Source of the DNA: Candidatus Latescibacterota bacterium
Lineage (GTDB): Bacteria > Latescibacterota > UBA2968
Direction: 5' to 3'
Length of the DNA: 64,000 nt
NCBI GenBank assembly: GCA_965207885.1
Contig: OZ242311.1
Span: 5,792,001-5,856,000 of the forward strand
Part shown: one piece after another, positions 1 through 64,000 of the stretch
Layout: every line of letters starts with the position of its first letter
Position numbering within the stretch: position 1 is the first letter of the stretch
Notes under the pieces: model-generated
What the model saw: only the letters and a program-made list of their open reading frames with translations
The model's database searches: none
What the model was told of the DNA's origin: nothing
Position numbers and translations under genes: made by a program

Positions 1-837
1 CACCAGTTCGCGCACCTCGCGCCCATCCAGATCCCAAATCGCCACCTTTGTCGGAAAACGATACGAAGGCACCAGATACGAAAACGGTCGGTGATAAGTC
101 GATACCATCACATAGCGACCATCTGGCGACGGATCAGCGCGACAAATCAACCCGGGAGACCCCAGATGCTTCACATCCCCATTCAGGCGCACAAGTGCAA
201 CCTGAGAAGTGGCATAATATTCAAATAACAACTCATCGTGTGCATTCTTCAACAAATCTTGATACGTGCGCGATGGTGCTGCCCGCTCACCCACATTTTC
301 CTGAATCACCGGGCCTTTGGGCACGCGGGGCTCCGCGGGGGGCCCACCCCGACCATCACACACCGCGCGCACCAACAGCCCCGAACTATCCGGCAACCAG
401 ACCATAGCCCCACCAAACACCTGATTCAATTTCACATCGCCAACTGGACGCGCTCTGCCCGTCTTCGCATTGCCAACCCACAGATCAATCCCATTATCAC
501 CCGTCAACGAAAAAGCAAACCACTGTCCATCGGGCGCCCAATAAGCCCGTCCAATTCTCGCATCCTTCGGCAACCCCGTCACAGGTATCTCACGACCATC
601 GGCAATCCACTTGAGCGTCAGCCCATTGTAAAATCCCACGCGACTTTGCCCGTTCACATCCGGATCCAGACGCAAACCCGCCAGACGCAACTCGGACCGC
701 GACACCTCTTCAATAGACGGTGCGCCTGGACGGTGCATCATCAACAGCACTGTCCTCGTCGGATCAATACTAAACGAAGGCGTCAAAGGCGCATCAACAA
801 TCGCGGCGAGTTCTTCCGGCGGCATCTCGTAAGGCAT
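1..837 (-). CDS. S9-family (prolyl oligopeptidase / glutamyl endopeptidase-like) peptidase, N-terminal part; runs off the window edge
   Basis: Not in the ORF track; translated by hand from ATG at 837: MPYEMPPEELAAIVDAPLTPSFSIDP...RPGAPSIEEVSRSELRLAGLRLDP, the typical N-terminus of this S9 subfamily. AGGGG RBS upstream. Confidence 0.8.
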   Translation of the reverse strand, partial: MPYEMPPEELAAIVDAPLTPSFSIDPTRTVLLMMHRPGAPSIEEVSRSELRLAGLRLDPDVNGQSRVGFYNGLTLKWIADGREIPVTGLPKDARIGRAYWAPDGQWFAFSLTGDNGIDLWVGNAKTGRARPVGDVKLNQVFGGAMVWLPDSSGLLVRAVCDGRGGPPAEPRVPKGPVIQENVGERAAPSRTYQDLLKNAHDELLFEYYATSQVALVRLNGDVKHLGSPGLICRADPSPDGRYVMVSTYHRPFSYLVPSYRFPTKVAIWDLDGREVRELV

Positions 838-886
838 GATTTTTTATCCCCTTTAATTTGAATTGACCAAACCACATAGTAATGCT

Positions 887-1216
887 TTAGCCCTGGGAGT
901 GCGTCAAATTCACAGGTCTTATTTCTGCAAGTTCGTCTTTCAAAGATTGCTCTACACGCCACAAATCACAAGCTTGTTGCAGGCGCAACCAGAGTCCAGG
1001 ACCGTTGCCGACGAGTTTTCCTATTCTAAGTGCCATTTCTATTGTAATCGGATGCGTACAGGCCAGAACGCGATGCAACTGTTGACGCGAAACACCGAGT
1101 CGCCGAGCAGCTTCGCTAACCGATAACTCAAGCGATGGCAATACATCTTCGCGCAGAATCTCACCCGGATGAACAGGCGCGCGCTTCAACGGACGTTTGA
1201 CGGAATATTCGGCCAT
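887..1216 (-). CDS. higA: HigA family antitoxin (HTH-XRE)
   Basis: PVHPGEILREDVL...SEAARRLGVSRQQL...MALRIGKLVGNGPGLWLRLQ. Start reassigned to ATG 1216 (GAGG RBS). Confidence 0.93.
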   Translation of the reverse strand: MAEYSVKRPLKRAPVHPGEILREDVLPSLELSVSEAARRLGVSRQQLHRVLACTHPITIEMALRIGKLVGNGPGLWLRLQQACDLWRVEQSLKDELAEIRPVNLTHSQG

Positions 1217-1223
1217 TGTCACC

Positions 1224-1499
1224 TCAATGATATTGCTCAAGATTGACCCTGAATGCATCACCATCTTGCCATTCGAACGTAATACACCACGGGCCATTGA
1301 CATGAATACTATAACGTTTGGGTAATCCTTGCAGACCGTGAAAATTGAATCCCGGCATATTCAAGTCTGTCAATGATTCCGCTTGATCGAGAACTTCCAA
1401 ACGACGTAAGCAGCGCCTTTGCAAATCCCAACGCACTCGGCGGCTGTGACCGCGTTCGAAAAGCTCGATAAGACCTTTATGCTTAAAGCTTATGATCAT
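1224..1499 (-). CDS. higB: HigB family toxin (RelE-like mRNA interferase)
   Basis: MIISFKHKGL...FHGLQG...YSIHVNGPWCITFEW...VNLEQYH; toxin-first order ahead of higA. Confidence 0.93.
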   Translation of the reverse strand: MIISFKHKGLIELFERGHSRRVRWDLQRRCLRRLEVLDQAESLTDLNMPGFNFHGLQGLPKRYSIHVNGPWCITFEWQDGDAFRVNLEQYH

Positions 1500-1506
1500 T
1501 TATAAA

Positions 1507-1534
1507 AATGTAACATACTTTGTTACACTGTCAA
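1507..1534 (-). promoter_or_regulatory. higBA promoter with overlapping HigA operator
   Basis: TTGACA (1534-1529), 16 nt, TACATT (1512-1507). Perfect inverted repeat TGTAACA-N5-TGTTACA at 1509-1527. Confidence 0.8.
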
Positions 1535-1603
1535 CAATTATTAATACCTTTCGCGTCGGCTCGGGTGTTGACCAGATAAACTTGCGACACAAATTCTCAA
1601 CAC

Positions 1604-1636
1604 AAAAACGCCATCAGCTATTTTGCTGATGGCGTT
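1604..1636 (-). terminator. Rho-independent terminator of the 6421->1710 operon
   Basis: 12-bp stem AACGCCATCAGC/GCTGATGGCGTT followed by a T-run on the minus strand. Confidence 0.75.
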
Positions 1637-1709
1637 CGTGCGTACCTCCTCATCGTAATATCTCAAAGGCAACGATTGAAACGCAAGGGCAAAATTTATG
1701 CTATAGCCC

Positions 1710-2252
1710 CTATCTTAGACGCACGAGTTGAAGAGAATAATTAGTTGAGATGATTTGTCCTCTGGTATTGGCTTTCAGAGAATCCAAAAGAGATGCGAAT
1801 TCCTCTGCACTCATTGCCATTACGACTGGTGTGACACCTGTTGTATCGGGTAAATTTAGTATCGTCCGAACATAGGTCTCAGGCACATCGCGAAATGAGA
1901 GAATACTATCCGTTACTGTCGCCGAGTAAAGGTAATAGCGGTCTTCAGGATACTCTCTCCTAAATCCCCAACCGAATGTGCCCCTTATACCAATGTACCG
2001 ATCATTGAGGAAATATTTGCCAGAGAAATTCTCATAAAATCCTATGGGTGGAGAATGGATATAACCACAAGAACTATCAGCACGAGTGCCAAAAAAATAA
2101 AAGAAATTAGAATTTACCCAGTTACCTACGAGATTTTCATAACTTAGTTCTTTAGACTGAAGTTCTGGCTCCTTTATTGGTTCTGGCCCCGTGCTCTTAT
2201 CGTCACAACTCAGGAGGCAAAACGCAAGCAGAATACACCAAAAGCACCTCAT
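1710..2252 (-). CDS. Hypothetical lipoprotein, paralog of 5018..5644
   Basis: Lipobox LLSC; high identity to 5018..5644 (GTRADSS, ILNLPDTTGVTPVVMAM). Confidence 0.8.
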   Translation of the reverse strand: MRCFWCILLAFCLLSCDDKSTGPEPIKEPELQSKELSYENLVGNWVNSNFFYFFGTRADSSCGYIHSPPIGFYENFSGKYFLNDRYIGIRGTFGWGFRREYPEDRYYLYSATVTDSILSFRDVPETYVRTILNLPDTTGVTPVVMAMSAEEFASLLDSLKANTRGQIISTNYSLQLVRLR

Positions 2253-2267
2253 CGCAACCTCCGCTAT

Positions 2268-2392
2268 TTAGCGGCTTGTCACATCGGTTTTCAATCCATT
2301 GACCAAACCGCGAAAGTCGCTCACCAGCCAATCGTCACCTACACGAAGCATTTGCAGGGTGAGTGAGCCTGGTGAGCGACTTTTGTAAGGAC
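2268..2392 (-). pseudogene. 3' fragment of a duplicate of the 5660..6421 gene
   Basis: Encodes PYKSRSPGSLTLQMLRVGDDWLVSDFRGLVNGLKTDVTSR*, near-identical to 5660..5784; no 5' part present. Confidence 0.8.
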
Positions 2393-2410
2393 CTTCCAAT
2401 CGCTGCAGAT

Positions 2411-4969
2411 TTACTTCAAGATCAACATCTTGCGCGTGTCCAAAAATTCACCTGCGGTGATCTGGTAAAAATAAATCCCACTGGACACCGAACGCCCGAA
2501 GTCGTCCTTACTGTTCCACACCACGCGATAGCGACCTGCGGGTTTGAACGCATTGACAAGCGTGCGAATCTCCTGACCCAACACATTGTAGATTACCAGC
2601 TTGACCTGTTCACTTTGAGGCAGGGAATAGGAGATAATGGTTTCTGGATTGAAGGGATTTGGCGCGTTCTGAGATAACGAAAATACCAGAGGCGCCTCTT
2701 CAGTTTTCAAGACAGCGGGTTTTGTGCTACTCGTGCCATCACCACTGGACACAGACGTATATTCCGTAGTCCCACCATATCTGCCCATGTTGATTGTTGA
2801 ATTATCAGCCTCTGTCATGCTTGGATCACCCGCATCAATTAAAGGTGAACTTGCCTGCAGGTGATAATCGTTCTCTTCGGATGTATCGGATGCATGCGCG
2901 ACAAATTTTGGATCAACAGAAACATTGCCCGTACTTCCAACGGTCGGCATGGCGGTATATACACCCTGAAAATCAGCACCTGTTGGCGGTGCTCCAAATA
3001 CATCGCTATATCGCAGTGTTAAGGCTGGAGAACTAAAGTTTGTACCCGCTGTATAAATACCGTTCTCGTTAAAAGCGACAATGGTGTTTTTAAGCTGCAT
3101 GGAGGGACTATCTCCATCCTCGACAAACTCCACTCCTTGGTAATTGTCTGCAATCGTGGCATTGGTCAGTTGTACATGACCTGTTCCATAAAGTCCTGCA
3201 ACTATACCCTTCAGGCTTTGATACAGACCAATATTTGTCAGTTCTAACTGGGTTGAGCTGGCTCCTGCGTGCACTTTCATCCCAAAGTGGTTTGCAGACA
3301 AATCTGTTTCAGAAATGGTTGTCTTACCTTGATAAGAAGTCACTTCGACACCGACTTCGGCATCGCTAATAACACAATGTTGGAGGGTCAAGGTGCCGCC
3401 CTCGTTGCGAATGCCACCCCAATCGTCTTTGCCGGGCGAATCATAGGAATCTATATTGAGTGAAGATTGCAAAGTAATTGGAGAATTCAGAGTGCCATTA
3501 GCAGTTAAAGTGCCACCTTGTTTGATAACGATTTCAATTTTTTGAGCATCCCAACCGGTTTCATAAGCATCTGTATTGGGGCGCAAAAAAATACGTGTAC
3601 CAGGCTGAATGGTCAGCGTAACACCGCTAATGACCTCCACATCACCCACAAGAACAATCTCATTGCTCCATGTCGTATTGCTTGTAATCTGCCGCCCTGG
3701 CACATCATACCCGGTCGCCTTGAGATAGTTAGCGACCATCTCTGCTTCCCACTGATTTACAGACCGGCTCCAATCCCAGTTTGTAGCTCCATCTTCCCAG
3801 AAACGGGCGGGATAGTCATAACCGTCAGCGTATGGAATATCGCGAAACGGCTTGACAAAGTTATTTACTGATGGTGGTGGGTTCGTATAATTCCCAGAAC
3901 TTGGGGGATCAGGCGTACCAATATGTTGGCGCTGTTCGTCGTCAAGATAGTGTAACTGATACCATAAAGTCGGACTACTAACGTTATTATTTGCAAGATA
4001 CACGCTATCTTCGACTATGCGAATAAATGTCTTAAAATTCTCCCAATTATTCTGATACGTCTTTCTGGTGTCTATCCATTCCAGATCTCCAGATAGAATA
4101 TTAGCAGTCGATAATGAAGGCGCAATAAGCATATTATTCAATAATGGTGCTGTATCTCTAATATCCTCCATTGCCGTTCCAAGAGTACCATCAAAATGAC
4201 TTGGATGAGCGGACATCAGCACACCAAGACAGGCGAAATCAGGTGCGTTTGGTCCGGTCGAAATTGCCTCCCAATCAATGCCATGCCTCCTGTATTCATG
4301 ATTTAGATCATCACCTCTCACTTCATGCGCACTGCCGAATACCCATAGCTTGGCATTGGGATAAAACTCAGTCAAGATACTTTTGTATTTGTGGATGATC
4401 TTTGCATGCAGGCCACTGACTGCTTTAGGTGTCCATTTCCCGGTTGAAAGTGTATCAGATGCCAAGATTATGCCTCGACTGATTGCCGAATCTACCGTAG
4501 TTTTGTAAGGCCATTCGTTATTGTAAAAGACATGGGCAATTGCATCAGAGGCGAGTGCAGGAGTCTTGGGCTCATCATTGTCACTCCAACTATCAAGACT
4601 ATCTCTAAAAGTTCTGATAGGATTCTTTTTGGTGCTATCAGGGTGGCTATAAGCCAAAATATTGCCCGGCCAATCTCCAGGGTTTAGTGACATGTGATCG
4701 TTGGCCAGACCAATCATGAGTTTCTTATTTGCGATCCGAGTAATGGAATCAATGCGTGCTCTGTTTAAGACATTACTGGATAGTCTGATTATGTCAAATC
4801 CCTCTAATTGACTAATCGTGTTATTTTGGAGCCAGATTGCGCCGTTGTAAAAGGCGCGATCCCCTCCCAAACACACAGCAGGATACATCAGCATGAAACA
4901 AAAAATAAGCTTTGCCATACTCAAAATCTGAGTTTGAAACTTGATTTTTAATCCAGAAGTAATTTTCAT
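2411..4969 (-). CDS. Secreted protein with beta-helix region and C-terminal FlgD-Ig/T9SS type-A sorting domain
   Basis: Signal peptide; pectin-lyase-like repeats (WGGIR, NATIADN, NTIVAFN, YHLQASSPLIDAG); CTD FSLSQNAPNPFNPET...SGIYFYQI...RKMLILK. Confidence 0.85.
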   Translation of the reverse strand: MKITSGLKIKFQTQILSMAKLIFCFMLMYPAVCLGGDRAFYNGAIWLQNNTISQLEGFDIIRLSSNVLNRARIDSITRIANKKLMIGLANDHMSLNPGDWPGNILAYSHPDSTKKNPIRTFRDSLDSWSDNDEPKTPALASDAIAHVFYNNEWPYKTTVDSAISRGIILASDTLSTGKWTPKAVSGLHAKIIHKYKSILTEFYPNAKLWVFGSAHEVRGDDLNHEYRRHGIDWEAISTGPNAPDFACLGVLMSAHPSHFDGTLGTAMEDIRDTAPLLNNMLIAPSLSTANILSGDLEWIDTRKTYQNNWENFKTFIRIVEDSVYLANNNVSSPTLWYQLHYLDDEQRQHIGTPDPPSSGNYTNPPPSVNNFVKPFRDIPYADGYDYPARFWEDGATNWDWSRSVNQWEAEMVANYLKATGYDVPGRQITSNTTWSNEIVLVGDVEVISGVTLTIQPGTRIFLRPNTDAYETGWDAQKIEIVIKQGGTLTANGTLNSPITLQSSLNIDSYDSPGKDDWGGIRNEGGTLTLQHCVISDAEVGVEVTSYQGKTTISETDLSANHFGMKVHAGASSTQLELTNIGLYQSLKGIVAGLYGTGHVQLTNATIADNYQGVEFVEDGDSPSMQLKNTIVAFNENGIYTAGTNFSSPALTLRYSDVFGAPPTGADFQGVYTAMPTVGSTGNVSVDPKFVAHASDTSEENDYHLQASSPLIDAGDPSMTEADNSTINMGRYGGTTEYTSVSSGDGTSSTKPAVLKTEEAPLVFSLSQNAPNPFNPETIISYSLPQSEQVKLVIYNVLGQEIRTLVNAFKPAGRYRVVWNSKDDFGRSVSSGIYFYQITAGEFLDTRKMLILK

Positions 4970-5017
4970 TGTTTTCCTTTCAGGTATTATACTGGTAAAA
5001 AAAGAGCAGAATCAATG

Positions 5018-5644
5018 CTATTGCCTGAATTTTATGAGTTGAAAAGGGTTATCCGCTTGGATGATTTTTCCTCTGGTATTGGCTTTCAGAGAATCCAAAA
5101 AAGATGCGAATTCCTGTGCATTCATTGCCATTACAACTGGTGTGACACCTGTTGTATCGGGTAAATTCAGTATCGCCCGAAGATAGGCCTCGGGCACACT
5201 GCGAAGTGTGAGGACATCGACAGGATGAGGCACACCACCACTCACGCGAATACTATCAGTGAGTCTCGCCAGGTATAAATAATACCGATCCTCGGGATTC
5301 TCTCTCAGACGTCCGATACTGAATGTGCCTCTTATACCAATGTACGGATCATTGAGGAAATATTTTCCATGGAATTGCTCATAAAATCTAAAGAATACAT
5401 AATTCGACTCAGTATAAAAAAAAGAACTATCTGCACGGGTGCCCAGGGAATATGACAGGTTTGAATATCCTGTCCAAAAACCAGCGAGGTTCTCATAACT
5501 CAGTTCTTTATACTGGGTTTCTGGTTCTGGTCCTGGTTCTGGTCCTGGTTCTGGTCCTGGTTCTGGTCCTGGTTCTGGTCCTGTACTATTACCACCACAA
5601 CTCAGGAGGCAAAACGCAAGCAGAATACACCAAAAGCACCTCAT
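5018..5644 (-). CDS. Hypothetical lipoprotein with (GPEP)n linker
   Basis: Lipobox LLSC followed by Pro-rich repeats; paralog of 1710..2252. Confidence 0.8.
   Translation of the reverse strand: MRCFWCILLAFCLLSCGGNSTGPEPGPEPGPEPGPEPGPEPETQYKELSYENLAGFWTGYSNLSYSLGTRADSSFFYTESNYVFFRFYEQFHGKYFLNDPYIGIRGTFSIGRLRENPEDRYYLYLARLTDSIRVSGGVPHPVDVLTLRSVPEAYLRAILNLPDTTGVTPVVMAMNAQEFASFLDSLKANTRGKIIQADNPFQLIKFRQ
5521..5580. repeat. In-frame tandem repeat (CTGGTTCTGGTC)x5
   Basis: Five exact 12-nt units encoding GPEP repeats. Confidence 0.95.
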
Positions 5645-5659
5645 GCCAACCTCCGCTAT

Positions 5660-6421
5660 TTAGCGGCTTGTCACATCGGTTTTCAATCCATTGACCAAAC
5701 CGCGAAAGTCGCTCACCAGCCAATCGTCGCCAACTCGCAACATTCGCAGTGTGAGTGAGCCGGGTGAGCGATTTTTATAAGGACGACTCAACCGCGTGGC
5801 ATGACCTACGATGTCATACTTCCATTGTGCTGTGACCGTAGCTGATTGACCGTGATACTGTATGCTTACCAACTCAATCACGATACGCACATCTCGCGGC
5901 AAGCCATCAAACATGCTCAGAAAGGTCTTGCGAATCTCTCGACGCTCTGCCTCAGTATAATCTTGCTCGGCGGTGGTGGTCACTGTGTGACCTTCGCTGA
6001 AGAATATAGAGCGACGATCAATGCGCTGGGTGATGGTCCTGATAGAATCTGATTCGTTTACCACAACAGAAGAGGTATCTTCTGAAGTTATCCCACCGGG
6101 AATATTCCCTGGACTTGGAGGCGTTGCTGTACTGTCAGTGGTTGAACCCACTGGTCCGGGCACTGTGCGGTAGCGATCTTCGTCAATTGGTCCCGTCAAT
6201 GCCCCCAACTCAAAATTTCTGAATTGTTTGACAAATATTGTTGCAGTATGCCAGATGAGTCCCTCGTCGTAAATCTGTTCAGCCGATTTATCGCTGTTGG
6301 GAAATAACTCTGCGATTCGTGCAATTGCCTCTGCGCGAGAAGATTGTTGTGCATCGGCGGCATTACTCAGCACAATGAATCCCAGAATGGGTATCGTCCA
6401 TTGTTTCAAAAATCGTTTCAT
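5660..6421 (-). CDS. Hypothetical secreted protein (possibly NTF2-like C-terminus)
   Basis: Signal peptide ending ADA; AGGAG RBS; C-terminus ATVTAQW...LRMLRVGDDWLV. Confidence 0.75.
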   Translation of the reverse strand: MKRFLKQWTIPILGFIVLSNAADAQQSSRAEAIARIAELFPNSDKSAEQIYDEGLIWHTATIFVKQFRNFELGALTGPIDEDRYRTVPGPVGSTTDSTATPPSPGNIPGGITSEDTSSVVVNESDSIRTITQRIDRRSIFFSEGHTVTTTAEQDYTEAERREIRKTFLSMFDGLPRDVRIVIELVSIQYHGQSATVTAQWKYDIVGHATRLSRPYKNRSPGSLTLRMLRVGDDWLVSDFRGLVNGLKTDVTSR

Positions 6422-6627
6422 CTATAATCTCCTTGTTTGGGTTGTCCGTGTCAAAAAGTATTTATCCTATCTCCGCAAAGTATAGACAGGCCAGCCATAT
6501 CTATCATTCACCGCTCAAAGTCAGCTTGTGTCACGTTTCCGTTGTCATGTTATCCTCCTTTCCTGTAAAAAACGAATGTCTCCCCCTTTTTTATCTCGCA
6601 AGATGCGTGCGTAAAATCGTTTTATAG

Positions 6628-6643
6628 TGCAAAATGCGTGCCA
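6628..6643 (-). promoter_or_regulatory. Sigma54 (-24/-12) promoter
   Basis: Minus strand reads TGGCACGCATTTTGCA, a perfect match to TGGCACG-N4-TTGCA. Confidence 0.8.
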
Positions 6644-6750
6644 GAAAACGTTTTCAAATAAAAAAAAACACTTGAAGACACTCAAGTGCTTGAAAAACAA
6701 AGAGATAAAATTTAAGAATTATTTGTGCTATGCCTGCGAGTTTCAGGCGC

Positions 6751-6874
6751 AAGTGCATCCGCCAGGATGCACTTATAACCGCTTATTTAAGTGAAATACA
6801 AATAAATATTTGATTTATATGAAGATAAGAAAAGTGCATCCGCTGGGATGCACTGCATACAACAGGATGCACCT
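6751..6874. promoter_or_regulatory. Repeated palindromes AGTGCATCC-N4-GGATGCACT (candidate enhancer sites)
   Basis: Full copies at about 6751-6774 and 6832-6854, plus a half site GGATGCAC at about 6865; 110-230 bp upstream of the sigma54 motif. Confidence 0.6.
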
Positions 6875-6943
6875 GTTCAATGTATATCCCGGTGTACAGG
6901 TCTTGCCAATGCCGATTTTTCGCTGTCTTCTATTCCCCTTTCC

Positions 6944-8071
6944 CTAAAACCACCTCTTGTAATAAAACGGACTACTCTCGTCTTCATTCAACTGCTTTAC
7001 CACCTCATAAAACCACATATCCAGTGGCATCTCGTGTGCATCCAATCGCGGAAAAGGATTAAAATCATCGGACGCCAGCGTCTTGCCAATCGTATCCAGC
7101 ATCCCCAAACCCAACTCCGGCACATCCACGCGCCGGATACCCGCTCTCTCCATCAATTTATCGTACACATAAGACATCGTCGTACCGCCCGGAATAAACG
7201 GCAAAGCGCGCGTCCGCATCACCGGAAAAAACACATCTATCACCTTCCGGTCTGTACCATAAGCCGCAGAAGTTGCCGCATGAAGCGCGTCCTTAGGCAA
7301 ATACAAACTCGTCGAATACGCGCCATTGCGACCGTATTCCACCGCATCTGGATCGCGGCTCGGCTTGTCCAAACTGCCGCGCCAATCGCAAAAAGCCGTC
7401 ACAGCCACGGAAATTCCCGAATCCATCAGCGCATCTGTAAACTGCACAGCCATATCACCCATCAAAAATTTGGTCGCCTCAACAGCACGCTCACTCAAAG
7501 GCGTCAACTGCCACTGGAACAAACCCTCTGCATCGACATCCTTCACAAATGTCGGAGGATAGCCCGGCAACATCCCCGAACTCGCTGCTGCCATAGAATT
7601 GATATAAACCACATCCTCCGCATCGGCTGCTTTGAGCGCATCTACAATTTTATCCAACGCCTTTCCCTCCAATGCGTACCCATCATTAATCCAGTGAAAA
7701 CGGTCGCCCAAATTAGTTGCGCGCCTCTGCATCTCCTCACCCGTCGCATATCCCAGCGACCTCGACAAATCGCGTGCCACCACCGTCAGACTTCCACTTT
7801 CGGCGACCAGATCGAGCAAAGCCACTGCCACCGAACAGCCAATGCCCAGCCCCGTCCCCCCAACAATCACAAAATGTCGTCCCTTTACCCAATCGAGCGC
7901 GTACCGATCCACAGCAACGCGCTGTGCCGACCCTCGCTGATCCAGCAATTTCACAGCCTCTGCCGGAAACGCCTCAACCTCTTCCCTGCTCGGCCGCGAA
8001 AGTGCCGGCGCGCCTTCCACGACACGCACACCCGGCATCGGATTGGCAAATGGACTTGGAAAATCACTCAT
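6944..8071 (-). CDS. Divergent FabV/trans-2-enoyl reductase-like Rossmann oxidoreductase
   Basis: VIVGGTGLGIG nucleotide-binding loop; VYINSMAA, EATKFLMG, Y-x7-K and TRALPFIP segments line up with FabV motifs. Confidence 0.5.
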   Translation of the reverse strand: MSDFPSPFANPMPGVRVVEGAPALSRPSREEVEAFPAEAVKLLDQRGSAQRVAVDRYALDWVKGRHFVIVGGTGLGIGCSVAVALLDLVAESGSLTVVARDLSRSLGYATGEEMQRRATNLGDRFHWINDGYALEGKALDKIVDALKAADAEDVVYINSMAAASSGMLPGYPPTFVKDVDAEGLFQWQLTPLSERAVEATKFLMGDMAVQFTDALMDSGISVAVTAFCDWRGSLDKPSRDPDAVEYGRNGAYSTSLYLPKDALHAATSAAYGTDRKVIDVFFPVMRTRALPFIPGGTTMSYVYDKLMERAGIRRVDVPELGLGMLDTIGKTLASDDFNPFPRLDAHEMPLDMWFYEVVKQLNEDESSPFYYKRWF

Positions 8072-8101
8072 ATTATTTCTCCTGGTAAAATTATTATCCT
8101 C

Positions 8102-10597
8102 CTACCCCACTTCCCACTCAATTGTAAAACCCGTACACTCTTCAAACGCTGGCGCGCGTACACCTGCATCCTCTGGCACCATCGCCACCGGCACCACCAC
8201 GCGATTTTCATTCAGATAAATTTTCGCCGCACCGCGCACGACGCATTCTTCCGGTGTCATTGCCCGCGCTTCTCGGGCAACCTCATCTTGATTGGCTGAC
8301 GGACGCACCCGAATCTCCCATCCAATCCTCTCGCCCACCGCGCTCAGCAACCCGCGATAGCGATTGCCCACCTGAGACGAAATAAAAGCCACCTCAATAT
8401 ACGAACCACTCTTCAGGCCCATTTTTGATGGCGCATGGGGTTGATCCCCAAACACCTTTCGGATCTCGCTATATGCTTTATTGATCTCCCATGCATCCTC
8501 CCTCTTCACTGCGACTTCTGTCTTTACACCCCCTGGCCAATCCAGTATCAAATCAAAACCCGTCTTTGCCTTAAAACCCGCTGCTGCGTCACCGCTTACC
8601 CGCTCCCAATCATCCACCTCACCCACATCAACAGCCAACACCACCGCCTTTTGATCCAGATGCAGCGCAGGCGCTTTCAAAACCCTTGCACCTGCGGGCA
8701 CAGCATCTCGCGCCTCTTCAAAAAGCCGTCCCTGATGCGGCGTCTCCCGCAGCCTGAGAGACCAACCCGTCTCATCCTCCAACCTGAGAAGCGTCTCGCC
8801 ATACTGCTCTTGAACCACATCGGGAAAATAAAAAGCCAGTTCATACACGCCGTCATCTACATACGCGCTGCACTTAAACAACCCCGCCTCGGGCGGAAAA
8901 ATCGACATAATATGCGTGCGGGCTTCATTCATCTCCATCGGCCCGGCTTCTGACACTTCTTTTGGATGGAACAAATAAGCGCGCCGATAATCCGGCTCAA
9001 AAAATTCCCGCGAACCCGACAACAACAACCGAAAAGCCTCCACCTCTGACGGCGTCGTCATCTCCGTACCAAACCACATCTCCGCCAATTCCTGTGCGCG
9101 GAACGGCCCCTGTGCGCCCGTTTCCAACACATAATTGTGTACCTCCGCAAGCGTATCATCGCTCAGCGCTCTTCCGCCTGCAATACCCGCCCGTGAAACG
9201 CGCCGACCATAGCCGCGTTGTCGCATCGTCCGCATTGCCTCCACGGAATATGCACCGCCATTTTCTGGCAACTGCACGCCCTCTGGCAAATATACATCCA
9301 CCATCGAAGACAGTGCGCCGCGCGCCTCTGCATCGCCGTGAACGAGAAAACAGGTACGCGGTTTCAACCTCTGAACCAACCCCGTCAGTTCACCCCCATC
9401 TGCATGCGCCGAAAGCGAATAGGGTTCCACCTGACACGCCACCCGCACGCGCTGACCATTCAGCATCAACACCCGCTCTTCAGAGTCCCGTGCCTGCATC
9501 AGATTCAACAGCGCACGCCCGGGAGACTCCTCATCCTGATACCCCGTTATCGCAATCAAATTCGCCGCATCGCCAGCCAAACGCTCGGCATAAAAACTCG
9601 ACGCACCTCCGATCAACATCCCCGAAGACGCCACAATACAACACGGCGGCCCCGACAAAACCCGGCGGCGATCAGCCGGTGACGACACCGCCCCCACAGC
9701 ATCCGAATAAAAAACATCCTCACCGCGCTCTGCCCTGCGCCGCACCGCTGGCGCGAGATCATCTCCAAACGCCGAATACACCGCATTGACCGACCGCACC
9801 ATCCCATCGACAAACACGGGAAACTCCGGAATCTGCTTGCGCCGCATCGCCCGCGCCAAAATCAGAATAACCTCCTGTGCACGCCCCACGGCAAAAGCGG
9901 GAACCAGCACCTTGCCCCCCGCTTCAATCACCTCGGCCACGCGCAATGCAAGCGCGGCCTCTTGCTGGGCGCGATCCGCGTGCTGGCGATTGCCATACGT
10001 CGATTCCATCACCATCACATCGGGTCGGCACTGCGGCACCACCATGCCCGGAATAGTCAGTTGATTGGCAACCGACACATCGCCCGTCATCAAAACACTT
10101 TCTCGCACACCCTCAATATAGATCAACGCCGCACCCAGAATATGCCCGGCAGGAATCCATGTCGCGGTCAACGCGCCATCGCAAATCGGCACCGTCGCAA
10201 GCCACGGCACATCCACCATGCGCCCCAATGCCGCATCGGCCGCCTCCGGCGGATAAAGCGGCAACTCGCCATCCCGGTCTTGCGCCATCAGTTTCACAGC
10301 ATCTGACAACAACACCCGTGTAATCGCCTGTGTTGCAGACGTAGAATACACCTTCACATCCGCCGGCAGACTATTCACCAACACCGGCAACGCACCCGTA
10401 TGATCGGTATGCGCGTGTGTAATCAACACCTCATCGGGCATACCCACATCGTCCAGCACAGAAAAATTGGGCAACTGCGACCCCTGTGCAGCCCCCATTC
10501 GAATACCCGCATCCACCAGAATGCGTCGCCCTTCAATCTCAATTAATGTACAGGAAGCACCGACCTCGTCAGCACCGCCCAAAAAATGGAGTTTCAT
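8102..10597 (-). CDS. MBL/beta-CASP ribonuclease (CPSF73/Ysh1-like) with long C-terminal extension
   Basis: FLGGADEVGAS, THAHTDH, AGHILGA, ESTYG, SAHAD, LVHG. Start set at MKLHF (10597). Confidence 0.9.
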   Translation of the reverse strand: MKLHFLGGADEVGASCTLIEIEGRRILVDAGIRMGAAQGSQLPNFSVLDDVGMPDEVLITHAHTDHTGALPVLVNSLPADVKVYSTSATQAITRVLLSDAVKLMAQDRDGELPLYPPEAADAALGRMVDVPWLATVPICDGALTATWIPAGHILGAALIYIEGVRESVLMTGDVSVANQLTIPGMVVPQCRPDVMVMESTYGNRQHADRAQQEAALALRVAEVIEAGGKVLVPAFAVGRAQEVILILARAMRRKQIPEFPVFVDGMVRSVNAVYSAFGDDLAPAVRRRAERGEDVFYSDAVGAVSSPADRRRVLSGPPCCIVASSGMLIGGASSFYAERLAGDAANLIAITGYQDEESPGRALLNLMQARDSEERVLMLNGQRVRVACQVEPYSLSAHADGGELTGLVQRLKPRTCFLVHGDAEARGALSSMVDVYLPEGVQLPENGGAYSVEAMRTMRQRGYGRRVSRAGIAGGRALSDDTLAEVHNYVLETGAQGPFRAQELAEMWFGTEMTTPSEVEAFRLLLSGSREFFEPDYRRAYLFHPKEVSEAGPMEMNEARTHIMSIFPPEAGLFKCSAYVDDGVYELAFYFPDVVQEQYGETLLRLEDETGWSLRLRETPHQGRLFEEARDAVPAGARVLKAPALHLDQKAVVLAVDVGEVDDWERVSGDAAAGFKAKTGFDLILDWPGGVKTEVAVKREDAWEINKAYSEIRKVFGDQPHAPSKMGLKSGSYIEVAFISSQVGNRYRGLLSAVGERIGWEIRVRPSANQDEVAREARAMTPEECVVRGAAKIYLNENRVVVPVAMVPEDAGVRAPAFEECTGFTIEWEVG

Positions 10598-10693
10598 AAA
10601 TAGTTTTAAGTTGTCCAAAAAGTTAAAACGCGCTATTTTTCCCCTGAGACTACCCATACCCAACACATTGCGCGAAATCGGTATCTTTTAACT

Positions 10694-11713
10694 ATGATCC
10701 CACGTCCCTATCTTTTAATCCTCTTAGCTATCCTGCTCTTCGGCTGTACTGAACGCCAGGTCCGCATCCACTTTGAACAGGCAGAAAAATATCGCCACGA
10801 AGGCAAAATCGACCTCGCAATCGAAGAATACAAAGCCATCCTCGGGCTTCGTCCCGATGCGATTGACGCCCTCAACAACCTCGGATATCTCTACGTTGGA
10901 AAAGGCCAGTATGCCAATGCCATAGCACAATATCAAAAAGCCATAGCCGTCAAACCCGACTTTGCCGAAGCCCACTTCAACCTGGGCGTCGCCTATGTCG
11001 CGTATAGTCAACTCGACAGCGCCATAGCCGCTTACCAGCGCGCCCTCCAATACGACCCCGAAAACCATGAAATCCACAACAACCTGGGCGCTGCCCACAC
11101 CATGGTAGGCAATCTCACAGAAGCCGAAGTCAGCTACCAGCAGGCCTTAAAACTCAAACCCGACTACGCCGACGTGTACCACAACCTGGGCCTGCTCTAC
11201 ACTTATGAAAGCCGATATCGAGACGCCATCCCACAATACGAAAAAGCCATCCGCTACAAACCCAATTTTGCCGACGCGTACAATAACATGGGCAGTGCGC
11301 ACCTCGAATTGGGCCAATATGAAGACGCCATCCAGCACTTTCAAACCGCCGTCCGTCTCCAACCCAATCACGCACTCGCCCAGGAAAACCTTCGAGAAAC
11401 CAAAACGCGCATGGACGCGCTCCAAAGAGCACGCGAAGCCGGAGAAATGCGCGCCCAACACATCCTCGTCAAAACCGAAGCCGACGCCCAGCTTGTGCTC
11501 GACCAACTCGACTCAGGCGCAAAATTTGAAGCGCTCGCACAACTCTATTCCACCGACACGGCATCGGGGCGACAGGGCGGCGACCTCGGCGCATTTCTGC
11601 CCGGCACCCTCTTGCCCAAATTTGAACAAGCCGTAAAGAAAATCGAACCCGGTCAGATCGGCGGACCCGTCAAAACCCCGGCCGGTTATCACATCATCAA
11701 ACGCATCTATTAA
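10694..11713 (+). CDS. TPR-repeat lipoprotein with C-terminal parvulin (PpiC) PPIase domain
   Basis: LLFGC lipobox; about 6 TPRs; AQHILVK...FEALAQLYSTD...GGDLG...PVKTPAGYHII. Confidence 0.9.
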   Translation: MIPRPYLLILLAILLFGCTERQVRIHFEQAEKYRHEGKIDLAIEEYKAILGLRPDAIDALNNLGYLYVGKGQYANAIAQYQKAIAVKPDFAEAHFNLGVAYVAYSQLDSAIAAYQRALQYDPENHEIHNNLGAAHTMVGNLTEAEVSYQQALKLKPDYADVYHNLGLLYTYESRYRDAIPQYEKAIRYKPNFADAYNNMGSAHLELGQYEDAIQHFQTAVRLQPNHALAQENLRETKTRMDALQRAREAGEMRAQHILVKTEADAQLVLDQLDSGAKFEALAQLYSTDTASGRQGGDLGAFLPGTLLPKFEQAVKKIEPGQIGGPVKTPAGYHIIKRIY

Positions 11714-11717
11714 CCCC

Positions 11718-14588
11718 TCAATCACCCAGCAAAAACCGCGCCTGCTTGCTCACGCTGGGCGTATTCGGTTTGTTCAAATCCGTCACCACCACCTCAATCT
11801 CCAACTGCTCTTTGCTATTCTCGGGCACATCCAGCGCAATATAAAGCGGTTCCGATATCGCAGTACCCGTATGCTCATAAGAAATCTGCACCCCATCAGC
11901 CCGTGGCGTTTGGCCCAACAACCGTCCCAATCCCCGAATCACGCCCGTACTCTGTACCCCCTTAAGCCTGTACTCCACGCGGTAACTCGTTTGCCCAAAC
12001 GCATCCTGGCTCAAATTGTAAACCTCGTAATAGAGATAAACCGGTTGCCCCTTCGCAAAAATCTTAGACGGCAAAGGCACCACCCGCAAATCCCCCTTTT
12101 GGAACTTCCCTGCCTGCTCTCCCACCTCGACAATCTGCCCCGCCAGTTCCAGATCGCTCAGCGCCAGAGCTTCACCGCGGAAAGATGAAACCGCGACATA
12201 AGTCTTATGCACCTGAACCTTTCGGCTTATTGGATCGCGCACCTGAGTACCCAATAAATACTGTCCCGGAGACAGCGCTGCACGCACCTGATCCACCATC
12301 AGCGTCCCCTTCTCTGCCTGCCCACTTATCGCTTCAGCCACCCGCACGCTATCCCGAAAAACCGGCCTCAGCGAACGATCATAGACCACCACGTCTCGAT
12401 CCAGCATCACCTGTGAATTTCCCGACGGCGTCAAAGCGGCCATTGGCACACCCATATACGTCTCCATAGCTGTCTCGCGCTCAGATTCGCGGAAATTTGC
12501 CGTGTACATATAAAAATCCAGAGGATCGCCCCCGTAATCGTGCATATAAATCGAAGGCGATTGAGACACAACTTGTGCCACAACCGTCTCGGGCGCCATC
12601 CGCGACCACAGCGCGTGATTGGGCGAATTGGGCGGGATAGGCGCGAAATCGAAAAACCCACTACCCGTCGGATCCAGAAATGTAATCTCGATCCCCCCGC
12701 CGATCTCGGCATAAATCCATGACTCCCACTTATACCCCAGTTCAGACCCATCGAGCATAACACTGCGCCTGCGCGGTATCGGGAAAGTCGGCACACCCCT
12801 TAATTCAGACGTCTCAGACTCCACCCCAAATCCATAAGACGACCGCGACTGCCCGTGTATATGCTTGCTCGGCGACACTTCTTCAAGCGCATTTGCAGCC
12901 ATCATATTCAGGCGGTTCTTCACCTTTGCGACTTTTTCATCCGTCTCAAACACCAGATAATCCGACCAGCTCTGATGATCCGGGTGCCCCAGCCGGATGT
13001 ACACATCGCCTCGCCGGTCCCACCCCCGGCCGTGCCACTCTTCCAGGCCCTCGACAAAATTTGAACGCGCAAAATGCACCCGCCGATAATGCTCAACGCG
13101 GCGCTCGTTCACCTGTGTCGTCGGCGTGGGATCCTGCTCCAACCAGAAAACTTCTCGAAGCTGTGTTAGCGACCGCCCAAAAGCACTCTGAATTTTGGAA
13201 AGCACTTCCGCAGAAGCCACCAGAGACAAATCCTGATAGTATTCCCGCTCTGTCGGATCCAAAAACTGAAAATAGCGCTCAAAAGCCGCCTGTGCCTGGA
13301 CAAAATCCCCCCGCTCAACATGCATCTCGGCCAAAAGCGGCAGATACTCTTTCGGCTTTGTCTGTGCCATCTCCTTCAACTCGTCCAGACTATAAGTCTT
13401 CTTCCCCGCGCTCTTCAGCCGCATCGCCACATACGCCAGACGCGCAGGCGTAATGGGATGGCCGGGATTTACCGCTATCTGCCGCGAATACGCTTTCATC
13501 GCCTTGTCGTAATAGCGCAGCGACTCGTAAAAAACGCCCAGCTTGAAATACGCGTCATAGTGATCGGGAAAAAGCTCCACTACATTGCCAAAATAGTGAT
13601 CCAGATCCACCCGATCCATCCCCACCATTGCCAGATGGCACATCCCCAGATTGTAGTGCGCCGCCGTATAGGCTTTGTCCATCGCGCAGGTCTCGCGGAA
13701 CAACCTCAGTGACCGAGACTTCTGGCCCGGCATCTTCAACGCCGCCAGTGCCCGCCCATTGCGCGCCTCCACAAATTTCCTCTGCTTCTTAATCGCCTTT
13801 AAAAACAACTCCTCTGCTTCTTTTACCTCATCCTGCTCCAGGCGAAGATAGCCCAGCGCGCACATCGCCACCACATCATTCGGGTGTAAAATCAGCATCC
13901 GATCACAAATACGGGCAGCATCCGTCACCAGCTTTTCATCCGGAGCCTGTGCCCGCGTGATATACTTATTCGGAATCAGCCCCCCCCGCTCAAAATACGC
14001 ATCTGACACCGTCACATAGCGACGCCCAAAGTGGTAACCGTAATAATACTTCAGCACCAGCGGATTGCGCGCCTGCCAGAACCGCGCCAAAAACAGTCCC
14101 TTATTCTTCCGATCCAGAGCCTTGTAAAAAGCCGCCGTATCCGCACTGGCCACCTCTCCCAAAATCAAACCCGCCACCTGATCTTCAAACTCGCCAAAAC
14201 TCGCCTGCAATTCCGCCCCGGCGACCTCCTGATCCTCCTCCTCTGCCTTGTCCTCTCGCTCCAAAATTTTGATATGTACCCGCGCCACCCGAAGCTCGCC
14301 CAGCAAAGACTTGATCACCACCTCTGTCTCAGACTCTGACACAAGCTCACCCTTCAACACCGTACCATCCTCCAGTAACACAGTAACATTGCGCGAAGGC
14401 TGCTCTATCATTTTAATCAGCGACTTTTTTATCCGCAGTTCGCCCATCGCCGTCTTGAGCACCACCTCATCCTCAGACTCTGACACAAGCTCGCCCTTCA
14501 ACACCGTGCCATCCTCCAGCAACACCGTTGCGCCATAAGCAGACACAACCACCAAAAAGAGACAAAGTGCAATTAAAAAAGTCTTCAT
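11718..14588 (-). CDS. GWxTD-domain protein with TPRs and duplicated N-terminal beta domain
   Basis: FWLEQDPTPTTQVNERRVEHYRRV...GWDRRGDVYIRLGHPD; LSDLELA; VYLYYEVYNL. Confidence 0.85.
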   Translation of the reverse strand: MKTFLIALCLFLVVVSAYGATVLLEDGTVLKGELVSESEDEVVLKTAMGELRIKKSLIKMIEQPSRNVTVLLEDGTVLKGELVSESETEVVIKSLLGELRVARVHIKILEREDKAEEEDQEVAGAELQASFGEFEDQVAGLILGEVASADTAAFYKALDRKNKGLFLARFWQARNPLVLKYYYGYHFGRRYVTVSDAYFERGGLIPNKYITRAQAPDEKLVTDAARICDRMLILHPNDVVAMCALGYLRLEQDEVKEAEELFLKAIKKQRKFVEARNGRALAALKMPGQKSRSLRLFRETCAMDKAYTAAHYNLGMCHLAMVGMDRVDLDHYFGNVVELFPDHYDAYFKLGVFYESLRYYDKAMKAYSRQIAVNPGHPITPARLAYVAMRLKSAGKKTYSLDELKEMAQTKPKEYLPLLAEMHVERGDFVQAQAAFERYFQFLDPTEREYYQDLSLVASAEVLSKIQSAFGRSLTQLREVFWLEQDPTPTTQVNERRVEHYRRVHFARSNFVEGLEEWHGRGWDRRGDVYIRLGHPDHQSWSDYLVFETDEKVAKVKNRLNMMAANALEEVSPSKHIHGQSRSSYGFGVESETSELRGVPTFPIPRRRSVMLDGSELGYKWESWIYAEIGGGIEITFLDPTGSGFFDFAPIPPNSPNHALWSRMAPETVVAQVVSQSPSIYMHDYGGDPLDFYMYTANFRESERETAMETYMGVPMAALTPSGNSQVMLDRDVVVYDRSLRPVFRDSVRVAEAISGQAEKGTLMVDQVRAALSPGQYLLGTQVRDPISRKVQVHKTYVAVSSFRGEALALSDLELAGQIVEVGEQAGKFQKGDLRVVPLPSKIFAKGQPVYLYYEVYNLSQDAFGQTSYRVEYRLKGVQSTGVIRGLGRLLGQTPRADGVQISYEHTGTAISEPLYIALDVPENSKEQLEIEVVVTDLNKPNTPSVSKQARFLLGD

Positions 14589-14627
14589 ATTACATCACTC
14601 TCCTGAAGAACCCCGGCAAAGGCAAAT

Positions 14628-14656
14628 ACAATACCCCTTCCCCGCACACCTGTCAA
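14628..14656 (-). promoter_or_regulatory. Sigma70 promoter for the GWxTD gene
   Basis: TTGACA-17-TATTGT about 40 nt upstream of the ATG. Confidence 0.65.
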
Positions 14657-14662
14657 GCCATG

Positions 14663-14699
14663 AAAAAACGGCGGAAGGACATAGCGTCCCTCCGCCGTT
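14663..14699 (-). terminator. Rho-independent terminator of the TonB operon
   Basis: Stem AACGGCGGA(A)GGAC/GTCC(C)TCCGCCGTT followed by a T-run on the minus strand. Confidence 0.75.
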
Positions 14700-14741
14700 G
14701 TGATACTGTTCACAGGGCAGTCAGCAAACCACCCCCTGATG

Positions 14742-15860
14742 TTAGAAGGTAACAGCAGCGCTGAGGATATGCACCGAAGAGAAGAAAGCACTATCAAACT
14801 GCTTAAATGCATAATCCACCTTCACGCCCTGACCACCTTCGGTCTTAAACTGCAACCCACCACCCGCAGAGATACCCTCTGTATCGTGGTTGGTCTTGTA
14901 CCCACCTCGCAGCGTAAAGCCGATTGAGGACCCCGCTGCGCGATACGTATATTCGGCGCCGACGTGAATGCGCTCATCAAAATCGATGGGATTGTTCACA
15001 TCCAGAGCCAGGTCCAGATGGTGTGGCACAGGCGTATTGCCCATCATCGAAATCACATCGATGAGCAGGCCCAGGCGGATATTCCTCGGCAACTCAAACT
15101 GCTCCCGCTGATAAACCACCTCTGTGCTAAAATTCTGCACACTCATCGCCATCACCGTATTCCGGAACCCCGTATTGAAATACGTGCCCAGATCAAAGGC
15201 AAAGGCATTCTTGGAATTATCCACCGTCTGCCTGGAGGCTCCCAAAAAGATATTGCCAGTACCCAGGTCCTGATGGGCCATCCTGAGGGTCGCTCCTGCG
15301 GAAAAACGGTCGGTAATTTTAAGACCATAAGCCGCGGAAATGGCATAATTGCTGGTGGTAATCTCGCCCTCGTCTTTGAATCCGGCGCCAGCGGGATTTG
15401 GATCAATTGATGTTCCGTTGACAGTACCCGCATCGAAAGTCACAATCGAAAGACCGAACGTCCCTCTGCCCGGCACATTCACTGCAACGCCCGCGATCAT
15501 ACTCTTGGTATCGACGAGCCAATCGACATAAGTGACATGTGCTTCCCGGCCTTCCATAAAAGCCAGCGCACCCGGATTGAAAAGAATCGCCGAACCACTG
15601 CCGATCAACCCCACCCCGGCACCACCGAGAGCAGCGGTGCGCGCATCGGTGGGAATAGACAGGAAAGCAAAACCAGCCTGCCCGGTCTTGATAAACGTCG
15701 GCGAGGCTTCTTCAAAGCCCGGAACAATGGGATCCAGTTCTCGAACGCGACCATCAAAGTTATCGGTCACGCCAGTCGCAACGCTCCCCTGGGCAAACAC
15801 ATCGCTCGGCATCAGCCCCGCACACACAAGCGCAATCAGAATATATTTTTTCACGATCAT
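14742..15860 (-). CDS. PorV/PorQ family outer-membrane beta-barrel
   Basis: GQAGFAFLSIPTDARTAALGGA...FNPGALA signature; C-terminal Phe. Confidence 0.85.
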   Translation of the reverse strand: MIVKKYILIALVCAGLMPSDVFAQGSVATGVTDNFDGRVRELDPIVPGFEEASPTFIKTGQAGFAFLSIPTDARTAALGGAGVGLIGSGSAILFNPGALAFMEGREAHVTYVDWLVDTKSMIAGVAVNVPGRGTFGLSIVTFDAGTVNGTSIDPNPAGAGFKDEGEITTSNYAISAAYGLKITDRFSAGATLRMAHQDLGTGNIFLGASRQTVDNSKNAFAFDLGTYFNTGFRNTVMAMSVQNFSTEVVYQREQFELPRNIRLGLLIDVISMMGNTPVPHHLDLALDVNNPIDFDERIHVGAEYTYRAAGSSIGFTLRGGYKTNHDTEGISAGGGLQFKTEGGQGVKVDYAFKQFDSAFFSSVHILSAAVTF

Positions 15861-15869
15861 CCTCCTTGT

Positions 15870-18026
15870 TTAGCGAACCACAATGAATTTCTCGATATGA
15901 GTGCCCGGAACCTGAGGATCCCTGCTCTCAATATGTGCAAAGTAGATACCCGACACCAGGAACTGGTTATTGTCGTTAATCATCAAATCCCACGACAGAT
16001 CGCCAGAACCCGCAGTGTGCTCAAACTCCTGAATCAGATCGCCGGTTATCGAGAAAATACGGATGATCGCGCTTGCAGGCAGATTTACGAATAGTAGTTT
16101 ATTAGCCTGACCCGTAAAATTGAATCCACCTTGCTCTAAATCGCCGCCCTGAATCTGGAAAGGATTTGGCACAATCCGCACACTCGTAATATCTCGTCCG
16201 GGCGCGCGGAACGGACTCACGCCATCCCCCAGAGTGCGGGTGGCAAAATAGCTGCTCTCCAGACCATTGGCATCAACGGCTGTAACCGCGTAATAATACC
16301 GCGTACCGCGAATCACAGTATCGTCATTGTAAGATGTACCATTGACCGTGAAAACATCCCGCAGACCGGGTGGTTTTGTCTGAAAACCCGCCATGCGATA
16401 AACCCGGTATGAAGCCGCACCGGGAACAGCAGCCCAGGAAAGTTCGTTTTGATCCGGACCAGATGTTATTTCTACCCGTGAGGGCCAATCTGGCGTAGGT
16501 GGCAAAACGGGCTGCAAACCAACCACCGAGTTTACCTCGCGGTTGTTCCAAGCCTTGTGCGCCACATCTACTGCCGCCTTCAGGGAATCCAGGCCGCTGT
16601 TGAGAAAAGCTTCTTTCTGATCAAAAGAAATAGAACCTTCCGACCACTTTCTGCCCATCTCCTTATTCGCGGCAATGGATGGACCCGTAACAATCCAGGC
16701 CGACACAATGTGAATGCTCTCGCCGGGATTCAGTTCGGGCCAGGGACCAAATGTCACCATCCATTCCCAGTATCCCTGCTGAGACTCCACGGACGTCGCT
16801 ACGTCTCTAATGCGCTCGGCCCGCGTCGTATTCGACAGCGTGTAAAAGTCGTGTACAGCTCCCATATCCGCACTATCTGTGGTAATCCAACTGGCGTCTG
16901 GCACCCAGCGGGCAACGCGCGGCTGCCGCATTTCGGGGTCAGACTCATTCATATCGTCCAGCCAGTTGTCGGAAAGCGTATTGGGATCGCTCACCGGCGT
17001 CTTATCCACGTGCAAGAACAACCGACCTTTGTATTCGGACTCGAGAAACTCACCCGCATCGACCAGTGCCTCGCGGATCTCGTCCAACTTCGGAACACCC
17101 GCCGCAGGTGCCGGTTCGCCGCGGTCATCGCCATCGGGCCGGGTACCTGTGCGGTCTGAAGCATTGCCATCGTAGGAATACATCAGCTTGAGTTCGTCAT
17201 CCCAGTTGTTCACCTCATCGAGAATCCCGTGCTCGATTCCCGCGTCAAACGGACGCGAATCATTTCCAAAAGTCGGCGTGATGTGAGAACCACCAGAGGG
17301 ACCGCGATTGGCCGCCTGCATAAACCAGTGGAAGCCGAGATGGAAATTTTGCAGCATCGGGTTCTTGTCGCGGGTTTCCGGACTCAAGTCTGTGCCGCGC
17401 TCACCGGTTCGCACATCGGGCACGCGGGGATTTTCGGGATATGTAAAGGTCTCAATCTGAAAAATAATATCCTGTGCTTCGGTATTCGCCCATTTCCACG
17501 TCTGGGTCCTCTGGTGGATACCGCCAGTATGGACGCGCTGACCTTCGTTGTACACATCCGAACCCAGCCCGGGAATCACAGCCTCAAACTGGTCGGCAGG
17601 CAAGCCATCAAAGCGGGTATCAAAAATCGTCCATGCCTCCCGCTTGATCTCCGCGCCATCCTGGATCAGCAGAGGTGGCTGAATGCGAAATGCCTTGGGA
17701 GAACCTTTGCCCACCGCATTGAAGAAAGAACTCGAAATATCGGCAAGGTCATCAGTACCGTCGTTGACGTACTTGGAAATGGTGGTATTGGCGAGTTCTG
17801 GAAAATGCGCGGAGTAGCTGGGCATATTGAAATTATCCATAATAATCGCAGATCTCAGCCCCCAGTTTCGAGCGACCAGATAGCGAATATCTGGATTGGT
17901 GCGCGTCTCGTCCAGACCGCCGGGCCAGGTTGTGCCCCAGTTCCGTCCCGGATTTTGTGCAAAGGCACTTCCCGAAGAGACCAGCAATCCCAGAACGATC
18001 AGAAGGGGTACATATCGTCTCATCAT
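15870..18026 (-). CDS. Secreted protein with FN3 domain and T9SS-like C-terminal domain
   Basis: Signal peptide; LSWAAVPGAASYRVYR...YYYAVTAVD (FN3); VRIVPNPF...IFSITGDLI...SGIYF...KFIVVR. Confidence 0.8.
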   Translation of the reverse strand: MMRRYVPLLIVLGLLVSSGSAFAQNPGRNWGTTWPGGLDETRTNPDIRYLVARNWGLRSAIIMDNFNMPSYSAHFPELANTTISKYVNDGTDDLADISSSFFNAVGKGSPKAFRIQPPLLIQDGAEIKREAWTIFDTRFDGLPADQFEAVIPGLGSDVYNEGQRVHTGGIHQRTQTWKWANTEAQDIIFQIETFTYPENPRVPDVRTGERGTDLSPETRDKNPMLQNFHLGFHWFMQAANRGPSGGSHITPTFGNDSRPFDAGIEHGILDEVNNWDDELKLMYSYDGNASDRTGTRPDGDDRGEPAPAAGVPKLDEIREALVDAGEFLESEYKGRLFLHVDKTPVSDPNTLSDNWLDDMNESDPEMRQPRVARWVPDASWITTDSADMGAVHDFYTLSNTTRAERIRDVATSVESQQGYWEWMVTFGPWPELNPGESIHIVSAWIVTGPSIAANKEMGRKWSEGSISFDQKEAFLNSGLDSLKAAVDVAHKAWNNREVNSVVGLQPVLPPTPDWPSRVEITSGPDQNELSWAAVPGAASYRVYRMAGFQTKPPGLRDVFTVNGTSYNDDTVIRGTRYYYAVTAVDANGLESSYFATRTLGDGVSPFRAPGRDITSVRIVPNPFQIQGGDLEQGGFNFTGQANKLLFVNLPASAIIRIFSITGDLIQEFEHTAGSGDLSWDLMINDNNQFLVSGIYFAHIESRDPQVPGTHIEKFIVVR

Positions 18027-18059
18027 AACAAATTATCTCCTGAAAAAAACAGATTGCAA

Positions 18060-18104
18060 ACCTCCCCGGTTCCCCTCAAGTGCGAAAGGAACCGGAAGAG
18101 GTCT
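18060..18104. other. Intercistronic hairpin between the TonB receptor and the CTD protein gene
   Basis: ACCTCCCCGGTTCC ... GGAACCGGAAGAGGT imperfect stem. Confidence 0.55.
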
Positions 18105-18109
18105 CAAAA

Positions 18110-21100
18110 TTAGAAGGACCAGCGCACGCCGAGATGGATATCCCGCGGATTGACATAGAACAAATACGACCGCTGTGACATCACGCTCTCATCCAGTTCT
18201 TTGCCCGGCTTGTCGCCTTCTTGCAAATTCCCGCTCGCATCCACGGTCCAGCCCAATGCCTCCATATACTTCTTGAAGTTATTGCCCGAACTCGTACCGA
18301 GATGGGATCGCGTATCCCATATCCGGGATGTAGAAGTCGTGGTAACATTTTTGAAGTTGAGCGGATTGCGAATCTCCAGATAAACCGTTGGCGCCATCTT
18401 TACGTCAAACATCTTGGCAAACCGCAGATCCAGAAGCCTGGTCGCCTGCCACTGTGCGTTATCCACCGAGCGCAGTGCCACGTCGTTGGACGGGTTGTAG
18501 TTGAACCACGACCCCGCCTGATGGCGGTAATAAAGGTTGGCTTCCCAGCCCCCCTTCAACATGCGTTGCTCGCCTCCGTGATCCAGCGACGTGCGGAAAT
18601 TCAGACCAAACTTCAAAATCGGTCGCGCCTTAAAGCGCGGATTCGCACCAGCGGGACTCCTCTCGATCAAACGGTAGGACGCTGTCGATACAGTCTGTGC
18701 GTCGTAGATGCGCTCCCAGCGCACGATGCGCTTGCGCTCGGCGCGGAACTCATAGGACAAAAAGCCCGTCACAAACTGCCCGCGCGCCTTGCGCACAGAC
18801 AACTCGAACCCGCGAATATCCTTCACATTTCCATTCATATGGAAACGCGTGCTGCGTCCCGTGGTATTCTGGATATACACTCTTCCGCGTTCCGTGTCCT
18901 TCTCGATGTCTTTGAAGAACACCGTGCCGCTGAACAGATACTGATTGGCGAAATTCCGCTCGTAGCCCAGTTCATAGGCTATTGTCACGGGCATGTCCAG
19001 CCACGGATTGCCAAACTGCTCCAAAGGCTCGCCCAGACCGCTCTGCGTCTGATACAAATCCACAGAGGTCGGAATCTGTGCAAAGTGACCGTAGTTGAAG
19101 AACAGCTTGCTCTCGGCAGTAATCGGATGCGATATACCAACCCGGGGACTCACCTTCCACTTTGTGGGCGGGCGTATAGCCTCTGCCTTGGAATACAGCA
19201 ACACGGCATTGGAACCCATCCACTCTGCGTGTACCTCGTTGGGAATGTCGAAGTACTTGTCCGGACGGTGAAAGTCCAGGCGCAGACCCGCATTTACCAC
19301 AATCTGGCGATACTCCATGCGATCCTGCAAGAACACACCGCCGTAAAGAGGCGTGCGGACCCAGTAATTGTGGAAGTCAGCCGTATCCGTCACTTCCATG
19401 TTAGCTGGATCATCGATATTCCCCGGACGGAAATTGACGTCTTCCAGGGTCGGATCCTGTACAGAAGATGCAAAACCGCGGATCTCGCGCAGGAAGAAGT
19501 GATGCACCTGCACACCGGCTTTGATCTGGTGATTCGGCGTTACTTGAGACGTAATATCAAACGTATAATCGTCTTCCCAGGTATAAGACCAGTCGCCCGA
19601 ACGCGCCGGGTTGCCGTCGCCACCGCGCATGCGGTAAGCACCTAAGAGATCGAAAGTTCCGGGCTTATACGTAAAGCCCTTGGGACCTTCGTCCAGGATC
19701 ACGGCACCCGCGGCCTGAGCCGCCTGATAGCTGCTCTCGGTAACTTCTTCAACGCGACCATCTGGATATACCGCTGCTGCGGGCACACCGCGCTTCTGCA
19801 GGGGTTGCCACGAAGCCTCAAAGTCGGCCTTACCCACGCGCACCGACAAATTGTAAAACGTCCTGGGAGACAGCGTGTGTGTCCACGTCAAAGTGCCATA
19901 CCGGCGGTTGATCGTTTCGATATTGCTGCCAGACCCCATCGCGAAAATATTCCGCGTACGCAAATTGCTCACTTCAAAAGCAGGCGTGCGGGCAAATGTG
20001 CCCAAAAAGTTCCCGTACTTCGCACCCTGAGACCAGCCCTTCAGGAAGCCCAAAGACAGCTTGGTCGTCGCCGTAGGCGTGAAGATCGCCTTGGCCTGCC
20101 AGGTATCATCGCGATAGTTGGGAACGGCCATCGTCCATGTATAAGCCGACTTTTCCCGGCGCGTGGAAAGCAAGAACGACACCTTGTCCTGCACGAGCGG
20201 ACCGCCAACAGTCACATCGTAGGTATAATCCGCATCGCGGTCTGTGGCGTCGAAGTTCTGCTGATACGGATAGTCCTCATCCTGCCCAAAAGGACCTATG
20301 CCACTGGCTTCGGTCGCGATTCCGCCGACCTTCCGATGCTGGAAATCCCATATTCCCTTGGCTTGCGCAGGCGTCGAAATCACGTCTTCGAAGGGACCGG
20401 CTTTCCATTCGCCAGCAGGTCCACCCTTATCCTGGAATATATTATTCCAGCCAGCAAAATCCGGATTCCCGTCGCCATCTCTATCGGCCGTCGGTGCCAT
20501 GCTCTGGAACCGCCCCACATCCCACCAGTTATCGGTGCTGTACATCGTGGGACCAAAATACTTATTCGCTGCGGGACTCCACCGCAGATCGCCTGCCGTC
20601 GTCCATGCGCGAGGCTCGCGGTTGACCACGTTGATCACACCGCTGCGCACATCGCCGTACTCGGCATTGAACCCGCCCTTCAGAATCTGAACCTCCTGAA
20701 GTGCTGTCTTGGAAAAGGACGAATACGGACGGTTATCCCGGCTGTCTTTCATGCTCACGCCGTCAACCATATAAACGATCTCGGTCTCGTTGCCACCGCG
20801 GATATTCAAACCCCAACTATCCGTATCTATACCCACCTGCGTGGCAAACGCATCGCGCAACCGGGGTCCCACTGGCGGGGACTCGATCTCTTTGGCAGAC
20901 ATAATCACCTGCGTATAAGACACATCCATCTCAACCGGTGGGCGCTCTGCCGTCACCGTAATCTCTGCCAACTCTGCCGTTGTCTCGCCAAGCGAGAAAT
21001 CCAGCGGCGTCGTGCGGTCAATCGAAACCGCCACATCGCGCTGCGTCACAGCGCGATAACCCACCAGCGACGCCGTGACCTCATACACGCCCGGATTGAC

Positions 21101-21316
21101 GCGAATGATGAAGTATTCACCATTGACATCTGCCGTGGCACCCATTCTGGTGCCCACAATCACCACATTGGCACCCGGCAGAGGTTCGCCGGTACTGGAA
21201 TCGGTAATGCGACCCGAAATTTTACCCGTGGTGGTCTGCGCGTCGGCCTGATAAGTCAGCCCAAACCCCAGCGCAATGGCAAGCAAGGTTATAAACCCAG
21301 CTCTAAAACGATACAT
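18110..21316 (-). CDS. TonB-dependent receptor with carboxypeptidase-regulatory-like N-domain
   Basis: GKISGRITDSSTGEPLPGANV; IRGG...YMVDGV; GGFNAEYG..SGVINVV; ends GVRWSF. Confidence 0.93.
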   Translation of the reverse strand: MYRFRAGFITLLAIALGFGLTYQADAQTTTGKISGRITDSSTGEPLPGANVVIVGTRMGATADVNGEYFIIRVNPGVYEVTASLVGYRAVTQRDVAVSIDRTTPLDFSLGETTAELAEITVTAERPPVEMDVSYTQVIMSAKEIESPPVGPRLRDAFATQVGIDTDSWGLNIRGGNETEIVYMVDGVSMKDSRDNRPYSSFSKTALQEVQILKGGFNAEYGDVRSGVINVVNREPRAWTTAGDLRWSPAANKYFGPTMYSTDNWWDVGRFQSMAPTADRDGDGNPDFAGWNNIFQDKGGPAGEWKAGPFEDVISTPAQAKGIWDFQHRKVGGIATEASGIGPFGQDEDYPYQQNFDATDRDADYTYDVTVGGPLVQDKVSFLLSTRREKSAYTWTMAVPNYRDDTWQAKAIFTPTATTKLSLGFLKGWSQGAKYGNFLGTFARTPAFEVSNLRTRNIFAMGSGSNIETINRRYGTLTWTHTLSPRTFYNLSVRVGKADFEASWQPLQKRGVPAAAVYPDGRVEEVTESSYQAAQAAGAVILDEGPKGFTYKPGTFDLLGAYRMRGGDGNPARSGDWSYTWEDDYTFDITSQVTPNHQIKAGVQVHHFFLREIRGFASSVQDPTLEDVNFRPGNIDDPANMEVTDTADFHNYWVRTPLYGGVFLQDRMEYRQIVVNAGLRLDFHRPDKYFDIPNEVHAEWMGSNAVLLYSKAEAIRPPTKWKVSPRVGISHPITAESKLFFNYGHFAQIPTSVDLYQTQSGLGEPLEQFGNPWLDMPVTIAYELGYERNFANQYLFSGTVFFKDIEKDTERGRVYIQNTTGRSTRFHMNGNVKDIRGFELSVRKARGQFVTGFLSYEFRAERKRIVRWERIYDAQTVSTASYRLIERSPAGANPRFKARPILKFGLNFRTSLDHGGEQRMLKGGWEANLYYRHQAGSWFNYNPSNDVALRSVDNAQWQATRLLDLRFAKMFDVKMAPTVYLEIRNPLNFKNVTTTSTSRIWDTRSHLGTSSGNNFKKYMEALGWTVDASGNLQEGDKPGKELDESVMSQRSYLFYVNPRDIHLGVRWSF

Positions 21317-21532
21317 AAACTCCTCCTTTGTTTTCTTCCCCCGGCTTTGGGAAAGATAAGGGAAAAGCCACCCTGGCTCATCCCGCGCAACTTCTCCTGA
21401 CTACCTACTACAACAAAATACTATCAATAAGCCCTTAAACATCACCTCCTTATTAATCCCCTCCCTGTGGTCTTAAAAGCGGGCTTAAATACCCCACCTC
21501 CTTTCGGTCCATGATATTGATCATTATAAACT

Positions 21533-21566
21533 ATAATTTCCGATAAATCCACGTGTCCAATTTAAT
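21533..21566. other. Degenerate lox-like site B (inverted relative to site A)
   Basis: ATAATTTCCGATA-AATCCACG-TGTCCAATTTAAT; 21536-21552 is the exact reverse complement of 21811-21827. Confidence 0.6.
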
Positions 21567-21587
21567 ATGCACCTCGAAACCTGTCAA
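21559..21587 (-). promoter_or_regulatory. Sigma70 promoter for the TonB operon, inside the putative invertible segment
   Basis: TTGACA (21587-21582), 17 nt, TAAATT (21564-21559); same TTGACAGGT start as the 14656 promoter. Confidence 0.65.
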
Positions 21588-21796
21588 GTATTATGCACCA
21601 AATTACGCGACATGTGTTTTTCGATCATAACATATTGTTTTTCAAAAACTTAAATTTTTATCTATTGGAAATCTTAAAAATAACTCGCTGAAATCAAAGA
21701 AGTAAGCCAACACACAAACAAAAATGTCCTGCAATATTCGGCATATCAGCCATTTCATCTGGTCAAATACTAAAGAGCCACAACACTTCATTGCCC

Positions 21797-21829
21797 TTTA
21801 TTTCCGATAAGTGGATTTATCGGAAATAA
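21797..21829. other. lox-like recombination site A (13-8-13)
   Basis: TTTATTTCCGATA-AGTGGATT-TATCGGAAATAA[A]. The last base is restored by 23037 when IS4 plus one TSD copy is removed, which places the site about 100 bp upstream of the recombinase gene. Confidence 0.7.
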
Positions 21830-23027
21830 CATGGTACACGACAAAACTTAAATTGTTTTAAACAGTGGCGGATTACTCAGTAAACGAATGCATATGAGGA
21901 ACTGTTGGGTTTGTTGGTTTATATTGAGCAGGACATACTGCAAATAGTCCAACCCATATCGGAAGAGACTTTTCTCCATCCGCCCGTGATTTTTGATCGT
22001 CAAAGGATTTGTTTTTGCTATCCATTCGCCGATGATATGCGCCCAGATGCAGGCAATGGCCAAAAGCGCGATGAGTTTCTCAATGCGGTCTTGATGTATA
22101 AGATGGGTCTCTTCCAGATTAAATCCTCGACTTTTAAGATTGGCAAAAAGGACTTCAATGCCCCATCGTTTTTTATAGGTATCCAATGCGGCTTGACCTT
22201 TTTGGTTGCTGGCAAGAATGAGGTATTGGTCCTTCAATCTTAGTGCAGACAGATATACAGGCAGGTCATAAACGCGGTGGCGTTTGCACAAGTTGACCTG
22301 CTGATGGATATTAAGATTTTCAAACCGTTTTCTTATGGGGATCTCTCTACCGCCTGATGAGACAAGAGCGTTTTCCTTGATGCGAATAACAAAGGGTATA
22401 TTTTGTGTGTCTAACCACCTAAACCATTCTCTTCCAATAAATTCTCTGTCTGCGACGACAACGCGGATATGCGATTTGCAGATGCAGTTGAGCATTTCTT
22501 GCATCAAATGGATACGCTCATCACTATTGGAATTGCCCCGTTTTTTTAACAAGTGCCAACAGATAGGAAAGGCGACCCCTTCATAGATAATGCCTGCGGT
22601 TAGGATGTTGATATTGAATTTTCCCAACTTCCAATTGGTGCGATCTATTGAGACTATAAAATCCGACTTTATAGGTAATAAGTGCAAGATCAATTGTCTC
22701 ACACACGCATAGGGTAAGGCAAAGTGGGCAAAGAAGCGTTGGATACGACGATAATTAGATTTCTGCTTGACGGTTCCATTGAGTGCGTTTGCCAGTTTCA
22801 TAAAATTGACGCTACGCAATTTTATCAGCGACAATATGAACGCAGCGGTAAACGTTATTCGGGCTTTATGCCAGTGAAAATATCCTTGCATAATCGTTTG
22901 AAGTTCAATAGTTTCAGGAGACATAGACCTGTGCCTTGTTAAGATGAGAAAGGTTTGTCTTGGGACATTCAAACCTAACTCTTTTTAGCTTTTTTCACAG
23001 GTCTTTTATTTTTTGTCGTGTACTATG
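21830..23027 (-). mobile_element. IS4-family insertion sequence, copy 1 (1198 bp)
   Basis: 17-bp terminal IRs CATGGTACACGACAAAA / TTTTGTCGTGTACTATG; 9-bp TSD CGGAAATAA (21821-21829, 23028-23036). Confidence 0.95.
21848..22972 (-). CDS. IS4-family DDE transposase
   Basis: SIDRTNW, VADREF, YKKRWGIEVLFANLK (YREK motif). True start may be ATG 22924. Confidence 0.93.
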   Translation of the reverse strand: MNVPRQTFLILTRHRSMSPETIELQTIMQGYFHWHKARITFTAAFILSLIKLRSVNFMKLANALNGTVKQKSNYRRIQRFFAHFALPYACVRQLILHLLPIKSDFIVSIDRTNWKLGKFNINILTAGIIYEGVAFPICWHLLKKRGNSNSDERIHLMQEMLNCICKSHIRVVVADREFIGREWFRWLDTQNIPFVIRIKENALVSSGGREIPIRKRFENLNIHQQVNLCKRHRVYDLPVYLSALRLKDQYLILASNQKGQAALDTYKKRWGIEVLFANLKSRGFNLEETHLIHQDRIEKLIALLAIACIWAHIIGEWIAKTNPLTIKNHGRMEKSLFRYGLDYLQYVLLNINQQTQQFLICIRLLSNPPLFKTI

Positions 23028-23136
23028 CGGAAATAAATAAAAAGAGACTATCGCATGTTTAATTGATGAATCTAAATCGGATAGCGCAAGCGTCTAATAA
23101 AAACCATCTGATGCACAAGTTTGCAATACTAAAAAA

Positions 23137-24135
23137 ATGACCACAAAAATTAAAGCACCCACCTCCCAATCCATACACCTGCCCGCCTGCAGATGTTCCG
23201 CGCAGACAAGTCACAACGGTCAGACACTCTCAATGCCCGCGGCTGAACTCGCGCGTGCCTCACTCGCTCCTGCTACCATCAGAGCCTATCGGTCTGCGCT
23301 TTATGCCTGGGATACATTTCGCAACAACCGGCCCGAAAATGATACACTCATCGCCGAATATCTAACGGCGCGATATGAAGCGGGAACCAGCCCGGCTACC
23401 TGTACACAAATCGTGGGCGCAATCCGGTTTCGCGCGAAACACCAGGGCTACACCGATCCCATTGGTCCAGCTACCCAGCGCGTATTAGCAGGCATACGAC
23501 GCCGGGGACGAGACCGCGGACGGGGACAAATGGACGGCCTGCGCTGGAATGAAGCAGATGCAATAGTACGCATTGCCCAGCGCGACCAGACCCTCGCCGG
23601 ACTTCGAGACGCGGCCATCATCGCCGTCATGTCTGACGCACTCCTGCGCGTATCTGAATGCGTTGCCCTCAATGTCGAAGATCTTTTGCAAACCGACCTG
23701 CCCGACGGAAGTGCCCGCATTACCGTCCGACACTCTAAAACCGACCAGGAAGGGCGCAGCAGTGTCCTGTACATTGGACCGACAACAGCAAGAGCAGTAA
23801 CGGCCTATCTGAACGCCGCCCAAATAGACAACGGTCCCCTCTTTCGCCGCGTACGCCGCGGCGACCATCTGGGAACCGGGCGACTGACAGACCGCGCAAT
23901 CAGAAACATCGTAAAACAGCGTGCAGCAGCAGCCGGAGTCTCTGGAAGATTTTCGGGGCACTCGCTCCGCATTGGATCGGCACAGTCCCTCGCAACAGCG
24001 GGCGCATCAATTGTCGAAATGCAAATAGCAGGACGATGGCGCGATACATCTATGCCCGCTCACTATGCCCGCGCCCAACTCGCCGGTACTGGTGCCGTAG
24101 CGCGTTTGCGATATGGATGTAAAAACAAAAAATAA
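23137..24135 (+). CDS. Cre-like tyrosine recombinase
   Basis: Catalytic set LLRVSE (R), SKTDQEG (K), SGHSLR (HxxR), GRW (W as in Cre), AHYAR (Y); N-terminal APATIRAY core-binding domain. Confidence 0.9.
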   Translation: MTTKIKAPTSQSIHLPACRCSAQTSHNGQTLSMPAAELARASLAPATIRAYRSALYAWDTFRNNRPENDTLIAEYLTARYEAGTSPATCTQIVGAIRFRAKHQGYTDPIGPATQRVLAGIRRRGRDRGRGQMDGLRWNEADAIVRIAQRDQTLAGLRDAAIIAVMSDALLRVSECVALNVEDLLQTDLPDGSARITVRHSKTDQEGRSSVLYIGPTTARAVTAYLNAAQIDNGPLFRRVRRGDHLGTGRLTDRAIRNIVKQRAAAAGVSGRFSGHSLRIGSAQSLATAGASIVEMQIAGRWRDTSMPAHYARAQLAGTGAVARLRYGCKNKK

Positions 24136-24161
24136 AGCCCCGCACTATACGGGGCTTTTTT
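24134..24161 (+). terminator. Rho-independent terminator after the recombinase
   Basis: AAAGCCCCG-loop-CGGGGCTTTTTT. Confidence 0.85.
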
Positions 24162-24226
24162 GTGATTACTCGTCTCAGGCTCTAAAAAATTTAGAACAAC
24201 TCACCTTTTTGAAGTCACATAGTACG

Positions 24227-24928
24227 TTATTTTTTGCCGCTTTTCAAAACCTCAATCATCACTAATCCGTCTTTATTTTCTTTTATGAATGGAGATGGCG
24301 CAATATCAGGGGGCATAGGAACTAAGCGGTTATACACAAAAGGCTTTTCCACGAAAATTCCCAGGCACCGGCGTTCTGGATAAGCTTCCACTTTAATATC
24401 CTGAGCACTGGGTAAATATATCAGAACAAAATACGCAGAATCATCCTTCGAAATTAAGGTGCTATAGTGGGCTTCTACCTTCTGGATGAAATCTATGTCA
24501 TAAGATAACTCACGATGATAAATACCTCTGTCTTCCCGAACATAGCTACCCGACAAATATTCTTTATAATTCTGATTGAGTTCCCTGATGATCTTCTCAA
24601 TATTATCGCGTAATTCCTCATTATCGCGTAATGGCTTGAGGAATTGCTTAAACAATTCCTCGCGTGATTTCTCATATTTTTTTTCACGAAATTTAGCAGC
24701 TTTTTTAATTAAAAAATGCCTGATTCCGTTTCCGCCAACAAAATGTCTCAGAAACTCAGAAGGAATGATAAGAGCCAAAGAGATCAATACGACATTGTGA
24801 ATAATCTCGTCTGTAAGCTCATTAGACCATCCCACATACAAGAAGCACAGGAACCCTACTATGAAGAGTTCTCCTATCAACCAACGCGAGGAGGGAGCAA
24901 AGCTGTTTGAAGGTGTATCAGGATTCAT
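24227..24928 (-). CDS. Hypothetical membrane protein with C-terminal Hsp20/alpha-crystallin-like segment
   Basis: Two N-terminal TM helices, charged helical middle, then YLPSAQDIKVE...YNRLVPMP...DGLVMIEVLK; low GC. Confidence 0.55.
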   Translation of the reverse strand: MNPDTPSNSFAPSSRWLIGELFIVGFLCFLYVGWSNELTDEIIHNVVLISLALIIPSEFLRHFVGGNGIRHFLIKKAAKFREKKYEKSREELFKQFLKPLRDNEELRDNIEKIIRELNQNYKEYLSGSYVREDRGIYHRELSYDIDFIQKVEAHYSTLISKDDSAYFVLIYLPSAQDIKVEAYPERRCLGIFVEKPFVYNRLVPMPPDIAPSPFIKENKDGLVMIEVLKSGKK

Positions 24929-25250
24929 TTCTAAATTCTTCCCATTGTTTTTTTATGGTTTTTAATAGAGTAAAACCAGCATTTATGATGATAGAAATCA
25001 AAGCCACGATATCAAAAATCGTCACCAAGGTTTTGGTAAATTGCAAAGGTAAATAAGATTCAACCTCTCCAGGGTTTTCTTCTATGGGTATTGTCTCGTG
25101 TAGCCAGAGGACGCAGGCACGAAATACCCTGAGACCTGCTACCACTACCAGAAGTGAAAAAATATCTTTAAAGAAATCAAATAGAAAATTGAAGCGGAGA
25201 TACTTTTCCCTTTGGCTCCTCCAGGATTGAAACAATTGCAAAATATTCAT
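24918..25250 (-). CDS. Hypothetical 2-TM membrane protein
   Basis: Low-GC ORF with two hydrophobic helices; overlaps the next gene by 11 nt. Confidence 0.6.
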   Translation of the reverse strand: MNILQLFQSWRSQREKYLRFNFLFDFFKDIFSLLVVVAGLRVFRACVLWLHETIPIEENPGEVESYLPLQFTKTLVTIFDIVALISIIINAGFTLLKTIKKQWEEFRNES

Positions 25251-25631
25251 ATAAAACCGTTTTTGTACGAAAAAAATACCCGACAGCCGATCCTAACGCA
25301 AATTCTGTAGCCCTTGTTAGGAATGCTATGCTTACAAAATATAACCCTAAAAGGTAATATTAGCCAAATAGATTTCTTGCCCAAGGAACTCAGTTAATAC
25401 GATCTGTTCTCAACCAAAAACGCCTCTACTGCGACCCCGCAGAGTTTCTGCGATCTCATAGGAGAGTATAGATAAACAACACCGTCCTGCGGTATTCGGC
25501 ATTTCTTGGTTATGGACACAGCGTTTTCCGACTTGAATCTGCTGTATCCAATTTATATTGGAGTCTCAATTGTTTTTTCTAAAATAAGCACAATACCCGC
25601 CTAACCTATTTTGCCAGAGCTTATGATAGTA

Positions 25632-35968: not shown

Positions 35969-38434
35969 ATGAAAAAAAGCGTTCTATTCCTCCTGATCGG
36001 CATTTTTCTCTCAGCGACTGCATGGGCAGAAGGGGATGCGACATACAAAAACACCGTGCGGACGTTTCTGGCGCAGCGATGTTATAAATGCCACGGCGCA
36101 GAGCTTCAAAAAGCAGACCTGCGGTTTGACACCCTCACGTTGGATTTTCACAATGAAGATGTATTGCTAACGTGGCAAAATATCGCCGACATGTTAAACC
36201 TCGGCTTAATGCCGCCCTATGAAGAGCCGCAGCCCGAACTCGCGGAAATGATGCCCGTGATCGACTGGATCACCGCCTCGCTAAAAGCGCATTACGAAGC
36301 CGAAGAAAGCACGGGCGGACAAACGGTCTTGCGCCGGTTAAATCGGAACGAATACCGCAACACCATTCGGGATCTATTGCATCTGGACATGACCATATTC
36401 GACCCCACAGATGCATTTCCCCAGGACGATGAAGAACACGGATTCGACAACATCGGCAAAACCCTCGTCATGTCGGATTTCCTGGTCGAAAAATATCTCG
36501 ACGCCGCCGATCAAATCGTACAACGCGCTGTATTGCCCGGCCCACCGCCAGAAGTGAAAACACACGAATTCACCTTTCCCATCATGCGTGGGGCCGGTGG
36601 ATTTTTGACACCGGCGAGCCGCCGCTTGAAACAGGGATACGACGAGATATTCCGCCGACCCGACGACCGCTGGGGATATATGTCCATCGACAGATTCCGA
36701 AAAGGCGTACCGCATTCGGGAATGTACCGCGTTCGCGTTCGCGCATCTGCACACAACCAGCAACACCCCTATGACAAAGCACTGCGAACAGACGAAAATG
36801 AACCCATGCGCCTGGGCATTGTCGCCGCATCCGGGCGTTATGGCGACCTGCGGCAGAGCAACACATCGGATATAACACTGGCCGAATTTGAAATGATCGC
36901 AGATGGCAAACCCCGCGATTACGAACGCGAACTCTATCTGGACGAATCCTACGTGCCGCGCGTCACCTATCCAAACGGACCGATCTCCCTTTATTGGCGG
37001 AGCATTCTGAGGCGTTATCATCCCCAGCTATACGACAAAACAGACCGGCGCAAACTGTCTCAGAGAGAAGACCAAGAACTCGTACATCGGCAAACCGAAG
37101 TCGCAGTCATGAACTATCTGGGACCGAGCATTCGCATATACAAAGTCGAAATCGAAGGTCCCCTTTACGACCAGTGGCCCCCGCCTTCGCACACGAGTAT
37201 CTTTGGCAAGCGCGACCCCGACAAAATCAAACCGCGCGATATCCTGACCCGCTTTGCCACGCGCGCGTATCGCCGCCCGGTCAAACACAGTGAAATCGCG
37301 CACATCCTGCAACTGGTCGAACAACGAGAAAAAGCCGGTGCCTCGCGCGTTCAGGCCATCACAATGGGCTTAAAAGCCATCTTGTGTTCGCCCAATTTCC
37401 TCTATCTCTACGAAAACGAAGGCCAATTAGAAGACTACGCCCTCGCGTCCAAACTCTCGTATTTTCTCTGGTCATCCATGCCCGATGAAGAATTATTTGC
37501 GCTGGCAAAGAAAAAGCGATTGCACAAACCGGACGTCTTGCGCGCGCAAATCGATCGCATGTTAAAAGACGAAAAGGGGCAGGCATTTGTAGAGAACTTC
37601 ACAGAGCGATGGTTGGCCCTGTACAAAATCGGCGAAATGCCGCCCGACCCTCGCAATTTCCGACTGTACTATCAGGCGCATCTCGAAGACGCGATCAAAA
37701 AAGAAACCCACGCCTTCTTCCAGCACATCCTGGACAAAAACATGAGCATCGCGCATTTCATCGACTCGGACTTCACCTTCATCAACCGCGACCTGAGCTT
37801 GTTATACCGCATAGAAGGCGTAGAGGGCCGGGAATTTCGCAAAGTAAAACTCAACGACCCCAAACGCGGCGGCCTGTTGGGACACGCCAGTGTATTGACA
37901 GCAACATCGAACGGAATCGAAACATCGCCAGTAGTGCGCGGCGTATGGGTATTGGAAAACATACTGGGCACACCACCCCCGCCACCCCTGCCCGATATCG
38001 AACCACTTGAACCCGACATTCGGGGATCGACGACCATTCGCCAGCAACTGGCAAGCCACCGCGAAATCGCCACCTGTAACGAATGCCATCGCCACATTGA
38101 CCCCATAGGCTTTGCACTGGAAAATTTCAATCCCATAGGCGCGTGGCGATATGGTTACGGACCCAAGAAACCAAAAATAGATGCGTCAGATGTCCTGTCT
38201 GACGGCAGCAAATTCGATGGCCTTGTGGCCTTTAAGAAAATATTGATGCAAAAGAAAGATCAATTTGCCCGCTGCCTGACCGAAAAGATGCTCACCTATG
38301 CGACCGGGCGCACACTGGAAGCCACTGACCGCCCCGAAGTGGATCGCATCGTACACAACTTAAAAACACAGGGCTATGGCTTGAAAGACCTGGTCATGCT
38401 CGTGGCGACGAGTGAACCGTTCTTGACCAAATAG
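35969..38434 (+). CDS. DUF1592/DUF1588 planctomycete-type cytochrome c protein
   Basis: CYKCH and CNECH heme motifs; LRRLNRNEYRNTIRDLL; LSYFLWSSMPD; TSPVVRGVWV. Confidence 0.9.
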   Translation: MKKSVLFLLIGIFLSATAWAEGDATYKNTVRTFLAQRCYKCHGAELQKADLRFDTLTLDFHNEDVLLTWQNIADMLNLGLMPPYEEPQPELAEMMPVIDWITASLKAHYEAEESTGGQTVLRRLNRNEYRNTIRDLLHLDMTIFDPTDAFPQDDEEHGFDNIGKTLVMSDFLVEKYLDAADQIVQRAVLPGPPPEVKTHEFTFPIMRGAGGFLTPASRRLKQGYDEIFRRPDDRWGYMSIDRFRKGVPHSGMYRVRVRASAHNQQHPYDKALRTDENEPMRLGIVAASGRYGDLRQSNTSDITLAEFEMIADGKPRDYERELYLDESYVPRVTYPNGPISLYWRSILRRYHPQLYDKTDRRKLSQREDQELVHRQTEVAVMNYLGPSIRIYKVEIEGPLYDQWPPPSHTSIFGKRDPDKIKPRDILTRFATRAYRRPVKHSEIAHILQLVEQREKAGASRVQAITMGLKAILCSPNFLYLYENEGQLEDYALASKLSYFLWSSMPDEELFALAKKKRLHKPDVLRAQIDRMLKDEKGQAFVENFTERWLALYKIGEMPPDPRNFRLYYQAHLEDAIKKETHAFFQHILDKNMSIAHFIDSDFTFINRDLSLLYRIEGVEGREFRKVKLNDPKRGGLLGHASVLTATSNGIETSPVVRGVWVLENILGTPPPPPLPDIEPLEPDIRGSTTIRQQLASHREIATCNECHRHIDPIGFALENFNPIGAWRYGYGPKKPKIDASDVLSDGSKFDGLVAFKKILMQKKDQFARCLTEKMLTYATGRTLEATDRPEVDRIVHNLKTQGYGLKDLVMLVATSEPFLTK

Positions 38435-38458
38435 CCGCCAACTTTACATAAAGACAAA

Positions 38459-38499
38459 CAAAACCGCTCTGGTGTCATTCCAGAGCGGTTTTTTCTTTT
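38459..38499 (+). terminator. Rho-independent terminator
   Basis: AAAACCGCTCTGG-loop-CCAGAGCGGTTTTTT. Confidence 0.85.
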
Positions 38500-38510
38500 G
38501 TAAAAAAATG

Positions 38511-39708
38511 CATGGTACACGACAAAACTTAAATTGTTTTAAACAGTGGCGGATTACTCAGTAAACGAATGCATATGAGGAACTGTTGGGTTTGTTGGTT
38601 TATATTGAGCAGGACATACTGCAAATAGTCCAACCCATATCGGAAGAGACTTTTCTCCATCCGCCCGTGATTTTTGATCGTCAAAGGATTTGTTTTTGCT
38701 ATCCATTCGCCGATGATATGCGCCCAGATGCAGGCAATGGCCAAAAGCGCGATGAGTTTCTCAATGCGGTCTTGATGTATAAGATGGGTCTCTTCCAGAT
38801 TAAATCCTCGACTTTTAAGATTGGCAAAAAGGACTTCAATGCCCCATCGTTTTTTATAGGTATCCAATGCGGCTTGACCTTTTTGGTTGCTGGCAAGAAT
38901 GAGGTATTGGTCCTTCAATCTTAGTGCAGACAGATATACAGGCAGGTCATAAACGCGGTGGCGTTTGCACAAGTTGACCTGCTGATGGATATTAAGATTT
39001 TCAAACCGTTTTCTTATGGGGATCTCTCTACCGCCTGATGAGACAAGAGCGTTTTCCTTGATGCGAATAACAAAGGGTATATTTTGTGTGTCTAACCACC
39101 TAAACCATTCTCTTCCAATAAATTCTCTGTCTGCGACGACAACGCGGATATGCGATTTGCAGATGCAGTTGAGCATTTCTTGCATCAAATGGATACGCTC
39201 ATCACTATTGGAATTGCCCCGTTTTTTTAACAAGTGCCAACAGATAGGAAAGGCGACCCCTTCATAGATAATGCCTGCGGTTAGGATGTTGATATTGAAT
39301 TTTCCCAACTTCCAATTGGTGCGATCTATTGAGACTATAAAATCCGACTTTATAGGTAATAAGTGCAAGATCAATTGTCTCACACACGCATAGGGTAAGG
39401 CAAAGTGGGCAAAGAAGCGTTGGATACGACGATAATTAGATTTCTGCTTGACGGTTCCATTGAGTGCGTTTGCCAGTTTCATAAAATTGACGCTACGCAA
39501 TTTTATCAGCGACAATATGAACGCAGCGGTAAACGTTATTCGGGCTTTATGCCAGTGAAAATATCCTTGCATAATCGTTTGAAGTTCAATAGTTTCAGGA
39601 GACATAGACCTGTGCCTTGTTAAGATGAGAAAGGTTTGTCTTGGGACATTCAAACCTAACTCTTTTTAGCTTTTTTCACAGGTCTTTTATTTTTTGTCGT
39701 GTACTATG
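38511..39708 (-). mobile_element. IS4-family insertion sequence, copy 2 (1198 bp, apparently identical to copy 1)
   Basis: Same IRs and identical translated transposase; 9-bp flanks AAAAAAATG / GAAAAAAAT do not form an exact TSD. Confidence 0.95.
38529..39653 (-). CDS. IS4-family DDE transposase
   Basis: Identical protein to 21848..22972. Confidence 0.93.
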   Translation of the reverse strand: MNVPRQTFLILTRHRSMSPETIELQTIMQGYFHWHKARITFTAAFILSLIKLRSVNFMKLANALNGTVKQKSNYRRIQRFFAHFALPYACVRQLILHLLPIKSDFIVSIDRTNWKLGKFNINILTAGIIYEGVAFPICWHLLKKRGNSNSDERIHLMQEMLNCICKSHIRVVVADREFIGREWFRWLDTQNIPFVIRIKENALVSSGGREIPIRKRFENLNIHQQVNLCKRHRVYDLPVYLSALRLKDQYLILASNQKGQAALDTYKKRWGIEVLFANLKSRGFNLEETHLIHQDRIEKLIALLAIACIWAHIIGEWIAKTNPLTIKNHGRMEKSLFRYGLDYLQYVLLNINQQTQQFLICIRLLSNPPLFKTI

Positions 39709-39898
39709 GAAAAAAATAAAGAAATATCGAGTTTATCTCTGTTTAATCTTTTTGAAATAATTTGAATGTAACTTTTTGCCCGTCACAATGACCATATTGA
39801 GTATTACTTTGTTGAAAGGAGGCTTTTTGTAGTCTAACCTATTCGTTAAGAAGATTTTGTTTTTTCGAGGAACCACACACAATGGAGGTATTACACGT

Positions 39899-41164
39899 AT
39901 GAAAAAGTTTTTGAATATTTTGTTTGCCGCTGCACTGCTATGCACCACGGGTCTTTCTGTTCACGCAGAGGAGACTGTTAAACTCGGCGTGTTGCACTCT
40001 CTGAGCGGGACTATGGCGATCTCTGAGGTTTCACTGCGCGATGTCGTGCTTATGGCTGTTGGAGAGATCAATGCCAGTGGCGGCGTGCTGGGTAAGAAGA
40101 TTGAACCCGTGGTTGTCGATCCGGCATCGGATTGGGATCTGTTTGCCGAGAAAGCCAAAATGCTGCTTCGGGAAGAAAATGTCGCTGTGACTTTTGGTTG
40201 CTGGACTTCGGTTTCGCGCAAGTCTGTTTTGCCGGTTTTTGAAGAGAGCAATGGTTTGCTCTTTTATCCGGTTCAATACGAAGGGGAGGAGTGTTCTCGC
40301 AATATCATTTATACCGGTGCTACGCCCAACCAGCAGTTGATTCCCGCTGCTGAATATCTGATGAGTGAAGAAGGGGGCAGTTATAAGAAGTTTTATTTGC
40401 TGGGTACGGACTATGTTTTTCCGCGTACTGCGAATAAGATTCTTCGCGCTTTCTTGCTGCACAAGGGTGTGCCCGAAGAAAATATTATTGAAGAATATAC
40501 GCCTTTTCACCATCAGGACTATCAGACCATAGTCCAGAAGATCAAGCGCTTTGCCGCAAATGGCGACGCCGCTGTTTTATCTACTATTAATGGCGATTCC
40601 AATGTTCCGTTCTATAAGGAATTTGCCAATCAGGGTCTCACATCGGCGATGTGCCCGATTATGGCGTTTTCTGTTGCTGAAGACGAGTTGCGCTCGATGG
40701 ATACGGAGTTTCTCGTTGGTCATCTGGCTGCCTGGAATTATTTCCAATCTATTTCCTCTGCGGACAATCGCGCGTTTGTGAAGAAATTTAAGGATTATTG
40801 CGCGGCAAATGGGTTGCCCGGTGGTGCCAAGCGGGTTACTGACGATCCCATTGTGTGGTCTTATGTGGGTGTTTATCTGTGGAAAGCTGCTGTGGAAAAA
40901 GCCGGTTCTTTTGATGTTGATGCCGTGCGTCCCGCGCTTTACAGCCTCAAGTTTGACGGTCCGGGGGGTACGGTGATGATGGATCCGGTGAATCACCATT
41001 TGCACAAGCCCGTGCTGATTGGCGAGATCCGCAAGAACGGTCAATTCAAGATTGTATATGAGACCGATGGCCTCGTTGCTCCCGATCCCTGGGACGATAT
41101 CACGAGTGCGGACAAAGATTGCGATCATGTCAAGTACATGGGAACCTATATGCTGGGTCAGTAA
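39899..41164 (+). CDS. urtA: Urea ABC transporter substrate-binding protein
   Basis: GVLHSLSGTMAISE, FGCWTSVSRK, YPVQYEGEE; GGAGG RBS before ATG 39899. Confidence 0.95.
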   Translation: MKKFLNILFAAALLCTTGLSVHAEETVKLGVLHSLSGTMAISEVSLRDVVLMAVGEINASGGVLGKKIEPVVVDPASDWDLFAEKAKMLLREENVAVTFGCWTSVSRKSVLPVFEESNGLLFYPVQYEGEECSRNIIYTGATPNQQLIPAAEYLMSEEGGSYKKFYLLGTDYVFPRTANKILRAFLLHKGVPEENIIEEYTPFHHQDYQTIVQKIKRFAANGDAAVLSTINGDSNVPFYKEFANQGLTSAMCPIMAFSVAEDELRSMDTEFLVGHLAAWNYFQSISSADNRAFVKKFKDYCAANGLPGGAKRVTDDPIVWSYVGVYLWKAAVEKAGSFDVDAVRPALYSLKFDGPGGTVMMDPVNHHLHKPVLIGEIRKNGQFKIVYETDGLVAPDPWDDITSADKDCDHVKYMGTYMLGQ

Positions 41165-41215
41165 AAATTTGGGCGGGGCTACTGGATTGCTCCGCCCGCA
41201 AAACAGGAGAAAAAA

Positions 41216-42115
41216 ATGAAAAAACTGTTGTTGCTTCTCGCGCTGCTGGCTTTTTCCGCCACTTCGTCATTCGCTCAGATCAAAATTACAGATAACCTCA
41301 CGGTTATGGGATTTTTTGATATGTCGTCAACGTATGATACGGCAACCAAATCCAATAGTCTGTCTTTTGATCAGTTTGAAGTTGACTTTATTTACAATTA
41401 TGGACACGGGCTGTCAGCCCAGGCCGATATCAATAGCCTCAGTGGTGGCTCTGTTGATCTCGAGCAGGCTTTTGTGACTTACAAAGCGCCGAATGGCGTT
41501 AGCATTACGGGCGGTAAATTTTTGAGTTGTTCGGGTTGGGAGACTGCAGAACCCACAGGTTTGTATCAATATTCTTATTCTGCTACACTTGTTTATGGTG
41601 GTTATCAAAATGGCGCTGCTGTGGGTTTTGGCAATGGCAAAGTCGGCTTTTTTGGCTCTGTTGTCTCCAGCGTGTGGGATGGGACCGATACCAGTTTTGA
41701 CGATCTGGGTTTTGAAGCACAGGTTGCTTTTACACCTGTTGAAGCATTTACGGCGAAGGTCGCGTATCTCTGGGAAGATATGGGTGGTTTTGAACAGTCG
41801 CTCGTCAATGCCTGGGGAATGTATGCCACGGGTCCCGTGACACTGGCTGCGGAATACAACTATCTGGCGAACTGGGGGGAAAGTGGCAATAGTGGCTATG
41901 GCTGGATTTTAATGGGTAATATGGCTTTGTCCGACAAGGTCGGTGCGACTGTGCGCTATAGCGGTCTGGATACAGATGCCGATGGAAAGTTTACGGAGAT
42001 TACCTTTAGTCCCAGTTATACGATTACCGATAACTGGGGTGTGTTGGCCGAATTGCGCCGCGATATTGATTCCGAAGTAACCCTGTTTGCTTTTGAATCT
42101 ATTTTTACGTTTTAA
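41216..42115 (+). CDS. Outer-membrane porin (putative urea/amide channel)
   Basis: Signal peptide, LEQAFVTY, GKFLS..GWE, amphipathic strands, terminal Phe; lies inside the urt operon. Confidence 0.8.
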   Translation: MKKLLLLLALLAFSATSSFAQIKITDNLTVMGFFDMSSTYDTATKSNSLSFDQFEVDFIYNYGHGLSAQADINSLSGGSVDLEQAFVTYKAPNGVSITGGKFLSCSGWETAEPTGLYQYSYSATLVYGGYQNGAAVGFGNGKVGFFGSVVSSVWDGTDTSFDDLGFEAQVAFTPVEAFTAKVAYLWEDMGGFEQSLVNAWGMYATGPVTLAAEYNYLANWGESGNSGYGWILMGNMALSDKVGATVRYSGLDTDADGKFTEITFSPSYTITDNWGVLAELRRDIDSEVTLFAFESIFTF

Positions 42116-42208
42116 CTTGAAAAAGCACACCGCAAAAGAGGGATGCCGCTTTCCTCTGGTTCTCTCCCAGGTGGGCGGTGTCTCTCGCTGTGGTGGTGAC
42201 TTAAACGC

Positions 42209-43882
42209 ATGAAAATAAAACGCCACAATTTTTTGCGCTCTATCTGCGCGCTGGTTTTCATTCTGGGCGCATCTTCCGTCCATGCACAGATGGATCACCA
42301 GTTACAACTCGGGCGCATTGTTAGCAATAACCGCGATAGTATCACAACGGCTGTCAGGGCTATTTCAGATGCGAAAGATGTCGCTTATTATGCCCTGATG
42401 GTCGCGCTTTTCAATGGTGAACTCTATCTGAAGAATAATGAGCTCGTCATTATCGGCGAAATGCAAGAAGACGATTATGGCGATACCTTCGCCCCGCTCT
42501 ATACCGCCTATCCCAAACGCCATCCCATTTTGGACGACGAGGGCAAGCCCCTCATCGCTCCGCTGATCGATCTTGAAGAGATTGATAGCAACCGTCGCAT
42601 CCGCTCGTTTATCCAACCCTATCTCACGCAGATGGAGATTTTTCATCCAGATCCCGGCAAGCGCCGCATTGCTGTAGAAACGCTGGGCAATCGCGGTGAT
42701 CTGGGCGCGGTCCCCATGCTGCGAGATGCTCTGGAGAAAGAAACGGATAGCAGTATTCAAAGTCTGATCCGCGTTGCTCTGGGCAAGCTCGAACTCACAC
42801 ATCCCGGTCCCGAAGTTCGTCTCAATGCGGCTAAAGCGCTGGGTGAACTCAATAATACATTTGTTCTTTCTTTTTTGCGCGCGCGCGTTGAACCCGATGC
42901 CGATGGGAATATTGCTGAGTCAGATCCGGCGGTTCAGAACGAGATACGAAATGCGATTCAGGAGTTGGAGACGTTTAACCAGATTATGGTGGTGATCCAG
43001 ACCGCTTTTGTCGGTCTCAGTCTGGGATCTATTTTGATTCTGATTGCGCTTGGTCTGGCGGTTATTTATGGGCAGATCGGTATTATCAATATGGCGCACG
43101 GCGAGTTTATGATGGTTGGGGCTTATTTTACGTTTATTGTTCAGAATATTTGTATGATTGTCCTGCCCGCTGCGTATATCGATCTGTTTTTTCTGCTGTC
43201 TTTGCCGGTTGCATTTCTCGCGGCTGGCAGTATGGGTTTGCTTGTGGAGTCTCTGGTTATTCGCCGTCTTTACAATCGTCCGCTCGAGAGTTTGCTGGCT
43301 ACATGGGGGATTGGTCTTATTCTGGTGCAACTCGCGCGTACGATTTTTGGCGATCTCACGGCTGTCAAGCTGCCCCAGATTCTAAGTGGTGGTTTTGAAT
43401 TGGCACCGCAGGTTATGTTGCCGTATAACCGGATCTTTATCATTGGTCTCACGGCTGTTATTCTGGTTGGTCTGGTCGCGTTTTTCTTTAAGACCCGGTT
43501 TGGTCTTCGGTTGCGCGCGGTTACACAAAACCGCGAGATGAGTGCTTGTATGGGTGTTCCCACCCGTCGCGTTGATGCGATTGCGTTTTTTATCGGTACG
43601 GGTATCGCAGGGATCGCGGGATGGGCTATGACGCTTATTGGCAATGTCGTGCCGAATATGGGGCAGACGTATATTGTCGATGCTTTTCTCGTGGTTGTCG
43701 TTGGCGGTGTTGGAAAAATTTTGGGGACTATTGTGGCGGGTCTCGGTATTGGCGTTTCCAATAAGGTTATTGAACCCTTTGCTGAGGCTGTTTATGCCAA
43801 GGTTCTCATTTTGGGTCTTATTATCCTCTTTTTACAGTTGCGTCCCACAGGCATCTTTCCCGCGAGGGGGAGAGACGAATAG
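42209..43882 (+). CDS. urtB: Urea ABC transporter permease with N-terminal HEAT-repeat region
   Basis: GLSLGSILILIALGLA..G..INMAHGEF; RPLESLLATWG. Confidence 0.93.
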   Translation: MKIKRHNFLRSICALVFILGASSVHAQMDHQLQLGRIVSNNRDSITTAVRAISDAKDVAYYALMVALFNGELYLKNNELVIIGEMQEDDYGDTFAPLYTAYPKRHPILDDEGKPLIAPLIDLEEIDSNRRIRSFIQPYLTQMEIFHPDPGKRRIAVETLGNRGDLGAVPMLRDALEKETDSSIQSLIRVALGKLELTHPGPEVRLNAAKALGELNNTFVLSFLRARVEPDADGNIAESDPAVQNEIRNAIQELETFNQIMVVIQTAFVGLSLGSILILIALGLAVIYGQIGIINMAHGEFMMVGAYFTFIVQNICMIVLPAAYIDLFFLLSLPVAFLAAGSMGLLVESLVIRRLYNRPLESLLATWGIGLILVQLARTIFGDLTAVKLPQILSGGFELAPQVMLPYNRIFIIGLTAVILVGLVAFFFKTRFGLRLRAVTQNREMSACMGVPTRRVDAIAFFIGTGIAGIAGWAMTLIGNVVPNMGQTYIVDAFLVVVVGGVGKILGTIVAGLGIGVSNKVIEPFAEAVYAKVLILGLIILFLQLRPTGIFPARGRDE

Positions 43883-43894
43883 ACGAGATATTTT

Positions 43895-44989
43895 ATGACC
43901 TATTACCGTCCTATCATTGTATTCCTGCTCTTTGGCATTGCCGCGCCCGTGCTCAATGCCATGGGGTTGCTTTCTGATACGACGTTGAATCTCTGGGGTC
44001 GCTATTTTTGTTTTGCGATTGCCGCACTGGGGATTGATCTAATCTGGGGATATACGGGTATTCTGTCGCTGTGTCAGGCGTTCTTTTTTTGTTTGGGTGG
44101 GTATGCGATTGGGATGCACATGCTGCTCAAGACGGGTACGCAAGGGGTTTATGGGAGTACGTTGCCGGATTTTATGGTGTGGAATCGCGTGGAACAATTG
44201 CCGATTTTTTGGGAGCCTTTTCACACTTTTACATTTGCGTTTATTCTGGCGCTTATGATTCCGGCGATTATTGCGCTCATTTTTGGGTTTCTGGCTTTTC
44301 GCAGCCGGCTCCAGGGGGTTTATTTTGCGATTATTACGCAGGCGCTTGCCCTGGGGGTCTGGCTCATTTTTTTGCGGAATGAAACCATGCTCGGCGGTAC
44401 CAATGGGCTGACGGATTTTAAGACGTTGCTCGGTTTTGAGCTGGCGGATCCGGCGAGTAAACGCGGTCTTTATGTTATTGCTTTTGTCACGCTTTTTGTT
44501 TCCTATTTTTTGTGCCGCTTTGTGGTGAAATCCAAGCTCGGGCGCGTGCTTATTGCGGTTCGTGATAGTGAGCATCGGTTGCGTTTTATCGGCTATCGCG
44601 TTATGAGCTACAAGGTATTTATTTTTGTGATGGCCAGTATGCTCGGTGCTCTGGGTGGGTTGCTCTATGTGCCTCAGACCGGGATTATTACACCGGGTCG
44701 GATGGATGTGCAGGCTTCTATTGAGATGGTGATATGGGTTGCTGTTGGCGGGCGGGGGACTCTGATTGGTCCCATTGTTGGCGCGGTTCTTGTGAATCTT
44801 CTCTACAGTTTTTTGACGGGTGCGTTCCCCGGTACCTGGCTCTATTTTTTGGGATTCCTTTTTATCGGCGTTGTGCTCTTTTTTCCCGATGGTCTCATTG
44901 GTCTGCGGTCTAAGATAAAGCTAAGTAGTTTGAAGCGATTCTTGCCCACACGCATCCCAGCACCTGTACCTGCTGAAAGCCAGGATTGA
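43895..44989 (+). CDS. urtC: Urea ABC transporter permease
   Basis: DLIWGYTGILSL, GVYFAIITQA, GGTNGLTDF, VAVGGRGTL. Confidence 0.93.
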   Translation: MTYYRPIIVFLLFGIAAPVLNAMGLLSDTTLNLWGRYFCFAIAALGIDLIWGYTGILSLCQAFFFCLGGYAIGMHMLLKTGTQGVYGSTLPDFMVWNRVEQLPIFWEPFHTFTFAFILALMIPAIIALIFGFLAFRSRLQGVYFAIITQALALGVWLIFLRNETMLGGTNGLTDFKTLLGFELADPASKRGLYVIAFVTLFVSYFLCRFVVKSKLGRVLIAVRDSEHRLRFIGYRVMSYKVFIFVMASMLGALGGLLYVPQTGIITPGRMDVQASIEMVIWVAVGGRGTLIGPIVGAVLVNLLYSFLTGAFPGTWLYFLGFLFIGVVLFFPDGLIGLRSKIKLSSLKRFLPTRIPAPVPAESQD

Positions 44990-44990
44990 T

Positions 44991-45743
44991 ATGATTTTTG
45001 ATCCGGTTCTGCTGACTGTTGAAAATTTGCGCGTGTCTTTTGATGGATTTGTTGCGCTCGATATAGACGAGTTTGTCCTGCACGACCGCGAATTGCGCGT
45101 TGTTATTGGTCCAAATGGTGCGGGTAAGACCACTTTTCTCGATGTTTTGTGTGGGAAGACCAGACCCGATCGCGGCAGTGCGCGTTTTGAGAAGTTCGAT
45201 CTCACGCAGATGAGCGAAGATGCGATTGTCAAGGCGGGTGTTGGTCGCAAGTTTCAAACGCCGTCTGTTTTTACTTCTCTTACGGTGTACGAGAATTTGA
45301 TGCTCGCGCTCAAGACTGACCGCACGGTTCTCTTTTCGCTTGTTTCGCGTCTGTCGGATAAGAATCGCGATCGCATCCAGGCTGTTGCAGAGCAGACGGG
45401 TTTGGCTGACCATCTGCATACGGTTGCCGATGCGCTTTCGCACGGGCAAAAACAGTGGCTCGAGATTGCAATGGTTATTTTGCAAGATCCCGAGCTTTTT
45501 TTGATTGATGAACCCGCTGCTGGTATGACGGATGAAGAGACGGTTAAGACGGGGGAACTTCTCGAACGTCTGACGATGAATCACGCGATTATTGTTATTG
45601 AGCACGATATGGAGTTTGTGAGACAGATCGCCCGCACTGTTACGGTTCTCCACGAGGGCAAGGTGCTCGTTGAGGGACCGATGGATCAGGTGCAAAATGA
45701 TCCCCGGGTTATTGAGTGTTATTTGGGTAGTGCGCAGCATTGA
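44991..45743 (+). CDS. urtD: Urea ABC transporter ATP-binding protein
   Basis: VSFDGF, GPNGAGKT, GRKFQTP, LSHGQKQWLEI. Confidence 0.93.
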   Translation: MIFDPVLLTVENLRVSFDGFVALDIDEFVLHDRELRVVIGPNGAGKTTFLDVLCGKTRPDRGSARFEKFDLTQMSEDAIVKAGVGRKFQTPSVFTSLTVYENLMLALKTDRTVLFSLVSRLSDKNRDRIQAVAEQTGLADHLHTVADALSHGQKQWLEIAMVILQDPELFLIDEPAAGMTDEETVKTGELLERLTMNHAIIVIEHDMEFVRQIARTVTVLHEGKVLVEGPMDQVQNDPRVIECYLGSAQH

Positions 45744-45763
45744 ATGGATGGGATAGGATTTTA

Positions 45764-46483
45764 ATGACGACGATCACAGATACTGCACTTACCGTTCGAG
45801 GTCTGGATGTTTATTACGGCGAGAGTCTGATCTTGCGCGATATTGATATGGATATTCCCAGGGGGGCTATTGTGGCGGTTATGGGGCGCAATGGCGTTGG
45901 GAAGACGACGCTTATTAAGACGATCATGGGTTTGTTGCAACCTCGGGGAGGCGATATTCTGTTGAATGGTGAGGATATAACGGGGCAGGCACCGGATTTG
46001 CGGGCGCGCGCGGGTTTGAGTTATGTGCCGCAAGGGCGCGAGATTTTTCCCAGGTTGACGGTGTATGAGAATTTGCAAATTGGCCTGGAAGCGCGCACAG
46101 ATGGCCTTGCATCTCTGCCGGAGGATCTGATTTACGACCTTTTTCCCGTGTTGGCCGATATGCAAGATCGAATGGGGGGTAATCTCAGTGGTGGGCAGCA
46201 ACAGCAACTCGCCATTGCCCGTGCGCTCGTTGGCGATCCGGATATTCTCATTCTGGACGAGCCTACAGAAGGTATTCAGCCTTCGATTATTCTCGATATC
46301 GAGAATGTGTTGATTCATCTGAAGGATAAAGGGAATCTCACCATTATTCTGGTGGAGCAGTACTTTGATTTTGCCCGGCAGATTGCCGATTATTTCTATT
46401 TGATGGATCGCGGAACGGTTGCGTTGTGCGGTTCTGCGGATGAGCTGTCTGACGAGAGTATTAAGCAGTATCTCACGTTTTGA
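45764..46483 (+). CDS. urtE: Urea ABC transporter ATP-binding protein
   Basis: GRNGVGKT, YVPQGREIFP, LSGGQQQQLAIARAL, DEPTEGIQPS. Confidence 0.93.
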   Translation: MTTITDTALTVRGLDVYYGESLILRDIDMDIPRGAIVAVMGRNGVGKTTLIKTIMGLLQPRGGDILLNGEDITGQAPDLRARAGLSYVPQGREIFPRLTVYENLQIGLEARTDGLASLPEDLIYDLFPVLADMQDRMGGNLSGGQQQQLAIARALVGDPDILILDEPTEGIQPSIILDIENVLIHLKDKGNLTIILVEQYFDFARQIADYFYLMDRGTVALCGSADELSDESIKQYLTF

Positions 46484-46495
46484 GCAGGGATTTCC

Positions 46496-47260
46496 ATGTA
46501 TTTATCGCCAAAAGAAATTGACAAATTGATGCTGCACAACGCGGGTTTTCTCGCGCAGAAGCGGTATGCCCGGGGCTTGCGTCTCAATTATCCCGAAGCC
46601 GTGTCGCTTATCGCGGCACAGCTTCTCGAGTTTATCCGCGATGGCGAGTCCGTTGCTATACTTATGGACAAAGGCAAGCAGTTGTTGGGTACGGAAGATG
46701 TTTTGCCCGGTGTTCCGGATATGGTTCACGAGGTGCAGGTGGAGGGTACGTTTCCCGATGGGACGAAGCTCGTGACGGTTCACCATCCCATTTGCCGCGC
46801 AGAAGGTGATTCTGAACTCGCGTTGTACGGTTCGGGCCTCGCGCGCGTTCGATCGCCCTGGTCACCGGATAATGCGGTTTCGGAAATGCCGGGTGCCGGG
46901 ACCACGGCGGTTGAGCCAATTACGCTCAATGCGGATCGGGAGACGATTTCCCTTTCTGTGACCAATACCGGAGATCGTCCGATACAGGTGGGTTCGCATT
47001 ATACATTTTTTGAAGTCAATCCCGCGCTTTCGTTTGATCGCGAAAAAGCCTATGGCTTCCGTCTCGATATTCCATCTGGTACTGCCGTGCGTTTTGAACC
47101 GGGGGAAAGTAGAACGGTCAATCTCGTAGCTATTGCCGGCAACCGCACAGTTTATGGGGGTAATGGCCTTATTTCGGGGCAGATTGATGAGAATAAGGCA
47201 GAGGCTTTGCAAAGGGCAGGAGACGGTGGATTTAAGGGGATTCCAAATGTCTCAGATTGA
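46496..47260 (+). CDS. ureAB: Urease gamma/beta fused subunit
   Basis: [15 protein letters not shown] (gamma) plus [13 protein letters not shown]...[15 protein letters not shown] (beta). Confidence 0.95.
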
Positions 47261-48950
47261 TCGAATCGCTTATGCCAGTATGTACGGTCCCACAACGGGA
47301 GACCGCGTTCAGTTGGGCGATACCCATCTCGTCGTTGAGGTGGAGAACGATTATACGATTTACGGCGATGAGTGCAAGTTTGGCGGGGGTAAGGTACTCC
47401 GCGATGGCATGGGCCAGGCTACAGGTGTGTCGCAGGATAGGGCGCTGGATCTCGTTATTACTAATGCGCTTGTCGTTGACTATACGGGGATATACAAAGC
47501 GGATATTGGGATTAAAGACGGGCGTGTCGCCGGTATTGGCAAGGCGGGTAATCCCGATATTATGTCGGGTGTTGATTCCGATCTCATCGTGGGGGTTACG
47601 ACCGAGGTTATCGCGGGCGAAGGTCATATGCTCACGGCTGGCGCGCTCGATGTGCATGTCCACTTTATCTGTCCTCAGCAGGTTGAAGAGGCGATAGCTT
47701 CGGGTATTACGACTATGCTGGGTGGCGGTACGGGTCCGGCGACAGGGACCAATGCTACGACGTGTACACCGGGGGCGCATCACATTCGCATGATGCTGGA
47801 GTCGAGTGATGCCTTTCCCCTCAATTTTGGTTTTTTGGGCAAGGGCAATTCTTCGCTTCCGCAGGGGCTTATTGAGCAGATTGAAGGGGGTGCATGCGGG
47901 CTTAAACTCCACGAGGACTGGGGTACGACGCCTGCTGCTATTGATTCCTGTCTTTCGGTTGCCGATGAATACGATGTTCAGGTGGCGATTCATACGGATA
48001 CGCTCAATGAGTCGGGTTTTGTGGAGCAGAGCTGTGCGGCTTTTAAGGGGCGCACGATTCACACGTATCACACCGAGGGTGCGGGTGGGGGACACGCGCC
48101 GGATATTATGCGTCTTTGTGGCGAGGCGAATGTTTTGCCTTCTTCCACCAATCCCACGCGGCCTTTTACGGCGAATACGATTGATGAGCATCTGGATATG
48201 CTTATGGTGTGCCATCATCTGGATAAAAATATACCCGAGGATGTGGCTTTTGCCGAGAGCCGCATTCGGCAGGAGACGATTGCGGCAGAAGATATTTTGC
48301 ACGATATGGGGGCGCTGTCGATTATTGCATCGGATAGTCAGGCGATGGGGCGCGTGGGGGAGGTTATTTGTCGCACGTGGCAGACCGCCCATAAGATGCG
48401 CGAGCAGCGCGGTGCACTGCGCGGCGATCAGGGGAATGATAATGGGCGTGTGAAGCGGTATATCGCCAAATATACGATTAATCCCGCGACGGCTCATGGT
48501 TTGAGCGATTATATCGGTTCGGTTGAGGTGGGCAAGCTCGCGGATCTGGTGCTCTGGAAGCCATCTTTTTTTGGTGCAAAACCCGAGATGGTGATTAAGG
48601 GAGGCGTGATCGCATATTCGCAGATGGGCGATCCAAATGCTTCGATTCCCACGCCGCAACCCGTGTATCCGCGTCCTATGTTCGGCGCTTATGGCAATGC
48701 CGTGGGTTCTGCGTCTCTCGCTTTTGTCTCCAGGGTTTCGCTGGATACGGTTGGGTCTTATGATCTGTCCAAGAGCGTTGTTGCGGTGTCCAATTGTCGG
48801 GATATTGGGAAGAGGGATATGAAGCTCAACGATTTTATTCCCGATATTCACATTGATCCGGAGACTTATAGCGTTACGGTCAATGGCGAGTTGCTTACCT
48901 GTGAGGCGGCAGAGAAATTGCCGCTGGCGCAGCTTTATAATTTGTTTTGA
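47247..48950 (+). CDS. ureC: Urease alpha subunit
   Basis: [40 protein letters not shown]. Start at ATG 47247. Confidence 0.97.
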
Positions 48951-48952
48951 TT

Positions 48953-49621
48953 ATGCTATTCGATCTTCTCACGCTTGCCGATAGCAATTTCCCTACGGGT
49001 GGATATGCTTTTTCCAATGGGTTGGAGGCCACCAAACAGATGGGGTTGTTGCGGTCTTCTGATGATCTGGATGCGTATCTTCAAACGGTGATTCACGCGA
49101 CGGCAAATGGTGAGATTCCGTTTATTAATACGTGTTTTAAGGGTGATTTGATTCCCGCTAATTTGACCGATGTTCTACTCGCGTACGACGCGATGCTCAC
49201 GGCACCGGCGATTGTCCGCGGCAGTGAGGTGCAAGGGCGCAATTTGTTGCGGCTGATGCGCGATTTGTATTTTTCCGATGCGATGACGCGGTTGCACAAA
49301 ATCTTACTTTCGCAACCTGTGCCGGCTCATTATACGATTGTTTTTGGTGCGACGTTCCGGATTGCGGGGCTTAAACGCGGGCAGACGTGTCGGATTTTTA
49401 TGTATCAGTTTTTGCGTGATCAGATCAGTGCAGCTGTTCGCCTGGGGCAGATTGGTCCTCTCGAAGCTGCGCGGTTGCAAAAACATCATCACAAGACGAC
49501 GATTAATGCTGTGACTTCTGTCGCGCAGGTAGATTATACGTGTGCGACGCGCTGTGCGCCCCAGTGGGATATTGCACAGGGTATGCACGAGTATCTGTAT
49601 TCGCGATTGTTTCAGAGTTAG
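48953..49621 (+). CDS. ureF: Urease accessory protein UreF
   Basis: [18 protein letters not shown]; SAAVRL; [11 protein letters not shown]. Confidence 0.93.
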
Positions 49622-49631
49622 AGGATTTTCT

Positions 49632-50357
49632 ATGCACAATCACGATCATAATCACGATCATTCTCACGAGCCTTTTGATTCTGCCGGTGACTTTGCCCTG
49701 CGCGAGTCGGTTCTTTGTGACCGCGATTTTTCTCAGCGGGCGTTTACCGTGGGGGTTGGTGGTCCGGTGGGTACGGGGAAGACGGCGCTTGTTCGCGTGT
49801 TGTGCGAAGCTCTGCGCGATCGCTTTAGTCTCGGTGTGGTTACGAATGATATTTTTACACGCGAAGATGCCGAGTTTCTTTTGCGTCACAAGGTGCTTGA
49901 GGCCGATCGCATTATTGGGGTTGAGACGGGCGGATGCCCGCATGCAGCTATTCGGGAGGATATTTCGCTCAATTTGAATGCGCTCGAGGATTTGATGATC
50001 CGCTTTGGGTGCGATATCGATCTGCTTTTTGTGGAGAGTGGCGGCGATAATCTGGCGGCGCATTTTAGCAAGGAGCTTGTCGATTACGCGATTTATGTAA
50101 TTGATGTCTCCGCTGGGGATAAGATTCCCCGAAAAGGGGGTCCGGGGATTACCCAATCGGATTTGCTGGTTATCAATAAAACCGATCTTGCCGGTCTCGT
50201 TGGCGCAGACCTGGGGGTTATGGCGCGAGATGCAAAGAAGATGCGCGGCGATGGTCCCACGCTTTTTGCCTGTCTCAAACACGGGTCGGGGCTTGACGAG
50301 ATTATCGAGCATGTTCTCGATGCACGCAGGTCTGTTCTGTCACCTCAGGCGCGATGA
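49632..50357 (+). CDS. ureG: Urease accessory GTPase UreG with His-rich N-terminus
   Basis: [12 protein letters not shown]; GGPVGTGKT; ETGGCPH; ESGGDNL; NKTD. Confidence 0.95.
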
Positions 50358-51187
50358 TGTCTTCCCTCCCTTCCCAAATTGAGGTGACTCGCAATGGCGC
50401 CCGTTCTGTCCTCTCTGCCTGTCGCTCAGTAGCACCTTTGAAGTTGCTCAATCCCGCCGCGCAGGGCGATTATTGCGCTGTTGTGCTTTCCAGTTATGGG
50501 GGCGGTATGGTGGAGGGGGATGCGACGACGCTGTGTGTGCGCTGTGGTGAGGGGGCATCTCTTTATCTGGGTACTCAGGCGTTTACCAAAGTTTATAAGA
50601 GTCCCAATGGTATTCCGTGTAAGCAGATAATTAGTGGTGAGGTCGAGGCCGGGAGCCTTGCCGTTGTTTTGCCCGATCCCGTTGTCCCTTATGCGCGAAG
50701 TGTTTTTGAGCAGGCGCAGACGTGGCATCTGGCGTCTGACGCATGTCTGGTGCTGGCTGATGGTCATACGGCTGGACGCGTGGCTTTTGGGGAGTGTTTT
50801 GGGTACACGAGTTACCGGTCTGATATTACTGTGCATACGCCCGAACGCCCGGTTCTGATCGAGCGCTATTATTCTGAGCCGGAGGCGTTGCCGCCGGTAT
50901 ATGCGGGCGCGTTTGGGGTTTATAACGTTGTTTTTAATATTTTTGTTGCTGGTTCTTCTGTGAGATTTGCATATCTGGTCAAAAGTCTTTCCCAATCGCT
51001 CACTCCTTTGTTGAAACCTTCGCAGGATTCTTTGTTGCTTTCCTTTGCTTCCCCAAGGCCCGATCTTTTTGTGATACGATCCCTCGCGCAAAATGTCGAG
51101 TGCCTTCTTCCTCTCTATACAGCCCTCCGCAATGCAATCGCCCATCCCAATGTTCTCGGTGCAGATCCGCTGGCGCGAAAGTATTGA
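50354..51187 (+). CDS. ureD: Urease accessory protein UreD
   Basis: [42 protein letters not shown]; ends RKY. Confidence 0.9.
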
Positions 51188-51384
51188 AGCGGTCAGTGTT
51201 TAGCCTGCCCCGGGCCCCAACGGTGCACAACTGCGATAGCAATTAATCCCCAGTAGTACTTGATATTCCCCGAAATATGAGTTAGTTTGATGTTTAAGGC
51301 GACAACACCGTACTCACCCCTTCGACAAATCAGCGATCCTCTCCCTCCCAATAGCTGCAAATAAAAAAACGTGCTTAAATACCC

Positions 51385-51413
51385 TTGATGATTTTGGCAG
51401 GTGAGAGTATAAT
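51385..51413 (+). promoter_or_regulatory. Sigma70 promoter for the restriction-modification genes
   Basis: TTGATG-17-TATAAT. Confidence 0.6.
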
Positions 51414-51484
51414 AGTGTAGAATTGAGTTTTAATAAAATTTAAACTTTTATTTTCCAATAGTTTATATAGTTTTTTGGTCGAAA

Positions 51485-52531
51485 ATGGAGTATTTTACCA
51501 TGCCTTATCCCAGGACCGTAGAGGAACTCAAAGAAAATGCTGTGATCTATTGGCCTTCTGAGATAGCTGAGAAAGAGAGAAATTCCAGTATTATTCCATT
51601 GCTCCTCGCAACGCAAGATCATTTTATCAGTGTACTACATCTTGCGGATAAAGACCCTTATGCTTGGACTCAACTCTTGTCTCTCACGGATGCGCTCTAT
51701 CCTAATCTTTTTTTAAAACACCTTTGTATTTTATCCGATATAGGTGGAGAAAGCTTAAAACGCTTTGCAACAGAGTTTCCGAGGGTATTCCAAAACGAAA
51801 GTTTTCAATTTATCTTTCGCGATAAAATTTATGAGCATGAAATGAATTCTCTTTTTCAGGGCAAGAAGTGGAGCAATCCCAGTTTAGGGCTTGACGGAGA
51901 TGGTCTTCAGCAACATTTTGATCTTATAGACGGCATTTTTGATGTCAGTATTCTGATCCTCTTTGGGAGTTTGTCAATTAATACTTTGCCAGAAGAAATC
52001 CAAAACAAATGTGTTATTGGCTCAATGCTTGGCGACAAGAGACAATTAAAAAAATACATCAAAGAACGATATATCTGGGTGAGTCGAATTACTGGAGGCG
52101 CAACATCCAACAGGATGGGTAATCTTGCTCAGGACTATGTCAAAGAACGGTTGGCACAATATCTTCCGCGTTGGAATTTTTCCAGATCTACTATTCCTGG
52201 CATCAGCCAAAATGAAGGCAGGACAGATACGAGATTTGACATCGTTGGTACAAGCCCTGATGGTAGTACTTCCTGGGGTATTGAAGTGAGTTTTCAATTC
52301 ACGACAAATAGCGTTGTAGAAAGAAAGGCCAAACTCGCATATGATAGACAAATGCTTCTTCATGACAAAGGCCATAAGGTTGCGTATGTCGTTGATGGCG
52401 CAGGTAATTTTGAACGTCGTTCTTTTGTCCAAGATTTAATCGACTATAGTGATTGTATTGTCAATTTTAGTGAAATCGATATCCAATATCTTGCAAAGAC
52501 TATGGAAGGAAATGTTTCAAATGGCACATAG
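51485..52531 (+). CDS. Type II restriction endonuclease, BanI/HgiCI-like
   Basis: SIIPLL, PNLFLKHL..L.D.GGE, IKERYIWVSRITGGA, FD...IEVSFQFTTNSVVERK, DGAGNF resemble R.BanI as recalled; low GC. Confidence 0.8.
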   Translation: MEYFTMPYPRTVEELKENAVIYWPSEIAEKERNSSIIPLLLATQDHFISVLHLADKDPYAWTQLLSLTDALYPNLFLKHLCILSDIGGESLKRFATEFPRVFQNESFQFIFRDKIYEHEMNSLFQGKKWSNPSLGLDGDGLQQHFDLIDGIFDVSILILFGSLSINTLPEEIQNKCVIGSMLGDKRQLKKYIKERYIWVSRITGGATSNRMGNLAQDYVKERLAQYLPRWNFSRSTIPGISQNEGRTDTRFDIVGTSPDGSTSWGIEVSFQFTTNSVVERKAKLAYDRQMLLHDKGHKVAYVVDGAGNFERRSFVQDLIDYSDCIVNFSEIDIQYLAKTMEGNVSNGT

Positions 52532-54308
52532 AAGCGAAGACAGCAAACCTTTAAGTATCTCAATGAGAAAATTTGAAGGTTTTCCAAAATTGTCATTAAT
52601 ATCATTACAACCGGATGTATGGCTTTTTCATTTGCCGACGGAAGTCGATTTTGACAATGAAATCCCTACAGGATTTTTCGAGCAAGATTTTGTCCCTTTC
52701 CAAGAAAAGCTACCAGAAGAAAGTGTGATTTGTTTTTTGACCCATCCCCATATCGCTTGCTATGTGATAGAAGAACTTCAGAATATTATCAATTTCAAAC
52801 TCTGGATTGCTGTTAAACGCAAGCAAACAATATTGAAACAAGGTGCTTTACCCGATGATCATGTTGCGCTTTTGGTTTTTACTAATTACAAGGGTTCTCT
52901 ACAACATAATAAAACTCAAATCGCATATACATATTGTCCTGACTGTGGCAAAACAACAAAGGACTATGGCGGGAAGAAGCATCTTTACAGCCCCTATGGA
53001 ACGCTGATGTCAGACATTTGGCGCGATATATCTTACGAGAATGATGGAGAACCGAATGCGATTCTGAATAGGCTAAAGGATCTGTTTGGACTTGAGCCTC
53101 ACAAACAAATTGTTTATTGTGATGGCAGAGATTTTTTTGAGTTTTCGACAAAAGAGAAGCGGTGTACAACTGGGACAGCAGTTCAAGTGAAACTGCCTCA
53201 CTCTTCAGGTGATGTTCTAAATGATCCCGGTGAGAGTCGTTTACTCAACGGAGATTGTCTGGATATCCTTAAAACCATACCTGAAAATTCCGTAGATTTT
53301 ATTTTTGCAGATCCTCCATATAATATCAAAAAGAAATACGACAGTTGGGATGATGCACAGGATATTACTGATTATTTTTCCTGGTGTGATCAATGGATCG
53401 CAGAATCGGCCAGAATATTGAAACCCGGTCGAACTTTTGCAATGATAAATATCCCGCTTTGGGTCGTTAGACATTTTTCTTTTGCGAAAAGGATTTTAGA
53501 TTATCAGGACTGGATAGTCTGGGAAGGATTGAGCTTACCTCTTAGAAAAATTATGCCTGCACATTATGGTATTATCTGCTTTAGCAAAGGTAAACCAATT
53601 GAAATTGCCAATCACGAACAGGAATCCAGTGGGGAAATCTTTCAGGAGAGTATGAGCCTTAAGCCCTGGTATTGTGTTAGGAGTACTTGTATTAAGAAAA
53701 GGAATGCAATCAAAATTACAGATCGACAATCCATTGGCAATTTGTGGTGGGATATTCACAGACTGAAACACAATTCAAAAAGGGTTGATCACCCGTGTCA
53801 GTTACCGCCCGCGTTGATGAAGCGGCTTATTCATACTTTTACCAGAGAAGGTGATCTCGTTTTGGACCCTTTCAATGGTGCAGGTACAACAACTTTGACT
53901 TCAGAGGTGCTTGGAAGGAAATTTATTGGTATTGAACTTTCGGCTACATATCACGCGATTGCCAATGAAAGACATCAGGATCTGAGAAAGGGTAAGGATC
54001 CGTTTGCAAAAAATGGGACAACGCCAAAGGCAAAAAATAGCAGAGTCGCTCGCTTACAAAAACAGAAATACGAGGTTCCCAAGAAAACCCTACAACTCGA
54101 GGTTAAAGAAATTGCCATCAGACTGGGACGGAGGCCCGATAGAGAGGATATTGTTAAATTCAGCAAATATCCCATTCGCTATTTTGACGAATATTTCATT
54201 GATTGGGGGGAAGTGTGTAGCGCAGTAGGTGATAAAGGTATGATCGATATCCCTTCCCCATCTTCATCAAACGCGCAGCAAACCGAACTGTCCTTTGGAG
54301 CGGATTGA
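52521..54308 (+). CDS. N4/N6 (beta-class) DNA methyltransferase with N- and C-terminal extra domains
   Basis: GDCL..L, FADPPYN, HPCQLP, VLDPFNGAGTT, FIGIE. Confidence 0.88.
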   Translation: MAHRSEDSKPLSISMRKFEGFPKLSLISLQPDVWLFHLPTEVDFDNEIPTGFFEQDFVPFQEKLPEESVICFLTHPHIACYVIEELQNIINFKLWIAVKRKQTILKQGALPDDHVALLVFTNYKGSLQHNKTQIAYTYCPDCGKTTKDYGGKKHLYSPYGTLMSDIWRDISYENDGEPNAILNRLKDLFGLEPHKQIVYCDGRDFFEFSTKEKRCTTGTAVQVKLPHSSGDVLNDPGESRLLNGDCLDILKTIPENSVDFIFADPPYNIKKKYDSWDDAQDITDYFSWCDQWIAESARILKPGRTFAMINIPLWVVRHFSFAKRILDYQDWIVWEGLSLPLRKIMPAHYGIICFSKGKPIEIANHEQESSGEIFQESMSLKPWYCVRSTCIKKRNAIKITDRQSIGNLWWDIHRLKHNSKRVDHPCQLPPALMKRLIHTFTREGDLVLDPFNGAGTTTLTSEVLGRKFIGIELSATYHAIANERHQDLRKGKDPFAKNGTTPKAKNSRVARLQKQKYEVPKKTLQLEVKEIAIRLGRRPDREDIVKFSKYPIRYFDEYFIDWGEVCSAVGDKGMIDIPSPSSSNAQQTELSFGAD

Positions 54309-54383
54309 ATTTATCTACATGTAGATGAACTTTTGGCGGAGTTGTACACCCCTTACCTGGCATTGACCAGAGGAGGAACTGTT

Positions 54384-55478
54384 ATGAAGATCACGAGCGT
54401 TGATTTGACTCCCGTTGCGTCGAGGCGTGAGACTGGACATTTGTCTCGTCACGTTATTGTTCGCATTCACACTGATGAGGGATTGATCGGTCTGGGGGAG
54501 ATGTCCGATGTGAACGACTGGAGTGTTATGTACGATCTCAATGATGTCAAGGGTGCCTACGAGTCGTTGCTCGTGGGAAAGGATCCGCTGGCGTGGCGCA
54601 CGATTACCATTGAAGCGAGGTCCCGGTTCCGAATGGGTGGGGCGATTCGAGCGGGGTTTGAGATCGGTCTTTTCGATTTGGTCGGCAAGATTCAGGGGCA
54701 GTCGGTTGCGGGTGTGTTTGGCGGGGCGCTGAGGGATAAGTGGCGCGTGTGTTATCCGATTTTCAGGAATTATTCCCGGGAAGATGCCGAGGCGAATATT
54801 GCGCGTGTCAATCGCCGGATGAAAGAGGGTCAGGATCTGTTTCGGCTGTATCACGGCGGCAATGTGGAGGCGGATGAGATTTTTTTGGATGGGGTGAAGT
54901 CGTCCTGGGGCGATCAGTTTGTGTTGAAGTCGCTCGATTTTAGCGGCGCACACAAGTGGAAACGGGTTGTGCAGGCGCTGGATGTTTTGCTGAGGTACTA
55001 CAGGCCTTTCCATCTGGAATCGGTCTCTGACCGGAGAGATCTGGAGGGTCAATACGAGGTGCGAAAGCGCATTGATCTGCCCATCAGCGAGCACGTCAGT
55101 TCACTGGATCAAGCCTATCAGTTTGCCAGGCACCGGTATGTCGATATTTTTAATATCAGTTTGTCGGGCGCGGGGGGGTTCACAAATGCGCTGCATATCG
55201 CGCAGGTTGCCGATGCGGCTGGTCTGTCGTGTCTGGTGGGTACGACGCAGGAGCTGTCCATTGGCGTGGCGGCTCAGGCGACGTTTGGTTCTGTGGTGGA
55301 GAATCTCGATTATCCGGGCGATCCAACAGGTGGGTTGCTGTACGAGAGCGATGTGGTTAAGGAGCGCATACAATACGAGAAGGGTTATGTGATTTTGCCA
55401 GAAGGTCCGGGGTTGGGGATGGAACTGGATGAGGAGAAGGTCGCCGCGATTTCAGAGCCTTTGAGTTCTGTGTCTTAG
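54384..55478 (+). CDS. Mandelate racemase/muconate lactonizing enzyme family protein
   Basis: VRIHTDEGLIGLGE; enolase-superfamily barrel; PEGPGLGMELDEE; AGGAGG RBS. Confidence 0.85.
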   Translation: MKITSVDLTPVASRRETGHLSRHVIVRIHTDEGLIGLGEMSDVNDWSVMYDLNDVKGAYESLLVGKDPLAWRTITIEARSRFRMGGAIRAGFEIGLFDLVGKIQGQSVAGVFGGALRDKWRVCYPIFRNYSREDAEANIARVNRRMKEGQDLFRLYHGGNVEADEIFLDGVKSSWGDQFVLKSLDFSGAHKWKRVVQALDVLLRYYRPFHLESVSDRRDLEGQYEVRKRIDLPISEHVSSLDQAYQFARHRYVDIFNISLSGAGGFTNALHIAQVADAAGLSCLVGTTQELSIGVAAQATFGSVVENLDYPGDPTGGLLYESDVVKERIQYEKGYVILPEGPGLGMELDEEKVAAISEPLSSVS

Positions 55479-55491
55479 AATAGGGGGGCTT

Positions 55492-56271
55492 ATGCTGACG
55501 GAGCAAGAGGTTCACTATTTCAAGACGTTCGGATTTCTGATTCTTCGGCAGGTGTTTGATCAGGACGAGTTGATGACGATTAACGAGGAGTTCGAGCATG
55601 CTCTGACAGCGGCGTATCAACACGCGCCTTTTGACGGGACGCGCCGGCATTGGGTACCCATGCTGGGATCGGATACGCCCTTTTTCGCGGGTTTGCTGGA
55701 AGATCTCAGGTTTTGCAGGGTGGCAGAGCAGCTCTACGGGGAGGATGTGTTTGGCGTGGCTTGCGATGCCAATCGCTATGTGGGCGATACGCAGTGGCAT
55801 CCGGATACGCGGAGTCCCCACCAGTATGGCGTTAAGTTCGCTTTTTATCTCAAGCCAGTAGATGCACAAAGCGGCGCGTTGCGCGTGTTACCGGGTTCAC
55901 ATATATGTCCTTTTCACGATGAGTTGCGACAGGCGCGAGAAGCGTCTCGCCTGGATCTCGACGAGGTACCGGCTTTTGTGTGTGCGTCAGAGCCGGGAGA
56001 TGTGGTGGCTTTTGACCTGCGGCTCTGGCATGCGAGTCTTGGTGGTGGTGTTGATCGCCGGATGTGTACGGCTGTCTATTACAATAATCCCAGGACTGCT
56101 GAGGAAGAGCGCGTGACGCGGGAGCAGGGGAGGTCGAATGCGGATACTGCGGTCAGATTCGATCGCCCTGCAGAGCCGATCCATCCGCCGCACTGGCTGG
56201 CAAATGTCCACGGAAATCCGAGGCGCCAGCGCTGGATTGACCGAATGAGAGTGCTTGAGTTTTTAGATTAG
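55492..56271 (+). CDS. Phytanoyl-CoA dioxygenase (PhyH) family protein
   Basis: FKTFGFL, WHPD, GALRVLPGSH, PGDVVAFD..LWHAS. Confidence 0.88.
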   Translation: MLTEQEVHYFKTFGFLILRQVFDQDELMTINEEFEHALTAAYQHAPFDGTRRHWVPMLGSDTPFFAGLLEDLRFCRVAEQLYGEDVFGVACDANRYVGDTQWHPDTRSPHQYGVKFAFYLKPVDAQSGALRVLPGSHICPFHDELRQAREASRLDLDEVPAFVCASEPGDVVAFDLRLWHASLGGGVDRRMCTAVYYNNPRTAEEERVTREQGRSNADTAVRFDRPAEPIHPPHWLANVHGNPRRQRWIDRMRVLEFLD

Positions 56272-56282
56272 GAGAGATTGCG

Positions 56283-57116
56283 ATGTCTCAAACAGCGGTC
56301 TGGTCCCCTGTTGAGGGTACTGTTGATGAGATTCTCGCGCAGGTTCCGCGGCCGTTCGATGCGATGATGGCGAGCGATATTCCCGCTGTTATCGTGCGTC
56401 GCGCGTTTCCGTCGGATCACTGTGCGGCTCTTATCGAGCGGTTTTACGAGCGCGGTTTGCTCTACGATCCGCGCAAGGTGGGTGATGGTAGTCCTCGGCG
56501 GGTCGATATCGGTACGAGTCTGGGTCACCACGGGAATGATCCAGATGCTTTTTACGAACATTCTCGTCAGACGCATGATCTTTTCTCGTATTTGTTTGAT
56601 GGGTATGAGGATCCCGTGAAGACGCTGTACGATGCGCTTGCCAGGATGCTGCCGGACAAGCGGGTTATGACGGCTCGGAGCGTTGATGGTCGCCTTTACG
56701 GTCCCTCTATTTTTAGAACTTATCACGAGGGTGTGGGGCATTACCCGCATTACGATTCCGTGTCCAAGCGTTCCAAGCGCTACAATTTCACAGTTTCCCG
56801 GTTCAGACATCAGTTTGCGGGTGTGCTGTGTTTTCAGAATAGTGAGGATCGAGGTGATAGCGGCGAGGGGGTCCTGTACAGGGCGCCTATGTCGCCGGAG
56901 TTTCAACGCCCCCTCGAGGAGAGGCGGTTTCGAGAATTCGCAGAGGAGGAGGGGATTGCGCGCGTGCAGGTCAATCTGGAGCCGGGCGATCTTTACTTTT
57001 TTTATTCGGAGACGATTCACGAAGTTCCTTTTGTCGCAGGCTCTCAGCCCCGCGTTGTGCTGGCGTCGTTTATCGGTATGTCTGAGGACGACCCAGAGGT
57101 TTATTTGTGGTCATGA
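56283..57116 (+). CDS. Putative 2OG-Fe(II) oxygenase
   Basis: HYD...PGDLYFF...IHEV...R facial-triad pattern. Confidence 0.7.
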   Translation: MSQTAVWSPVEGTVDEILAQVPRPFDAMMASDIPAVIVRRAFPSDHCAALIERFYERGLLYDPRKVGDGSPRRVDIGTSLGHHGNDPDAFYEHSRQTHDLFSYLFDGYEDPVKTLYDALARMLPDKRVMTARSVDGRLYGPSIFRTYHEGVGHYPHYDSVSKRSKRYNFTVSRFRHQFAGVLCFQNSEDRGDSGEGVLYRAPMSPEFQRPLEERRFREFAEEEGIARVQVNLEPGDLYFFYSETIHEVPFVAGSQPRVVLASFIGMSEDDPEVYLWS

Positions 57117-57125
57117 GGTACGCCC

Positions 57126-57395
57126 ATGAAAACAGTTTCCCTACAAATCACATATCGCAAGGGCAAACCATTTGCTGCCTATATTTATCTCTCTCATCGG
57201 TGCGGACAGAAAAGTGTACGCACCGAAGCGATAACAGAAGACCTGCTCATAGACTACGCTCAAGATGGTACGCCTCTTGGAATTGAGATCGTCTCGCCCG
57301 GAATTGTGAGTATAGATGAGATACAGGGTGTCTTTGATCGTCTGGGGCTTGGCAGAGTGGAACCCGTAGAGTTGGAGCCGCTCAATGCAGCGTAA
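57126..57395 (+). CDS. DUF2283 domain protein
   Basis: AAYIYL...SVRT...LLIDYAQDGTPLGIEI. Confidence 0.75.
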   Translation: MKTVSLQITYRKGKPFAAYIYLSHRCGQKSVRTEAITEDLLIDYAQDGTPLGIEIVSPGIVSIDEIQGVFDRLGLGRVEPVELEPLNAA

Positions 57396-57439
57396 CTGTT
57401 TTGTCTCCAATGTTCTAAACTATCAATTGGATTTTTCCT

Positions 57440-58441
57440 ATGAATCAACCTCCCGAATCATTCGTTCACGTTTATGAAGATCGCCTTCTGGATTTTGCTG
57501 CGGCTTGTTTTGAAAAGGCGGGGCTTGAGACCGAGCACGCGCGGGTTATCAGCCGCCTGCTGGTCAATAGCGATCTGCGAGGTGTTCGCAGCCACGGTAC
57601 GCGGACTGTGAATGGCTATTGCAAGAGTTTTGAAAATGGGAGTCTCAATCCGCGTCCCAATGTGCGGGTGATCGGTGAGACGCCGACGTGTGCTGTTATT
57701 GATGGGGATGGTACGGTGGGGTATCTCCCAATGGTGCGCGCGGCAGAGCACGCGATTCGCAAAGCTCAAGAGTTGGGTATGGGCATGGGGCTGGCGCGGC
57801 ATGTGGGGCATATTGGTTCGGCGGGTCATTATGCGCGGATGTGTTCCGAGGCGGGGTGTATTGGTTTTTGCGTGCAGGGCAGGCAGCAGGGAAATGCAAA
57901 GAGGGATGGCAGGGGGCCGCTTCTCGGCTATTTTGGCAATCCTCCGATATGTTTTGCGATTCCCTCTGGGGATGAGCCTCCGATTGTTCTGGATGCGGCG
58001 ACCTGTATTTTGGCGGATTACCAGCGGGGTCCGGAGTTTGAGGCTTTGTTCGAGATGATTCCGGCGGCGTTTTTTAAGAGTATTGGGTACACGGCTGTGG
58101 CTTCGATTATGGGGGGTGGATTGGCGGGGACCGGTCTTCCGTCTTCTCATGAGATGAAGGAGAAATGGCCCTCGTCAGGTGCGGGTGGTTGTGTTCTTGC
58201 GATCCGCATTGATCAGGCAGTTTCCGAAGAGGATTTCCGGGCTGAGTCAGATCACATGGTGAGAACGGTGCGCGAGACGTACGAGCCGATGCCGGGAAAT
58301 GACCGCGCGTTGTTGCCGGGTGCGATTGAGGAAGAGCGCATGGCGCTCCATCGCACCGAGGGTATTCGCTATGGCGAGATGGAGCAGGAAAACGCACGCG
58401 AGGTTAGCGCGCGTCTGGGGGTTCCGCTGCCCTGGGATTGA
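57440..58441 (+). CDS. Ldh_2 family oxidoreductase (malate/L-sulfolactate-type)
   Basis: SDLRGVRSHG, IDGDG..G, HIGSAGHY, GNPPICFAIP, LLPG. Confidence 0.88.
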   Translation: MNQPPESFVHVYEDRLLDFAAACFEKAGLETEHARVISRLLVNSDLRGVRSHGTRTVNGYCKSFENGSLNPRPNVRVIGETPTCAVIDGDGTVGYLPMVRAAEHAIRKAQELGMGMGLARHVGHIGSAGHYARMCSEAGCIGFCVQGRQQGNAKRDGRGPLLGYFGNPPICFAIPSGDEPPIVLDAATCILADYQRGPEFEALFEMIPAAFFKSIGYTAVASIMGGGLAGTGLPSSHEMKEKWPSSGAGGCVLAIRIDQAVSEEDFRAESDHMVRTVRETYEPMPGNDRALLPGAIEEERMALHRTEGIRYGEMEQENAREVSARLGVPLPWD

Positions 58442-58462
58442 TGGGACAAAGGTCTAATAACT

Positions 58463-58497
58463 AAAGCCCTATAGCTTATTGCTCTGGGGCTTTTTTT
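58463..58497 (+). terminator. Rho-independent terminator
   Basis: AAAGCCCTATAGC-loop-GCTCTGGGGCTTTTTTT. Confidence 0.7.
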
Positions 58498-58531
58498 ATC
58501 GGGCTTTCAATAAAAAGCCGAATCATACACA

Positions 58532-58560
58532 TTGACATTGAGAGAATCTCAACTTATTTT
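58532..58560 (+). promoter_or_regulatory. Sigma70 promoter with palindromic operator in the spacer
   Basis: TTGACA-17-TATTTT; TTGAGA-GAA-TCTCAA at 58538-58552. Confidence 0.55.
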
Positions 58561-58620
58561 GGCATTCAAAGCACTATCGCAGTTATCAAGTGTATCTACT
58601 TCACAAATTGGAGGTTACCA

Positions 58621-59604
58621 ATGTATATCGGAACGCAGGTGGCTTGTCGGAACGACACGGATATCGAGATTCTCGCGCAACTCGGGGTTTTTAATGTCGA
58701 TCAAACACCAGAGGGACCCTGGGCGGAGTGGAGTGCCGATGCGATTAAGTCCATGCGCGATCGGTATGATAAATACGGCATTAATTTGGAGATGATTCAC
58801 ATTCCGCTGGGTTCAAGCAATGCTTTTCAAAACGAGGCTGGCGCAATTTTCCTGGGTCCAAGCAATGAGCGTGATCGCGCTATTGAGCGGATGTGCGAGA
58901 CGGTTAAAATGGCGGCGGAAGCGGGGTTGCGAGGGCTGAATTACAATATCACGATTTTGGGACATATGCGGACAGAGCCGCGATACGGACGCGGAGGTGC
59001 GCGGCTGTCGTCGTTTGAGTACGATAAGTTGGACCAGTCTCTGGGCGAGTTTGAAGGCGGTGCTGCGGATGAAGACGAGATGTGGGCGCGCATCGATCAC
59101 TGGTTGCAGAATATTATGCCCGTGGCGGAGGAGTACAAAATTCAGATGGCGTGTCATCCCTCGGATCCGGGTATCGGATATGGGACGACGTATCGAGGGG
59201 TCGCGCGCGTGCTCGGTATGGTGGATGGTTTTAAGAAGTTTATCGATTTGTACGATAGTCCGTATAATGGATTGAATTTTTGCCTGGGCTGTATGTCCGA
59301 GAGCCTGGAAGATCCCAGTGCGGACGCCTATGATGTGATCCGTTATTTTGGAGAGCGCAAGAAGATTTTCAATGTGCATTTCCGCAATATCAAGGGCGGG
59401 CTTGGCAATTTTGTCGAGGTGTTCCCCGATGAGGGCGATGTGGATATGCTGAAGGCTTTGCGGACGTTCAAAGAAGTCGGCTATGAATATATGATTATGC
59501 CCGATCACGTTCCGGGTATTTCCGGTCCCGAATCGAGGCAGGTCGGTTTTGCGTACACGTATGGATATATCCACGCGCTGATGCAAGCGGTTAATGAAGA
59601 GTAA
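58621..59604 (+). CDS. Mannonate dehydratase (UxuA-like)
   Basis: PVAEEYKIQMACHPSDP, SPYNGLNFCLG, VHFRN, F.DEGDVDM, PDHVP. Confidence 0.85.
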   Translation: MYIGTQVACRNDTDIEILAQLGVFNVDQTPEGPWAEWSADAIKSMRDRYDKYGINLEMIHIPLGSSNAFQNEAGAIFLGPSNERDRAIERMCETVKMAAEAGLRGLNYNITILGHMRTEPRYGRGGARLSSFEYDKLDQSLGEFEGGAADEDEMWARIDHWLQNIMPVAEEYKIQMACHPSDPGIGYGTTYRGVARVLGMVDGFKKFIDLYDSPYNGLNFCLGCMSESLEDPSADAYDVIRYFGERKKIFNVHFRNIKGGLGNFVEVFPDEGDVDMLKALRTFKEVGYEYMIMPDHVPGISGPESRQVGFAYTYGYIHALMQAVNEE

Positions 59605-59701
59605 TCGTAGGGGACGGTTCCCGTATAGAGTCACTACGGGACAGGCTCCTGTGCCGTCCCCAGCAATTCCCTTATTCAGTCCACCATCAATCCCAAATTC
59701 T

Positions 59702-61708
59702 ATGTCCGCATCTCCAGAACCGCGCCTTCCCAAATCAGAAACCGCTGAAGGCTCTTCCGTTATTACCAAACGATCCCTCCTGATTGGGCTGGGTATGGCC
59801 ATGCTTATGCCCCTGTGGCCGACCTATACCAGTTTTGTGGTGAATTCAACGCGGGCTGATCATTCGCATCTTTCGATGGCAATGCTCATCCCTTTCGTGG
59901 GGCTTCTGATTCTGAACGCTTTTCTCGAGCGGCGCGGTATCGGGTTTTCTCCGACGGAATTGCTCACGGTTTGCTGTATCGGTTTTGTCGCATCTACTAT
60001 GCAGGGCGAGTGGCTCACGGTGTGGTTTTTACAGATGCTGACGATGCCGGCGTATTACGCGTCGCCAGAAAACCGGTTCGATGAGCTTCTCTTGCCGTAC
60101 ATGCCGAGTTGGACGACGATTACCGACCGCGATGCGGTGCGCGGATTTTACGAGGGGCAAGTGCCCGGTGCAGCGTTTCCGTGGGGCGAGTGGTTTTCGG
60201 TGCTTTTCTGGTGGGGTGCGCTGATTGCGAGTATTTTGGCGATTCACCTGTGTCTGAGCGTTTTGCTGCGGAAACAGTGGATGGAATACGAGCGGCTGTC
60301 TTTTCCGGTCGCCACCGCGCTGCTGGAACTCACGGGTGTTTCCGGTACGACGGGTACGCTGAGGACGCTTGTGCGCAATCGCCTGTTTCAATGGGGGTTT
60401 GGCCTTACGTTTGCCATTATTGCGTGGAATGTGTTTACGTGGTTCACGGTCAATTTGCCGATGTTTCCGTTTTTGGCAGGGCGATATGGGCGGAATGTGA
60501 TTTCGGTTGCGCCGGGCTTTCCGAGTATTGTGACCACGTTTGTGTTGCTCACGTTTTGTCTGGGGTATTTTACCAAGCTGGAGGTGCTCTTCAGCCTGTG
60601 GTTTTTCCATGTGGTTCAGATCTGTGTGGTGGGGCTGTTCAACCGCTTTGGCCTGGATTTGGGTCCGAACGATCCGTGGAGTTCGAGCCATCCGGCGATT
60701 GGCTGGATGACATTTGGGGGGATGGCCGTTTTTGTCGGCTGGGGGTTCTGGATTGCGCGGTCTCATTTTCGAGATATTTTTCGCAAGGCGTTTTTGCGCG
60801 ATGAAAGTGTAGATGATTCCGAAGAGATTATGTCCTATCGCACGGCTGTCTGGCTTTTGCTGGCGTGTTGCGGTTTTGTTTTTCTCTGGCTTTGGCGCGC
60901 GGGTATGGGAGCGGAGACGATTCTCGCATGGTCATTTGCGATGCTCGTTTTGTTTGTGGGGATGTCCCGCATTGTGGTGGAGAGCGGTCTGGTCTATCTT
61001 CGGGTGCCTCTCACGGCGCCGGGGTTTACATGGCATGCCGTCGGCGTTGGGAATATGGGGCCTGCTGGCGCTTCTATTTTGACGCTTACGATGAGTCTCG
61101 TGGCGGATGGGAAGACGTTTGCGACGACGCAGATGGCGCATGTTCCGCGGTTGAGTATGGCGATGGCAAAGCGCAGTCGCAAAGCCGTGGCGCCGACTGT
61201 GCTCATCGGCTGTTTGCTCGGCGCGGCGGTGGTTATCATATTCGTCATATACCAGGGGTATTACGGTATTGGCAGTGCCAATTTTGGCCGGACGACTTTT
61301 AAGGGGATTGGATCTCTCAATGGGGCGGGTTTTAGCCGTCTGGCTGTGTCCCGAATTCAGGGCGATGTGCTGTTTACGGACTGGAATCGCTTTTTGTTTA
61401 TGGGTATTGGCGGCATTTTTACAGGTACGCTCTACTTTCTGCGGTATCGCTTCCCGGGCTTTCCGATCCATCCCATTGGTTTTACGATCTGTGGCATGGT
61501 CGAGATGCAGGATAATTCTTTTAGTATTTTCCTGATGTGGGGTGTGAAGACGATTATTATGAAGTTGGGTGGTTTGGAGCGCTATCGGCGCTATGCACCC
61601 TTTTTCCTGGGGATGATTATGGGCTATATCGCGGGTGTTTTTCTGGGTGTTTTTGTCGATGTTTTCTGGTTTCCCGGAGAGGGGCACGAGATTCATTGCG
61701 ATCCATGA
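59702..61708 (+). CDS. DUF6785/DUF6784-type multi-TM membrane protein (putative transporter)
   Basis: YYASPEN, LLRKQWMEYERLSFP, VLFSLWFF, FPIHPIG, GGLERYRR..PFFLG. Confidence 0.75.
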   Translation: MSASPEPRLPKSETAEGSSVITKRSLLIGLGMAMLMPLWPTYTSFVVNSTRADHSHLSMAMLIPFVGLLILNAFLERRGIGFSPTELLTVCCIGFVASTMQGEWLTVWFLQMLTMPAYYASPENRFDELLLPYMPSWTTITDRDAVRGFYEGQVPGAAFPWGEWFSVLFWWGALIASILAIHLCLSVLLRKQWMEYERLSFPVATALLELTGVSGTTGTLRTLVRNRLFQWGFGLTFAIIAWNVFTWFTVNLPMFPFLAGRYGRNVISVAPGFPSIVTTFVLLTFCLGYFTKLEVLFSLWFFHVVQICVVGLFNRFGLDLGPNDPWSSSHPAIGWMTFGGMAVFVGWGFWIARSHFRDIFRKAFLRDESVDDSEEIMSYRTAVWLLLACCGFVFLWLWRAGMGAETILAWSFAMLVLFVGMSRIVVESGLVYLRVPLTAPGFTWHAVGVGNMGPAGASILTLTMSLVADGKTFATTQMAHVPRLSMAMAKRSRKAVAPTVLIGCLLGAAVVIIFVIYQGYYGIGSANFGRTTFKGIGSLNGAGFSRLAVSRIQGDVLFTDWNRFLFMGIGGIFTGTLYFLRYRFPGFPIHPIGFTICGMVEMQDNSFSIFLMWGVKTIIMKLGGLERYRRYAPFFLGMIMGYIAGVFLGVFVDVFWFPGEGHEIHCDP

Positions 61709-61723
61709 TCGCGGGGTGAGAGA

Positions 61724-62842
61724 ATGAAGATTACGGATGTCAAGACCTATACTGCTGGGCAGGATGGCAGAAATTTTTTGTTTTGCAGGGTTTTTACGGA
61801 TGAGGGGATCTATGGTGTGGGAGAGGCGACTGCATGGCCGAGTATTCAGACGGAGATTCACCACAAGGCGAGTTTGATTATTGGCGAGGATCCCTTTAAT
61901 ATCGAGCGGTTGTGGAGCAAGATGTTTTTGCAAACCCACGGGATGTCGGGCGTTGTGGGCGCGGGTGCGATTTCGGCTATTGAGACGGCGCTGTGGGATA
62001 TTAAGGGGAAGGCGTTTAATATGCCGGTCTGGCAATTGCTGGGCGGTCGGATGCGCGAGCGGTTGCGGGTGTACACGCATGCGAATACGGCTGAGAGCGC
62101 GCGGGAACTCGTGGATCAGGGCTTTACCGGTCTCAAGATGGGGGGGATTGAGCATTGTATTCGCGATATTACGGCGATACGCAATGAGGTAGGGGACGAT
62201 ATCGATATTATGGTCGATTTACACGGTATGCCGTGGATGACGACGCGCGATGCGATTTCTATGGGCCGGAGACTTGAAGAGTTCGGGGTGTTTTTTTACG
62301 AGGAACCAGTCGCGCCTGAGAATGTGGAGGCGCTTGCGCGCGTGTCCGAAGCGATCAATATCCCCCTTGCTGCCGGAGAACGGCTCGCCTATATCTACGG
62401 CGCTCGGGAGCTTATTGAGCGCGAGATTGTGGATGTTATCCAGCCGGATGCCGGGCGGTTCGGGGGTCTGGCTCAGATGAAGAAGCTCGCGGGTATGGCA
62501 GAGGCACACTATATCCAGTTTGCGCCGCACGATGGGTCGCTGGGTCCGGTGGGGGAGATCGCGTCTATCCATTTGTGTGCGACGCTGCCAAATTTTTTGA
62601 TCTGGGAGCACCGAACGGGCGATGTTCAAGCGCGGTATGAGGTGATGGCTCCGCAACCGGAAGTGGTCGATAGTTATATCGCAATTCCCGAGGGTCCGGG
62701 CCTGGGTGTTGATCTGGTGGATGAAGAGATCGAGAGATATGCGTGTGAGTTGCTGGGCGGGCGTTCGTCCTACGCAGAGGACAATACGTACGACAGTCAG
62801 TACGTCTATGCGCGATTTCCAAGAAAGCCGTGGTTGGGATAG
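61724..62842 (+). CDS. Mandelate racemase/galactonate dehydratase-like enolase
   Basis: TDEGIYGVGE, ALWDIKGK, MVDLHG, FYEEP, AAGER, QPD, APH, GPGLGV. Confidence 0.88.
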   Translation: MKITDVKTYTAGQDGRNFLFCRVFTDEGIYGVGEATAWPSIQTEIHHKASLIIGEDPFNIERLWSKMFLQTHGMSGVVGAGAISAIETALWDIKGKAFNMPVWQLLGGRMRERLRVYTHANTAESARELVDQGFTGLKMGGIEHCIRDITAIRNEVGDDIDIMVDLHGMPWMTTRDAISMGRRLEEFGVFFYEEPVAPENVEALARVSEAINIPLAAGERLAYIYGARELIEREIVDVIQPDAGRFGGLAQMKKLAGMAEAHYIQFAPHDGSLGPVGEIASIHLCATLPNFLIWEHRTGDVQARYEVMAPQPEVVDSYIAIPEGPGLGVDLVDEEIERYACELLGGRSSYAEDNTYDSQYVYARFPRKPWLG

Positions 62843-62913
62843 CGAATCCATCTTGACAAAATAACATATTCAGGTAGATTTCTTTTACCACCCCAACGAT
62901 ACTATCGTTGGCT

Positions 62914-62942
62914 CGACGCCCCGAAAGGGGCGTTTCTTTTTT
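62914..62942 (+). terminator. Rho-independent terminator with GAAA tetraloop
   Basis: GACGCCCC-GAAA-GGGGCGTT-TCTTTTT. Confidence 0.8.
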
Positions 62943-62960
62943 CCCTCCAATTGTGGCCCT

Positions 62961-63197
62961 TTACTTCAACAAGATAGCCGCCATAAGGGTAATCCAACTG
63001 CCGCACATAAGGGTGACAGTCCACTTTTGCCAGCTTCTCGCTTCTCGCTGGTCTTCCTCGTAGCGGCTTACAAAAGACCTCTGGTCTTCCTCATAGCGGT
63101 TTACACGTTCCTGGTTCTGTTCAATTAGCGTTTCCAACCTGATCAGCCGTTCCGCGTGTTGGCTTTGCCGGTCTCTCAATTCTGTAGTTTCGTTCAC
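62961..63197 (-). CDS. Small coiled-coil protein with C-terminal TM helix, tandem copy 3 (78 aa)
   Basis: AAGGAGAAT RBS plus GTG; ERLIRLETL...(RYEEDQR)x2...WQKWTVTLMCGSWITLMAAILLK. Confidence 0.75.
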   Translation of the reverse strand: MNETTELRDRQSQHAERLIRLETLIEQNQERVNRYEEDQRSFVSRYEEDQREARSWQKWTVTLMCGSWITLMAAILLK

Positions 63198-63208
63198 GCA
63201 TTCTCCTT

Positions 63209-63478
63209 TTACTTCAACAAGATAGCCGCCATAAGTGTAATCCAACTGCCACACATGAGGGTGACAGTCCACTTTTGCCAGTTCCGCGCTTCCCTCTGGT
63301 CTTCCTCGTAGCGGCTTACAAAAGACCTCTGGTCTTCCTCATAACGGCTTACAAAAGACCTTTGGTCTTCCTCGTAACGGTTCACACGTTCCTGGTTCTG
63401 CTCAATTAGCGTTTCCAATCTGATCAGCCGTTCCGCGTGTTGGCCTTGCCGGTCTCTCAATTCTGTAACTTCGTTCAC
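63209..63478 (-). CDS. Small coiled-coil protein with C-terminal TM helix, tandem copy 2 (89 aa)
   Basis: Same RBS and start; one extra 33-nt repeat. Confidence 0.75.
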   Translation of the reverse strand: MNEVTELRDRQGQHAERLIRLETLIEQNQERVNRYEEDQRSFVSRYEEDQRSFVSRYEEDQREARNWQKWTVTLMCGSWITLMAAILLK

Positions 63479-63489
63479 ACATTCTCCTT

Positions 63490-63705
63490 TTACTTCAACA
63501 AGATAGCCGCCATAAGGGTAATCCAACTGCCGCACATGAGGGTGACAGTCCACTTTTGCCAGCTTCTCGCTTCTCGCTGGTCTTGTTCATAACGTTTCAC
63601 AAAATCCCGCTGGTCTTTGTCATATCGCTCAATCAGCGTTTCCAACTTGATCAGCCGTTCCGCGTGTTCGGTTTGCCTGCCTCTCAATTCTGTAGCTTCG
63701 TTCAT
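63490..63705 (-). CDS. Small coiled-coil protein with C-terminal TM helix, tandem copy 1 (71 aa)
   Basis: AAGGAGAAT RBS plus ATG; lacks the 7-aa QNQERVN segment. Confidence 0.75.
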   Translation of the reverse strand: MNEATELRGRQTEHAERLIKLETLIERYDKDQRDFVKRYEQDQREARSWQKWTVTLMCGSWITLMAAILLK

Positions 63706-64000
63706 GCATTCTCCTTTTGTTACGTCCAAATCAGGCTATCCGTTTTTTGAACACACGCAACAGTCAGAACCTAAGCAAATATCGGGCCAAAAATGCGATT
63801 ATCACAAAATTGAGTGATAAAAAGGGTCAAAAGAAGTTCATGCATCTCATTATGACTTCAATATGCAGTATTGCGGTCTTGTTTACAACTTGAATTTGTG
63901 GATCGCCTGTTGAAGCGGGGATGGAGGCGTGCAAGCGTTGGCGATGCGAGTGTATATTTTGAGCGATGGATGAGGGTTATGTTGAAAGATATGTTCCTTT

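Follow-up and report, generated by a model that had tools for sequence, protein, structure and literature searches.

In this Latescibacterota genome the region upstream of an operon for a TonB-dependent receptor (TBDR) most likely represents a real tyrosine-recombinase inverton, in which a promoter segment of about 260 bp would be inverted. The locus lies in a window of 64,000 nucleotides, the whole stretch of DNA that was analysed, and the coordinates of its features are compiled in Table 1. According to the proposed mechanism, a Cre-like recombinase would bind to the arms, each of 13 bp, of two lox-like sites in inverted orientation and pair these sites; strand exchange across the identical 6-bp cores, within which the crossover is expected, would then flip the promoter segment. 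The assembled orientation would correspond to the ON state, with transcription from the promoter crossing a leader of about 235 nt before it enters the genes for the TBDR, a 718-aa protein and a PorV-like protein. In the flipped OFF state, the promoter would point away from the operon and toward the recombinase side, where an IS4 element has recently inserted.

Table 1. Features of the putative inverton and its surroundings (positions within the 64,000-nucleotide window)
Feature	Position	Strand	Remarks
GWxTD-domain/TPR protein	11718..14588	-	153 bp downstream of the PorV-like gene, same strand
PorV/PorQ-family outer-membrane protein	14742..15860	-	NF033709, 176.8 bits vs cutoff 90
718-aa protein	15870..18026	-	0 families in Pfam and NCBIfam
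TonB-dependent receptor, first gene of the operon	18110..21316	-	CarboxypepD_reg and Plug domains
Conserved leader	21317..21533	-	genus alignment; ~235 nt from predicted start to TBDR ATG
Left (TBDR-proximal) lox-like site	21534..21565		outer arm TAATTTCCGATAA 21534-21546, core ATCCAC 21547-21552
Left site, inner arm	21553-21565		GTGTCCAATTTAA, degenerate
Segment between cores, predicted to invert	21553..21810		258 bp, ~31 % G+C; homologous segments inverted in related modules
Sigma70-like promoter, TTGACA-17-TAAATT	21559..21587	-	-35 21587..21582, -10 21564..21559; 10/12 matches
Right (recombinase-proximal) lox-like site	21798..21829		TTATTTCCGATAA 21798-21810, core GTGGAT 21811-21816, TTATCGGAAATAA 21817-21829
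Target duplication, 9 bp, left copy	21821..21829	.	CGGAAATAA; also within the outer arm of the right site
IS4-family insertion sequence, 1198 bp	21830..23027	-	directly outside the right site
IS4 transposase	21848-22972	-	NF033591, 250 bits vs cutoff 152
Target duplication, 9 bp, right copy	23028..23036	.	CGGAAATAA; the 9 letters can be assigned to either side of the joint
Leader of the recombinase gene, conserved 100 bp	23037..23136	+	adjoined the right site until the IS inserted
Cre-like tyrosine recombinase, 332 aa, intact	23137..24135	+	PF00589, 1e-14

The two sites were recognised by an exact inverted repeat of 17 nt at 21536-21552 and 21811-21827, at the place given in an earlier note on this DNA; when extended, the repeat comprises 22 nt at 91 %. 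The right site is a perfect palindrome with 100 % complementary 13-nt arms and 6 nt between them. It can be framed as 13-6-13 or, with the flanking A and T taken as part of the spacer, as 12/13-8-12/13. In the left site, the outer arm agrees with the right-site arms at 12 of 13 positions, and reverse complementation of the left core gives exactly the right core. The inner arm agrees at 7/13; among relatives its register is not kept, and its distance to the core varies by 4-8 nt. Of the four positions for recombinase binding, one is thus weak. The match counts presented in the earlier note, 11/13, 7/8 and 7/13, were correct in a 13-8-13 frame. Its spacer, with 7/8 matching bases, stood in this frame as well, but the core that varies and covaries among the relatives has a length of 6 bp, not 8.

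In the 6.23-Mb genome, just 10 pairs of exact inverted repeats of at least 15 nt occur at a spacing of 50-600 bp. Three pairs of this class have a length of 17 nt, among them the site pair, and the remaining two are parts of a repeated MITE-like element. Judged on this genome-wide count, the 17-nt repeat exceeds chance. The 10-nt core of the arm is present 23 times in the genome, and the context of a site was observed for three occurrences, all at the locus. A third lox-like site was found neither in the window nor in the whole genome. A MITE identity of 21534-21829 was rejected, since segment and arms are single-copy in the genome. The repeat might also be no recombination substrate at all, but a chance repeat, the ends of a MITE or the operator pair of a regulator, which we regard as very improbable. 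AT-rich intergenic DNA is prone to repeats, and the left outer arm is retained in genomes without the recombinase, where it could be, e.g., an operator at the transcription start. On the other side, the repeat belongs to the three longest exact inverted repeats found genome-wide in its class, the arm is confined to a single locus and hence not a MITE, core and arm covariation track the recombinase, and the CCGATAA-N6-TTATCGG core is common to homologous modules that do invert. Also, another tyrosine recombinase of the genome, at 35 % identity, lacks a comparable repeat in its vicinity.

The recombinase is affiliated to the Cre proteins. Its catalytic domain PF00589 covers residues 138-314 with 55 bits against a cutoff of 27.1, and the PDB matches at E<=0.01 comprised 17 distinct sequences, all Cre or Cre-derived Tre, with a best E of 1e-16. 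The catalytic residues R171, K201, H275, R278, W301 and Y310 align with R173, K201, H289, R292, W315 and Y324 of Cre; across nine family members all catalytic positions but K201 were invariant. The identity to P1 Cre is 28 % over 56 % of the protein. Equivalog cutoffs of NCBIfam for Xer recombinases were missed (XerA 63 vs 220, XerC 56 vs 335 and XerD 49 vs 330 bits). The promoter scan called no sigma70-like site in the 100-bp leader of the recombinase gene.

The promoter within the segment is oriented toward the TBDR operon, with an expected transcription start at about 21550-21552. The earlier note had proposed TTGACA-17-TAAATT as a promoter firing toward the TonB operon, and it was recovered by the scan and is conserved in 17/17 genus genomes: the -35 and -10 blocks are kept in 16 of the 17 aligned rows, and in the 17th they are located on a second contig. 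The -10 is positioned inside the left site's degenerate arm, and a start some 7 nt further downstream would lie within the core; these positions agree with the previous placement of the -10 in the degenerate arm and of the start in the spacer. The scan of the region yielded four promoter-like sites at a shuffle mean of 5.4. The hexamers alone are thus not significant, and the weight comes from the conservation in the genus. A second promoter call, TGGACA-18-TATAGT at 21559..21530, was discarded since relatives do not conserve its -35. Between 21100 and 23300 no Rfam family was detected, the sole match being a chance miRNA at E 0.37, and the predicted fold of the TBDR leader was no better than those of shuffled sequences (z -0.54). 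The predicted promoter is probably the main promoter of the operon. Among the operon products, the 718-aa protein has a C-terminal end that, by its motif, presumably resembles a T9SS sorting domain. The GWxTD/TPR gene is possibly co-transcribed with the PorV-like gene.

The right site and the recombinase gene are separated by an insertion sequence of the IS4 family. A DDE transposase above the cutoff, terminal inverted repeats (CATGGTACACGACAAAA / TTTTGTCGTGTACTATG), a target duplication and multiple copies in the genome were all observed. The ORF abutting the right site is the IS4 transposase, not the recombinase. The genome contains 22 identical copies and 17 copies at about 84 %; the 100 % identity indicates that the insertion is very recent. 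The 13-6-13 right site was left intact by the insertion. The IS-free joint 21820>23028 was present in runs X6, X9 and X12, thus an IS-free allele exists in other samples. According to the earlier note, the flipped promoter would face the recombinase gene. This does not apply here, where the IS4 lies between and the promoter would run antisense to the transposase, but it does apply to IS-free relatives, with the gene at a distance of about 100 bp. By separating the recombinase gene from the switch, the insertion could have changed the expression of the recombinase.

Synteny of module and divergent TBDR operon was seen in five relatives (G007, G004, G015, G006 and G001), and the palindromic right site is conserved in the first four of these. 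In 5/5 genomes with recognisable sites, the left core is the reverse complement of the right core, with three core variants among them: ATCCAC (n=3), ATCAAC (n=1) and TCCAAC (n=1). The core positions drift freely in genomes without the right site (ATCATC, TTCTTC, TTCAAC and others). In G001, which has the most diverged recombinase, three arms have changed together to TTTCTTTTTA, and the cores agree at only 4/6 positions. Recombinase and right site are absent from 10 of the 16 related genomes, and G020, the eleventh case, has kept a remnant of each. The recombinase-less genomes differ in the end points of the deletion, and the promoter orientation is unchanged in all of them. Because these relatives lost the module and kept the promoter orientation, the switch is dispensable and the operon is apparently wanted in the ON state.

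A flipped form of the locus was not detected in the genus: in six of six complete and in all 11 incomplete modules the promoter is directed at the TBDR gene. Strand-changing joints were not found in runs X3, X6, X9 and X12, which were represented by assembled contigs that drop minority forms. The joints 21549>21625 and 21515>21598 (X6, X12) were rejected as inversions, being collinear diverged stretches, and a seeming rearrangement at the left site of G012 was another IS insertion splitting two contigs. A search of metagenome contigs with a pattern diagnostic of the flipped left junction had no match, and one for an orientation-neutral pattern of the outer arm and the recombinase leader gave 11 stretches, all by chance and none with a site; this collection is thus without the locus and uninformative on orientation. 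The findings have to be weighed against a locked relic, i.e., an inversion module by descent that no longer inverts due to the degenerate arm, an unexpressed recombinase or the IS insertion, and whose promoter is in effect fixed in the ON state. The uniform orientation in 17/17 genus genomes, the loss of recombinase and right site in 10/16 relatives and the remnants in G020 without any reorientation, the degenerate inner arm of the left site, the IS between site and gene, and the contigs of four runs without strand-changing joints are in line with such a relic. Still, we consider it unlikely: the recombinase ORF is uninterrupted and retains every catalytic residue, the palindrome of the right site is perfect, both sites have identical cores, the insertion of the IS is very recent and did not damage the 13-6-13 site, and the covariation of the core over three variants requires recent recombination or selection for recombination. 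For the preferred reading as a functional inverton, we infer that inversion is still ongoing at the locus.

Inversion of the homologous segment was observed in two related recombinase subfamilies with 46-54 % identity. OZ241875.1 and CBDBEV010000001.1 carry 11 copies of a recombinase with 53-54 % identity, whose sites, CCG(A/T)TAA-N6-TTATCGG, flank 146-159 bp. The cores match within 11/11 copies, and seven core variants are present among the copies. In one copy, L073, the segment is inverted compared with the other 10 and the breakpoints coincide with the site cores; L072 is a near-twin of L073 with identical flanks and core. In a second subfamily (46-49 % identity), the segment of about 400 bp in L099 and L101 is opposite to that in L103, L104, L106 and L111; the flanks of the segment are collinear on either side. 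An outward sigma70-like promoter at the segment end was called by the scan in two related subfamilies (L080 11/12, L029 12/12), and the promoter of the second subfamily, TTGACT-17-TATATA, was read from junction sequences. In related modules the promoter faces the recombinase in 10/11, 2/2 and 4/6 loci, which argues against the recombinase-facing state being short-lived. The feedback loop that the earlier note derived from this state, and its view of the receptor as a likely phage receptor, are speculative. A hairpin with a T-run, unlisted by the terminator scan, is located between switch and recombinase in the multi-copy family. The 48 % paralogue L029/L030 has inverted repeats of 15-27 nt with cores matching only at 5/6 and 3/6 positions, and was left out of the matched-core evidence. 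The family-wide repeat scan was crude and uncontrolled and served only to locate sites.

Surface-protein genes adjoin the recombinase in all four subfamilies examined. The divergent genes of the related modules code for proteins with dockerin, PKD, cadherin and fn3 domains, for lipoproteins with a shared signal peptide, or for collagen-repeat/Big_2 proteins. By record titles, the best 80 homologous loci belong to MAGs of at least nine phylum-level groups: Latescibacterota, Poribacteria, Gemmatimonadota, Acidobacteriota, Gammaproteobacteria, Chloroflexota, Rhodothermales, Binatia and Actinomycetota. Multiple copies in some genomes and the spread over MAGs of many phyla suggest mobility, and the recombinase gene has a G+C content of 55-61 % amid AT-rich flanks. 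Palindrome and recombinase could accordingly be seen as belonging to a small integrative element, the former as its attachment site and the latter as its integrase, with the left site as a leftover of the integration. This is highly unlikely. The idea of an integration site was rejected on the orientation of the sites, which are inverted, not direct, and both on one side of the recombinase gene, and on the lack of a third site in window or genome; moreover, the position is syntenic in six genomes, and what distinguishes related copies is a clean flip of the segment rather than an element being present or absent. The earlier note's switch of about 260 bp, operated by a Cre-type enzyme, is supported as the best explanation by the exclusive Cre matches in the PDB, the synteny, the core covariation and the inversions in the subfamilies, but a flip was not seen at this locus. 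That the module is one of a horizontally spread family, each member phase-varying a different surface protein, is a tentative view to which we give slightly less than even confidence.

Switching of surface structures through promoter inversion by a local tyrosine recombinase is well known, and the mechanism is thus not new. Established cases are fimS of E. coli (FimB/FimE) and the Tsr recombinases of Bacteroides fragilis, reportedly the subject of Weinacht et al. in 2004. Both share with the locus a recombinase gene beside a short promoter segment with inverted repeats, the control of surface or outer-membrane proteins and one enzyme per switch. The locus differs in its full lox-like palindromes with a defined core instead of just short inverted repeats, and in its origin from a Latescibacterota MAG, present in sponge and marine metagenome runs; sites for accessory factors were not identified at the locus. 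Cre itself serves in the circularisation of plasmids or prophages or in dimer resolution, in contrast to the inversion proposed here. Like Cre/loxP, the system has exclusive Cre matches in the PDB, an aligned R-K-H-R-W-Y set, a palindromic target with arms of 13 bp no more than 1 kb from the gene, and a requirement for matching spacers. Unlike Cre/loxP, the 6-bp core is variable and flanked by an invariant A and T, without an evident 8-bp spacer, the gene is chromosomal with 28 % identity to Cre, and the inverted sites enclose a promoter and include one degenerate arm.

Cre-type tyrosine recombinases with lox-like sites were described by Jelicic et al. 2023 (PMC10250229); that study uses as criterion a palindrome with arms of 13-15 bp and an 8-bp spacer at a distance of <=1 kb from the gene, and reports GATA by the spacer in active sites. 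The palindrome studied here was situated about 100 bp upstream of the recombinase gene before the IS insertion, reads as 13-6-13 or 12/13-8-12/13 with variable central 6 bp, and likewise has a GATA motif beside the spacer. For the invertons of PhaseFinder and DeepInverton, PMC11602134 names inverted repeats that flank a promoter and are enriched near surface or envelope genes. This operational definition, as worded there, fits the locus, with its inverted repeats around a promoter and an invertase gene nearby. Unlike PhaseFinder invertons, which are defined by reads in both orientations, the locus was observed in one orientation, in assembled contigs. The main text of PMC11602134 contains 0 occurrences of Latescibacterota and 0 of sponges.

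As far as the searched literature shows, this would be the first documented inverton in Latescibacterota. Its novelty lies in the setting, a Cre-like enzyme acting on full lox-like sites in a family across many phyla of uncultured MAGs. The role would presumably be the phase variation of surface structures; the surface proteins adjoining the four examined subfamilies include eukaryote-like collagen and cadherin types, which raises the question, testable in available long-read sponge metagenomes, whether phase variation of the surface occurs in sponge symbionts within their host. For recombinase engineering, the natural diversity of the 6-bp cores and the co-evolved arms of G001 are of practical interest, and the family, if confirmed, would offer a natural collection of recombinases paired with sites of differing cores. 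Copy-specific cores could then keep the switches within one genome from cross-recombining. Stochastic surface variation would in that case be common and exchangeable among sponge symbionts, with a bearing on host recognition, phagocytosis and phage pressure.

The 17-nt exact inverted repeat (21536-21552 / 21811-21827) of the earlier note was recovered at its position and is contained in two larger lox-like sites, one proximal to the TonB-dependent receptor (TBDR) gene (left site) and one proximal to a tyrosine recombinase gene (right site). The left site has an outer arm matching at 12/13 positions, a degenerate inner arm (7/13) and a 6-bp core which is the right-site core, inverted. The matches of 11/13, 7/8 and 7/13 reported before are right in a 13-8-13 frame; 13-6-13 and 12/13-8-12/13 are indistinguishable by sequence because A and T flank the core, and variation among relatives is confined to the central 6 bp. 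The repeat is unusual within the 6.23-Mb genome: ten exact inverted-repeat pairs of at least 15 nt were present at distances of 50-600 bp, three of them with 17 nt, and the remaining two 17-nt pairs are parts of a small repeated element. This MITE-like element (about 110-130 bp, two copies at C1:1585743-1585851 and 2027685-2027814) carries 17-nt terminal inverted repeats (GATGCTGTTGCCGAATT) and the copies have similar flanks. This locus is the only place in the genome where the arm motif forms part of a site.

Features of the putative switch and its neighbourhood (window positions)
Feature	Position	Strand	Details
GWxTD/TPR protein	11718-14588	minus	
PorV/PorQ-family protein	14742-15860	minus	
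718-aa protein	15870-18026	minus	no family match
TonB-dependent receptor	18110-21316	minus	
Left site	21534-21565		TAATTTCCGATAA ATCCAC GTGTCCAATTTAA
Sigma70-like promoter	TTGACA(21587..21582)-17-TAAATT(21564..21559)	minus	promoter scan
Right site	21798-21829		perfect palindrome TTATTTCCGATAA GTGGAT TTATCGGAAATAA
Target duplication, 9 bp	21821-21829 and 23028-23036		CGGAAATAA
IS4-family element	21830-23027		1198 bp; terminal inverted repeats
Tyrosine recombinase	23137-24135	plus	PF00589

Judged from its sequence, Cre-type is a fair label for the recombinase's fold and chemistry, the protein being no close relative of Cre. All 17 distinct PDB sequences matched at E<=0.01 were Cre or the Cre-derived Tre (best E 1e-16). 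Over the aligned residues 57-324, R171, K201, H275, R278, W301 and Y310 coincide with the Cre catalytic residues; Xer models gave scores far under their cutoffs. The recombinase shares 28 % identity with P1 Cre over 56 % of its length, and no phage or plasmid record exceeded about 37 %. In enzyme and site type the locus resembles Cre/lox and the Cre-type recombinases with nearby palindromic sites (PMC10250229); the GATA motif beside the spacer of those sites is also present in the arms here. A second tyrosine recombinase of the genome (35 % identical) served as negative control and had no inverted repeat of at least 14 nt nearby. The recombinase is separated from the next GWxTD gene by two ORFs of low G+C (233 and 110 aa, 24227-25250), the larger without a Pfam match; they are present in the window's genome (G000) and its congeners G007 and G020 and absent in G004, where the GWxTD gene directly follows the recombinase.

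The ORF abutting the right site (21848-22972, minus strand) encodes an IS4-family DDE transposase, not the recombinase (NF033591, 250 bits, cutoff 152). The element entered at the right site's outer edge without disrupting the 13-6-13 palindrome. Before the insertion, the recombinase started about 100 bp from the right site, a spacing retained in relatives. The genome contains 22 copies of the element at 100 % identity, two of them within the window (21830-23027, 38511-39708), and 17 copies of a sister element (about 1197 bp, about 84 % identity). Most IS4-family copies are bordered by 9-bp target duplications and sit in AT-rich DNA, and a recent IS burst in the symbiont genome is indicated. 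With no difference among the 22 copies, the insertion happened too recently to have left visible decay. Contigs of three other sequencing runs (X6, X9, X12) carry an IS-free allele in which 21820 is joined to 23028, with 9 ambiguous letters; run X3, complete for the window sequence, has the IS-bearing form only. The IS may have changed recombinase expression.

In agreement with the earlier note, the left site overlaps the promoter: its degenerate arm contains the -10 hexamer and its core the expected start. The promoter draws its weight from conservation in the genus; scan calls are no commoner than in shuffled sequence (four in the region against a mean of 5.4, no excess). The intergenic DNA is present in 19/20 other genomes of the genus and in 0/20 genomes of other genera. 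The alignment has 17 rows and omits G016, G018 and G011 (match of at most about 110 nt, coding part only) and G009 (no match); 16 rows retain both hexamer blocks in collinear arrangement with the TBDR gene, and in the seventeenth, G012, the blocks are found on a second contig, on the far side of another IS. This different IS (ends GAAGCTGTTTTAAAA...) sits just outside the left site, between promoter and TBDR leader, and breaks the assembly there (contigs C94 and C4, loci L142/L143); the AT-rich intergenic region was struck by IS independently in two species. The X6 and X12 contigs match up to the left-site core and resume at about 21625 with about 76 unlike, collinear letters in between, thus 21550-21625, the promoter-proximal segment end, is a divergence hot spot among strains. 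The TBDR, 718-aa and PorV-like proteins (14742-21316) have 54-66 % identity in G006 (L026) and G001 (L027), versus 84-87 % for the flanking GWxTD protein there and 96-98 % in the other relatives; the surface-exposed cassette therefore comprises two deeply diverged types at one locus.

The fimS switch with FimB/E and the Bacteroides Tsr switches are local tyrosine-recombinase invertons, and the mechanism proposed here is of this kind. The recombinase would bind the arms and pair the two sites, and strand exchange across the 6-bp cores would invert about 260 bp. As assembled (ON), the promoter would drive the TBDR / 718-aa / PorV-like operon via a leader of about 235 nt. A flip would take the segment promoter away from the operon and send transcription to the recombinase side: into the IS in the window's genome, and in IS-free strains toward the recombinase gene.

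Within the genus, the divergent TBDR operon recurs together with recombinase orthologues of 87-95 % identity in G007, G004, G015 and G006; G001 has a more diverged orthologue and G020 a C-terminal remnant. Left and right cores are reverse complements of each other in 5/5 genomes whose site pairs are recognisable, and three cores were observed: ATCCAC (G000, G007, G015), ATCAAC (G004) and TCCAAC (G006). Genomes without a right site have drifted at the left-site core positions to ATCATC, TTCTTC, TTCAAC and others. Matched changes in sites 260 bp apart are to be expected if strands are exchanged across the core, or if such exchange is selected for; a repeat without a role in recombination is left with a small part of the remaining probability. 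In G001 the left outer, right outer and right inner (10/13) arms changed from ..CCGATAA to ..CTTTTTA, and the cores match at 4/6 positions only. Recombinase and right site are missing in 10/16 relatives and reduced to remnants in G020. The end points of loss vary, G017 retaining the segment almost to its end. The G020 deletion extends from inside the right-site core into the recombinase gene, of which the last 65 codons remain (L017 / L028); an aberrant reaction of the recombinase may have left this scar. In all these relatives, G020 included, the promoter still faces the operon; the switch is therefore dispensable, and ON seems to be the state that is kept.

A scan of species-representative genomes with an alignment of nine family members gave 80 best-matching loci. 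A first subfamily, with 53-54 % identical recombinases, has six copies on OZ241875.1 and five on CBDBEV010000001.1 (MAG records). Its sites, 5' of the recombinase, read ..CCG(A/T)TAA-N6-TTATCGG.. around 146-159 bp, with the same arm core as the window locus; the cores match within 11/11 copies and occur in seven variants. One segment (L073) is the reverse complement of those of 10/10 other copies (79-95 % identity, minus strand); L072, its near-twin, shares its flanks and core, and the breakpoints are at the site cores. In a second subfamily (46-49 % identity; Gemmatimonadota, Latescibacterota and unclassified records) L099 and L101 carry a segment of about 400 bp in one orientation and L103, L104, L106 and L111 carry it in the other, members with shorter or mixed matches being left out of this count. 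Homology is collinear on either side of the segment, and L099 and L104 have the same neighbours. That the site is an integration site retains little probability.

Both subfamilies and a 48 % identical recombinase paralogue (G010, G006) have a sigma70-like promoter at one segment end, called by the scan in L080 (11/12) and L029 (12/12) and read from junction sequences in the second subfamily (TTGACT-17-TATATA); the scan gave no call in the flipped copy L073. The paralogue has its own inverted-repeat pair (L029 7785-7945 in G010, L030 7411-7617 in G006) and a perfect TTGACA-17-TATAAT, with the -35 within the segment and the -10 inside the outer repeat arm; by this split-promoter layout, also found in the second subfamily, a flip would rebuild the same promoter in the opposite direction. 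Related modules mostly have the promoter toward the recombinase (10/11, 2/2 and 4/6), so this state is not obviously unstable; the modules lend no support to the feedback loop suggested earlier for a flipped promoter acting on the recombinase. OY760735.1 (23 kb, 'chromosome 2' of a Vicinamibacterales MAG, L067-L069) holds three copies of a 55 % identical recombinase with identical local repeats; a small replicon repeated in tandem, or an artefact of assembly, could explain the record.

At the window locus, a flipped form was absent from 6/6 complete modules, 11/11 incomplete modules and the contigs of four runs, assembled contigs in which a minority orientation would not show. The JGI metagenome collection does not contain the locus. 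The single orientation and the weak inner arm of the left site, its register not fixed, count against activity here; a module homologous to inverting ones, yet itself a locked relic, is an improbable reading. Probably the locus works as an inverton, or did so at least up to the very recent IS insertion.

The eleven first-subfamily copies (L066, L072-L074, L076, L079-L081, L085, L086, L091; two MAGs) have a hairpin and T-run between switch and recombinase and an HTH_17 gene downstream. Their divergent genes encode lipoproteins with a common signal peptide (seven clear cases of 11). In at least 7/11 the repeated unit takes in promoter region, leader and lipoprotein signal peptide (..LAGCGGGGG..), and the protein body behind it varies; the set resembles a phase-variable lipoprotein family spread over several loci. 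Elsewhere in the recombinase family the divergent genes likewise encode surface proteins, of the collagen-repeat/Big_2 type and, adjoining the paralogue of L029/L030, of dockerin/PKD/cadherin/fn3 types.

Our literature search found no paper describing invertons or phase variation for Latescibacterota or for any other uncultured sponge symbiont; PMC3922812, the single paper with both 'sponge symbiont' and 'phase variation', deals with cultured Pseudomonas of a freshwater sponge, and the main text of the DeepInverton paper names neither Latescibacterota nor sponges. The inverton mechanism is known, and the locus adds another case of it. The more interesting lead is a single family of modules found in uncultured MAGs of many phyla, adjoining surface-protein genes in the four subfamilies examined.

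What the first reader, a model, noticed from the sequence alone, without database searches (positions are those of the whole stretch)
21797..24135. New Cre/lox-like recombinase with its cognate 34-bp site, revealed by removing the IS4
Seen: deleting IS4 plus one TSD copy restores a perfect 13-8-13 palindrome, TTTATTTCCGATA-AGTGGATT-TATCGGAAATAAA, about 100 bp upstream of an intact recombinase with R-K-HxxR-W-Y. Established: loxP has the same 13-8-13 geometry with an asymmetric spacer, and Cre homologs (VCre, SCre, Vika) have their sites next to the gene. The arm resembles VloxP (ATTTC.GA.A) as I recall it, which should be verified. Inference: a potentially orthogonal site-specific recombination system.
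Basis: partly seen in the sequence, partly recalled or inferred. Interest (0 to 1): 0.85.

Follow-up and report, generated by a model that had tools for sequence, protein, structure and literature searches.

The report
Cre-like recombinase flanked by invertible promoter
The palindrome is real and very likely the target of the neighbouring Cre-like recombinase, but it pairs with a second, inverted copy 260 bp away around a promoter, so it looks like an on/off DNA-flipping switch for an outer-membrane receptor gene rather than a lone Cre/lox pair.

Summary
Observation confirmed. An IS4-family element (21830-23027, 9-bp duplication) sits at the outer edge of a lox-like palindrome (21797-21829), about 100 bp upstream of an intact 332-aa tyrosine recombinase. 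That enzyme's best solved relative, by sequence and by fold, is Cre. IS-free orthologous loci in four same-genus genomes carry the complete 34-bp site.

It holds one arm plus the same asymmetric 6-bp core, in inverted orientation. The shared 17-mer occurs only twice in the 6.2-Mb genome.

Three lines point to an inversion switch:
- The core differs between genomes (GTGGAT, GTTGAT, GTTGGA) but is identical in both sites in five of six genomes.
- The 258-bp segment between the sites carries a conserved TTGACA-17-TAAATT promoter. It abuts the partner site and faces a SusC-like TonB-dependent receptor operon.
- In homologous modules of other sponge-associated MAGs the equivalent segment occurs in both orientations, with arms swapped exactly at the core.

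Best reading: an invertible promoter (inverton) run by a Cre-type recombinase, in a Latescibacterota sponge symbiont. Flipping at this locus itself was not seen. The kind is known, but this member and recombinase family appear undescribed in the papers I searched. Use as an orthogonal Cre-type tool remains plausible and untested.

The parts
18110..21316 (-). SusC-like TonB-dependent receptor gene (1068 aa). It is the first gene of a minus-strand surface operon and the likely regulated target.
   Evidence: Pfam CarboxypepD_reg, CarbopepD_reg_2 and Plug. N-terminal match to TIGR04056 SusC/RagA at 56.5 bits, below its cut-off. Downstream on the same strand lie a 718-aa unknown, a PorP/PorV-like gene and a TPR gene.
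21317..21552 (-). Inferred 5' leader of the receptor mRNA. It is strongly conserved among same-genus genomes.
   Evidence: Alignment of five loci (block 'left'). The start point is inferred from the promoter position. No Rfam family matches it.
21533..21566 (.). Site L, the partner recombination site: outer arm 21533-21546, 6-bp core 21547-21552 (reverse complement of the site R core), degenerate inner arm 21553-21566.
   Evidence: the repeat finder I1: arms 21536-21557 and 21806-21827, 22 nt, 91% complementary. Exact 17-mer on the minus strand at 21536-21552. Conserved in relatives.
21559..21587 (-). Sigma-70-type promoter TTGACA-17-TAAATT inside the invertible segment. It abuts site L and faces the receptor gene.
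   Evidence: Consensus scan, 10 of 12. Both hexamers are conserved in all five aligned loci. The same outward-facing arrangement occurs in homologous modules.
21553..21810 (.). Predicted invertible segment: 258 bp between the two cores.
   Evidence: Geometry. The equivalent segments are found flipped in homologues.
21797..21829 (.). Site R, the lox-like palindrome: inner arm 21797-21810, core GTGGAT 21811-21816, outer arm 21817-21829. Its last base was displaced to 23037 by the IS.
   Evidence: I11, I25. The complete 34-bp site is present in IS-free orthologues.
21830..23027 (-). IS4-family insertion sequence (transposase 21848-22972), with 9-bp target duplications at 21821-21829 and 23028-23036. 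It is a recent insertion.
   Evidence: NF033591 at 2.7e-74. 22 identical copies in the genome, 17 of them with an exact 9-bp duplication. The IS-free joint is seen in runs X19 and X1.
23137..24135 (+). Cre-type tyrosine recombinase, 332 aa, intact.
   Evidence: PF00589. Cre E 1.1e-16. Catalytic residues conserved. AlphaFold model pLDDT 77, with Foldseek top hits all Cre.
24134..24158 (.). Bidirectional terminator-like hairpin after the recombinase gene.
   Evidence: It is retained in G017, which lacks the gene.

Best explanation
This is an invertible promoter switch (inverton) operated by a Cre-type tyrosine recombinase.

Proposed mechanism: recombinase monomers bind the arms of site R (a full palindrome next to the gene) and of site L (one good arm, the same 6-bp core in opposite orientation, one degenerate arm). 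The two sites synapse and strands are exchanged within the identical cores. This flips the 258-bp segment between them.
- In the orientation found in all assemblies, the TTGACA-17-TAAATT promoter at the site L end reads out across site L, through a ~236-nt leader, into a SusC-like TonB-dependent receptor operon (receptor ON).
- After a flip, the same promoter would read across site R towards the recombinase gene, and the receptor operon would lose it.

Shown: the two-site geometry, its uniqueness in the genome, conservation and concerted change of the core, the promoter consensus and its conservation, the Cre-type nature of the enzyme, and both orientations in homologous modules elsewhere.

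Inferred: that this copy flips, that the promoter is used, and that the IS now standing between site R and the gene alters the switch.
For: 1. Geometry. A 22-nt inverted repeat at 21536-21557 / 21806-21827 has 248 nt between its arms. The exact 17-mer of core plus arm is present only twice in the 6.2-Mb genome, in opposite orientation.

2. Concerted change of the core. In G000, G007 and G015 both sites have GTGGAT, in G004 both have GTTGAT, and in G006 both have GTTGGA. The inner arm of site L varies freely. In same-genus genomes that lack the recombinase, the site L core drifts to TTCTTC, ATCATC or TTCAAC.

3. Promoter. It scores 10 of 12 against the consensus on the minus strand at 21587-21559, abutting site L, and both hexamers are conserved in the five aligned loci. 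No promoter-like site was found between site R and the recombinase start (0 found in 22980-24200).

4. Direct proof of flipping in homologues.
- In MAG record OZ241875.1 a ~206-bp segment just upstream of the recombinase gene is inverted in L041 relative to L020, L034, L063 and L088, at 87-94% identity, while the flanks stay collinear.
- The inner arms are swapped exactly at the core. The sites have the same CCGATAA-N6-TTATCGG build as here.
- Across the 80 loci, 12 of 399 collinear pairs show such an inverted piece: L041 against 11 loci, and L067 against L076.

5. Family trait.
- An inverted repeat of at least 17 of 20 lies within 700 bp upstream of the gene in 20 of 75 loci, against 0 of 75 shuffled regions.
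- 14 of those 20 segments hold a promoter-like site. In the listed cases it lies within about 9 nt of an arm and points outward. Only 58 of 400 shuffled segments hold one.

6. Upstream divergent genes in other modules include cadherin-like/fn3 and Big_1 surface proteins.

7. The enzyme is Cre-type with all catalytic residues.
Against: - Flipping at this locus was not observed. All five loci compared (G000, G007, G004, G015, G006) have the same orientation.
- Logan contigs of four runs showed no strand-change joint. Contigs drop rare variants, so this is weak.
- A pattern scan of JGI metagenome contigs for either junction found only 4 unrelated hits.
- In the sixth recombinase-bearing relative (G001) the two cores agree at only 4 of 6 positions.
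- The site L arm and the promoter also persist in same-genus genomes that lack the recombinase. The arm may therefore have another role, or be a relic of a locked switch.
- 55 of 75 homologous loci showed no strong inverted repeat by my criterion.
- Promoter use in this phylum is unproven.
- The IS may have impaired the switch in this strain.
Confidence: 0.72

Rival explanations
1. Stand-alone Cre/lox-type pair. A single palindromic site next to its recombinase would serve dimer resolution, cyclisation or integration of a mobile element. The upstream half-site would be incidental.
For: - A perfect 13-8-13 site adjacent to a Cre-type gene.
- Many homologues show one palindrome upstream and no partner within 3 kb by my scan: 30 of 38 loci.
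- The family is multi-copy within genomes.
- A 19-44-bp direct repeat flanks site R, the recombinase and two small ORFs.
Against: - The partner site shares the exact asymmetric core, is unique in the genome, is conserved, and changes in concert with site R.
- The locus is chromosomal and syntenic in six same-genus genomes.
- Homologous modules are caught in both orientations.
- The scan chose the wrong palindrome in some loci. In L034, for example, it picked a GC-rich hairpin, so it undercounts partners.
Confidence: 0.1
2. A decayed or locked switch. The module once flipped, but in this strain it is frozen, because the IS separates the recombinase gene from the only nearby promoter or otherwise disturbs site R. 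The sequences are then relics.
For: - The IS lies at the outer edge of site R, between it and the gene.
- No promoter-like site lies between site R and the start codon.
- Relatives have lost the recombinase by at least three different deletions while keeping the promoter in the receptor-facing orientation: G003, G017 and G020.
Against: - The recombinase ORF is intact with all catalytic residues.
- Site R keeps 13 of 14 bases of the outer arm, and both cores are identical.
- All 22 IS copies are 100% identical, so the insertion is recent.
Confidence: 0.12
3. Operator sites, not recombination sites. The arms would bind a regulator (the recombinase acting as a repressor, or another protein) that controls the receptor promoter, without DNA rearrangement.
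For: - The arm ATAATTTCCGATAA persists upstream of the receptor gene in same-genus genomes without the recombinase.
- A third, arm-like motif lies inside the segment at about 21664-21674.
Against: - It does not explain identity and concerted change of an asymmetric core in inverted orientation.
- It does not explain the exact arm swap seen in L041 against its paralogues.
Confidence: 0.05

Closest known systems
Cre/loxP of phage P1 and the Cre-type recombinases used as tools (VCre, Vika, Dre, Nigri, Panto and the eight of Jelicic et al. 2023, PMC10250229)
   Same: - Two-domain Cre fold and catalytic R-E-K-H-R-W-Y.
- A 34-bp target of two 13-bp inverted arms around an 8-bp asymmetric spacer, close to the gene.
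- GATA next to the spacer and T at the seventh arm position counted from outside. Passages of PMC10250229 report these two features for active Cre-type targets. How that paper numbers positions is my assumption.
- The arm is identical to the P1 lox arm at 8 of 13 positions.
   Different: - Only about 23-30% identical to Cre.
- Chromosomal, not on a phage or plasmid.
- Two natural sites in inverted orientation, one with a degenerate inner arm, bracket a promoter. The native reaction would be inversion, not cyclisation or resolution.
- Activity and freedom from host factors are untested.
Invertible promoters of Bacteroides outer-surface and SusC/SusD-type loci, run by adjacent tyrosine recombinases (Tsr; Weinacht et al. 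2004), and fimS with FimB/FimE of E. coli
   Same: - A short promoter-bearing segment lies between inverted repeats.
- A tyrosine recombinase gene lies alongside.
- The regulated gene is a surface or outer-membrane protein.
- The host belongs to the wider FCB group.
These likenesses rest on my recollection of those systems. I saw Weinacht 2004 only as an entry in the reference list of PMC11602134.
   Different: - The recombinase here is closest to Cre, not shown to be related to Tsr or Fim enzymes (not tested).
- The sites are lox-like palindromes with a 6-8-bp core.
- The same module recurs in several candidate phyla of sponge symbionts, in many copies per genome.
Xer (XerC/D, XerA) and integron integrases
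   Same: Same superfamily (PF00589). Weak hits to the XerA, XerC and XerD models.
   Different: Scores lie far below every curated cut-off (63 against 220, 56 against 335, 49 against 330). Solved Xer proteins match at E 0.038 or worse, against 1e-16 for Cre.

Membership tests
Cre-type tyrosine site-specific recombinase | Catalytic Arg-Glu-Lys-His-Arg-Trp-Tyr in register with Cre | tested here: met
   R171, E174, K201, H275, R278, W301 and Y310 are aligned to the Cre motifs. They are invariant or nearly so in 23 homologues. Cre residue numbers are as quoted in PMC10250229.
Cre-type tyrosine site-specific recombinase | Closest solved relative is Cre over both domains | tested here: met
   phmmer E 1.1e-16, query 57-324 against Cre 54-338, with Xer at 0.038 or worse. 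Foldseek: all chains listed through rank 30 are Cre or Tre, E 3e-13, TM about 0.52.
Cre-type tyrosine site-specific recombinase | Target of two 13-bp inverted arms around an 8-bp asymmetric spacer, near the gene | tested here: met
   Window 21797-21829 plus base 23037. The complete site is present in IS-free orthologues, for example L004 1360-1393.
Cre-type tyrosine site-specific recombinase | Recombines its minimal site without accessory proteins | not testable with these tools
   Needs a reporter assay.
Inverton (invertible promoter) | Two recombination sites in inverted orientation sharing the crossover core | tested here: met
   The cores are identical in 5 of 6 recombinase-bearing same-genus loci and agree at 4 of 6 positions in G001.
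Inverton (invertible promoter) | Promoter inside the segment, reading out across a site into a gene | tested here: met
   Consensus match 10 of 12, conserved. The same layout occurs in 14 of 20 homologous segments. This rests on a consensus match; transcription was not measured.
Inverton (invertible promoter) | Both orientations exist in nature at this locus | tested here: inconclusive
   - All five loci aligned have the same orientation.
- No strand-change joint in contigs of 4 runs.
- The metagenome pattern scan was uninformative.
- Raw reads were not available.
Inverton (invertible promoter) | Both orientations exist in homologous modules | tested here: met
   L041 against 11 loci and L067 against L076. 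In L041 against L034 the arms are swapped at the core.
Xer / integron integrase | Reaches the curated family score | tested here: not met
   All NCBIfam Xer and XerA models score far below their cut-offs.
Integrative mobile element (integrase with attL/attR) | Element bounded by direct repeats of the core site | tested here: not met
   The two lox-like sites are inverted, not direct. A separate 19-44-bp direct repeat (21726-21744 / 25484-25502, longer in G007 and G020) flanks site R, the gene and two ORFs, and remains unexplained.

The most novel reading that the evidence does not exclude
The window holds one copy of a portable, self-contained phase-variation cassette. It consists of a Cre-type recombinase, two minimal lox-like sites, and an outward-facing promoter that toggles between the recombinase gene and a divergent surface-protein gene.

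The cassette has spread, in many copies per genome, across several candidate phyla of sponge symbionts (Latescibacterota, Poribacteria, Nitrospinota, Acidobacteriota and unclassified MAGs). If the sites are as minimal as they look, the family would also supply many naturally orthogonal, accessory-free invertases, each with a known target.
Probability: 0.35. Interest if true: 0.7.

Novelty: new member of a known kind. Interest (0 to 1): 0.5.

Why it matters
Three reasons:

- Phase variation by promoter inversion is well studied in gut Bacteroides and enterobacteria. My searches of the held library found no paper describing it in sponge symbionts or in Latescibacterota or Poribacteria. A switch on a SusC-like receptor and other surface proteins would point to population heterogeneity in nutrient uptake, phage defence or host recognition inside sponges.

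- The recombinase family is large: 1938 proteins at E <= 1e-3 among the 8000 scored. Each member appears to come with its own readable target and, often, a partner site. That makes it a natural catalogue of Cre-type enzyme and site pairs for genome engineering.

- The palindrome-near-gene route used by Jelicic et al. (PMC10250229, passages seen) gave about 50% active pairs. The extra evidence here, co-varying cores and flipped paralogues, should raise that rate.

Tried and rejected
1. Reads. Logan contigs of runs X15, X18, X19 and X1 laid on 20700-23400 gave no strand-change joint. All runs were kept as contigs only, so this says nothing about rare flipped molecules.

2. Loose end. A loose end in X19 at 21828 joins the outer arm of site R to letters resembling the last codons of the recombinase gene and its terminator. 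I could not resolve it. It may be a relative that lost the gene.

3. Metagenome scan. A pattern built to catch either junction state found 4 contigs. None is similar to the window.

4. First palindrome scans of homologous loci. These picked some wrong hairpins, for example a GC-rich stem in L034-type loci. I replaced them with an inverted-repeat scan with shuffled controls.

5. N-terminal divergence in G001. I considered that the diverged arms in G001 go with a diverged N-terminus. The protein is 73% identical throughout, with one 28-aa insertion, so that idea is not supported.

6. Shared downstream partner gene. The ORF after the recombinase here and the one in L034 are unrelated. The L034 type carries an HTH_17 gene, and other loci carry housekeeping genes.

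7. Rfam found nothing credible in the leader or around the sites.

8. A second promoter-like site (TGGACA-18-TATAGT, 21559-21530) is not conserved in relatives. I treat it as chance.

9. VloxP likeness was not tested, because no VloxP sequence was available from a tool.

- Supplementary files of papers are closed. The list of about 500 putative pairs in PMC10250229 and the inverton tables of PMC11602134 may already include members of this family.

11. Papers. For PMC11602134 and PMC10250229 I saw passages only. For all other papers I saw search listings and abstract starts only. Weinacht 2004 I saw only as a reference-list entry, and its content is recalled.
Full report
**What is in the sequence**

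- An IS4-family element occupies 21830-23027. Its transposase lies at 21848-22972 on the minus strand (NF033591, 250 bits against a cut-off of 152). Its terminal inverted repeats are 23 nt at 87%.
- It is flanked by the 9-bp duplication CGGAAATAA at 21821-21829 and 23028-23036.
- The genome holds 22 identical copies of this IS and 17 more at 84%. Of the 22, 17 have an exact 9-bp duplication, in AT-rich targets of no common sequence. The insertion here is therefore recent and not aimed at the palindrome.

Left of the IS stands TTTATTTCCGATAAGTGGATTTATCGGAAATAA (21797-21829). Positions 21798-21810 and 21817-21829 form a perfect 13-nt inverted repeat with 6 nt between (I11). Removing the IS and one duplicate adds the last base and gives the 34-bp 13-8-13 site. 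This is not only arithmetic:
- The whole site stands unbroken in IS-free relatives, for example L004 1360-1393.
- Contigs of runs X19 and X1 join 21820 to 23028 directly.

The recombinase gene (23137-24135, 332 aa) starts 99 nt after the restored site.

**The enzyme**
- Pfam gives only PF00589.
- All Xer and XerA models of NCBIfam score far below their cut-offs.
- Against solved structures the best match by sequence is Cre (E 1.1e-16, query 57-324 on Cre 54-338). Of the 20 listed matches, 17 are Cre or Tre, and the three Xer entries come at E 0.038-0.23.
- An AlphaFold model built on 23 homologues (mean pLDDT 77) finds Cre or Tre in every chain listed through rank 30 of the PDB search (E 3e-13, TM about 0.52), ahead of XerA, IntI, XerH and lambda Int.
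- R171, E174, K201, H275, R278, W301 and Y310 align with the catalytic residues of Cre and are conserved in the family.
- Identity to P1 Cre is only 28-30% over about half the protein by tblastn. The best plasmid-borne relatives reach 32-36%.

So "Cre-like" is justified for both fold and chemistry.

At 21533-21566 lies a second site, ATAATTTCCGATAAATCCACGTGTCCAATTTAAT.
- Its first 14 bases are an arm.
- The next six (ATCCAC) are the reverse complement of the site R core GTGGAT.
- The rest is only a weak arm.

The repeat finder reports arms 21536-21557 and 21806-21827, 22 nt, 91% complementary, with 248 nt between (I1). The 17-mer of core plus arm occurs twice in the window with no mismatch. 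It occurs twice in the whole 6,228,721-base genome at up to two mismatches, once on each strand. Because the core is asymmetric, the two sites are in inverted orientation. Recombination between them would flip the 258 bp between the cores (21553-21810).

**Relatives with the recombinase**

The organism is a Latescibacterota MAG from sponge or marine metagenomes (record titles; run labels). Six of 20 other genomes of the genus gave a match to the recombinase at E <= 1e-40. Five of these are orthologues (83-95% over the matched part). The sixth, G010, holds only a 48% paralogue, and G006 holds such a paralogue as well.

Four orthologue-bearing genomes (G007, G004, G015, G006) have the same layout without the IS: receptor gene, leader, site L, segment, site R, recombinase. 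The core is the telling part:
- GTGGAT in both sites of G000, G007 and G015;
- GTTGAT in both sites of G004;
- GTTGGA in both sites of G006.

Meanwhile the inner arm of site L differs in every genome. Two sites that must exchange strands within the core are expected to change together in just this way.

The fifth relative, G001, is a partial exception. Both of its outer arms have changed in the same way (to TTTCTTTTTA), but its cores agree at only 4 of 6 positions. Its recombinase is 73% identical, with a 28-aa insertion.

**Relatives without the recombinase**

All 21 genomes of the genus have the receptor gene and its leader. Most that lack the recombinase still have the site L arm and the promoter region. 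The losses have different end points:
- G003 lacks the equivalent of 21692-25631.
- G017 lacks 21775-24112 but keeps the last ~20 nt of the recombinase ORF and the terminator.
- G020 keeps the inner arm and core of site R, then jumps, after 19 unmatched bases, to 23967 inside the gene.

Different deletions argue for repeated loss of an ancestral switch. In each case the promoter is left facing the receptor gene. In these genomes the site L core has drifted to TTCTTC, ATCATC or TTCAAC, as expected once the partner is gone. The persistence of the arm itself is not explained by that and is listed against my reading.

**The promoter**

A consensus scan of 21250-21830 finds TTGACA (21587-21582), 17 nt, TAAATT (21564-21559) on the minus strand, 10 of 12. 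The region as a whole holds no more promoter-like sites than shuffles do (2 found against a mean of 1.7). Its weight therefore comes from three other facts:
- Both hexamers are invariant in the five aligned loci.
- It lies inside the segment with its -10 box overlapping the inner arm of site L.
- It points out across site L towards the receptor gene, whose start is at 21316.

No promoter-like site was found between site R and the recombinase start. After a flip the same promoter would therefore face the recombinase gene.

The receptor (1068 aa) has CarboxypepD_reg and Plug domains and an N-terminal SusC/RagA-type match. It is followed on the same strand by a 718-aa unknown, a PorP/PorV-like gene and a TPR gene.

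**Evidence from the wider family**

The recombinase belongs to a large family. There are 1938 proteins at E <= 1e-3 among 8000 scored candidates, mostly 50-59% identical. In GTDB genomes, 548 of 598 candidate stretches were confirmed, and the best 80 loci come from Latescibacterota, Poribacteria, Acidobacteriota, Nitrospinota, Binatia, Gammaproteobacteria and unclassified MAGs, often with several copies per genome.

Comparing copies within genomes gave the strongest result.
- In record OZ241875.1 a ~206-bp piece just upstream of the gene is inverted in L041 relative to L020, L034, L063 and L088, at 87-94% identity, while both flanks are collinear.
- The boundaries are inverted repeats: L034 2653-2679 and 2839-2865, L041 2670-2696 and 2856-2882.
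- The sequences show that the inner arms have changed places exactly at a 6-bp core.
- These sites are built CCGATAA, six bases, TTATCGG. This is the same inner arm motif as in the window.
- A TTGACA-17-TAACTT promoter abuts one site and faces the recombinase in L034 and the opposite way in L041.

Systematically:
- 12 of 399 collinear locus pairs show such an inverted piece: L041 against 11 loci from several MAGs, and L067 against L076 in a Poribacteria genome.
- An inverted repeat of at least 17 of 20 within 700 bp upstream occurs in 20 of 75 loci, against 0 of 75 shuffled regions. At 16 or more the figures are 33 against 2. Five loci with less than 700 bp upstream were left out.
- In 14 of those 20 segments there is a promoter-like site. 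In the listed cases it lies within about 9 nt of an arm and points outward. Only 58 of 400 shuffled segments hold one. L034 and L041 fail my -10 rule and count as misses.
- The genes divergent from these modules include a cadherin-like/fn3 protein and a Big_1 protein. 6 of 10 have no Pfam match.

**What was not found**
- No flipped copy of this particular locus. The five loci compared agree in orientation.
- Contigs of four runs show no strand-change joint.
- The metagenome pattern scan hit only unrelated DNA.
- Raw reads were not on offer.

Flipping here is therefore inferred from geometry, concerted change and homology.

**Comparison with what is known**

As an enzyme and site pair this meets the tested marks of a Cre-type system. 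It also shows the two target features that passages of PMC10250229 report for active Cre-type targets: a GATA-type motif next to the spacer and T at arm position 7 (the numbering is my assumption). The arm matches the P1 lox arm at 8 of 13 positions.

As a genetic device it is an inverton of the kind known from fimS in E. coli and the Tsr-controlled outer-surface loci of Bacteroides. Those likenesses are recalled. Weinacht 2004 was seen only in a reference list.

Searches of the held library found no paper on invertible promoters or phase variation in sponge symbionts, Latescibacterota or Poribacteria, and none linking "Cre-like" recombinases with invertible promoters. The DeepInverton paper does not mention these groups in its main text. 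Its supplements, and those of PMC10250229, could not be opened.

**Verdict**

The best explanation is a Cre-type promoter-inversion switch on a SusC-like receptor operon (confidence 0.72). It is a new member of a known kind. A broader and more novel possibility is that it is one copy of a portable inverton cassette family in sponge symbionts. Its promise as an orthogonal recombination tool stands but is untested.

Noticed in passing
window 21830-23027 and 38511-39708; 22 places in G000: A recent burst of one IS4-family element. The genome holds 22 copies at 100% identity and 17 more of a relative at 84%. Of the 22, 17 have exact 9-bp duplications in AT-rich targets.
   Followed up: yes
window 21726-21744 and 25484-25502 (longer, 34-44 bp, in G007 L117 6203-6236 and G020 L116 3383-3426): A direct repeat flanks site R, the recombinase gene and two small unknown minus-strand ORFs (24227-24928, 24918-25250). 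It may mark the edge of a module that was gained or duplicated. It is unexplained.
   Followed up: partly
window about 21664-21674; L116 1724; L118 1237: A third, arm-like motif lies inside the segment, in the orientation of the site R outer arm: CTATTGGAAAT here, and TTATCGGAAT in G020 and G017. It could be an accessory binding site.
   Followed up: no
run X19, loose end at window 21828: A 76-nt contig joins the outer arm of site R to letters resembling the last codons and terminator of the recombinase gene (about 24116 onward). It may come from a relative with a solo site and no gene.
   Followed up: partly
L116 (G020) 1865-1900: A deletion removes most of the recombinase gene. Its left end falls at the boundary between the core and the outer arm of site R. 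This suggests an aberrant recombinase-mediated event.
   Followed up: partly
L014 (G001) 2617-2640 and 2810-2845: In this relative both outer arms have changed together (to TTTCTTTTTA), and the recombinase carries a 28-aa insertion after residue 68. The cores agree at only 4 of 6 positions.
   Followed up: partly
L034 3897-4724 and L041 3956-4783, minus strand: The multi-copy modules of MAG OZ241875.1 carry a convergent 276-aa HTH_17 (excisionase-type helix-turn-helix) gene after the recombinase. It is absent from the window.
   Followed up: no
window 21317-21552, minus strand: The long conserved leader of the receptor mRNA contains three AAGGAGG-like motifs, one followed by a possible 13-codon ORF. 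No Rfam family matches it.
   Followed up: partly
window 32126-33370: A 414-aa protein made almost wholly of ankyrin repeats. This is a hallmark of sponge symbionts.
   Followed up: no
window 14742-15860: A PorP/SprF- and PorV-like outer-membrane gene lies in the same operon as the receptor. This hints that the switch also governs a type IX secretion-linked surface function.
   Followed up: no
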